The notes below the pieces were generated by a model. That model made no database searches. It was not told the origin of the DNA and saw only the letters and a list, made by a program, of their open reading frames with translations. Positions 1-42,179 of a stretch of 42,179 nt of DNA are shown piece by piece. The stretch covers positions 1 to 42,179 of the IMG/VR virus record IMGVR_UViG_2778261252_000010. One strand, 5' to 3'. Each line of letters starts with the position of its first letter. The first letter of the stretch is position 1. Origin of the DNA: a virus (Duplodnaviria; Heunggongvirae; Uroviricota; Caudoviricetes). A program made the position numbers and the translations under genes.

Positions 1-933
1 ATGGACAACGACAAAATTGATCAACACAGCGACGAAATTGAAGTTGAGAGCGAAGAAAAAGAGCGCGGCAAAAAAATAGAAATAGATGAAGACCGACTCC
101 CCTCCCGGGCGATGGCAATTCATGAGCATATCCGCCAGGATGGTGAAAAAGAGCTGGAACGCGACGCAATGGCGCTACTGTGGTCAGCCATTGCGGCGGG
201 TCTGTCGATGGGCGCTTCGTTACTGGCAAAAGGGATATTTCATGTCGAACTGGAAGGTGTGCCGGGCAGCTTCTTACTGGAGAATCTCGGTTATACCTTT
301 GGTTTTATTATCGTCATTATGGCCCGCCAGCAATTATTTACCGAAAACACCGTGACTGCGGTACTACCCGTCATGCAAAAACCGACAATGAGCAACGTCG
401 GCTTACTTATGCGATTATGGGGCGTCGTGCTGCTGGGTAATATTCTCGGGACAGGTATTGCTGCATGGGCATTTGAATATATGCCTATCTTCAATGAAGA
501 AACTCGCGATGCATTTGTCAAAATCGGCATGGATGTGATGAAGAACACCCCCAGCGAGATGTTTGCCAACGCGATCATTTCCGGCTGGCTGATCGCCACT
601 ATGGTATGGATGTTTCCTGCAGCAGGTGCGGCAAAGATTGTGGTGATTATATTGATGACCTGGCTTATTGCCCTGGGTGACACCACCCATATCGTGGTCG
701 GTTCTGTTGAAATCCTCTATCTGGTGTTTAACGGTACGCTGCACTGGAGCGATTTCATCTGGCCCTTCGCACTACCTACTTTAGCGGGGAACATCTGCGG
801 CGGCACCTTTATCTTCGCGTTAATGAGTCATGCACAGATTCGTAACGACATGAGCAACAAGCGTAAAGCAGAAGCACGCCAAAAAGCAGAACGTGCGGAA
901 AACATTAAGAAAAATGATAAAAACCCGGCATAA
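1..933 (+). CDS. yfdC: Inner membrane protein YfdC (formate/nitrite transporter family), host gene
   Basis: 310-aa ORF with multiple hydrophobic helices and charged N- and C-termini; size and sequence recalled as E. coli YfdC; lies immediately upstream of argW as in E. coli. Confidence 0.8.
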   Translation: MDNDKIDQHSDEIEVESEEKERGKKIEIDEDRLPSRAMAIHEHIRQDGEKELERDAMALLWSAIAAGLSMGASLLAKGIFHVELEGVPGSFLLENLGYTFGFIIVIMARQQLFTENTVTAVLPVMQKPTMSNVGLLMRLWGVVLLGNILGTGIAAWAFEYMPIFNEETRDAFVKIGMDVMKNTPSEMFANAIISGWLIATMVWMFPAAGAAKIVVIILMTWLIALGDTTHIVVGSVEILYLVFNGTLHWSDFIWPFALPTLAGNICGGTFIFALMSHAQIRNDMSNKRKAEARQKAERAENIKKNDKNPA

Positions 934-1008
934 ATGGCGAGGGTTTAAGCAATCGAGCGGCAGCGTACTTACCCCGCACTCCATTAGCGGGTATACTCAT
1001 GCCGCATT

Positions 1009-1083
1009 GTCCTCTTAGTTAAATGGATATAACGAGCCCCTCCTAAGGGCTAATTGCAGGTTCGATTCCTGCAGGGGACACCA
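1009..1083 (+). tRNA. argW: tRNA-Arg (anticodon CCU)
   Basis: 75 nt folding as a cloverleaf: acceptor GTCCTCT/AGGGGAC, anticodon stem AGCCC/GGGCT with loop CTCCTAA (anticodon CCT), T-arm GCAGG-TTCGATT-CCTGC, 3' ACCA. Confidence 0.85.
1069..1083. repeat. attL core: 15-bp CTGCAGGGGACACCA at the tRNA 3' end, repeated at 40854..40868
   Basis: Exact 15-bp direct repeat at both prophage borders; the left copy is the 3' terminus of argW. Confidence 0.7.
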
Positions 1084-1199
1084 TTTATCAGTTCGCTCCC
1101 ATCCGTACTAGTCCGCAAAATCCCCTGCATATCAAGCCTTCCGTAGATTCACAGTTCGGCATGGTTCGCGTCAGATCGTTGACAGCCGCACACCATGAC

Positions 1200-1244
1200 G
1201 GGTAAAAAGTGGATAAAATAATTTTACCCACCGGATTTTTACCC
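1200..1244. promoter_or_regulatory. Cluster of GGGTAAAA-type repeats in both orientations directly upstream of intS (putative integrase/excisionase binding sites overlapping the intS promoter)
   Basis: GGGTAAAAA, GGATAAAAT, TTTTACCC and TTTTTACCC within 45 bp ending at the intS ATG; the same motif recurs at the torI end (40775..40795). Confidence 0.4.
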
Positions 1245-2399
1245 ATGCTCACCGTTAAGCAGATTGAAGCAGCAAAGCCGAAAGAAAAACCATACCGCCT
1301 TCTCGATGGTAATGGCCTGTACCTTTATGTCCCTGTGTCAGGGAAAAAGGTATGGCAGCTTCGCTACAAGATTGACGGTAAGGAGAAAATCCTGACCGTA
1401 GGAAAATATCCGCTAATGACTTTGCAGGAGGCAAGAGATAAAGCATGGACCGCGAGGAAAGACATCTCGGTTGGCATCGATCCGGTAAAAGCGAAAAAGG
1501 CTTCGTCTAACAACAATTCCTTTAGTGCAATTTACAAGGAATGGTACGAGCACAAGAAGCAAGTATGGTCAGTAGGCTATGCAACTGAGCTTGCCAAAAT
1601 GTTTGATGACGACATTTTACCCATCATCGGCGGTCTTGAGATTCAGGATATTGAGCCGATGCAACTGCTGGAAGTAATCCGCAGATTTGAAGATCGCGGT
1701 GCAATGGAACGAGCCAACAAAGCCCGCAGAAGATGCGGCGAGGTTTTCCGTTACGCTATTGTCACCGGAAGGGCTAAATATAACCCGGCACCTGACCTTG
1801 CAGACGCCATGAAAGGATACCGCAAGAAGAACTTCCCGTTTCTTCCAGCAGACCAGATCCCTGCATTCAACAAAGCACTGGCAACATTTTCAGGAAGTAT
1901 CGTATCGCTCATTGCGACCAAAGTTTTACGCTACACAGCCCTAAGAACGAAAGAGCTTCGCTCCATGCAATGGAAGAACGTCGATTTTGAAAACAGGATT
2001 ATCACCATCGACGCCAGTGTGATGAAGGGACGCAAAATTCATGTGGTCCCGATGTCAGACCAGGTGGTTGAACTTCTCACTACGCTAAGCTCAATCACTA
2101 AACCAGTATCAGAGTATGTTTTTGCCGGGCGCAACGATAAGAAGAAGCCAATTTGCGAGAACGCTGTACTACTTGTGATCAAACAAATCGGATATGAGGG
2201 TCTGGAAAGCGGACACGGATTCAGGCATGAATTCAGCACGATTATGAACGAGCACGAATGGCCTGCTGACGCGATTGAGGTTCAACTGGCGCATGCCAAC
2301 GGTGGATCTGTGCGCGGGATTTACAACCATGCTCAGTATCTGGATAAGCGCAGAGAAATGATGCAGTGGTGGGCTGATTTCATTGACGGAAAAGCATGA
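1245..2399 (+). CDS. intS: Tyrosine recombinase / prophage integrase (P4-like family)
   Basis: ORF next to the tRNA; N-terminus MLTVKQIEAAKP typical of P4-family integrases; C-terminal catalytic region with R..H..R..Y-type residues; start taken at the second Met (1245) of the 1209..2399 ORF. Confidence 0.8.
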   Translation: MLTVKQIEAAKPKEKPYRLLDGNGLYLYVPVSGKKVWQLRYKIDGKEKILTVGKYPLMTLQEARDKAWTARKDISVGIDPVKAKKASSNNNSFSAIYKEWYEHKKQVWSVGYATELAKMFDDDILPIIGGLEIQDIEPMQLLEVIRRFEDRGAMERANKARRRCGEVFRYAIVTGRAKYNPAPDLADAMKGYRKKNFPFLPADQIPAFNKALATFSGSIVSLIATKVLRYTALRTKELRSMQWKNVDFENRIITIDASVMKGRKIHVVPMSDQVVELLTTLSSITKPVSEYVFAGRNDKKKPICENAVLLVIKQIGYEGLESGHGFRHEFSTIMNEHEWPADAIEVQLAHANGGSVRGIYNHAQYLDKRREMMQWWADFIDGKA

Positions 2400-2490
2400 A
2401 TCATTAGCGCAAGACGAATCTTAACCTGTGATGATTTTGAGTTGTTTTGCGCTAATTTTTGCCCCATCCATGCCCCATCAAATCAATTTA

Positions 2491-4422
2491 TTAGTTTGTT
2501 AACACAGACCCACTTATGAGTATTGCATTTGACGTACTGGTTATGTTTGGCATCCAAACCACACCGTTAGTATCGATCATCGCAGATCCATAGTTCGTAC
2601 CAGCAGTATTCGAAACCTGTGCTGCACCTCCATATAACAGCCCTCCAAATGACGGAAGTGTCGTTTTTGATAGACCATGTTCACATGAAAGATAGTTTGT
2701 TGGCGACACTTTAACCGAAAAAGATACAATCTTATTATTTCTTGTAAATTTTCCTTCAATTAACGCACCTCCTGGAGCTGTCCAACCAGGGATCCCAGGT
2801 ATAAAGTCGCGACAACTCAAATCTCCTGTAATTGTTAAATAGTTCTGAATCCAGGAATCAGAACCAGCTATTCCTTTTGTTAGTTTTTCTGAATACACAT
2901 TAGTTATTTCTGTGTGCCCATTGACGCCTACAGCATTAATATCAGATGTCACATTACCTACCTGCGAATGTGATACTGGGTTTTCTATCAAAATATTACT
3001 ATTGGCACCGGATGTGCCATCCAACTTAACCAGGGCTCCATCTATGTCTCCAGTAAGATTTCCATTCCCTGCGCCATATGGGGAGGTAAGAACTACTTGA
3101 GAACACCCTGTAGATAGATAAAAAACACCTAACTTATTTCCTTCCCCTGCGCAGTTGATAGCAGTAAACCCTTCAACAGAATGCAGTATATAGCCATACC
3201 CAGAAACTTCACTTCCTTCACTTGCACAAGTGTTCATAGAGCAATAGATACAATTTTGGAAATAGAAATAACCACCAATGCCATAACAGTTTTCAAACAG
3301 CAATGAAGTACATGCCGGTTGCACACAGAAAGAAGGGCCACCTCCATGCATCCACACTTTGCAATGAGAGATATTCCCCATGAAAGCACAGTCTGTGCCA
3401 TTAGATTCCCCAAAGCGGATACCTTGCCCCCCAGGTCCAGTATCGGAATCCACAGTAAGACCAGTTAATCTAAAATCATCTATTTTAGTCAGCCATAAAG
3501 CGACTGAAAGCGAACTACCACCGGCACGATGCGATACATGAAAATCTTCTAAAACCAGACCTCTTACTCCCTTAAAAGTAATGGCACGCGAATTTTGCGG
3601 TATAGAATCAAAATTTAAATAGCAAAGGTTTTTAGTTTTGGCATTTGCCATATGATTATAAGAGCCAGTACCTGTTATTTTCAGGCTCGCCTCATCATTA
3701 AAGTCAATAACAAGTGGTTTTGAAAATTTATATTTACCACTTAAACTAATTTCTTTACCCCGTGCAGCAGCGATGCATTTTGTAAATGCTGCATGGCAAT
3801 CAACGGTGTCAGTAGGATCTGCTCCCCACCATTCGGGTTTGTAGCTCCCTTCTATTACCCTCTTCCATCTCCTACCGGAAGCCCCAACCAAAATGATTCC
3901 ATCATCATCATCGCTCGTAGTGTCTGTATCATCTAAATAAAACCATCCTTCTCCGCCATCAAATAACCCTGACCTCCCAAGGCAATATATTTTTTTTGAT
4001 TTCTCAGAATAAGTTCTTATATCAGAAAAATACGCTCCTCCAACCAGCGTTGAGCCATAAACATCGGCTAGGCGATTTGTGAACTGATCCGGGTCGTACT
4101 TCAGAACATTCGGAAAATAGAACTGCTGCGCCCCGTACGCATCATAAACAGCCATAGAATGGCCTTGCACAGTTACGAACTTGGCAATCTGTCCGTTATA
4201 TACCGGATAACCAGCAGCGTTAATGATGATTGGCTGTGCAACAGGAACGTGAGAACCATCTTCGTTCTCCACATAAACCTGAATCTGGTTTTCAGGATTT
4301 ACTGGGTCAGTGTCAATTTTACCGATATAAATTTTGCCATTAGCTACGGCTTTGAAAGAACGAGCCATAGTGAAGAGTTGCGATGGCATACTTACTACAA
4401 CATTGGCTGTAATGTCTGTCAT
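2491..4422 (-). CDS. Tailspike protein: P22 gp9-like N-terminal head-binding domain fused to a divergent, Cys-rich receptor-binding/depolymerase domain
   Basis: First ~115 aa ([11 protein letters not shown]...[19 protein letters not shown]...VLKYDPDQ) match the P22 tailspike head-binding domain from memory; last gene of the late operon, as gene 9 is in P22. Confidence 0.8.
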
Positions 4423-4480
4423 TTAATTTGCTCCAGATACAAGGAATCGCCGCAGCATGGCTACGGTGAATTTTGGGCAT

Positions 4481-4503
4481 AAAAAAACCCAGCCGAAGCT
4501 GGG
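4481..4503 (-). terminator. Intrinsic terminator downstream of ant
   Basis: On the minus strand: CCCAGC-ttcg-GCTGGG hairpin followed by TTTTTTT. Confidence 0.6.
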
Positions 4504-4522
4504 TCGTTGCGTTGGTTATCTG

Positions 4523-5425
4523 TCAGTAGTTATGTACTGAAGGAGGTAATTCTTTATTCTTAAGTCTCATCCATGCGGAAAGATTCGTTGGTCCGTCTGG
4601 CTCATTGATATCAACATCTCGTGTGTGATTGATTAAAACGTCTCTCGCCATTCCGATAACATACGAGAATTCATGACCGTAGTCGTAGCATCTGCCGGAA
4701 TAGTTCGATTGAATTTGTTTTAATGCCGGATACAGTTCGCGGAATAATGCCTGTGAACGGTTGGCATAATCCCATAACCATACAAGGCTGTTTGCTTCTT
4801 TTGCAGAAAGCTCGTTGGTTTTCTTCTCTTGTTTGCCAATGAACTCACCTTCAAGCACTACCCTGTGGATGTACTCTACTGCTTGCGGTATCTGAGATGC
4901 ATCAAGCTCTTCAATACTTTCCACATTGAAACGCTGATGAATCATTGCATAAGCTTCTGGGTACATTAGATGCTTTTTGCTGACTAGCATATTTACAGCA
5001 TCACGAAGCGGAGTCCTGTCATCAACAGATGTTTTCTTACGTGCATTTTCTGCCTTTCCCTTCGTCCAGTAGTCATGCAGCACAGTAAAGCATTCCTCCT
5101 GGTACTGAATCAGTTTATCGCGTATGTCAGCACGAACTTTCTCAGGGTTGATGCTGAACAGCCATCCATTTAACTTCTTCAAAGGAAGGCAGAGTAGCTT
5201 ACGAAGCTTACCATCAGCGGCAACCATATTCATATGAATACAGTTGAACTTATCTAGTTGTTTCATAAGTTTTTGTTGCTGAGTACCCCAGCTCATTCCG
5301 AGGTTTTCAACGATTGGCTTCATCGCAACATATGCAACTCCGGCAGCCATGGCGGTGATAATCTGCTGACCATTGAAAGGTACGTAAGAGGTGTTCACTG
5401 CTTCTAAAATTGCTATACTATTCAT
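4523..5425 (-). CDS. ant: Antirepressor Ant (P22 immI type)
   Basis: 300-aa product beginning [22 protein letters not shown] from the Met preceded by a GGAG ribosome-binding site; position downstream of arc in a mnt-arc-ant arrangement. Confidence 0.75.
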
Positions 5426-5487
5426 GTTGGTTTTTCTCCACGGATTTACCGACAACCGAAGCCCTGACTGTTACCGCAGTTGGGGCT

Positions 5488-5670
5488 TCACTGTTTTATG
5501 TTCACATCTAACATTGTTTTTCTAGAATTTAACTCTTTCCCCATCGCTTCAACGCAAAGAGATACACAACCACTACAGATAAATATCTCTGCTTTAGCGC
5601 GAATCAACATTGCACATTCATGCTGAGGCTTTCCGCAGAAGGAGCACTTAAAGCCATCTTCTTTATTCAT
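5488..5670 (-). CDS. 60-aa protein resembling the ClpX N-terminal C4 zinc-binding domain
   Basis: KCSFCGKPQHECAMLI...ICSGCVSLC aligns with ClpX YCSFCGKSQHEVRKLI...ICDECVDLC (same Cys spacing); start ATG overlaps the arc stop (ATGA) and is preceded by a GAGGG ribosome-binding site. Confidence 0.6.
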   Translation of the reverse strand: MNKEDGFKCSFCGKPQHECAMLIRAKAEIFICSGCVSLCVEAMGKELNSRKTMLDVNIKQ

Positions 5671-5819
5671 ATCGCCACACCCTCTCTCTTCAGGCTGTCT
5701 ATCAGGCGCTTGATAACCTCTGAGTTAAACGACCTGCACTCTTCCTTTGCCCTGCTACCGATAGCATCCTTTAACGACTGCGGCATCCTTACCAAAATCT
5801 TACTTATTTCTTTCTCCAT
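5667..5819 (-). CDS. arc: Arc-like ribbon-helix-helix repressor
   Basis: 50-aa product MEKEISKILVRMPQ...CRSFNSEVIKRL with an Arc/MetJ-type RHH signature; GGAGGG ribosome-binding site; divergent from mnt. Confidence 0.7.
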   Translation of the reverse strand: MEKEISKILVRMPQSLKDAIGSRAKEECRSFNSEVIKRLIDSLKREGVAI

Positions 5820-5933
5820 GTTACCCTCCACACAAACAACTCTTTTCGAATACAAAAGATAGCAAAGTGAGTATATCTAGTCAAAATTTTTTTGCATACA
5901 CTTTGATATCAAATTGAATACCAAAGGTGTGAT
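5820..5933. promoter_or_regulatory. Divergent Pant/Pmnt promoter-operator region of immI
   Basis: 114-bp AT-rich intergenic region between divergent arc and mnt; by analogy with P22 immI. Individual operators not resolved. Confidence 0.4.
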
Positions 5934-6185
5934 ATGGCAAAGGGTGTGTCAATTTCTCCAACTACGGTAAGAATCCCTGAATCTTTACGCGAGGCTCTTG
6001 CTGTCAGAGCATCAAAAAATGGTCGCTCTGTTAACTCCGAGATCGTCATGATTTTGCAAGCCGCGATTGATGAAGATAGGTCGCCAAAGTCAGTTGAGTC
6101 ATTTGCTCAGCAAGAAGCTGACAAATTCAAAGAGGCGCTGCTTGAGACGCTGAGGAACATGCAAGAAAACAAAAAACCCACCTGA
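5934..6185 (+). CDS. mnt: Mnt-like repressor (ribbon-helix-helix)
   Basis: 83 aa, same length as P22 Mnt, with N-terminal RHH motif (RIPESLREALAVRASKNGRSVNSEI). Confidence 0.7.
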   Translation: MAKGVSISPTTVRIPESLREALAVRASKNGRSVNSEIVMILQAAIDEDRSPKSVESFAQQEADKFKEALLETLRNMQENKKPT

Positions 6186-6199
6186 AGGTGGGTTTTATA
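6171..6199. terminator. Bidirectional intrinsic terminator between mnt and the convergent gene
   Basis: CCCACC-tgaa-GGTGGG hairpin flanked by an A-run upstream and a T-run downstream. Confidence 0.6.
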
Positions 6200-6200
6200 A

Positions 6201-7187
6201 TTAGATTTCTGGTTTTATTCTTCCAAAAACCTTTTCTATTCCTTTTTCGTATTCTTCTCTTGTCTCGCTCATCGCTGCGACACCAAGAAGCTTACCGATA
6301 TGCTGACGCAAAGCCTTGACACCAATTTCAGAAAGGAACAGGTGCAACTTATCAGATTGTTTTCCGTTCTCGTCTCGGCTGGCTCGAATCTGTTCAAGGA
6401 TTTTACCTTTACTCTTTGCTAGAGGAGTGTATATCTGCATGTTGGTTAGCTGCCCAAAACGAATTGGACGTCCTTTCTCTGGCCTGTTCAGGCCGTACAG
6501 TCGATACCACTCCTCATATAGCTCATCTGGAAATTCTTTTTCATACTGCCTCGCCTCTTCACGAACAAAGGCCTTGAAGGAATCAATAACCTCCTGTACT
6601 TCAGGTCGATATCCTGCAATAGCATAACCAAGTCCTTTAAGCCCTGCTTTCATTGATGCGGTAACAAGTCTTTGGGCAAGGCTGGCAGATTTTGATCTTG
6701 AAGGCGGTAGAGCGCCAGCTCGATCGGCATTAATCATTGCTGTGGCTATATCGCCGATAAGGGCAATATCGTAACCGTGAGCCTCATCAGCGAGTGGATT
6801 TGGGGCTGAGTTTGGGACCGGACTTCTCCATTGAAAAATAAGAGGTTTTTTGAATTTTTCTAGCAGAAATGGATCAACAAAATCAGCCATATAATTCGTA
6901 TTTAGAAAACGGTCTACATCCCTACCATGCTCACCGATTCCTAGTAATTTAGCCAGACCAGTTTTACTAACTACAACCGTTTTATCATTATCATCAAGTA
7001 CGTAACATTCTGCATCAATGCCGAAATCATCAATGAAGTTACCCTTTCTGATCGCTCTTAGTGGCTTACCTTCCCATCGTTTTGCCGCTGCTTTCTTTGC
7101 TATTTCAGAACGCTGCTCTTTAGTCAGCGACTTTGCGCGAGCGATCCCGCCCTTAGCTTTCCCTTCGCCACTTTTCTTTTCAGTCAT
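6201..7187 (-). CDS. Hypothetical phage protein, paralog of the cI-downstream gene 33149..34069 (possibly P63C-type regulator domain; unverified)
   Basis: 329 aa from an ATG with AGGTG ribosome-binding site (the ORF track extends to 7262); shares blocks with the 33149..34069 product (AECYVLDD vs IDCYVLD; FPDELYEEWYRLYG vs FPDELWEEFGRLTG). Confidence 0.65.
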   Translation of the reverse strand: MTEKKSGEGKAKGGIARAKSLTKEQRSEIAKKAAAKRWEGKPLRAIRKGNFIDDFGIDAECYVLDDNDKTVVVSKTGLAKLLGIGEHGRDVDRFLNTNYMADFVDPFLLEKFKKPLIFQWRSPVPNSAPNPLADEAHGYDIALIGDIATAMINADRAGALPPSRSKSASLAQRLVTASMKAGLKGLGYAIAGYRPEVQEVIDSFKAFVREEARQYEKEFPDELYEEWYRLYGLNRPEKGRPIRFGQLTNMQIYTPLAKSKGKILEQIRASRDENGKQSDKLHLFLSEIGVKALRQHIGKLLGVAAMSETREEYEKGIEKVFGRIKPEI

Positions 7188-7343
7188 AATGCAAGCACCT
7201 TTATTGTGATGTATGCTTGCATTATATGCACTGTACACACATACAAGCAAGCATAAAACCAAAACAAAATGCTTGCATTACAACCGCGCTACTCCAACTA
7301 CACATTATCATCTGGTATCCTGCGCAAAACTAAGGAGGTTGGT

Positions 7344-7838
7344 GTGTCTGATTCTATGAGTTACGCTGTGCTAGTTGCCGCAACTCTATTTCTGGGGATA
7401 GGGTTGCAGATTGCGTGGTTCTTTTTTTCTAGTTTTATTAAACGTAAAAGAATTGAATCAAGGATATCTGAGATTTCTATTGCTATAGGGAAAAATGCTG
7501 AAAATCCAGAGAATGAGGCCTGCGCACTGAATTACCTTAAAGAAAAGTTTTCCCCTGAAAAATTTGAAAACAGAATTACTGATGCTCTTGGATTGGTAAT
7601 ATCAGTAATTCATATGCCACTAAGTTTGCTGATAACAGTGTGGTACTTCGCCATGATCGCCGGAAGAATATTTGGTTTCATGAATATAGAGCCTGTAGTT
7701 CTTTGGGTTCCAATGATACTGCAATTGTTGTTAAGCGTTGCTATCTTTATTTTTTCTGTTTTTATAAAAATTGTCTTCGGAAGATACCCCGGAGAAGCGA
7801 AGGGATTTAATAAAGAATTCATAAAAACTATAAAATAA
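7344..7838 (+). CDS. Small polytopic inner-membrane protein in the sieA position (putative superinfection-exclusion or moron product)
   Basis: AT-rich ORF with several hydrophobic helices; strong AAGGAGG ribosome-binding site before GTG 7344 (in-frame ATG at 7356 is an alternative start); opposite strand to the late operon. Confidence 0.55.
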
Positions 7839-7860
7839 ATGCCGTCCTTGGCTTACAGTG

Positions 7861-9735
7861 CTACTGCCGGGTAGCTTCGTTAACTAAGAGCGGGCGCACG
7901 GCAGTAGCCGCCTGATTTAGCGCTCTTTCATAAGCTGGCGTTCCAGCTTTAGTGTTTGCCAGACGTAAGAGCGCATTCCTTGCTGCTTTGGATTCATACA
8001 AGCGCATCATTGCACCGAAACCAGCCTCAAGCCCCATTGATACGCCAAGAGTCGTAGTTGCGCCAATCGTCCTTATCCTGTTGGCTTGCGATTGCCCCGT
8101 CTGAGTTACTACATTTGCGGTGTCTGATCTTGCTGTTTGCTGTAGAACTTCATGAAGAGCATCAAGCTCTTTCATGTGCTTTCCAGAAAAAATAGTGTTG
8201 TAAATTTCACCGCCTGACTGAGATTTAAGCTTATTAACTTCAGTGATGAACTTGGCTGGAGAGTCACCGGCCTTTTCCGCTATTTTGCTGACGTAAGCTG
8301 CACGCATAGCATCTTTCCCTTTATCATCCAATGCGCTCCAGATTCGTTTCACGTCAGATGGTTTTCTGCTTAATACAACGGTATTTATAAGTTCAGGACT
8401 GGCTTCACTGCTTGCCTTGTTGAGCTTGTTAGCAATGTTTTTATTAAGCACCTTATTATAAACGTTTGCATAATCGGAATTTGCTTTAAGGTATTTTGCT
8501 GCGTCTGATGCACCGAGGTTTTTAGCAACTGCGTTACGAAGGTCTTTTGACATTGCATTCTCTACCATATTGGTAGCTGCTTTTGCCTGGTTGGGGAAGA
8601 CCATAGCATCTCCCTGAACATTAGATCTAAATGCTGTTCTGTGCTGACGCAAGAGATCAAACGTAACATCCAAATCAGTTGCAGGGTTTGCTAATTCTTC
8701 ACGTAGGTTACGCAAGGATGTAAGCAGGCTTTGATTGGCAGACGTCCCAAGCCGTTCCTGTCTTGCGATCGCTGTATTCAGAGCATTCATGGTATTTGTG
8801 GTATCAACTGCGGCATTACCCATTTTATTGGTGACGTCATTGATAACAGCGCCAGCGGCATCCTTCCGCCCCCTTAACGTGGTGGTAAGAGATTTCACCA
8901 CATCATCAGGGTTGTACTCACCAAACCGGTCAAAATAATTACTTACCAGCTTACTACGCGTTGCATATTGCTCCGCTCGCTTTGAGCCTGTCCCGAGCAA
9001 AGCCCCCTCGGCATCCTGAGTTAGGCCGCGAGTGAAAGCATTTTTCGGCGGGATAACATCAGATGTCATTGGTGTCACGCCCATCGATTCTGATGTGGCA
9101 ATTTTCTTCGCCACTTCTGGCGCAATATCACCTTTTATAGCCGTTATTCCACGCCCTATTCCCTTTGCTGCTGCGGAAAGAACACCCTGAGCGGCAAGGT
9201 TAACTCCGGCATTTTTAGCTGCATTTTGTGCGAAATCGCCTTTCTGATTTGCGGCCTCTGCCAGTGATCCAATAGCCATGCTTCCTGCCGTTCCAACTCC
9301 TGGAACTAAATACCCGCCAATTGTTTCTCCAGCTTGCGCATAAGGGTCTGTCGGTCGATCGACTGGACGATAGACATCATCCAATACTTTTGGCCCACCA
9401 AGCCCCTGACTGATTGCATTAATCAGACTTGCGCCACCCTGCAATACGTCAAATGGTATGTTTACCAGACCACGACCAGCCTGTTCTGCAATTTGCCCTG
9501 CACTTTGACCACCAGTGAGCCAATCGCCAGCTTGTTGCATCAATGATGGTTCTTCTTTCTGCTGCTGAGGCGGAGGGTATGCTGCATAAAACTGATCTCT
9601 TGCTTCAGCCCATTTGTCACCAGCCTTAGGGGCAACAACCTCATCAAAATATTGCGCTTGAGCCTGTGCTTTCTGTTCTTCAGTTAACGCCTGATACTGT
9701 GGAGAGGCGATAACATCTTTCCATGCTTTAGCCAT
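7861..9735 (-). CDS. Ejection (internal virion) protein, P22 gp16-like
   Basis: 624 aa, Ala/Gln/Gly-rich; N-terminus [22 protein letters not shown] and position match P22 gene 16. Confidence 0.75.
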
Positions 9736-11099
9736 TAATCACCCCATAGTGAAGAAAAGTTACTGCTGGCTGCTGGCTGTGATACCTGTGTAGGTTGAGA
9801 TTGCTGCCGCTGAGATTTACCAACATTAATGTTATATTGTTGGTTGTAATTGTCGGTATATTGCTGAATGTCGCGCATTGATTGTTGCAGTGCTTCAGGG
9901 CTTGAGAAATCAACCTGTGGCATACCTTGAAAATACATCTTTGCTTCTGCAACGGTGTTGATACCGGATGCCCCCATGTCTCTGGCTGCTGCAATGCCCT
10001 GATTCTGCATCTTTCCTTGGATTCGCTGTGCAGCGTTGTATAGTTTCCTCTGATCACCACCAGATGCACGGCTACGAATATCTGCACCAAGAGCAGGAGA
10101 ACCTGAAGAGCCTGTAATGCCAGTCATGAAGCCAAGATCGTCAATTGATGCACCAGAAATTGCATCAAGATCTTTCTTCATTGCGTAATTCTGCGCGCTT
10201 GCTGCCGATGTAGCCGGAGCGGCAATAGAGCCAGCAGGAACGCGAACCATATTCCCCTCGTTGTCGATACCTTCGTAGAACGCATTAGCCCCAGCGCCGT
10301 GAAGCTTCCCGCCTACCGTTACAGTTCTGCCATCTGCTAACTGAACTGTACGCTCATTATTCCCAACCGACCCTTTCATTGATGCTCTCTGCATCGATAA
10401 ATCCTGACCGCGCATCGTGATGTTCTGGCCTCGTGCTGTTAGCGCCTCGCCAGCCTGATTGCTGCGGATTGTCTCTGCCAACTTGCCACGCTCAATATCC
10501 CGCCCCTCCATTCGATCTTTTATATCGAAGTACTTCTCATGACCGAGAGAAAATAGTGCCAGATTACCTGCGAAGTGCTGGAAGCCCTGCGGGTCATTAA
10601 CCTGCATTTCAGCAATAGTTTCTGGAGGGATACCTAAACGACGCATCTCCTGCTCATTATCCATCATGAACCTGCCAAATGCGCCCGGACCAAGCGATGA
10701 GGCTACCTGTGCTTTAAGCGCCAGATTGCCAAAATCATCCCGCTGGGCGTCATCGACATACCCCATCCCTTTACGGACTTCCTCAAACTCTTCAGGGAAT
10801 GCTGTAATAAGATTACGCATCTGCTCCCTGTCGCCGGACGCATAAGCATCTGCATAACCTTTCTGGAATGCCGCTTTACGCTCCTGCTGTTGCTCCTGCT
10901 TATAAATATCAGCAACTCCAGCCAGACCACGTAACGCGGTCAGACCAACGTTATTTGCACCTGATCGAGACAGTTCATTGTTTTCGCGGATCAGACCAAG
11001 CGTTGCATTAATGTCGCTTGCCTTTGGCGCATTCTCGTTTTGCGCACCAATGCCAGCCAGAAAACCACCAGAATTAATACCCTGTTGCCACGTAGCCAT
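9735..11099 (-). CDS. Ejection protein, P22 gp20-like
   Basis: 454 aa; position and size in the gp7-gp20-gp16 block. Confidence 0.7.
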
Positions 11100-11109
11100 T
11101 GATTACCCC

Positions 11110-11802
11110 TTAAAACAGTGAACCAAGCAGACCAAGACCAGCACCGATACCAGCACCCCACGGAGTTGATAGCTCGAGAGCACTGGCTATGCCACCCCCC
11201 AAAAGCGCACCGGATGCAGCACCACTAACCCCCTGCTGCAATGCTGACGGTCGGTTGGCGTTTGCCGCAGCCAGCGCCGCGCTTTGCTGTGAAATCTGAC
11301 TCATGTTGTTGGCATATGTTTGCCCGGCGTTTGCCTGCCCCTGAAGAGCGCCAAGACCGATATTTGCCAGGTTGTTGTAATTGTTCATTTGTCCAGATAG
11401 CCATTGCTGACCAAGCGTTGGTGCGATTGTTGCTAACTGATTACTGGTTGCGGTGGAACCCAATCCACCTGTTGCTTCCGCTGCCGCAAGACTCTGATAG
11501 CGAGCCTGACCTGAAAGGTCTTTATACTGCTGAGAGTTGTAATACTGGTTAAGTGCCTGACCTTGCCCCTCCAGAGACGATAAGTTCTCGAGGCTGCCGA
11601 CATACTTCTCAGCCAGAGGAGTAAACGGCTTCAGGTTATTCATGATGGTGTTGAACTGCTGATTTTGCAGGTCTGCGGCATACTTCTGAGCTTCTGCTGC
11701 ATACTTTGCGCTTTTATCAGAGCTGCCACCTTTCCCGCCTTTTTCAGGGCAATAAGGTTCCTCGCCGCGCAGTTTTCTGCCCAGCTTAAATGCATATAAC
11801 AT
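11110..11802 (-). CDS. Ejection protein, P22 gp7-like
   Basis: 230 aa (P22 gp7 is 229); position in the ejection-protein block. Confidence 0.7.
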   Translation of the reverse strand: MLYAFKLGRKLRGEEPYCPEKGGKGGSSDKSAKYAAEAQKYAADLQNQQFNTIMNNLKPFTPLAEKYVGSLENLSSLEGQGQALNQYYNSQQYKDLSGQARYQSLAAAEATGGLGSTATSNQLATIAPTLGQQWLSGQMNNYNNLANIGLGALQGQANAGQTYANNMSQISQQSAALAAANANRPSALQQGVSGAASGALLGGGIASALELSTPWGAGIGAGLGLLGSLF

Positions 11803-11804
11803 GG

Positions 11805-12260
11805 CTATCTCCCGTGATTCAGGAAGTCGATTAGTTCTTCGCGTGTGGCGCTGTAAAAAGTCACGTCATCCACGCCTTTGAAGTATTTCTTGATGGTTCC
11901 TACACGATTAAGGCCAATCATTGCGCAGTACATCTGACCGTGGCGGAATTTGCGTGCAGCGAACGATGTGACGCACTGAACGGTGGTGTTAGTCAGAATG
12001 TATCGCCAAAACGCCAGCCCGATTTCCTTGCTGAATCCCCGAATCTCTGGCAGGTACATGGCGTGGCAATCGAATGTCAGCGGCTGAATCTCCTGATAGT
12101 AAACAATGCCGCCGAACTGACCGTGCACGTTAACCTCAAAGTAACGGCATTCAGGCTTGTAGTCGTATCCATCACCGTTGTTGCTTCCGGCAATAATGTC
12201 AGGGTGATTTCCGACTGCTTCGATCAGGTCGATGTTTCGCGTTGGTTTGAATGTAATCAT
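11805..12260 (-). CDS. Virion protein in the P22 gp14 position
   Basis: 151-aa ORF tightly packed between the gp26 and gp7 homologs. Confidence 0.55.
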   Translation of the reverse strand: MITFKPTRNIDLIEAVGNHPDIIAGSNNGDGYDYKPECRYFEVNVHGQFGGIVYYQEIQPLTFDCHAMYLPEIRGFSKEIGLAFWRYILTNTTVQCVTSFAARKFRHGQMYCAMIGLNRVGTIKKYFKGVDDVTFYSATREELIDFLNHGR

Positions 12261-12961
12261 CAGTCAATCAGCCCATGTAATCTAAGTGCTGTTTCAAGCG
12301 CCAGAATACGCTGCCGCGCCTGCTCCAAACCTGTAGCGATAGCTGCGACTTCGGATTGTGTGTACGTATTGCCGACAGCGTATGACTGGTTAGCGTTGAA
12401 TGAGCCAAGAAGTGGCGTACCCGTGGCTGTAGTCCATCCGGTATTTCTTGCTCCAACAACCTGAATTCCATCAACTGAATATGATGTTTTTACATCCAGC
12501 GGTGACTCAAGAGACTGCAATTCGGTTACGGTTTTCGATACGTAATCACTCTTAATGTCAGATACATCGTTTTCTACGCCATCCAGTCTTTGGTCAACAG
12601 TGACCAGATGCGCCTGAATATCGATAACCTCATCCAGCAAGTAATCAACATCGCTACGCAGTACGACTATCTTCCCTTCGGCGGTTGTTAACCTGACCTC
12701 AAGGAGATTTATCGCTTTTGTGTTTGCGGTGATTCTTGCGTCGTGATCAGCCAGTTCGACATCCTGTTCATCGTTTTTCACCTGTGCATCGTAAGCGCCC
12801 TGACCAGCCTGATTTGCCTTCCCGGCAATTGCGCCGACATCAGCCCCCTGATTAATGACATACAACAGGTAAGACTGGCTGAAGATATTGCGTGGAAGGA
12901 TTGATGTATCGAGCCGCGTCGCCTGCACAATAACAGGAGTGTTGAGATTCGAATCCGCCAT
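12260..12961 (-). CDS. Tail needle protein, P22 gp26-like
   Basis: 233 aa; N-terminus [25 protein letters not shown] and C-terminus ALRLHGLID match P22 gp26 from memory. Confidence 0.85.
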
Positions 12962-14379
12962 TACTCAATCCTTATCTGGCAGCCTGACAGAGTGACAGGT
13001 GACTTCGTGATAACGCGCAATTTGAAGCCGACATTTTTCCTGATGCGCCCGACACGCTTCCACAAAACACGTTTGTCGTAAATGAACGGTTCATTCTGTT
13101 CAATCATCTGCTCACGCCCGTAATTGATGCCGTCAGTGGTTGCAGAGAGGAACAGGCGGTCGGCGTACTGAGCTACGCCAGTGGATGATTCCACCTCCAG
13201 ATCGAAGCATCTGGCGTTATCCGCTTTGAACAACGGAGTAAACAGCAGGTGTTCCTGTTGCTTGTCGTACTGGCTGCTGATATCGAACTGCAGTTTCCCG
13301 GTAACAGATTCCAGCTTATCGCCGCACGTTATCTGATTGCCTTCGTAAATGAAGTCGATAGCGCGGTACACATCATCATATAAGCCAGTTTTCAACACGC
13401 ACCATTGCGGACCATTGGCGCTTGAAGATGCGTCGTACACCAGAACGTGACGCGGAAGATGGATAATCAGCAATTCATGAGCATCAAACCGCAGCGATTC
13501 CATTACGCCATCAGCCAGTTCATCAGCAGTGTAGGTGCGAAGAATTTTCTCAATGCTCGCGCTGGCGATTGGTGACACCTGCCCGGAACCGATGATGTAC
13601 ACAGACGGCGCACCCGTTGCCGGATTGCTGATGAACGCATAAGAATCAGCGAATGGTGTTTTGCAGTAAGTCCCGGCAATGCCTTTCTGCACCATCAGCG
13701 ATGGCTGTGCGACATACAAAGCAGCACCAACTGTGGTTGCACCAGTCAGGGAGAAATATTCAATAGTCGATGTACCAAAGCAGACGATGAAGTCTCGCCA
13801 TGTTCCGATTCCGATGATGCCGTCAGGCTGTGATTCTGCACGATATTGTGCGCTGTATCGGTCAGGATGCGATTCGTCTTCAAGGTCAGTGATAAACCAT
13901 GAATCGGTGCCGTCTTTTGACCACGCATAACGGCCACGTAAGCGCGTAATGTCGCGAACTGGACCTAACTCATACTGTGTGAATCCGCTGTCTGTAGGCC
14001 AGTTTGAGACGGTTTTAACCGTGCCATCATAGCGATACTCGACCAGTTGACCATTAACGCCTACCGCCTGTGATGTCCGACCATGCGCCATTGATACGCG
14101 ACCACTTCCGGCAACATCACCGACTTCACTTTCTCCTTTGTACAGCTTGCCACCACACACGCGATAAACAGCATTCTGCGCCATGTTGTACTCGACGCCA
14201 CGCGATACGCCGTTCACATCAGAACGTTTGGCAATGCCCGGGAATGAGCGAAGATATCCGCTGCTGTTAAGGATTTCTTTTGGTGTAGCCAACATATTCA
14301 CTGGCAGATAGTCGATATAGTCGGCGTTTCGGAAGTCTTTGCCGACACCTTTCATAAGCGGAAGTTGCTGAATCGGCAT
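12961..14379 (-). CDS. Tail accessory / head-completion protein, P22 gp10-like
   Basis: 472 aa (same as P22 gp10); gene order. Confidence 0.75.
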
Positions 14380-14438
14380 TTATTCACCTATGCGTTTGGG
14401 ATATCGCCATCAATCAGAGGGAGATCGCCTGGATAATA

Positions 14439-14870
14439 TCAGTCAGATGTAAACACGTCATATTTATTACCCTGTCCTACAGGAAAATCTCCACGTCGTC
14501 GCATTGAAGGAACAACCAGAGTGTCGGTCATCAAGGCATCATATGAGCGTTGGGCGTTACTGAGAACTTGCGGAGTTGGCTCAAGGCTGTAATCAGATAG
14601 CATTCTCAGCAATAACTGATAGCCTACTGCGTGTTTGTATTTTCTTGGAAGACCTGACTCATCATCTGGTAATGGCTGCTCATCTCCAGTTGCGAAAGCG
14701 TAACCAATGTCGCCGGGGTTAATCATCCACTCGGACATCATATCTTCCAGATCATTTACACCATCTTCAATTGATTGCGGCTCAACATCAGTCAGCGATG
14801 CATTAGAAGCAATAGCAAACTTACGAAGCGCAAAAAGGACGATCTCACCCTTTGTCAGTACTGTTGCCAT
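14439..14870 (-). CDS. Head-to-tail adaptor, P22 gp4-like
   Basis: N-terminal ...ALRKFAIASNASLTDVEPQS... resembles P22 gp4; gene order. Confidence 0.75.
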   Translation of the reverse strand: MATVLTKGEIVLFALRKFAIASNASLTDVEPQSIEDGVNDLEDMMSEWMINPGDIGYAFATGDEQPLPDDESGLPRKYKHAVGYQLLLRMLSDYSLEPTPQVLSNAQRSYDALMTDTLVVPSMRRRGDFPVGQGNKYDVFTSD

Positions 14871-15030
14871 TGTCTGCCGCCTTACGACCTCGCTTACTGG
14901 TCGGTTTCAATTCATCAACTGAGGCAACAAAGCCCAACTTTTCGAAAAACTGGAAGTCTTTTTCTGCGATAACGGCCTGTACATGTCCGGATTCGTTATC
15001 TGCGGCAAGGAATACACTCATGCGATCCAT
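14845..15030 (-). CDS. Small hypothetical protein between the coat and gp4 genes
   Basis: 61-aa ORF with AAGGA ribosome-binding site, placed just after the coat terminator; overlaps the gp4 start by 26 nt. Confidence 0.4.
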   Translation of the reverse strand: MDRMSVFLAADNESGHVQAVIAEKDFQFFEKLGFVASVDELKPTSKRGRKAADNGNSTDKG

Positions 15031-15040
15031 ATTGTTTCCT

Positions 15041-15066
15041 TAAAACATAAAAGGGGCGGAAGCCCC
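15041..15066 (-). terminator. Intrinsic terminator after the coat gene
   Basis: On the minus strand: GGGGC-ttcc-GCCCC hairpin followed by TTTTATGTTTT. Confidence 0.6.
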
Positions 15067-15072
15067 TTGTTA

Positions 15073-16344
15073 TTACGGATTACCGAAGAACTGACCGCCC
15101 ATGTGAGGGTTAAAGCACACATATGCAGGAAGTAAGTCGAAGCGCATTTTTTGCACGTTGGCATCGCCATCTGCGTATTTATGTACGCGGATGGAGAAAC
15201 CTTCATATGTTGCAACAGCAGAATCAATACTGTGCAGTTTCGGCAGTGGGATAGAGCCAAGTCCACAGAAGAACTTGTTATAGAACAGGTTTGGCTTCAT
15301 TGTCTGGCTAGCAGTGCCTACTACAGATACGGCATCGCCTGCCTCTACCTGACGACTTACAGAGTTGTACTGCGGGTTTGTAGTGTCATAAATCGGAACA
15401 CCAGAAAGCGTAACCGTCACATCGCCACCGCTGTCTGAATTAGCATCAGCAGTAACCGTTGCAGTGAAGCTAATTGGTGTGGCTCCGTTATACAACGCCT
15501 GTTTGGTCTGCTGTTGCAGCCAGTAGGTATTGGTGAATTTAACCTGATCACCAGCTTTCAGAAAACCTGTAACGCTGGCTGTCGCTCCGGTCAATGTTAC
15601 AGTGAACTGGTATGAGTCTTTAACTGCGTTATAGGTAACAGTTGGCTGTGTTTTGACTGTCAGTGTTCCTCCAAATGCCCCCTGCGTACGAGAGGCAAGC
15701 CCATTAGACATCAGTGCGCGAATGCCGCCAAAATTGGTTGGAATCTGCGCATTCTCCCATGCAGTACGAACCAATTGATCTGAAGCGTGCAAACCAGTCT
15801 GCGCATCAGCAAGTCGCTGTGCAGACCATGGATCCATTACAGCATAGTTTTCACCTTCATTAACGCCGAGGTCTTTCAGGAAAGATGCCGTCTGCGCAAC
15901 ATCAGACCATTTGGTGATTGGAGTATTGGGGCTACCAAGTGACAACGCACCGTTATTCATCATGAAGTGAGCAAGCTCTGTTTCAAGGTCGGTAACGATT
16001 CGCTGGCGAACCGGCGCGAGAATTTCTTCCAGTTGGTTAAGCTTGATCGCTTCCTCCAGTTGCTGATATTCAACAGCAACAGTGATGTAGTTACCTACAC
16101 GCCCCGTAGCTTTACCTGAGATCAGGTTGTTTTTATTTTGCCCTGAAATATCACCAGTGGGAGTACGGAGGGATGAGAATTGATGCGGACGTTTAAAGCT
16201 AACGCTATCGCCAGTGCTGGAGTTGATTTCACCTGCCAGCAACTGACGGTCTACGGTTTTCGCCAGAACTAAATCTGACATAAAACCCGGAAGGAATTTT
16301 TTCAGAACGATTTGACTGACGTTACTGTCGAGATTGTTAGGCAT
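15073..16344 (-). CDS. Major capsid (coat) protein, P22 gp5 / Sf6 gp5 type
   Basis: 423 aa; follows the scaffold gene; followed by a strong terminator. Confidence 0.8.
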   Translation of the reverse strand: MPNNLDSNVSQIVLKKFLPGFMSDLVLAKTVDRQLLAGEINSSTGDSVSFKRPHQFSSLRTPTGDISGQNKNNLISGKATGRVGNYITVAVEYQQLEEAIKLNQLEEILAPVRQRIVTDLETELAHFMMNNGALSLGSPNTPITKWSDVAQTASFLKDLGVNEGENYAVMDPWSAQRLADAQTGLHASDQLVRTAWENAQIPTNFGGIRALMSNGLASRTQGAFGGTLTVKTQPTVTYNAVKDSYQFTVTLTGATASVTGFLKAGDQVKFTNTYWLQQQTKQALYNGATPISFTATVTADANSDSGGDVTVTLSGVPIYDTTNPQYNSVSRQVEAGDAVSVVGTASQTMKPNLFYNKFFCGLGSIPLPKLHSIDSAVATYEGFSIRVHKYADGDANVQKMRFDLLPAYVCFNPHMGGQFFGNP

Positions 16345-16355
16345 TTATCTTTTCC

Positions 16356-17240
16356 TTATTCGATTTTTGCGCCGGGGCATAATTTGTTGAATTCGTCTTG
16401 TTTCGCATCAGCACCGCCACCACGTACTTCCGGCTCTGGCTTGATGGCTTTCTTTGGTTTTGGAGCAAGGCTTACCTGTTTGCTAATCTGCCCCAAGAGG
16501 AATGCTGCGCGAATTGGATCTGTCTCAGCGGCTACACGCTGGCGTAATTGCTGGCTCTTACCTAAGCCATAGGCGAGTAGTTCAGAGCCTTCGTCTGCAC
16601 AGTGAATGATGATTTCCTGCTGAATTGGTGGTAGCTCACTAAGAACAATGGCCTCCATTTCCTGATAATCTTTCACAGGAAGTTTGGCTGCCCGTTGTTT
16701 ATGCGCTTCTACCCTTTGCTGGAAACGCTGCTGGTATTCCTGTTGCTGACGTAGTTTTTGTTGCTGCTGCTGTTCGACACGGCCTTTTTTCTCATGCCAA
16801 TCAGTCAATGCCTGTTCAAACGCCTGTTCGTCATAATCACACGACTCAAGAGTCGGTTTTGGTGGAATAGCGTCTGGTTGTGGTTGCTGATGTTCCGCAG
16901 GCTTGGCTAATGCTTCCTCAAGCTGGCGGCGCAACTCACGGTTTTCTTTCTGTGTTTCTTTGAAGCCTTTGCGAAGATCTTTCACCCATTGCGGTGCAGG
17001 TTGCCCGTCAATGTGATCATCATCGTCAGCGTTAAGCTGAATTTCTTCATCACCAATACGCAAGGCGTAATCTTCTGGTGTCTCTTCGGTTTTTTCAGGA
17101 TCAGTTGCCACCTCTTTACCGTTGTCATCCTGGCTTTCATTCTCAGGCTGTGACTCTGTTTGGATGATGGTTTCTTCTGCATTTTCCTGTGTTTCAGACA
17201 GGTCAATAACCTGACCGTCGATGATCAGTTCGTTTTCCAT
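16356..17240 (-). CDS. Scaffolding protein (P22 gp8-like)
   Basis: 294 aa, highly acidic and Gln/Glu-rich, low complexity; located between portal and coat. Confidence 0.75.
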   Translation of the reverse strand: MENELIIDGQVIDLSETQENAEETIIQTESQPENESQDDNGKEVATDPEKTEETPEDYALRIGDEEIQLNADDDDHIDGQPAPQWVKDLRKGFKETQKENRELRRQLEEALAKPAEHQQPQPDAIPPKPTLESCDYDEQAFEQALTDWHEKKGRVEQQQQQKLRQQQEYQQRFQQRVEAHKQRAAKLPVKDYQEMEAIVLSELPPIQQEIIIHCADEGSELLAYGLGKSQQLRQRVAAETDPIRAAFLLGQISKQVSLAPKPKKAIKPEPEVRGGGADAKQDEFNKLCPGAKIE

Positions 17241-17253
17241 TGATTACTCCTGG

Positions 17254-19389
17254 TTAACTCGGCATTAAGTCTGCCGGAGACTGTGGTGGTGACTGGAATT
17301 GCTGTTGTTGTGACTCGGCGACATCTTTCAGAAGGCGTATTGCCTCCATCACTGCTTTGTCATCGATGTTTCTGGCTTGAGCCAGTTTATAGACAGTGTT
17401 TGCCTGACTCTCCATCGCATCCTGCTGGGCAGTAAATGCTTTGATTTGAGTTTGAGCAGTTTCGTTAGTTGCTTTTTGCGCTTCTGCCTGCGCTGCTACC
17501 ATTTGCGCCTGAGCGAGAACCATTTCAGGATTTGGCTGGCTTTGTGCTGCCATTTGCGCCTGTTGAACAATCTGCTGCTCTTTCTCATTGCGTGGTTTTG
17601 CAATGCCAGATATCAGCAGTTGGTTTCGGTTGTACTCTTTGAAGTCATCAAGGCCTTCGCCATCGATATTGTCCAGAATAATACCCTGAATTGCCGGACG
17701 CATTGGGTCTGTTGGAAGCATAGAGCTAAGGACATTTGTCAGTACAGAAACCGTTGCATCACGTCGTGCTGTGTAGCTTGGTCCAACATCAACCGTCACA
17801 TCGTATCGACCGACAGAAAGGTCATTTAACGCAACAACAGCCCCTGTTTGCCTGTCAACAACCTGTGCGCTCAGGACAGCGATATCATCACTTCCATCTT
17901 CGTTAACGATGCGCACTTCACGTTCTGAACCGTACACTTCACGCGCCATTGACAGCCATACTTCACCAGCGCGTTTAAGACTTTTCGCCATATTGTCCAG
18001 ATAGATAAACGAAGCCATATCTGCTCTGTTCATCAAGTTGTTAACCGTTTCCTGAGCAATATTACTTGGCATCTGCTGCATGGCCTGACTGCCGCCTGTA
18101 ACCTCCTGAATATCAGCACTGGTTTGCTGTAGTAATGCAGCCAATGCCTGATTCATAACCGCAGGCTGTGTATATCCTGCCGGGGTAGCTCCAGCGATAA
18201 TGTTGCCAGATTTATCTCTCACTTCGCGCAACGGCAAGAACGCTGGGCGTTTCTTGTTGCGAGCCTCCCAGTGCTTCTCAAGTCCACGAATTTGCTCCAT
18301 GCCAACTATAGGGATCTGACCGGGGTCTTGCGCTGCAGTATCAGCCAGCATTGAAACCTGAAGGTTGTACAAACGCTGTGGATCCATTGCTTTTGCAATG
18401 TGCCCTTCGACACGCTCAATGTCATCAATGAACCAGCGTTTTCCATAAACCGGGATGAGGGGGATATGCTCACCAGGAATACGTCGAGGTTTCTCAAGGA
18501 AACCATCACCATCCACTACGGATACATACACACGACGGCGCTTCACTGAGCGCCTTGCCACTTCCTGAAATCCAGCTATTGCCAGTTCATCTTCAATATC
18601 TTCAACCTGATCACTGTCGTATGTTGCAATCTCTCCAGTGATTGGATGTCGATAACTGATGACGTCAACAGACTCTTTACGAACTTCGTAATACTTCGCT
18701 ATGTAAATAACATCTGCACCAAACCAGTTATATTCCCAACTGGTCATAGACGTTACATCCAGAGAAGCAGGAGGTTTCTTTCCGTATTCAGCCTCATATT
18801 TTTCAGGTGACAACGAATACATACAGAACGCCCACAACGCGTCAGATTTGTCGTACTTCTTAGCGTCAGGGTCAAACCACACAGAGCGCGACGGGTCGTA
18901 TATTGGTTCAATAGCAATACGCTGACGATCGTCCATGGGGTCGTATTCATTGACCAGCATCGACGTCAAACGGAAGCAACCGAAACCACCAGTAGCAGCG
19001 TCGTCAAATGCATTATCGCAAGCCTCACCGCCATCAGTTTCTTCGTAGTCAGCACGGAACAGACCATTTAATTTATTGGCTAACTCTTCGCTTGCCTCTC
19101 TGTCACCAGGACGAAACTTAACGGTGATTCTGTTATTGCGGTATTCTGCAATGATGCGGTTAAGTTCAGTTGCTACCTTATTGATTTCAAACTTAGGATA
19201 CTTCTCGAACTGCTCATCAAGCTTAGTTCCAGCCGCCGTTGCTCCTTCCCATTGACCTCCGGGGACACGAGCAAACCTCGTAGCTTCAATGCACTTTTCG
19301 CGCACTTCCTTCTGTGGAGAATAGGCGCGGTCAAACCTGAGCATGATCCGCTCATGTTTTTTCTCTAATGTCTCTGCCATGTTTACCAA
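17254..19389 (-). CDS. Portal protein (P22 gp1-like)
   Basis: 711 aa; motifs such as GEHIPLIPVYG resemble the P22 portal; Gln-rich C-terminal barrel-like tail; follows the large terminase. Confidence 0.85.
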   Translation of the reverse strand: MVNMAETLEKKHERIMLRFDRAYSPQKEVREKCIEATRFARVPGGQWEGATAAGTKLDEQFEKYPKFEINKVATELNRIIAEYRNNRITVKFRPGDREASEELANKLNGLFRADYEETDGGEACDNAFDDAATGGFGCFRLTSMLVNEYDPMDDRQRIAIEPIYDPSRSVWFDPDAKKYDKSDALWAFCMYSLSPEKYEAEYGKKPPASLDVTSMTSWEYNWFGADVIYIAKYYEVRKESVDVISYRHPITGEIATYDSDQVEDIEDELAIAGFQEVARRSVKRRRVYVSVVDGDGFLEKPRRIPGEHIPLIPVYGKRWFIDDIERVEGHIAKAMDPQRLYNLQVSMLADTAAQDPGQIPIVGMEQIRGLEKHWEARNKKRPAFLPLREVRDKSGNIIAGATPAGYTQPAVMNQALAALLQQTSADIQEVTGGSQAMQQMPSNIAQETVNNLMNRADMASFIYLDNMAKSLKRAGEVWLSMAREVYGSEREVRIVNEDGSDDIAVLSAQVVDRQTGAVVALNDLSVGRYDVTVDVGPSYTARRDATVSVLTNVLSSMLPTDPMRPAIQGIILDNIDGEGLDDFKEYNRNQLLISGIAKPRNEKEQQIVQQAQMAAQSQPNPEMVLAQAQMVAAQAEAQKATNETAQTQIKAFTAQQDAMESQANTVYKLAQARNIDDKAVMEAIRLLKDVAESQQQQFQSPPQSPADLMPS

Positions 19390-20795
19390 CCGGAGGATGA
19401 GGGAACGTATATTTCAGTTTCTTCGCGGACCAATGCCGGGCAATGCATACACATCATCAGCGCATCAGCCAGGTTAGGAGATGGAATACCGAGCTTCTGC
19501 TTCATTTCGACCTTAGTCATAAGCTCCAGCTTCCCGTTGTTATTGAATTTGCGCTGAATCTGCGTCAGTTCTGCAAACAGCTTCTCCAGCATCTTCTCGC
19601 CTATCGCTTCTTTGTCGAAGCTCAGCATGTCGTCGGGGTCTGCATACTCACCGTGGACAACCGCCCGATATGTCAGATACAACCTGTCAGCCAGCGCGTA
19701 ATAGAATTGCGCTCGCTTATTGCGGAACACATCGCCAATAGTGCGAACGTTGTCGCCCTGCACGACTTCATCAGCCCATGCTCCAGCCTGATATGGTGCA
19801 TCTTCATCAAATGGCGATTCGCTGCCCTTGAACATCGTGGCGGTGATTTTCTTACCGGAGAACGCTTCCGTTGTCTGTCTGCGTAGCCCTGCACCGACAC
19901 CATCACCATCCCACAAGTAGTGGTCAGCACCGTCTTCAATCGCCAGCGAAGTAGCCCAGTCAGCCCCCTCGTTGATGTCCATCAGCAGACCTTCGGCAAT
20001 GCGCTTAACTACCGAACCGTGACGCGATGCATAACCTTTAGCATCCGGCCCTGTATCTGACGGGTCATGTGCAGAAACAACAGCGCCTTTCGCTTTCCAT
20101 CCTAGTTTCTTGTGCGCATCGGTTGCGGCTTCAAGCCATTCACGTTTGATGATTGCCATATCACTTGCGCTCACTGGCTCACCAAGCCAGATGTGACGAT
20201 ACAGTGTCGGATTTCTGCGTTTACACTCTTCCATCTCCAGACGGAGAACTTCAGGAAAGTGCGGGTTGTCGGTGTAGTTCACCGTCAGCAGGCAAATATC
20301 ATCTGGAGGATTTACGACGAATCGCTGATAGGTATCGTCGAGGATGTTTTTCGGGTTAAAGCTCACCCATATTTCAGAGAACGGCTTACGGATGGTTGGT
20401 ATCAGGATATCCCATGATTCCTTCGTTACCGCCTCCGCTTCTTCCACCCAGCAGATATCAATACCTTCGAGCGATTTAATCTTCGTCGGGTTGTTTTTGA
20501 TGCCGTAGAACATGAATTCAGCATTCGTTCCGAGATGACGAATCATGGAACGCTGAATTTCAAACTCAGCCGAATACCCTTCACGCTCGATGGTGTCTTC
20601 AAGCAACCGGATTACAGAATCGCTGATACTGTTTTGCAGTTCACGAGCGCAGAGAATACGCACAGGCTGCCGACGCGCCGCTTCAACAAGCAGCCTCGCA
20701 ATTGCCCATGATTTACCGCTACCTCGACCGCCTTTGGCGACTTTGTAGCGATGCGCCTCAATGAACGGTTCAAAGATAGGATTAATCGAGGTCAT
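19383..20795 (-). CDS. Terminase large subunit (Sf6 gp2-like)
   Basis: 470 aa; Walker A GGRGSGKS near the N-terminus; C-terminal nuclease region; overlaps the small-terminase stop. Confidence 0.85.
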   Translation of the reverse strand: MTSINPIFEPFIEAHRYKVAKGGRGSGKSWAIARLLVEAARRQPVRILCARELQNSISDSVIRLLEDTIEREGYSAEFEIQRSMIRHLGTNAEFMFYGIKNNPTKIKSLEGIDICWVEEAEAVTKESWDILIPTIRKPFSEIWVSFNPKNILDDTYQRFVVNPPDDICLLTVNYTDNPHFPEVLRLEMEECKRRNPTLYRHIWLGEPVSASDMAIIKREWLEAATDAHKKLGWKAKGAVVSAHDPSDTGPDAKGYASRHGSVVKRIAEGLLMDINEGADWATSLAIEDGADHYLWDGDGVGAGLRRQTTEAFSGKKITATMFKGSESPFDEDAPYQAGAWADEVVQGDNVRTIGDVFRNKRAQFYYALADRLYLTYRAVVHGEYADPDDMLSFDKEAIGEKMLEKLFAELTQIQRKFNNNGKLELMTKVEMKQKLGIPSPNLADALMMCMHCPALVREETEIYVPSSSGW

Positions 20796-21232
20796 TTTCC
20801 GAACAGAGTGCTCATCGGTGATGTTTCAATCTGAATTGCGCCGCCGTCTTTGCCTGTTAGCTCGTGATCAACCTTGTCGCGCCATTTATCCTTCTGTCGG
20901 TTCTTAAGCCAGAAGATGGCGGCTGTTGTATCAGGCGGGTAATACTTCTCAAGCGGAGTTTCGACAATTCTGTTTTCAATAACACGAATATCGATGTCTG
21001 GAGCCACGAAGCCCATAGCGCGTTGATAAAGACGATCACTAACTTCTGCATCAGCGACGGCCTTACCCTTTTTTATGGACTCCGAAAACTTAGGATAATC
21101 AAGCTTCCACTTGTTAATAGTTGACTCACTGACTTCAAAGAAATCAGCAAGTTCTGCGTCTGTATAGCCCAGCAAGCACAGTTTGCGTGCCTGTTCGGCG
21201 TACGCCTCTTGATACTTTGTTGGGCGCGCCAT
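20792..21232 (-). CDS. Terminase small subunit (Sf6 gp1-like)
   Basis: 146 aa; C-terminal ELTGKDGGAIQIETSPMSTLFGK matches the Sf6 small terminase from memory. Confidence 0.8.
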   Translation of the reverse strand: MARPTKYQEAYAEQARKLCLLGYTDAELADFFEVSESTINKWKLDYPKFSESIKKGKAVADAEVSDRLYQRAMGFVAPDIDIRVIENRIVETPLEKYYPPDTTAAIFWLKNRQKDKWRDKVDHELTGKDGGAIQIETSPMSTLFGK

Positions 21233-21234
21233 GT

Positions 21235-21477
21235 TTATGCTCCGGTGGTGAACAGGTCTAACGCTTCCTTCGATTTACGCACCGCTTCGATAGTGCGGGT
21301 CGTGATATCTGAATTAGCGCCACCTGACTGGAAGTGAATTTTGAATAGCTCAAGCTTCAGCTCGTCAGTGCCAATGAACTGAAATGCTTCTTCTGCGGCT
21401 GCGTTCTGGTTCATGACCAGTTTGTAAATCTCTAACTGGAATTTCTGTTCTTCAGTCATGGGAATAATCTCTGCCAT
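21235..21477 (-). CDS. Hypothetical small phage protein upstream of the terminase genes
   Basis: 80-aa ORF, stop adjacent to the small-terminase start. Confidence 0.5.
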   Translation of the reverse strand: MAEIIPMTEEQKFQLEIYKLVMNQNAAAEEAFQFIGTDELKLELFKIHFQSGGANSDITTRTIEAVRKSKEALDLFTTGA

Positions 21478-21623
21478 TGTTGGCTCCGTTTATCCGTTAA
21501 AAGGGATATCAGTTAAGTTATCCCGTGTAGGGTATAAGCCATTATCAAAGCCACTCTGTAGGGAATGGCTTTTGTGATGGCAATAAAAAAGGCCTACTTA
21601 GCGACCAATTTAATAATTAATTA

Positions 21624-21866
21624 TCAATAATGTGGGAATTGACTACTATTTTGCAAGATAACCCAAGATGGGCGAAACAAGTCAAAAACATTGATGCTTA
21701 ACAGGGCTTCATTTATTGATTTTTTTTCATCCATAGAAACTCCGCGTCCTGCTTTTGACATTACAAGCTGACCATTAACTATTTCACTACATTGTTTTAC
21801 ATAACTACCTTGCGGTATTGATTGAAAGTTACATGTACCATTTATTATTTTATCAATTTCACTCAT
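21624..21866 (-). CDS. Hypothetical small protein, AT-rich (moron-like)
   Basis: 80-aa ORF with GAGG ribosome-binding site; markedly lower GC than its neighbours. Confidence 0.45.
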   Translation of the reverse strand: MSEIDKIINGTCNFQSIPQGSYVKQCSEIVNGQLVMSKAGRGVSMDEKKSINEALLSINVFDLFRPSWVILQNSSQFPHY

Positions 21867-22160
21867 ATCAACCTCGTCTAGTTGTTCGTCATAGATTCAG
21901 TGGCTGGCGGTGACGATTCCGCTTTTCGGGAGCTACCCTAGCCACTGTTTTATTCTATCCGATGTCTTTCCATCAGTCCGCCACCACAAAGAATCTTTTT
22001 TGCCATAAGGCAGGAGGTTCATCTTTCAGTGGCTGCCAGTGTTATTTCCCCACTTACTGGCTTGGGTTGTTTCGCGGTACTGCCGTAACTGGTTGCCCAG
22101 AATAAATTCCGGTTTCATTATCAAGCCCACCCGTAGATAGGCTTTGTAATGACTACATGG

Positions 22161-22640
22161 TTAAATGATTTGCCAGTCTTCAGCCATCAGGTCGCCAATG
22201 GATGGAACCCATGTAGCAAGTCGGTTCTGTGAGTTTTTCAATACAAGCGTGTCATTGAAAGTTGGCTCGCCAACATATTCGCCAAAGCCATAACCCAACG
22301 CAGACGCTAATTTTTCCCCTTTCATGAGATAAACAAACTGGTCTTTCCCATTCCATCCTGCCCGCTGCAAACTTTTGCCCTGTTTTAACGCTTCCATGGC
22401 AAGGCCGAAACTTAGTCCTGATACCGGACGATAAGCCCTTTCGAATACTTCTTTTGGACTCCAGCTAACGTAGCCATCAAAGCGATCGGTGTTAGGTTTT
22501 CCGCCATCCAGATATTCAACCAGATAGCCTTCGTCCTCGCCGTTTTCTCCGGCAGGAAGCTGCCAGCCACGAAAATCGTTATATGCCTGTCTCGTCATCG
22601 GAAAGGCGTTAATCAGTTTTACGCCAATATGCTGGGTCAT
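22161..22640 (-). CDS. Hypothetical protein with a possible DUF2829 (Tad2-like) C-terminal region
   Basis: 159 aa, AGGTGA ribosome-binding site; segment ALKQGKSLQRAGWNGKDQFVYL resembles the remembered DUF2829 signature (G-K-x-hydrophobic-x-R-x-G-W). Confidence 0.5.
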   Translation of the reverse strand: MTQHIGVKLINAFPMTRQAYNDFRGWQLPAGENGEDEGYLVEYLDGGKPNTDRFDGYVSWSPKEVFERAYRPVSGLSFGLAMEALKQGKSLQRAGWNGKDQFVYLMKGEKLASALGYGFGEYVGEPTFNDTLVLKNSQNRLATWVPSIGDLMAEDWQII

Positions 22641-22661
22641 AAAATCACCTATGGAGTTGGG

Positions 22662-22686
22662 AATAAAAAACCCCGCGAATGCGAGG
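22662..22686 (-). terminator. Intrinsic terminator after the lysis genes
   Basis: On the minus strand: CCTCGCATTCGCGGGG hairpin followed by TTTTTTTAT; the same hairpin recurs at 40287..40302 on the plus strand. Confidence 0.55.
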
Positions 22687-22861
22687 CTAAATCCTGGTAT
22701 TTGTAATGACTGGCTCTTATCTCAACGCAGCCCCTTACCGCGCGCCAGATGCTCAATATCAAGCATCAACAATGAGATATTTAATCTGGATTCACTCCAG
22801 AAGTGATCACCACCCTGTCTACAGAGCCAGATGTGAAGGATGATGAGTAAAATTATCGCTA

Positions 22862-23299
22862 TCATCGAAGGCATTGCGTCCTTATGTATTCCTGCAGGTA
22901 GTTAACCTGCGCGGTTATCCTGTCGATTCCACTTCGGAGACGGTAATAATTGAGTTCAGCATCTGCTGTAAGTCTTGGACTTTCTCCATCGCCCATGCTG
23001 CTGGCTCCGGTCGTTGACTTTGCACAGATGGCGGCGACTTGCAGGCGCTTACGACCAGCAGAAACATCAGCACGGAGACTTTCGATAGTCGCGTTAGCAT
23101 CAGCAAGCTCCTTTGTGTATCTTGCGTCGAGTTCTGCTACATCACGTTGACGCTTCTGCATATCAGCGATGATGGATGTGGCTTTATCGCGCTGCTCTTT
23201 GTAGGTCATGGCGTTATCACGGTAATGATTAACAGCCCATGACAGGCAGACAATGATGCAGATAACCAGAGCGGAGATAATCGCGGTTACTCTGCTCAT
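22862..23299 (-). CDS. Rz: Spanin inner-membrane subunit Rz (i-spanin)
   Basis: 145 aa with N-terminal transmembrane helix [29 protein letters not shown], near-identical to the lambda Rz N-terminus from memory. Confidence 0.8.
22915..23106 (-). CDS. Rz1: Outer-membrane lipoprotein spanin Rz1 (o-spanin), embedded in the +1 frame of Rz
   Basis: 63-aa ORF wholly inside Rz; signal peptide with lipobox LVVSAC, Pro-rich mature part. Confidence 0.65.
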
Positions 23300-23772
23300 A
23301 CCTCAATCTCTCTGACCGTTCCGCCTGCTTCTTTGAATTTTGCAATCAGGCTGTCAGCCTTATGCTCGAACTGACCATAACCAGCGCCCGGCAGTGAAGC
23401 CCAGATATTGCTGCAACGGTCGATTGCCTGACGAATATCACCGTGGTCAATCATCGGTAAAGCACCACGCTCTTTAATCTGTTGCAGTGCCACAGCGTCC
23501 TGGCTTTTCGGAGAGAAGTCTTTCAGGCCAAGCTGCTTGCGATAGGCATCCCACCAACGGGAAAGAAGCTGGTAACGTCCGGCGGCTGTTGATTTGAGTT
23601 TTGGGTTTAGCGTGACAAGTTTGCGAGGGTGATCGGAGTAATCGGTAAATAGCTCTCCGCCTACAATGACGTCATAACCATGATTTCTGGTTTTCTGTCG
23701 TCCGTTATCAGTTCCCTCTGACCACGCCAGCATATCGAGGAACGCCTTACGTTGATTATTGATTTCCACCAT
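23296..23772 (-). CDS. R: Endolysin (lambda R-type lytic transglycosylase)
   Basis: 158 aa, essentially identical to lambda R as remembered ([26 protein letters not shown]...). Confidence 0.9.
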
Positions 23773-24079
23773 CTTCTACTCCGGCTTTTTTAGCAGCGAA
23801 GCGTTTGATAAGCGAACCAATCGAGTCAGTACCGATGTAGCCGATGAACACGCTCGTTATATAAGCGAGATTGCTACTTAGTCCGGCGAAGTCGAGAAGG
23901 TCACGAATGAACCAGGCGATAATGGCGCACATCGTTGCGTCGATTACTGTTTTTGTAAACGCACCGCCATTATATCTGCCGCGAAGGTACGCCATTGCAA
24001 ACGCAAGGATTGCCCCGATGCCTTGTTCCTTTGCCGCGAGAATCGCGGCTAACAGGTCATGTTTTTCTGGCATCTTCAT
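23756..24079 (-). CDS. S: Holin/antiholin S (class I holin, dual-start M1-K2-M3)
   Basis: 107 aa, matches lambda S as remembered ([34 protein letters not shown]...). Confidence 0.9.
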
Positions 24080-24610
24080 GTCTTACCCACAATAAGGGGA
24101 TTTGCTCTATTTAATTAGGAATAAGGTCGATTACTGATAGAACAAATCCAGGCTACTGTGTTTAGTAATCAGATTTGTTCGTGACCGATATGCACGGGCA
24201 AAACGGCAGGAGGTTGTTAGCGCAGCCTCTTGCCACCCGCTTTCACGAAGGTCATATGTAGAAGGCCGCAGCATAACTATCACTGATGAGTTCAGGATAG
24301 CCAGTGACTACGGCTCAGTTTGGGTTGTGCTGTTGCTGGGCAGCGATGACGCCTGTACGCATTTGGTGATCCGGTTCTGCTTCCGGTATTCGCTTAATTC
24401 AGCACAACGGAAAGAGCACTGTATGTTGCCGGGCCAGATGTCGGCTGCACAGGGAGTCATTGCCGACCCACGCCCTAAACACACTCGTAAATGCGCTTAG
24501 GGTTGACTCCCCTGGTATCCAGTTATTCCCCGGCTGGGGATACTCCGCGCGACGCTAATGCGTTTCGTCCCTCATGGACTCGTCAGGCGCGCAATGCTCT
24601 TACCTGTTGT

Positions 24611-24647
24611 GCAAACGCAAAAAGCCCCGAGCTATTAACTCAGGGCT
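24611..24647 (-). terminator. tR'-like intrinsic terminator of the short pR' leader transcript
   Basis: On the minus strand: ~9-bp stem hairpin (AGCCCTGAG...CTCGGGGCT) followed by TTTTGCGTTTGC, about 60 nt downstream of pR'. Confidence 0.55.
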
Positions 24648-24683
24648 TTATTTAACGAGTGCATTTATCCATCGTTGATGTCA

Positions 24684-24712
24684 AATCTACCCAACTTTAT
24701 TCAAAAAGTCAA
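24684..24712 (-). promoter_or_regulatory. Late promoter pR' (Q-modified)
   Basis: Minus-strand TTGACT -35 and TAGATT -10 with a 17-bp spacer, immediately downstream of Q; resembles lambda pR' as remembered. Confidence 0.6.
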
Positions 24713-24754
24713 TATTATGCCGTTAATATGTTGCCATCCGTGGCAATCATGCTG

Positions 24755-25378
24755 CTAACGTGTGACCGCGTTCAAAATGTTGTCTGCGATTGACTCTTCC
24801 TTGTGGCATTGCACCACCAGAGCGTCATACAGCGGCTTAACAGTGCGTGACCAGGTGGGTTGAGTAAGGTTTGGGATTAGCATCGTTACAGCGCGATATG
24901 CGGCGCTTGCTGGCATCCTTGAATAGCCGACACCTTTGCATCTTCCGCATTCTTTCTCAACAACTCTCCCCCACAGCTCTGTTTTGGCAATATCAACCGC
25001 ACGGCCTGTACCGTGGCAATCTCTGCATCTTGCGCCCGGCGTCGCGGCACTACGGCAATAATCCGCATAAGCGAATGTTGCGAGAACTTGCAGTACCTTT
25101 GCCTTAGTATTTCCTTCAAGCTTTGCCACGCCACGGTATTTCCCCGATACCTTGTGTGCAAATTGCATCAGATAGTTGATAGCCTTTTGTTTGTCGTTCT
25201 GGCTGAGTTCATGCTTACCACAGAATGCAGCCATTCCGAATCCGGCTTGTGATTGCGCCATCCCCATAGCAGCCATCACATCAGTACCGGAAAGAGAGTC
25301 AGAAGCCGTAGCCCGTGGTGAGTCGCTCATCATCGGGCTTTTTGGCGAATGAAATTTAGCTACGCTTTCGAGTCTCAT
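24755..25378 (-). CDS. Q: Late antiterminator Q (lambda type)
   Basis: 207 aa, matches lambda Q as remembered, including the zinc-binding Cys cluster (CRDCHGTG...CGRCKGVG). Confidence 0.9.
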   Translation of the reverse strand: MRLESVAKFHSPKSPMMSDSPRATASDSLSGTDVMAAMGMAQSQAGFGMAAFCGKHELSQNDKQKAINYLMQFAHKVSGKYRGVAKLEGNTKAKVLQVLATFAYADYCRSAATPGARCRDCHGTGRAVDIAKTELWGRVVEKECGRCKGVGYSRMPASAAYRAVTMLIPNLTQPTWSRTVKPLYDALVVQCHKEESIADNILNAVTR

Positions 25379-25563
25379 CGTCTTCCCTTTTTGCCTGGCG
25401 TGACCATCAGGACGCCGTTAACTATTACGTGACGCTCGCCTTTGCTGTCTCGGTTGTACTTGAGCACCGTTCCTCTTGCGCAGGAAAGCATCCTCGCCAC
25501 TTCGGTCTGATTGCCTCGTGTCTGGATAAGAAGCTCTGGTATCGTTTGAATTGTGGCGTTCAT
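25375..25563 (-). CDS. ninH: NinH-like small helix-turn-helix protein
   Basis: 62 aa; HTH motif QTEVARMLSCARGTVLKY; position in the nin region upstream of Q. Confidence 0.65.
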   Translation of the reverse strand: MNATIQTIPELLIQTRGNQTEVARMLSCARGTVLKYNRDSKGERHVIVNGVLMVTPGKKGRR

Positions 25564-25922
25564 ACGTTCTCCAGTTCGGTGATTTTTATTCCAAGCCTTC
25601 CGCCTGGTACTTTCACACCACGAATTACGCGAATGTCATCGAATTGCTCGTCGTCTTCCGCAAATCCGGCGTGGATAAGGGAGTCGAGTAAACCTTTCAG
25701 GATGTTATCGAGGTCGCGGCGGCGGGAGTCTGGAACGTCTGCGATGACTTTGATGCGGAGTCGTGATTTGGTGAAAATGTCTAACTTAAGTTGGCGGATG
25801 ATTTGCTGAACGTCTTTTCGGTATTTCTGGCCTTTATCGCTGATGTAGTATTGGCTTCCCCGTCTTCGCCAGTAGGTATTCACCGACGGCGGGTATGGAA
25901 GCACAAACTGATATTCGTTCAT
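25560..25922 (-). CDS. rusA: RusA-family Holliday junction resolvase
   Basis: 120 aa; LPYPPSVN and RRRDLDN motifs characteristic of RusA. Confidence 0.8.
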   Translation of the reverse strand: MNEYQFVLPYPPSVNTYWRRRGSQYYISDKGQKYRKDVQQIIRQLKLDIFTKSRLRIKVIADVPDSRRRDLDNILKGLLDSLIHAGFAEDDEQFDDIRVIRGVKVPGGRLGIKITELENV

Positions 25923-26209
25923 GGCTTAATCTTCCCCTCCTTCAGTAGTATCGCCTGCGTCCTGATCACGCCTTCGAGGTGGTAAAGTCTGGCGTCTTTG
26001 TTGTCGAGATTATGGGTGCGTCGGTCGATTTCATCGTGACACGCGCTACAAGCCCATGCGCCGATCAGGTCGTCAGGCTTCATTCCCGTTCCGCAAATTC
26101 CAGCCATCCGGTAATGTGCCAGAACTGTAGTTTCAGGATTACCATTGCATACGCCGTAAATACGTACCTGGCATTCTCTGCCGCGTGCTTCTTTGCGTAG
26201 ATTAGCCAT
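25919..26209 (-). CDS. YbcO-like protein (DUF1364, Cys-rich putative nuclease)
   Basis: 96 aa with several conserved Cys/His; size and position match the nin-region ybcO of lambdoid prophages. Confidence 0.6.
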   Translation of the reverse strand: MANLRKEARGRECQVRIYGVCNGNPETTVLAHYRMAGICGTGMKPDDLIGAWACSACHDEIDRRTHNLDNKDARLYHLEGVIRTQAILLKEGKIKP

Positions 26210-26931
26210 TAAGCAGCCTCCCCTGTTACTTTCAGCATTCCGTTATCGAGCAGCTTTCTGGTCAGCCACTGTTGACCACGCCCGGTGATTTTTGTGGTGA
26301 ACGATATCTGTATTCCGTGATTTGTGTTGACCGCTGTTTCTTTCACTGTGAAATAGCCGCGATCCATATATTCCTGCATTGGCACATTGCGCCGGGAACC
26401 TGAAGCAATAAGGATTTTGTGATCGCGCATCCACGCAAACAGTTTGTTTGGACCAATACCGACAACCTTTGCAAAGTTTCCAATCAAAATTCCGCTGGCC
26501 TCGCCAACGCGATCGGCAAACTCAACTTTAGGTGCGGCAATTGCAAGCTGGTTTTCCAGTTGCATTTTCTGCTCAGCAAGATCAGCAGCAAGGCGCAACG
26601 CTTCCGGTAGCGTTTTGGGGATATTAACCGCAGATTCTTCAAGCTCTCGCCAACGGTCAACAAGACGAGCGGTGAATTCCGGCGACAACTGGGCTACAAC
26701 GACAATACTGTCTCGCTTTCCTTGTTCGCCTTCGAATACATACACACAAAAACTTTGATTTAAGCCTAACCCATTGATTCTTCCACAATCCTCAATTTGA
26801 GGAAGCCGGATAACACCATTTTTAGCCAGCGTTTCGATGGTACGTTTCACATTGTCATGACGCTTACCCACCAACTCAGCGATTTCAATGCTTGTCATTT
26901 TGATGGCATTGCCATTTATTAACTCATTCAT
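26209..26931 (-). CDS. Rha-family phage regulatory protein (with KilA-C-like C-terminal region)
   Basis: N-terminus MNELINGNAIKMTSIEIAELVGKRHDNVKRTIETL is typical of the Rha domain; 240 aa. Confidence 0.7.
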   Translation of the reverse strand: MNELINGNAIKMTSIEIAELVGKRHDNVKRTIETLAKNGVIRLPQIEDCGRINGLGLNQSFCVYVFEGEQGKRDSIVVVAQLSPEFTARLVDRWRELEESAVNIPKTLPEALRLAADLAEQKMQLENQLAIAAPKVEFADRVGEASGILIGNFAKVVGIGPNKLFAWMRDHKILIASGSRRNVPMQEYMDRGYFTVKETAVNTNHGIQISFTTKITGRGQQWLTRKLLDNGMLKVTGEAA

Positions 26932-27100
26932 CGTCTTCTTCCTCGTACATTGAGCTATTCGGATCGCTCATCAGCTCTGCGCAGCAATCGGAGCACACGT
27001 GAACTTCCAGCACATGCAGCTTCTGACCGCAGTTAGCGCACGTTAAAGCCCGCTCGACGCTTTCTTTCTGGTATTGAATGGATTGGGATAGGCTAAGCAT
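26924..27100 (-). CDS. Small zinc-ribbon protein (58 aa), translationally coupled
   Basis: Below the 60-aa ORF-track cutoff; CxxC...CSDCC motif; its start overlaps the upstream stop (TAATG) and its stop overlaps the Rha start. Confidence 0.4.
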   Translation of the reverse strand: MLSLSQSIQYQKESVERALTCANCGQKLHVLEVHVCSDCCAELMSDPNSSMYEEEDDE

Positions 27101-27459
27101 TATTGGATTCTCTGCATCATGAGAAAGACAATCATGGCGGCGCGAAGGGGATTTTCATGTATAGCTCGCTTAGATTTACAGTAGGCCACACCGCGTGCAC
27201 CCCACTCGTCTTCATCGAGATTGATAATGCTAATCCTGTATTTTTCAATAATCGGCCATGAGTCTGCTGGGTTTGCGCATGGGTTAAAGGATCCGCGCTC
27301 AACTTCTACTTCAACTGCGTCTCCGTTTACAATGTCTCCCTCAAATGAGACAAACACCATATCGCCATTCTCACCTTCTTTGTAATCCGGTGATCCGTTA
27401 TGAATGGCTTCGAATACCGCCACGTTAATTTCAAAATCACTTAACTGTGAATAATCCAT
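27100..27459 (-). CDS. Hypothetical nin-region protein (acidic, 119 aa)
   Basis: ORF-track ORF 27100..27501; start chosen at ATG 27459 with a GAGG ribosome-binding site. Confidence 0.5.
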   Translation of the reverse strand: MDYSQLSDFEINVAVFEAIHNGSPDYKEGENGDMVFVSFEGDIVNGDAVEVEVERGSFNPCANPADSWPIIEKYRISIINLDEDEWGARGVAYCKSKRAIHENPLRAAMIVFLMMQRIQ

Positions 27460-27634
27460 TGTCATTTCCTCGCACGATGTCTTAGCCACCGGATATCCCA
27501 CAGGTGAGCCGTGTAGTTGAAGGTTTTTACGTCAGATTCTTTTGGGATTGGCTTGCGTTTATTTCTGGAGCGTTTCGTTGGAAGGTATTTGCAGTTTTCG
27601 CAGATTATGTCGGTGATACTTCGTCGCTGTCGTC

Positions 27635-28162
27635 TCATGCCGCCCTCCTGACGCCCTGCCCGATCGCCATCAATGCCGCTTTTGATACGGTAGTAAACAT
27701 CCGTCGAGGACTGATGAACGGTCGCCAAATCAGCAGCATGGAGCCTTTGCTGTTTCCCTTCTTCTCCAGCCCTGTCGATGGTTCGATAAAATTAATCCGT
27801 CCATCAGTGATAATACGAACTTCGTCAACACTCTCCAGAGCCTTGCTGAACCATCCGACTGACATATCCTCTGGCACAAGCATCACTACCGTCTGTCGCT
27901 GTTGTATGCACTGCTCAGCGGCTTTTTCCACCCACGGCCTGATATTGCTGTACGGTGGGTTATTCCAGATTGCACCGTGGCTTATCCACTCAGAATTGAG
28001 CGCGTCGTCGGCCTCAGTTAACCAATGAGCGCACAGAGCATTTTTGTCGCTCGCTGCCGAATCCAGCCAGAATCCAAACTCAATATCCAGTGCATCAAAA
28101 AGCCAAAGCGGCGTTTGCCAGCAGTCCTTGTCGTGTGCTGGCGTATTTGATTTGATAGTCAT
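27635..28162 (-). CDS. Phage N6-adenine DNA methyltransferase (Dam-like, orphan)
   Basis: Catalytic NPPY motif ([13 protein letters not shown]); start ATG overlaps the ninB stop (ATGA); no restriction partner found nearby. Confidence 0.7.
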
Positions 28163-28599
28163 GCAGCCCGATCTCCCCATCGCGCTTTCCATTCGAGAGC
28201 CAGTCGCGCTTCGTCTGACCACTTAACGCCACGCTCTGTACCGAATGCCTGTATAAGCTCTAATAGCTCCGAAAATTCGTTTACACGCATCCTGCTGGTT
28301 GACTGGCCTATTACCACAAAGCCATTCCCGGCAAGGTTAGGAACAACGTCCTGCTGCTTTAATGCTGCGGTAAACACACACTTCCAGCTTTCTGCATCCA
28401 GCCAGCGACCATGCCATTCAACCTGACGAGAGACGTCACCTAAGCAGGCCCATAGCTTCCTGTTTTGGTCTAAGCTGCGGTTGCGTTCCTGAATGGTTAC
28501 TACGATTGGTTTGGTTGGGTCTGGAAGGATTTGCTGTACTGCGTGAATAGCGTTTTGCTGATGTGCTGGAGATCGAATTTCAAAGGTTAGTTTTTTCAT
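28159..28599 (-). CDS. ninB: NinB (Orf-family recombination mediator)
   Basis: 146 aa from Met MKKLTFEIRSPAHQQ..., matching lambda NinB as remembered. Confidence 0.85.
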   Translation of the reverse strand: MKKLTFEIRSPAHQQNAIHAVQQILPDPTKPIVVTIQERNRSLDQNRKLWACLGDVSRQVEWHGRWLDAESWKCVFTAALKQQDVVPNLAGNGFVVIGQSTSRMRVNEFSELLELIQAFGTERGVKWSDEARLALEWKARWGDRAA

Positions 28600-28676
28600 G
28601 ACTTCCCTCTCCCCCAAATAAAAAGGCCTGCGATTACCAGCAGGCCTGTTACAAGCTCAGTGATGTAGATGGTCAT

Positions 28677-30557
28677 TTAATACTCCGTCACGTTTTCCTG
28701 TCGCCACGCCTCGTCATATTCCGATTTCGGCATATTGGCGATGTAGCTATATGGCGATCCTGATTCAAGTTGCAGGAACTGGTGCGATTGCTCGTCAAGG
28801 AACAACGGGACGCCACCTTCCCAACCTTCGCCGTTACGTTGTTTTTCAAGCATCAAAACAGATGCCGGAGATGCCAGTAGCTGTTCGTCCTTCTCTGACA
28901 TCTTTTCACCACTCTGAACTCTCTGTAACGCTCTCTCGCGAGCCTTGTTACGCCAGATGATGAAAAGGTTGTCTGTCAGGTCTGTTATCGCTCCAGAGCC
29001 TTTTACGTCCATTTTCCCGGTTGGTTTTTCTTCGCTGTCTCCTTTTCGCGAGTGAGTAACGAGAATGACGTGGGAGTTTGTTTTGTTTTTGAAGTCGCAA
29101 ATCGAGTCAACAAATGCTTTCTGCCCGTTATAATCATCGTCACCTATGCCGCATTTCATCAGGCTGTCGATGATGAATAACTGGATGCCGTATCGGCGGC
29201 GAGCGTAGTCGAATATTTCGATCAGCCTGTCGGCTTTCGCCGTTCCTGTCAGGCCAAACACCCAAAGTCTTTCGTCATAGAATTTAAATGCAGAGTCAAT
29301 TTCAAGCACTGGCGGCATCTTGCAGCACGTTGCCTGACGGGTAAGTCGCTTAAGGAGAATACCAGGCTTCAGCTCAAGTGACGCGATGCACGTCTTCACA
29401 CCCTGACGCATTGCCTCAAGTGCCATATGCCCGACAACCTCCGTTTTTCCGTGACCGTTCACACCATTGACCAGCGTCAACTCTGCCTCACGGAACTGGA
29501 ATTTATCTGCCAGAGATTCCCACGGTGGATTAAACAGATACTGCTGCTTGCCGTAGAAAGCGTTGATAGTGTCCTGGTAAAACTCTCGCGCGCTGTAGAG
29601 TTCTTCAGGGTCGAAGTAGGATGACGTGCCGATGTACTGCCAGATTTCATCCTCGGTAACACCGTTCATCAGGCATTCGTTGATGTCTTTGTACGGCAGA
29701 GTAACAAGACGGCAACGATGTTCACCGAGTCGGCTTGCGATTTCCCTTGCGGCTTCACGACCAACATCATCAACGTCCATCGAGATGAATATTTCCTCAA
29801 ACCTGTCGAGGTTGTGATACTCAAACTCAATCCACTGCTGTTTAGCGCCTTTCCCGCCACCAAACGGCACGGATAACGCCGAGATGCCATATTGCGCATA
29901 GCTCATACAATCAATTTCGCCTTCGCAAAGTACAACCGCCCTCACGCCAGCGTCCAGAGCCTGCCATCCGAACAGACAAGGTTCGCAATCACCTTCTGCC
30001 ATAATGACTTTCTTCCCGTCCGGGCGCTCAGTGCTGATTCGCTTGACCTGCAACAACTCACCATCGCGTTTGTACGGAATCACCAGAGCATCCAGTTCCA
30101 GCTCTCCATTCCACACCTTGCCGCTGACAACCTCGTAGCGCTTTACGATTTCTGGCGATATGCCACGCGATTGCAGGTACTCAAGATGGGATTCTGTTCT
30201 GGTAACGTAGCGGGCGATTTTCTTGCGATCAGGTCTGGAGAATTTCTTCTCACGTTTGGCATCGAAATGGTGATCGTCATCCTTGATACCGAGAAAGGCT
30301 TTCGCTTCCTGCATAGCCTGATGCAGGTTAATTCCACGACATGCCATCCACAAATCAAGCATGTCACCGCCGTCTCCCTCAGCGAAATCAGCCCATTTTT
30401 TCTTGCCGCTAAGGTTGACCTTAAGGCTGTTTCCCTTGTCACCGTTGACGTTACCGGCAACCCACTCATGCCCCTCTTTCTTGCCGTTTGGCAACAGGTG
30501 CGGAGCCACCCTGTCAACCTGCGCCCAAAGCAGGTCGCTAAGTTCACTTGGTGTCAT
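28677..30557 (-). CDS. Bifunctional primase-helicase (TOPRIM primase N-terminal, DnaB/RecA-like helicase C-terminal)
   Basis: 626 aa; Walker A GVNGHGKTEV in the C-terminal half, acidic TOPRIM-like CEGEIDC/DVDDVG segments in the N-terminal half; follows the O-like initiator. Confidence 0.7.
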   Translation of the reverse strand: MTPSELSDLLWAQVDRVAPHLLPNGKKEGHEWVAGNVNGDKGNSLKVNLSGKKKWADFAEGDGGDMLDLWMACRGINLHQAMQEAKAFLGIKDDDHHFDAKREKKFSRPDRKKIARYVTRTESHLEYLQSRGISPEIVKRYEVVSGKVWNGELELDALVIPYKRDGELLQVKRISTERPDGKKVIMAEGDCEPCLFGWQALDAGVRAVVLCEGEIDCMSYAQYGISALSVPFGGGKGAKQQWIEFEYHNLDRFEEIFISMDVDDVGREAAREIASRLGEHRCRLVTLPYKDINECLMNGVTEDEIWQYIGTSSYFDPEELYSAREFYQDTINAFYGKQQYLFNPPWESLADKFQFREAELTLVNGVNGHGKTEVVGHMALEAMRQGVKTCIASLELKPGILLKRLTRQATCCKMPPVLEIDSAFKFYDERLWVFGLTGTAKADRLIEIFDYARRRYGIQLFIIDSLMKCGIGDDDYNGQKAFVDSICDFKNKTNSHVILVTHSRKGDSEEKPTGKMDVKGSGAITDLTDNLFIIWRNKARERALQRVQSGEKMSEKDEQLLASPASVLMLEKQRNGEGWEGGVPLFLDEQSHQFLQLESGSPYSYIANMPKSEYDEAWRQENVTEY

Positions 30558-30664
30558 GATTCCCTCAGATTGAGATTTTTAAACCAGAAATCGACAAACG
30601 AAATACTTAACCAGCCGTGGTTATAACCAGCGACCAGTAGCGATTTGATTTTTGATTTCATGGT

Positions 30665-31525
30665 TCACCTGTCGAAAAACACGTAGCCAGTTTTCGATAC
30701 GGTGATTGCGGATGATGGTTTGGATTGTGGTTGAATGGTTTCTGGCTTCTCGTCGTTCCAGCGCTGACCGTTCAGGTAGCTCGATGGTAACAACCTGTCG
30801 AATCCGAACTGCTTACCATTCCTGCATGCGATGTCTTCTGCCAGCATCGTGGCAAACTCGCTTGCCGTACCCCTGGTAGTTTTACGCCATTCCCTGAACT
30901 GTGTTCTGAATGCTGAAGCTGCGTTTTTCTTCCCGGCTTTCCGCATGCCCGCACACCAGAATATTTCCTCGAATGCCTTGTCGGTTTCTTCGTGATGGTC
31001 AGGTGATTTTTCACACTCCGTCCGAACACTTTCGGACATAGTGTTTTTATTATTTCTTTTTTCTTTTGTAATAGTTTCTTTTGTGTGTCCCTGTTTTGGT
31101 GACAGCGCTGTCACCGTTTTGGTGACACTTTTTGTCACCAATGCAGTGACATTATCACCAGAGTAGTGACACCCTTCTATTTGCCATTCCTCGATGTTCT
31201 TGTTAGGCCCGATTTGCTGGCCTTCGCGAAGGATAACCTTCATCGCGATAAGCTCATTCTTGGCCTTGTTTACCTTCTGTCTTGGCAGCCTGGTAATTTG
31301 AGCTAACTGACTATCAGAAATGCGATCCATCTTTTTACCGTAGCCGTATGTTTTACGGCATATGGCGTGGGCAACCTTGCTCTGATTTTTCGTTAAATCT
31401 GCGCCGATAAGCTCTTCATACAGGGCATTTGCAAGACGGGTATAACCATCTTCAACTTCTGCCACACGACGCTCCACAGGCCGTTGTGAAGGCCTTAAAT
31501 GTGTTACGGTTGCAAGATTACTCAT
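30665..31525 (-). CDS. Replication initiation protein (lambda O-like N-terminal domain)
   Basis: 286 aa; N-terminal HTH region ([13 protein letters not shown]...[22 protein letters not shown]); iterons embedded in the coding sequence. Confidence 0.7.
31093..31172. repeat. Origin iterons (GTGACA-containing repeats) inside the initiator gene
   Basis: GTTTTGGTGACA twice (31093 and 31116) plus at least four further GTGACA/TGTCACC copies within ~80 bp. Confidence 0.6.
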
Positions 31526-31664
31526 GACCTTTCTCCTTCTGCATCAGCTTCACTTTTTCCAACTCAGCCCGGAATCGACCAGGCTGCTTGAAGCTGGACA
31601 GGAAGCGATCACGTAGTATGTGTTTGTGAATTTTGTCCTGGTAAGGACTGAGTTGTTTTGTCAT
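31518..31664 (-). CDS. Small hypothetical protein (48 aa) between cII and the initiator
   Basis: Below the ORF-track cutoff; AGGAG ribosome-binding site; stop overlaps the initiator start. Confidence 0.4.
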
Positions 31665-31696
31665 AATGACTCCTGTGGATTGATCCAGTAATTCCC

Positions 31697-31993
31697 TCAG
31701 AATTGCATATCAATTTGCTTAAAATCCTCGGTGGCGGCCGGGGATTTTTTCTTTGTGATTCCATCAAGCGCATACTTAAAAGCCCTGCTAATCGGACTGA
31801 TGTCTGATGCCATTCCGAAAGCACACAAGACCGAAGCAATAAATCTCCAGTCCGTTCTGCTTATCTTCGATTCATGACAGCCAATCATCTTTGCCAGACC
31901 GCGCTGGGTAAGCGTTGACAGGTTGATAAGTAAATCTGTTTCTGCGCGATCAACGTCGCGCTGTGATAGTTTGCTGTAACTTGTTTGTTCCAT
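31697..31993 (-). CDS. cII: CII-like transcriptional activator
   Basis: 98 aa; C-terminal ...[18 protein letters not shown] resembles lambda CII ...KKRPAATERSEQIQMEF; located downstream of cro and nutR. Confidence 0.7.
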
Positions 31994-32057
31994 TTCTTAC
32001 TATTTCCATAGGTAAATAATCACTAATACTCATCTTTCGATGAGTGATTAATTAGTT

Positions 32058-32092
32058 ACCGCGTTGTCGGCGGTGCAGATTGATAAAGAGCG
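32058..32092 (-). promoter_or_regulatory. nutR (boxA plus boxB)
   Basis: Minus strand: boxA CGCTCTTTATC and boxB hairpin ACCGC-CGACAA-GCGGT between cro and cII. Confidence 0.6.
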
Positions 32093-32099
32093 GTGTTAC

Positions 32100-32327
32100 T
32101 TATGCAGCCAGAAGGTTCTTTTTGCTTATTTCAAGCATTTCGCTTGCTTGATATTTGCCACCAGAAATCTCTTCGATTTTTGATGCGTATTTAGTTTTCC
32201 CAAAAAACTCAGTCTTAGGGAGGAAGCCGTTTTTGAGCCACTTATAGACAGCCCTTTCGCTAACTCCACAAGCCTTCGCAACTTCAGGGATGCCGACACC
32301 TTTAATCGGCTCATCAAGATTTTGCAT
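32100..32327 (-). CDS. cro: Cro-like repressor (HTH)
   Basis: 75 aa, HTH VAKACGVSERAVYKWLKNG; divergent from the cI-like gene across an operator region. Confidence 0.7.
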   Translation of the reverse strand: MQNLDEPIKGVGIPEVAKACGVSERAVYKWLKNGFLPKTEFFGKTKYASKIEEISGGKYQASEMLEISKKNLLAA

Positions 32328-32406
32328 AGGAATATCCTTTTTTCGTACTTTCAGTACGCATTATGATTGAACTGAAAGTTTTTGCAAGTGCTTTAGTATC
32401 GTACTC
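32328..32406. promoter_or_regulatory. OR / pR-pRM region with palindromic operators
   Basis: 79-bp region between divergent cro and cI; palindromes CGTAC-TTTCA-GTACG (32344..32358) and CTTTCAGT/ACTGAAAG; TCGTAC half-site also near 34288. Confidence 0.5.
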
Positions 32407-33114
32407 ATGGTTCAGAATGAAAAAGTGCGCAAAGAATTCGCCCAGCGGCTAGCGCAAGCCTGTAAAGAAGCTGGTCTTGATGAACATGGTAGGGGGATGG
32501 CCATAGCCCGTGCCCTTTCTCTTTCGTCCAAAGGCGTTAGCAAATGGTTTAATGCTGAGTCTTTACCGCGTCAGGAAAAAATGAATGCGCTTGCGAAATT
32601 TCTAAACGTTGATGTTGTTTGGCTTCAGCACGGAACTTCGTTAAATGGAGCGAATGATGAAGATACTCTTTCATTTGTTGGCAAATTAAAAAAAGGGTTA
32701 GTGCGCGTGGTTGGTGAGGCAATTCTTGGTGTTGATGGTGCCATCGAGATGACCGAAGAGCGCGATGGGTGGCTCAAAATTTATAGCGATGATCCTGATG
32801 CCTTTGGTCTTCGTGTGAAAGGAGACAGCATGTGGCCCAGAATAAAATCAGGAGAATATGTACTCATTGAGCCTAACACCAAAGTCTTCCCGGGTGATGA
32901 GGTGTTTGTCAGAACCATCGAAGGACACAACATGATCAAGATTCTTGGCTATGACAGAGATGGAGAATACCAGTTTACAAGCATCAACCAAGACCACAGG
33001 CCAATAACGTTGCCTTATCATCAAGTAGCAAAGGTGGAGTATGTGGCTGGTATTCTGAAGCAATCTCGTCATCTGGATGACATCGAGGCAAGGGAGTGGC
33101 TGAAAAATTCGTGA
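32407..33114 (+). CDS. CI-type prophage repressor (HTH plus LexA-like S24 peptidase domain)
   Basis: 235 aa; N-terminal HTH; C-terminal autocleavage domain with GDSM Ser motif and downstream Lys. Confidence 0.8.
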   Translation: MVQNEKVRKEFAQRLAQACKEAGLDEHGRGMAIARALSLSSKGVSKWFNAESLPRQEKMNALAKFLNVDVVWLQHGTSLNGANDEDTLSFVGKLKKGLVRVVGEAILGVDGAIEMTEERDGWLKIYSDDPDAFGLRVKGDSMWPRIKSGEYVLIEPNTKVFPGDEVFVRTIEGHNMIKILGYDRDGEYQFTSINQDHRPITLPYHQVAKVEYVAGILKQSRHLDDIEAREWLKNS

Positions 33115-33148
33115 CTTCATCGTCACATAGCTGGTAACCAGTGGCCTG

Positions 33149-34069
33149 ATGAGACGTTTGGGTGATTCAACGCAGCGAAAAAGGGTAATTCAATTAATGG
33201 AACATGATGATTTACAGCAATTACCATCCCCATTCGCAAAATGGAAGGGGAAGATCGACTTAGGTGGTGAAAGTATTGATTGCTATGTGCTTGACACTGG
33301 ACATCGTGTTATAGCTTTGCGAGCAACTGTAAAAGCAATTGCCAATGCGGAGTCAGGAGACCTGGCTAAATTTATTGGCGTTAGCTCACTTAATGGCTTT
33401 ATAGACAAAGACTTAGTCCTGGCCGAACTCATAGAGTTTTCCATACCAGGAACCCAATTTAAGAGCCAAGGACTTAAGACTGAGCAATTTGAATTGATTT
33501 GTCGCGGCTATGTACAGGCGCTATACAAAGGCGCGCCATTGACAGATAGACAGCGAGAAATAGCAATTAAATGTGCTGTATTAACAGCTGGTTTAACTAG
33601 GACTGGGTTAGATGCTCTAATTGATGAGGCTACTGGGTATCAGTATGAGCGTGCAGAGGATGCTCTCCAAGTAAAACTCAGGGCGTTCATCGCTGAGGAA
33701 CTAAGAGCATGGGAAAAAACATTTCCTGATGAGTTATGGGAAGAATTTGGTAGATTGACAGGATGGAGCACCCCATTGCAATCAAGGCCCAAATGGTGGG
33801 GGAAATTGGTTATAGAGTTAATTTATGACACTCTTGACGAAGATGTGGCTAAATATCTTAAAGAAAACAAGCCTGCGGCAGGAGTTCACTGGCATAGACA
33901 GTTAACCGAGAACCTAGGTGTAAGGCAGCTTGTATCAAGGTGCTGGGAGGTTATTGGGGTCGCAAAAACATGCGACACCATGCATGAGCTAAGAAGTCGA
34001 GTTGCTCAACACTATGGAAAGAAACCTGTTCAAATGACAATGTATTTACCGGAAAAAGAAATTAAATAA
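33149..34069 (+). CDS. Hypothetical protein in the rexAB position (co-oriented with cI), paralog of 6201..7187; candidate lysogen-expressed exclusion/defense gene
   Basis: 306-aa ORF 35 bp after cI and before the terminator and OL/pL; shares sequence blocks with 6201..7187. Confidence 0.65.
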   Translation: MRRLGDSTQRKRVIQLMEHDDLQQLPSPFAKWKGKIDLGGESIDCYVLDTGHRVIALRATVKAIANAESGDLAKFIGVSSLNGFIDKDLVLAELIEFSIPGTQFKSQGLKTEQFELICRGYVQALYKGAPLTDRQREIAIKCAVLTAGLTRTGLDALIDEATGYQYERAEDALQVKLRAFIAEELRAWEKTFPDELWEEFGRLTGWSTPLQSRPKWWGKLVIELIYDTLDEDVAKYLKENKPAAGVHWHRQLTENLGVRQLVSRCWEVIGVAKTCDTMHELRSRVAQHYGKKPVQMTMYLPEKEIK

Positions 34070-34076
34070 TATACAA

Positions 34077-34102
34077 CCCGGCCTCAGCGCCGGGTTTTCT
34101 TT
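34077..34102 (+). terminator. Intrinsic terminator ending the cI operon
   Basis: CCCGGC-ctcagc-GCCGGG hairpin followed by TTTTCTTT. Confidence 0.65.
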
Positions 34103-34279
34103 GCCTCACGATCCCCACACCTAATAACACCTTAACCAATTGTATTTATTGAAAAATTGATAGATACAACTTGCTAAACCACGAAATTCTGATCCCTGCC
34201 GCATAACCTTCATCCGCAACATTTACAAAAATAAATTTCCTTATATATCAAAATCATATTTCGTAGAGTTAATAAATCA

Positions 34280-34330
34280 CAAAATTTTCGTACCAATAGT
34301 TCTTGATAATGTCGAACTATTGGTTCATTA
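34280..34330. promoter_or_regulatory. Putative OL/pL operator-promoter region
   Basis: AT-rich region upstream of nutL and N containing a TCGTAC half-site (34288..34293) and a 10-bp inverted repeat ACCAATAGTT/AACTATTGGT. Confidence 0.4.
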
Positions 34331-34377
34331 TTATCGCCATCAGCAGGAAGCTGGAAGCCAAACGGAACAGATTGGCA

Positions 34378-34412
34378 GGCTCTTTAACTTCGATGGGGCG
34401 CTGACAAAGCGC
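34378..34412 (+). promoter_or_regulatory. nutL (boxA plus boxB, P22 type)
   Basis: boxA GGCTCTTTAAC and boxB hairpin GCGC-TGACAAA-GCGC, as remembered for P22 boxB. Confidence 0.65.
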
Positions 34413-34531
34413 AAACAGATACCAAACGAGATGGGTTTGGCGGTGATGTGAATTGCAGCTGCAACGACAGCAACCAGAAGATCAGCACCTGGCGCATCAC
34501 CACCAAAGCCATTTCACATGAGGAAAATATC

Positions 34532-34840
34532 ATGACGGTAATCGTGTACGGAAAATCAACATTTGCAGGAAATGCCAAAACTCGCCGTCATGAGCGGCGC
34601 AGAAAGCTGGCTATCGAGCGTGATGCTATATGCAACATCATCGATTCGATCTTCGGCACAGACAGTGAGGAACCTGTTCAGGAAGCCCCGAGAAAGCGTT
34701 TAAGCATTTCTGAAAAAGCAATATCACTCGGCATCATTAGCAAATCAAATACAGATGCGAATAGCGGAAGCGTTTGTTTGCCTGAAGTTGCACTGTATGC
34801 TGCTGGTTACAGAAGGCAAAAACTAATTACAGCGAGGTAA
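34532..34840 (+). CDS. Antiterminator N (P22 gene 24 type)
   Basis: 102 aa from the Met with GAGGA ribosome-binding site; arginine-rich motif GNAKTRRHERRRKLAIER matches the P22 N boxB-binding peptide from memory. Confidence 0.8.
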   Translation: MTVIVYGKSTFAGNAKTRRHERRRKLAIERDAICNIIDSIFGTDSEEPVQEAPRKRLSISEKAISLGIISKSNTDANSGSVCLPEVALYAAGYRRQKLITAR

Positions 34841-34842
34841 AA

Positions 34843-35121
34843 ATGAAGCCTAGCATAACAATCAAGCCAGCGAGAGATAATAGCAGGAACCGCCGCAGAG
34901 AGGCCAGGAAGGCAGAAAGAGCAGAGAAGGAAAACAAGAGCCGGGAGGAGAGAAAGGCAGAGATTTTGGAAAAAGGAGGATTGGCTGCCGTGAGGGGTGA
35001 AAAAGCAGCTGAATTAGCAGTAGCTCACGAAAAGACAGAGATTGACAATAATTCTGGTGGAGATGCAATGTTTAAAGTTGTCAATCACGCCCATCAACGA
35101 AACCCCAAAAAGAAATGGTAA
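34843..35121 (+). CDS. Small highly charged (Lys/Arg/Glu-rich) hypothetical protein
   Basis: 92-aa ORF immediately after N and followed by a terminator. Confidence 0.5.
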   Translation: MKPSITIKPARDNSRNRRREARKAERAEKENKSREERKAEILEKGGLAAVRGEKAAELAVAHEKTEIDNNSGGDAMFKVVNHAHQRNPKKKW

Positions 35122-35125
35122 TCAA

Positions 35126-35149
35126 CCCGTCCAAGACGGGTTTTTTATT
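35126..35149 (+). terminator. Intrinsic terminator (tL1-like)
   Basis: CCCGTC-caa-GACGGG hairpin followed by TTTTTTATT. Confidence 0.65.
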
Positions 35150-35178
35150 GCAAGCAAACCACTTATTTGAGATGAGAT

Positions 35179-35544
35179 ATGGAAGAACAAGCAAACAAGA
35201 TTCTCGTAGAACTACTGCAAAAAGCCAGTAATGGAATAGACGCGGCTGTTTCATTTAGCCAGGCACAGATTCCTGATGTCATCCATCAGCTTTTGATGTG
35301 GCACGCCGTATCATCAGCTGGAATTCAGGCTATCTGTGTATTGGTGATTATAGCGTGTGTTTATCTGATGATTTTTGCATGGAATAAAGGAGATGATGTA
35401 GATATTATTCTTTTATCACTACTTGTCACATCAGGAATAGCGATTACTTCTATTGTTGTTTTCTTCAATTATTTCGACTGGCTGAAAATTTGGCTTGCTC
35501 CAAAACTTTACCTTATCGAATATGCCGCATCATTGGTTAAGTAA
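35179..35544 (+). CDS. Membrane protein with predicted transmembrane helices, in the sieB-like position
   Basis: 121-aa ORF, AT-rich; hydrophobic segments AGIQAICVLVIIACVYLMIFAW and IILLSLLVTSGIAITSIVVFF. Confidence 0.55.
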   Translation: MEEQANKILVELLQKASNGIDAAVSFSQAQIPDVIHQLLMWHAVSSAGIQAICVLVIIACVYLMIFAWNKGDDVDIILLSLLVTSGIAITSIVVFFNYFDWLKIWLAPKLYLIEYAASLVK

Positions 35545-35597
35545 TTTCATGCCGCATAGTCGGACTTTATTTTTGGCATAAACAATATGGGGTAAAA

Positions 35598-35924
35598 ATG
35601 AAAGTTTTAATGGTTTATGAAAATGTTCCAGAGTCGACTGAAATCTATATTTTTGATGCCAATGAAGATGAAGTTAACGATTTGAAATTGTCTCACGGCA
35701 ATTACACAAATGCTAATTGTGATGAAAGTATCGAAAAAGCACTATCACGTGTTCTTGTCAGAATTAGTGTTCCAGAACATTGTGATGATGATTGGCTTTC
35801 TTATTGTGGAGCGGTAAAAACTGATGCAGGAAAATGGAGTAAAAGTAAAGTTGATAACTCAACTCCAATCATTATGAAAGATAGTGATATTGAAATGGTA
35901 ATAATAACCGGAATGATTATGTAG
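35598..35924 (+). CDS. Hypothetical acidic protein (AT-rich moron)
   Basis: 108-aa ORF, about one-third GC by eye; followed by a 9-bp-stem hairpin. Confidence 0.5.
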   Translation: MKVLMVYENVPESTEIYIFDANEDEVNDLKLSHGNYTNANCDESIEKALSRVLVRISVPEHCDDDWLSYCGAVKTDAGKWSKSKVDNSTPIIMKDSDIEMVIITGMIM

Positions 35925-36030
35925 GCTGCGAATAAGCACTGTGTATTCATTCCAACGAGTGAATACACGGAGCAATGTCGCTCGTAACTAAACAGGAGCC
36001 GACTTGTTCTGATTATTGAAAATCTTCTTT

Positions 36031-36057
36031 GCCCTCCAGTGTGAGGGCAATTTTTTT
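36031..36057 (+). terminator. Intrinsic terminator inside the early-left operon
   Basis: GCCCTC-cagtgt-GAGGGC hairpin followed by AATTTTTTT, immediately upstream of the ribosome-binding site of the next gene. Confidence 0.6.
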
Positions 36058-36069
36058 GACGGAGGAATT

Positions 36070-36486
36070 ATGGAAATTACAGATATTCTGGTTAATCCAG
36101 ATAATTACGACCAATTCAATATCTCTACTCAATCAGTTGATTTGGGATGTGCAACTGTCAGCGCATGGCTACTTAATGGTAAACAGTTGGATAAATGCCT
36201 TGATGCACATATGACGGTTAACAGCTTCCTTGCAGAAAAGACACACTGGCAAGATGCTGGAGGGAAATATGCTGGATGGCTTGAAAGCATGGGATTTGAA
36301 TATCAATCTGATGAAGGTTGGTGGAGCCTTATAGCTGTAACGCCTGAGACAATAGAATGCTTCGTTAAATACTCAAACGACGATGACTATAAACACCAGG
36401 TAGACTCTGCGATAGAAAGATACAAAAGAAAATCGTTCAACCACGAAATATCATCAGTTCTTGATTTCATAGAAGTCTTCAAATAA
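36070..36486 (+). CDS. Hypothetical protein (138 aa), AT-rich moron
   Basis: ORF-track ORF 36016..36486; start chosen at ATG 36070 with a GGAGG ribosome-binding site. Confidence 0.55.
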   Translation: MEITDILVNPDNYDQFNISTQSVDLGCATVSAWLLNGKQLDKCLDAHMTVNSFLAEKTHWQDAGGKYAGWLESMGFEYQSDEGWWSLIAVTPETIECFVKYSNDDDYKHQVDSAIERYKRKSFNHEISSVLDFIEVFK

Positions 36487-36569
36487 GCCGCCAAGCGCGG
36501 CTTTACCGCATACCAATAACGCTTCACTCGAGGCGTTTTCGTTATGCAATCAAACAGAAGGAGCATCCT

Positions 36570-36740
36570 ATGCAACAGTTCGCTATTGCAGGGGCGGCAT
36601 CGGTTCGCCCTTTCAACCCGATTTTATCGGTACAACATTCACGAAAAAACATTTTAACCGGAGCAGACTTTAAACAACCAAGAATGAAAAGCTTGCTCGA
36701 AAAGCTTTGGGATATTTTGAAACAACAAGGCCGTCCATGA
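36570..36740 (+). CDS. CIII-like protein (putative FtsH inhibitor)
   Basis: 56 aa, below the ORF-track cutoff; AAGGAG ribosome-binding site; MQQFAIAG...SLLEKLWDILKQQGRP resembles lambda CIII MQYAIAG...LIDILNQPGVP. Confidence 0.5.
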   Translation: MQQFAIAGAASVRPFNPILSVQHSRKNILTGADFKQPRMKSLLEKLWDILKQQGRP

Positions 36741-36821
36741 GTTTTACAGATAACTGGTCAGACGAAGAATTCATTCGTCAGATGAACAAAATGCTCAATC
36801 AGCACAAAGAACAGGAGAAAG

Positions 36822-37133
36822 ATGATGATTCTGACTCTGAATGATAAGCGTGAAATATCGCAAATCATCGCAAGTTTTACCGATGATGATTACGAACGAA
36901 TCAACAGTGAAGTTGATCGCCTCTGCAAACGTTGCGACCCAATAAGCGAAATGCTTCGCTCATATAAACCAGATGAACACACTAAGGACGCTATCGACTG
37001 GCTGGAAGATGATGACTGTAACTATCAGGAAAAAGCCGCTGAATGGTTCTGGGATGCAATAACCGAAAGAGTTAAAGCTGAATATGCCTTCGCAATATTT
37101 AAACGCAGACACATTTTTGGAGAAGCTGCATGA
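36822..37133 (+). CDS. Hypothetical early protein
   Basis: 103-aa ORF with AGGAG ribosome-binding site; stop overlaps the RecT start (ATGA). Confidence 0.55.
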   Translation: MMILTLNDKREISQIIASFTDDDYERINSEVDRLCKRCDPISEMLRSYKPDEHTKDAIDWLEDDDCNYQEKAAEWFWDAITERVKAEYAFAIFKRRHIFGEAA

Positions 37134-38041
37134 GCAATATCGTTGAATTCGTTAAACAGCAGGAGCAGTTATTCTGCGGAGCATTGACTGAACAGACGGT
37201 GACATGGGCTAAGGAAAGCCAGTTTGCAATTCAGTATTTCCAGAAAAACGATTACCTGGCTAAAACAGCACTGGCAAATCCAACCAGCGCACAGAACGCC
37301 ATCATCAATGTTGCGGCGATCGGCATCACCTTAAACCCGGCCAGCAAACTGGCTTATCTGGTTCCTCGCGACGGCATGGTGTGCCTTGATATCAGCTATA
37401 TGGGATTGCTCCATATTGCAATGGAGTCTGGTGTTATCTCATGGGGTCAGGCAAAACTTGTTCATGCTAACGATACCTATGAGTCAAACGGGCTTGATAA
37501 AGCACCAACCCATAAATACAACGCCTTCGGTGACCGTGGTGATATCGTTGGCGTTTACTGCACAGTTAAGACGCCAGCAGGTGATTATCTAACGGAAGAG
37601 ATGAGTCTGGCTGAAATTGAGGCTGTAAGGAAAACAAGCAAGGCAGCATTCAGCGATAAAGGACCATGGGTAAATCACTGGAATGAGATGGCGCGAAAGA
37701 CGGTCGTAAAGCGTGCAAGCAAGTATTGGCCTAAGGCATCACGCCTTGATAGTGCTATTCACGTACTAAACGAAGAAGAAGGCGTGTGGACCGAACCAGT
37801 TATGCCGCACAAATCAGAGGAAGATATCCGCGAAGATGAACGGAAACGCCAGCAGGAAATAATGGATAAAGCACAACTTCTTTGCGATGAAATGGCTCAG
37901 GCAGAAAACATGGATGATTTGAAGCGATATTTTGCAGAAGCATATCGCCTGACATCTGGAATGAAATTGCAGCAGAACGTACAAGCCATTTACATAGAAT
38001 GCAAAGCGAAACTGGAGGTTGCCAGTGAGCAAACTGTATGA
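37130..38041 (+). CDS. RecT-family single-strand annealing protein
   Basis: 303 aa; GPWVNHWNEMARKTVVKR matches the RecT signature GPWVTHWEEMAKKTAIRR. Confidence 0.8.
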   Translation: MSNIVEFVKQQEQLFCGALTEQTVTWAKESQFAIQYFQKNDYLAKTALANPTSAQNAIINVAAIGITLNPASKLAYLVPRDGMVCLDISYMGLLHIAMESGVISWGQAKLVHANDTYESNGLDKAPTHKYNAFGDRGDIVGVYCTVKTPAGDYLTEEMSLAEIEAVRKTSKAAFSDKGPWVNHWNEMARKTVVKRASKYWPKASRLDSAIHVLNEEEGVWTEPVMPHKSEEDIREDERKRQQEIMDKAQLLCDEMAQAENMDDLKRYFAEAYRLTSGMKLQQNVQAIYIECKAKLEVASEQTV

Positions 38042-38507
38042 AATTGCCAATGAATACGCAAAATTGATGGATTCAGATTTAGAACCAGAGATGATTGCTG
38101 ACACAATAGAAGGCATGGAAGGAGAATTTACCGATAAAATAGAGCAACTTCTTGCCATTATTAAAAATGAATCTGGTTATGCTGAACGCCTCAAGGAAGA
38201 GGCAAAGTCACTGAATGAGCGAGCCGCAGTAATTCAAAATAAGATTGGCAGCATTATGGCGTATATAGCGTCATCGCTTGAAATGGTTGGCAAGAAAAAG
38301 ATTAGAGCAGGTATTCACCAGGTAACAATCCGCAAACCGTCAGAAACTGTAGAAATCATCGACTCAAGCGCCCTTCCTCCTGAATACGTTGAGTTTGAAA
38401 CGACAATTAAAGCCGACAAACTGGCAATCAAACACCAACTAAAAGCAGGAATAAATATCCCCGGCGCTCAACTCAAAGTTGGGAAACCTTCACTTCTTAT
38501 CAAATAA
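38025..38507 (+). CDS. Hypothetical protein, possibly Gp157-family recombination-associated
   Basis: ORF-track ORF 38019..38507 starts on TTG; GTG 38025 has a GGAGG ribosome-binding site; family assignment is tentative. Confidence 0.45.
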   Translation: MSKLYEIANEYAKLMDSDLEPEMIADTIEGMEGEFTDKIEQLLAIIKNESGYAERLKEEAKSLNERAAVIQNKIGSIMAYIASSLEMVGKKKIRAGIHQVTIRKPSETVEIIDSSALPPEYVEFETTIKADKLAIKHQLKAGINIPGAQLKVGKPSLLIK

Positions 38508-38518
38508 CGGTATCGCCT

Positions 38519-38833
38519 ATGAAAAAGACTCCATGGGAGAAATGGGAAGTCGATTTCTTGCGCGAAGTGGCGGCGACAATGCCAGTTGAAGTTATCGCTG
38601 AAAAACTGGAAAGGACTGAAAAAGCAGTAATGGCGAAAGCAACAAGGATTGGCGCTGACATTGTTAGCCGACTTCGTGGAAGACGCTGGACAAGAGCCGA
38701 AGTATCACTTTTCGGTAAGTTCTCCGCAGAAGAAATAGCAATTGCAACCTGCCGCTCAATTTATTCAGTAAGAGCTATGCGATACAAGCTAAAAAAACTC
38801 GATGAAGAAAGAGCAGGCATACGAATAAATTAA
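38519..38833 (+). CDS. Hypothetical protein with two HTH-like repeats
   Basis: 104-aa ORF with an internal repeat pattern (W..E...L...E.A..L.RT.KAV). Confidence 0.5.
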
Positions 38834-38849
38834 CAAAGAGGAATTTACC

Positions 38850-39014
38850 ATGAGAGGACTTGCATACAATCCAGGCATTCTTCCGGCAGAAATGATTATT
38901 CGCCAACGCGTAAAGCCAATGCCATCGAGAGAGGAATTGCTTAAAAGAAATAGTTTCGGTTCTGTTAATGACAACAAATATCTGAATGCGATATGGCGGA
39001 GTGGGAAGAAATGA
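38850..39014 (+). CDS. Small hypothetical protein (54 aa)
   Basis: Below the ORF-track cutoff; AAAGAGGA ribosome-binding site; stop overlaps the next start (ATGA). Confidence 0.35.
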
Positions 39015-39430
39015 AACAAATGTCACTAATTGAGATGGATGGTTTTCTGAAAGGCAAATGCATCCCACGAGATTTAAAGGTTAACGAAACAAATGCTGAA
39101 TATCTGGTGCGTAAATTTGCTGAAGCGGAGGCCAAGTGCGCGGCGATGGCAGCGGAAAATGCGGGGCTGAAGTCTGCAATTCCTCAACTACGGGATATTG
39201 ATGCTGACAATGACAATATGGATGACGTATCTCTTGCTGAAGATTTCGGGTTCAATTATGCAATAGAACTGATGAGGAGACGGATTCCTAAAACTCCGGC
39301 CACCGATGCTTTCCTGGATGAAGTACGGGCGCAGGGCGTGGAGATGTTTGCTGAGTGTGCATACACACTTGAACATCATGATCACGCAGTAGCCTTCGCC
39401 GCTGAGCTTCGCAAAGGAGGCAACCAGTGA
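39011..39430 (+). CDS. Hypothetical protein (Ea22-like early protein)
   Basis: ORF-track ORF 38993..39430; start 39011 preferred because of the ATGA coupling with the upstream ORF. Confidence 0.55.
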
Positions 39431-40167
39431 ACAAGATTGACTATCAGGCACTGCGTGAAAAGGCAGAGAAAGCAACGAGTGGTGTGTGGTCGCTCGAATA
39501 TGGAGAGGAGAGATTTGATGCTGGTGATGCGCTAATTCATCGTGAAGTTGTTGGATATCTTCCCATTTGCAGAATTGAAGGAGCGCATCCTGAAAGCGGT
39601 TTCGATGAAGATTTCCAAATGGAGCAGCAGGCTAATGCTGAATTCATCGCCGCAGCCAGTCCGGATACCGTCTTGGCGCTGCTGGATGAGCTGGAAGACG
39701 CAGAGAGACAAATCCTTAAGCTGGAAAGGCTGGCAGAGGCTGAATCTGTAGGAGCAGATAAAGCTGCGGAATCTTGCGTTGAATGGATGAAACGATGTCA
39801 TGCCGCAGAGAAGCGCATAGCAGAACTGGAAGCCGAACCTGTAAGCCAAACTTGCAAGTTGAACGATCCATCGGGCAACTCTCCGGTAACTCCGGATGGT
39901 TGGATAAGCTGTAGTGAGCGAATGCCTGTAATTGGCGAGCTAAATTGGAGAACTAGTTTTCCTTTACTGGTTACGTGTGAGATCGGCGTTATACCTGCTT
40001 ATTACGGCTTTGTGAGCGTTAATGGTGATAGGCATTATGGCTTTATGGAGAGTCTTAAATACGGAGACGATAACGGCAACCATCCTCAAACTAATGAATA
40101 TGGTCTGATTAGCAATGTCGCACACTGGATGCCACTACCAGAACCGCCGCAGCATGATGGTGAATGA
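39427..40167 (+). CDS. Ead/Ea22-like protein with DUF551-like C-terminus
   Basis: 246 aa; N-terminus [21 protein letters not shown] and C-terminal HWMPLPEPP resemble these families as remembered. Confidence 0.6.
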   Translation: MNKIDYQALREKAEKATSGVWSLEYGEERFDAGDALIHREVVGYLPICRIEGAHPESGFDEDFQMEQQANAEFIAAASPDTVLALLDELEDAERQILKLERLAEAESVGADKAAESCVEWMKRCHAAEKRIAELEAEPVSQTCKLNDPSGNSPVTPDGWISCSERMPVIGELNWRTSFPLLVTCEIGVIPAYYGFVSVNGDRHYGFMESLKYGDDNGNHPQTNEYGLISNVAHWMPLPEPPQHDGE

Positions 40168-40253
40168 TGCCGCCAGTTAAAGTTGTGATTATCACTTTGG
40201 TGATGATAGTGATTGCGAGAATCATGTCTGGTGAAATTGGGTGGATATGGTAA
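40164..40253 (+). CDS. Small hydrophobic peptide (29 aa, single transmembrane helix)
   Basis: MMPPVKVVIITLVMIVIARIMSGEIGWIW; start overlaps the upstream stop (ATGA); followed by a terminator. Confidence 0.35.
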   Translation: MMPPVKVVIITLVMIVIARIMSGEIGWIW

Positions 40254-40286
40254 TGACCAAGGCAGCAGCAGAGCGCAACTAACAAT

Positions 40287-40313
40287 CCTCGCATTCGCGG
40301 GGATTTCTTTTAT
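40287..40313 (+). terminator. Intrinsic terminator (same hairpin as at 22671..22686)
   Basis: CCTCGCATTCGCGGGG hairpin followed by ATTTCTTTTAT. Confidence 0.5.
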
Positions 40314-40354
40314 CTGAACTCACTACGGCGAGTTTTGTTTTATGGAGATGATAA

Positions 40355-40522
40355 ATGCACTTCCGAGTCACAGGTGAATGGAATGGAGAGCCATTCGACA
40401 GGGTTATCGAAGCAGAGGACATCAACGACTGCTATAACCACTGGATGATATGGGCGCAGATAGCACATGCAGACGTAACCAATATTCGAATTGAAGAACT
40501 GAAAGAACACCAATCCGCCTGA
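40355..40522 (+). CDS. Small hypothetical protein (55 aa)
   Basis: Below the ORF-track cutoff; GGAGA ribosome-binding site; stop codon sits inside the following terminator hairpin. Confidence 0.5.
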   Translation: MHFRVTGEWNGEPFDRVIEAEDINDCYNHWMIWAQIAHADVTNIRIEELKEHQSA

Positions 40523-40536
40523 TGGCGGTTTTTTAT
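40515..40536 (+). terminator. Intrinsic terminator
   Basis: CCGCC-tgat-GGCGG hairpin followed by TTTTTTATT. Confidence 0.65.
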
Positions 40537-40544
40537 TACCTGAT

Positions 40545-40560
40545 TTGCAGGTTCGATTCC
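40545..40560. repeat. 16-bp TTGCAGGTTCGATTCC, an exact copy of the argW T-arm segment at 1054..1069
   Basis: Exact 16-bp match to the part of the tRNA just 5' of the att core; lies 19 bp upstream of torI. Confidence 0.7.
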
Positions 40561-40579
40561 CTATTCGGAGATAGCACTC

Positions 40580-40780
40580 ATGCAACACGAACTACAGCCT
40601 GATTCACTGGTTGATTTGAAATTCATCATGGCCGATACTGGCTTCGGTAAAACCTTCATCTATGACCGGATTAAGTCCGGGGACCTGCCTAAAGCCAAAG
40701 TTATCCACGGGCGAGCAAGATGGTTATATCGTGACCATTGTGAATTCAAAAATAAGCTCTTAAGCCGCGCCAATGGGTAA
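40580..40780 (+). CDS. torI: Excisionase / recombination directionality factor TorI
   Basis: 66 aa (MQHELQPDSLVDLKFIMADTGFGKTFIYDRI...), matches KplE1 TorI as remembered; winged-helix Xis/AlpA-like; sits at the prophage end opposite intS. Confidence 0.8.
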   Translation: MQHELQPDSLVDLKFIMADTGFGKTFIYDRIKSGDLPKAKVIHGRARWLYRDHCEFKNKLLSRANG

Positions 40781-40795
40781 AATAGCGGGTAAAAT
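40775..40795 (+). promoter_or_regulatory. Two direct GGGTAAAAT repeats overlapping the torI stop (putative recombination-protein binding sites in the attR arm)
   Basis: GGGTAAAAT at 40775 and 40787, 12 bp apart; same motif as the cluster upstream of intS. Confidence 0.4.
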
Positions 40796-40853
40796 TTTAT
40801 TCACATCTAAAAAACACCATTCCAATCAATCCCCTGCCGATTCAAGTAGATGT

Positions 40854-40868
40854 CTGCAGGGGACACCA
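40854..40868. repeat. attR core CTGCAGGGGACACCA
   Basis: Exact copy of the 15 nt at the argW 3' end (1069..1083). Confidence 0.7.
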
Positions 40869-41309
40869 GATACCCTTCAAACGAAATCTACCTTCACCCC
40901 GTAAAAGATGGGTTTGGCAGCACACTTGCCTTATATCTACTCATTTTTACTGCAACAGGTTGAAATCTCAGCACTGTCAGAAAGCGCTGATGACTAAACA
41001 GCCCTGGGCCGGGCGATGTAACCATCACACAGAATCCTGATAGCGAAATATGGCGTGACTCGATACTTCACTCCGCAATGCATTCCTTGATGAATTCGCA
41101 GGACCGTGATACACGGGACAGGTCACTGAATGACGACAATGTCCTGGAAATCAGCGAACCGCGCATCTGAAGTACATTTGAGCGACTGTACCAGAACATG
41201 AATGAGGCGTTTGGATTAGGCGATTATTAGCAGGGCTAAGCATTTTACTATTATTATTTTCCGGTTGAGGGATATAGAGCTATCGACAACAACCGGAAAA
41301 AGTTTACGT

Positions 41310-42179
41310 CTATATTGCTGAAGGTACAGGCGTTTCCATAACTATTTGCTCGCGTTTTTTACTCAAGAAGAAAATGCCAAATAGCAACATCAGGCAGACA
41401 ATACCCGAAATTGCGAAGAAAACTGTCTGGTAGCCTGCGTGGTCAAAGAGTATCCCAGTCGGCGTTGAAAGCAGCACAATCCCAAGCGAACTGGCAATTT
41501 GAAAACCAATCAGAAAGATCGTCGACGACAGGCGCTTATCAAAATTTGCCACGCTGTATTTGAAGACGGATATGACACAAAGTGGAACCTCAATAGCATG
41601 TAACAGCTTCACTAATGAAATAATCCAGGGGTTAACGAACAGCGCGCAGGAAAGGATACGCAACGCCATAATCACAACACCGATAAGTAATGCATTTTTT
41701 GGCCCTACCCGATTCACAAAGAAAGGAATAATCGCCATGCATAGCGCTTCGAGTACCACCTGGAATGAGTTGAGATAACCATACAGGCGCGTTCCTACAT
41801 CGTGTGATTCGAATAAACCTGCATAAAAGACAGGAAAAAGTTGTTGATCAAAAATGTTATAGAAAGACCACGTCCCCACAATAAATATGACGAAAACCCA
41901 GAAGTTTCGATCCTTGAAAACTGCGATAAAATCCTCTTTTTTTACCCCTCCCGCATCCGCCGCTACGCACTGGTGATCCTTATCTTTAAAACACATGTTG
42001 ATCATCATAAATACAGCGCCAAATAGCGAGACCAACCAGAAGTTGATATGGGGACTGATACTAAAAAATATGCCGGCAAAGAACGCGCCAATAGCATAGC
42101 CAAAAGATCCCCAGGCGCGCGCTGTTCCATATTCGAAATGAAAATTTCGCGCCATTTTTTCGGTGAAGCTGTCAAGCAA
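41310..42179 (-). CDS. cscB: LacY-family oligosaccharide:H+ symporter, probably sucrose permease CscB (C-terminal 289 aa; N-terminus beyond the window)
   Basis: Strong LacY-like blocks (YNIFDQQLF, GTRLYGY, VNRVGPKNALLIG, KLLHAIEVPLCVISVFKY); csc genes are known to lie near argW in sucrose-positive E. coli; ORF runs to the window edge. Confidence 0.6.
   Translation of the reverse strand: MLDSFTEKMARNFHFEYGTARAWGSFGYAIGAFFAGIFFSISPHINFWLVSLFGAVFMMINMCFKDKDHQCVAADAGGVKKEDFIAVFKDRNFWVFVIFIVGTWSFYNIFDQQLFPVFYAGLFESHDVGTRLYGYLNSFQVVLEALCMAIIPFFVNRVGPKNALLIGVVIMALRILSCALFVNPWIISLVKLLHAIEVPLCVISVFKYSVANFDKRLSSTIFLIGFQIASSLGIVLLSTPTGILFDHAGYQTVFFAISGIVCLMLLFGIFFLSKKREQIVMETPVPSAI

Follow-up and report, generated by a model that had tools for sequence, protein, structure and literature searches.

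A block identical to the argW T-arm is a conserved cis element, and a putative operator, in the torI leader of a P22-like prophage

Background

The closest described relatives of the locus analysed here are the IntS-TorI integration modules of KplE1 (CPS-53), a defective prophage of Escherichia coli K-12, and of the phages HK620, Sf6, CUS-3 and Kapi1. In the KplE1-type module, torI and intS flank attP and are found at opposite ends of the prophage after integration (PMC2951348). The duplicated core of KplE1 is CTGCAGGGGACACCAT (PMC2951348). The att site is shared by Kapi1, in which the duplication measures 17 bp (PMC8787464). TorI, the recombination directionality factor (RDF) or excisionase, has 8-nt sites centred on GTTCG, GTCCG or GATCG and represses intS through the sites nearest the -35; the TAAA-containing arm-type sites of IntS are defined in the same work (PMC2951348). 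Excision in vitro is efficient with a 135-bp attR for which the primer, CTCTTAAGCCGCGCCAATGG, lies at the 3' end of torI (PMC3509656). RDF expression is considered by the KplE1 authors to be the main, still unexplained control point of excision.

Binding sites were reportedly mapped by Panis 2007 (JBC), and Menouni 2013 (PNAS) is said to deal with Rho and torI. Small DNA-binding RDFs that, like TorI, have sites in both att and a control region include Apl of phage 186, Cox of P2 and HP1 and Vis of P4. These proteins have extra operators at lysis-lysogeny promoters, at which binding has been demonstrated (see also the discussion in PMC2951348).

Results and discussion

Organization of the locus and borders of the prophage

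The window (the whole 42,179-nt stretch of viral DNA analysed here, IMG/VR record IMGVR_UViG_2778261252_000010) holds a ~39.8-kb P22-like prophage in argW, integrated through the known KplE1/HK620/Sf6-type module torI - attP - intS (Table 1). The gene order is that of the KplE1, HK620, Sf6, CUS-3 and Kapi1 modules, and the same 16-nt block, identical to part of the argW T-arm, precedes torI. The core is likewise the same 15-16-nt sequence at the argW 3' end, the attL has the same TorI (GTTCG) and arm-type (TAAA) motifs as the KplE1/HK620-type module, and nothing essential differs here. The architecture is that of a known module; its torI leader holds a conserved cis element, the block. Earlier annotations call the block an 'att core' (CUS-3) or a 'pI/cII' site (HK620, Sf6).

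Table 1. Features at the two ends of the argW prophage (positions are those of the window)
Feature	Position	Strand	Evidence or remark
argW, tRNA-Arg(CCT)	1009-1083	+	ARAGORN; only tRNA reported; same tRNA in empty site
attL core CTGCAGGGGACACCA	1069-1083	+	15-nt direct repeat of the prophage
P' arm of attL, overlapping the intS promoter	1084-1244	+	Motif scan
intS-type tyrosine integrase gene	1245-2399	+	98% identity (375/383) to HK620 Int
Small early-left ORF, last gene before the integration module	40355-40522	+	Common to HK022/lambda-type phages
Intrinsic terminator CCGCC-TGAT-GGCGG plus T run	40515-40535 (stem 40515-40528)	+	tL4 in HK022 annotation
16-nt T-arm-identical block TTGCAGGTTCGATTCC	40545-40560	+	Pattern search, sequence reading
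Cross-genus conserved part of the block, CAGGTTCGATTCC	40548-40560	+	Lineage comparison
torI Shine-Dalgarno GGAG	40567-40570	+	6 nt past the block; kept in alignment
torI, recombination directionality factor (excisionase), 66 codons	40580-40780	+	100% identity to K-12 TorI
Two IntS arm-type-like sites, GGGTAAAA x2	40775-40794	+	attR P arm; overlap the torI stop codon
attR core region: C half-site AAGTAGATGTC, overlap TGCAGGG, then GACACCA	40843-40868	+	
attR copy of the 15-nt repeat CTGCAGGGGACACCA	40854-40868	+	Host DNA from 40869

The integrase gene lies immediately downstream of argW and reads away from the tRNA. Phage DNA restores the argW 3' end, and the T-arm segment TTGCAGGTTCGATTCC occupies 1054-1069. 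At the other end, torI (a name also carried by the RefSeq matches) is the last gene of the prophage and adjoins attR. One prophage-free E. coli genome reads ...TTGCAGGTTCGATTCCTGCAGGGGACACCA|GATACCCTTCAAACG..., where the sequence to the right of the bar is that of the window from 40869 onward. Comparison with this empty argW site shows the tRNA joined directly to the 40869 sequence, with neither torI nor a separate copy of the 16-nt block. Because the empty site makes this direct join, the prophage extends between the two cores, at 1069-1083 and 40854-40868, and this 15-nt sequence is the att core, where recombination is predicted to occur. The 7-bp overlap is predicted to be TGCAGGG (1070-1076 in attL), with a length supported by the inverted repeat G(A/G)TGTC that surrounds it. 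The repeat is 15 nt long here rather than 16 or 17 because the host base past ACCA is a G.

TorI-type motifs (GTTCG, GTCCG or GATCG) start at 1091, 1111, 1154, 1164 and 1174 in attL, and putative IntS arm-type sites of the form GG(G/A)TAAAA are found at 1200 and 1211 on the plus strand and at 1229 and 1244 on the minus strand (motif scan on sequence only). The T-loop of argW itself contains a GTTCG (window 1060) on the same strand as the five attL motifs, at distances of 31, 51, 94, 104 and 114 nt from them. These distances are near whole helical turns, so the argW T-loop could be a sixth putative TorI site, or the phasing could be due to chance. At the right end, a small ORF homologous to HK620 hkaB and Sf6 gene 17 (window 40773-40900) starts in the torI stop region. 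This ORF crosses the att core, and its C-terminus therefore differs between free phage and prophage.

The two repeats of the tRNA 3' end

The first-pass annotation had described the tRNA 3' end as reappearing at the right border in two blocks split by torI. Sequence reading and pattern search bear this out: TTGCAGGTTCGATTCC is found only at 1054-1069 and 40545-40560, and CTGCAGGGGACACCA only at 1069-1083 and 40854-40868. No further copies of either block are present in the window when up to two mismatches are allowed, and no additional box copies beyond chance were found elsewhere in the prophage. Together the two blocks cover 30 contiguous bases of the tRNA, within which they share one C; their right-hand copies lie 293 bases apart with torI between them. 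The strong terminator said to precede the first block is also there, as a hairpin followed by a T run.

Shuffled sequences gave a mean of 0.03 and 0.06 matches for the two blocks, and none reached 2. The number of 16-mer matches expected by chance is ~0.001 (our own estimate for a 75-nt tRNA against 2 x 42 kb). The 16-nt match is thus beyond chance, as had been claimed, and a chance match is ruled out by the shuffles.

The block is phage DNA and not an attachment boundary

Two histories had been put forward for the split repeat, namely two successive integrations at argW that left a nested boundary, or the insertion of torI into one longer tRNA-derived segment of attP. Neither is upheld. BLAST of window positions 40300-40900 against phage records showed an uninterrupted run of block, torI and core in the genomes of free phages (N7, HF4s, Kapi1, HK620 and Sf6). 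The K-12 defective prophage KplE1, with which comparison had been suggested, also carries the block before torI, and related prophages share the same architecture. As the free phages carry the block and the empty argW site does not, the block travels with the phage. A nested boundary is contradicted both by this contiguity and by the absence of block and torI from the empty site. The right end was likewise judged to hold no second integrase or further element: there is one integrase, and the borders are fixed by the empty site and the free phages.

The other history, a tRNA-derived segment split by torI, was examined through the C half-site, taken as the 16 bases left of TGCAGGG in 33 distinct attP/attR sequences. 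The bases at this position have the half-site consensus A(T/G)T(C/A)GATGT(A/C), and they share TTCGAT with the tRNA half-site GGTTCGATTCC at an equal distance from the overlap. Since attP already has its own T-loop-like half-site at the crossover, the upstream block is an extra copy and not a missing left half. An insertion of torI that split one segment was rejected on the same ground, as the T-loop-like C half-site adjoins the overlap in attP.

Three further routes were considered: an aberrant excision event, integration at a secondary site (the second TGCAGG within the T-stem), and insertion into the att site of another element. None yields the observed order. In each of them the T-arm piece ends up beside intS or downstream of torI, and in no case before that gene.

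It is extremely unlikely that the block is itself the real crossover or a second one, with torI and the 15-nt block as the remnant of an earlier occupant of argW. Such a boundary would agree with the direct and exact nature of the repeat and with the CUS-3 record (CP000711.1), which names exactly this 16-mer 'attL core' and 'attR core'. It conflicts with the single stretch of block, torI and core in free phages and with the lack of torI at the empty site. In UTI89 and other genomes the prophage continues past the end of the CUS-3 record into torI and then dsdC. KplE1 recombination in vitro uses the 16-nt core, and a crossover at the block would not restore argW. As the 135-bp attR begins at the torI 3' end, a substrate that lacks the block still recombines (PMC3509656).

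The block also lies close to the edge of the module. Similarity between the window and K-12 KplE1 begins at 40530, 15 nt before the block, and HK022 and lambda-type similarity ends at 40537 (BLAST query 1-238). Three unrelated contexts occur upstream among 80 IMG/VR loci with identical TorI. One has an ea8.5-like ORF and a GCCGCC terminator, one is another region with a CCGCAT/ATGCGG terminator, and the third is the decayed K-12 version. These three contexts, with two different terminators, meet at the T run just before ...ATT(G/A)CCTGATTTGCAGGTTCGATTCCCTATTCGGAGATAGCACTCATG. The convergence of the contexts and the end of HK022/lambda similarity at 40537 together put the block 7-15 nt inside the left edge of the module. 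By this sequence comparison, the left edge of the torI-attP-intS module is placed at about 40530-40538. The early-left region meets the recombination genes here, at a mosaic junction that is already known. The block falls within the Sf6 boundary sequence bsq2 and is itself 7-15 nt from the early-left/integration junction. Boundary sequences of lambdoid and P22-like phages are, however, defined by their position between modules, and not by identity with a host tRNA or by conservation across genera as is the block here.

The CUS-3 record is delimited on the block

The CUS-3 GenBank record took the block for the att core. CP000711.1 begins and ends with the 16-mer TTGCAGGTTCGATTCC, tagged 'attL core' and 'attR core' (L001, 1746-1761; L004, 1-16). 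In UTI89, IHE3034, NU14 and other genomes the prophage is 100% identical to the last 1761 nt of CP000711.1. In UTI89 (L160, 2661-2881), torI begins 20 nt past the last base of CP000711.1, and dsdC comes next. Because these identical prophages run on into torI and the true attR, CP000711.1 is truncated and is without the excisionase gene and the real right end. The 16-nt repeat is thus a trap in prophage boundary calling, and the CUS-3 reference was delimited on it. The same error can recur in automated att-site prediction that seeks the longest direct repeat with a tRNA.

Conservation of the T-loop box

Lineages were collected from a one-genome-per-species scan and from IMG/VR scans with divergent TorI homologues. 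The core of the box, CAGGTTCGATTNCC, sits 4-12 nt before the GGAG ribosome-binding site of the excisionase gene. Its cross-genus form is CAGGTTCGATT(C/T/A)CC, which is found in Escherichia, Citrobacter-type, Serratia, Pantoea, Edwardsiella and Erwinia-type lineages and in further IMG/VR lineages. When 14 lineages were aligned with MAFFT, GTTCGATT and the next CC proved invariant and the neighbouring intergenic bases variable; as the 14 lineages were chosen for having the motif, the invariance within it is partly by construction, which does not apply to the contrast with the flanks. Within E. coli-type loci, the torI leader is nearly invariant save for a TTGC/TTAC polymorphism and so gives no information on constraint. 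A tRNA match of 16 nt, reached through the added TTG, is specific to the E. coli phage lineage. The Serratia box, CCAGGTTCGATTCCTGA, matches the tRNA for two bases further in the 3' direction. The box is kept in Pantoea (L096) and is also present in Edwardsiella and in Pantoea stewartii. A divergent Edwardsiella-type tRNA at attL (L179), the one other host tRNA compared, has the same T-arm as argW.

Some lineages have two copies. Erwinia phage Midgardsormr38 (L006, 2484-2516) and L126, L127 and L129 carry a tandem box, AGGTTCGATTCCC gtc AGGTTCGATTCCC, with the copies 16 nt apart, and L123 has two GTTCGATT(C/A)CC copies 13 nt apart. Other lineages have none: the box is absent before close TorI homologues in Dryocola, Tatumella, several Pantoea prophages and Klebsiella phages. 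In Dryocola sp. BD626 (L095, about 2470-2500) the leader reads ATTGCCTG|GAGG, in which TTTTTTATTGCCTG is followed directly by GAGGAAAGCATG. This is a clean 24-nt absence, of the stretch ATTTGCAGGTTCGATTCCCTATTC that holds the box in E. coli phages. Judged from these leaders, the box is evidently dispensable, as relatives with close TorI homologues do without it.

A functionless relic, that is, a piece of the argW T-arm caught at the module edge by an old aberrant or secondary-site recombination and since hitch-hiking with torI, could account for several of these observations. A mosaic junction is only 7-15 nt away from the block, the extra tRNA bases differ by lineage (5' TTG in E. coli, 3' TG in Serratia and Pantoea L096), and the block is absent in some relatives and decayed in L114. 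This reading is nevertheless improbable. GTTCGATT is invariant across genera while the adjacent intergenic bases are randomised, the position beside the ribosome-binding site is kept, and no simple site-specific or aberrant-excision route was found that would place a T-arm piece upstream of torI.

Several side observations were made in the same comparison. The attP core of Klebsiella phage vB_Kpn_Chronis (L007, 2763-2785), ATGCAGGGGACACTTG, is without the CCA end of the E. coli-type attP, so that the tRNA gene would no longer encode CCA after integration. The excisionase gene of this phage overlaps an upstream traR-like gene and has no T-loop box. At the attR of Escherichia sp. E1V33 (L090) the repeat ends earlier than in E. 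coli, with CTGCAGGGGACA followed by atcctacc, which suggests a different flank or a possibly decayed tRNA 3' end. Finally, two short contigs, from a MAG labelled Actinomycetes (L092) and a MAG labelled Parachlamydiaceae (L106), carry an enterobacterial-type torI module with the box and an argW-type core; these modules are most likely binning contaminants.

Proposed function of the block

The position of the block, directly after a terminator and before torI, had led to the idea that it might be part of the torI promoter. No sigma-70-like promoter was found between the terminator and torI in a promoter scan, so this part of the idea is not borne out; a regulatory role is still likely. Of the earlier interpretation as a whole, what stands is that the block is non-random, tRNA-related and located in the upstream control region of torI rather than at the crossover. 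Both integration or insertion histories are dropped.

A promoter function has also been annotated in relatives. In AF335538 (HK620) a 'cII protein' site and a 'phage integration' promoter cover the block sequence, as does 'pI' in AF547987 (Sf6), and TTGC-N-TTGC repeats overlie the start of the block. A cII-activated promoter of the pI type, driving transcription towards attP and int during lysogenisation, is nonetheless very unlikely. The repeats are spaced 5 nt apart, TTGCCTGATTTGC, whereas the spacing in the lambda cII consensus is 6 nt. In place of the first TTGC, the window, K-12 and 22 of 56 E. coli-type loci have TTAC, and the repeat is missing in other genera that keep the block. The promoter scan found no -10/-35 pair, and such a promoter would express the excisionase during integration. 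In addition, intS has its own mapped promoter (PMC2951348).

Another reading is an effect at the RNA level. The T-loop-like sequence in the leader would tune the translation of torI or the stability of its mRNA, either as an anti-Shine-Dalgarno element or as a processing signal resembling a tRNA. Pairing is possible between GGAG and the UUCC of the block, the spacer between Shine-Dalgarno and ATG is paired with the block in minimum free energy folds of the Citrobacter-type, L124, L128 and L148 leaders, and the Edwardsiella and Serratia versions are able to form a T-arm-like hairpin. The E. coli version forms only two of the five T-arm stem pairs, however, and the RNAalifold consensus is -0.52 kcal/mol with compensatory changes at 0 of 7 predicted pairs. 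Rfam gave no meaningful match for the block region. A conserved RNA structure or anti-Shine-Dalgarno hairpin, although possible in some lineages, was rejected as there is neither consensus nor covariation, and control at the RNA level is accordingly given a quite low probability.

On balance, the block is probably a conserved cis element of the torI leader and a putative operator at which IntS and/or TorI would control torI, rather than an att boundary. A full-text literature search for the block sequence gave no match, and the T-loop box is apparently undescribed as a cis element. The block duplicates exactly the left (T-loop) half-site of attB, a sequence that the integrase has to recognize at the crossover, and has no overlap or partner half-site beside it. 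Compared with the B and C core half-sites of lambda Int-type systems, it is alike in its identity to the left half-site of attB and in TTCGAT, which the C half-sites also contain. It differs from them in being isolated, ~300 bp from the crossover and outside the 135-bp attR that is sufficient for excision. As the whole conserved stretch corresponds to the left half-site of attB, and TTCGAT recurs in the C half-sites, the core-binding domain of IntS is the one protein expected to read it in full. The shared TTCGAT suggests that this may be what IntS recognizes. Because the box accompanies torI and intS on different phage backbones, its partner would be expected to come from either the module or the host.

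The mechanism envisaged would run as follows. Transcription from the early-left operon would otherwise reach torI by read-through of the terminator at 40515-40535. IntS, through its core-binding domain, would bind the block (the favoured case), with TorI as an alternative or a partner. The recombination proteins of the module, once on the block, would then feed back on torI expression. The candidate site is unlike the operators of Apl, Cox and Vis in that it lies in the leader of the RDF gene itself, is predicted from sequence and is accompanied by no promoter that could be found.

TorI alone could also be the partner. The block contains the TorI-type motif GTTCG (40551-40555) in the same orientation as the five attL motifs, within flanking bases that differ from those of TorI sites I1-I5. 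As an extra GTTCG site before torI it would serve negative autoregulation, with the tRNA likeness beyond GTTCG an inherited accident. This would parallel the repression of intS by TorI through I4 and I5, and both the site definition and the repressor activity are published (PMC2951348). The direct-repeat duplication in Erwinia-type phages and in L123 would fit an RDF that binds arrays, and the variant CAGTTCGA in L124 resembles site I1. An operator for TorI only is still rather unlikely. The conserved part runs 6 nt past what the attL TorI sites share, and most lineages have a single site.

Some observations count against an operator for either protein, among them the dispensability of the box in the relatives named above. 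The 3' part of the box, ATTNCC, is not common to the known TorI sites. Tandem copies are 16 or 13 nt apart and thus out of helical phase, in contrast to the 10 or 20 nt of TorI arrays. Binding of Int proteins to core-type half-sites in isolation is usually weak, and a DNA-bound protein is a poor block to antiterminated transcription.

A more specific version of the operator proposal is possible but tentative. The T-loop box would be a decoy or operator copy of the attB half-site by which the integrase, possibly together with TorI, senses its own concentration and gates the excisionase.

Conclusions

If the box is only a relic, the finding is an ordinary one. As an element identical to an attB half-site and placed before torI, it is a concrete and cheaply testable candidate for torI control. 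If the decoy version is true, the protein-DNA recognition that chooses the tRNA target would also control the excision switch. This would then answer the question raised for KplE1 of how the RDF is controlled when int and xis are transcriptionally uncoupled.
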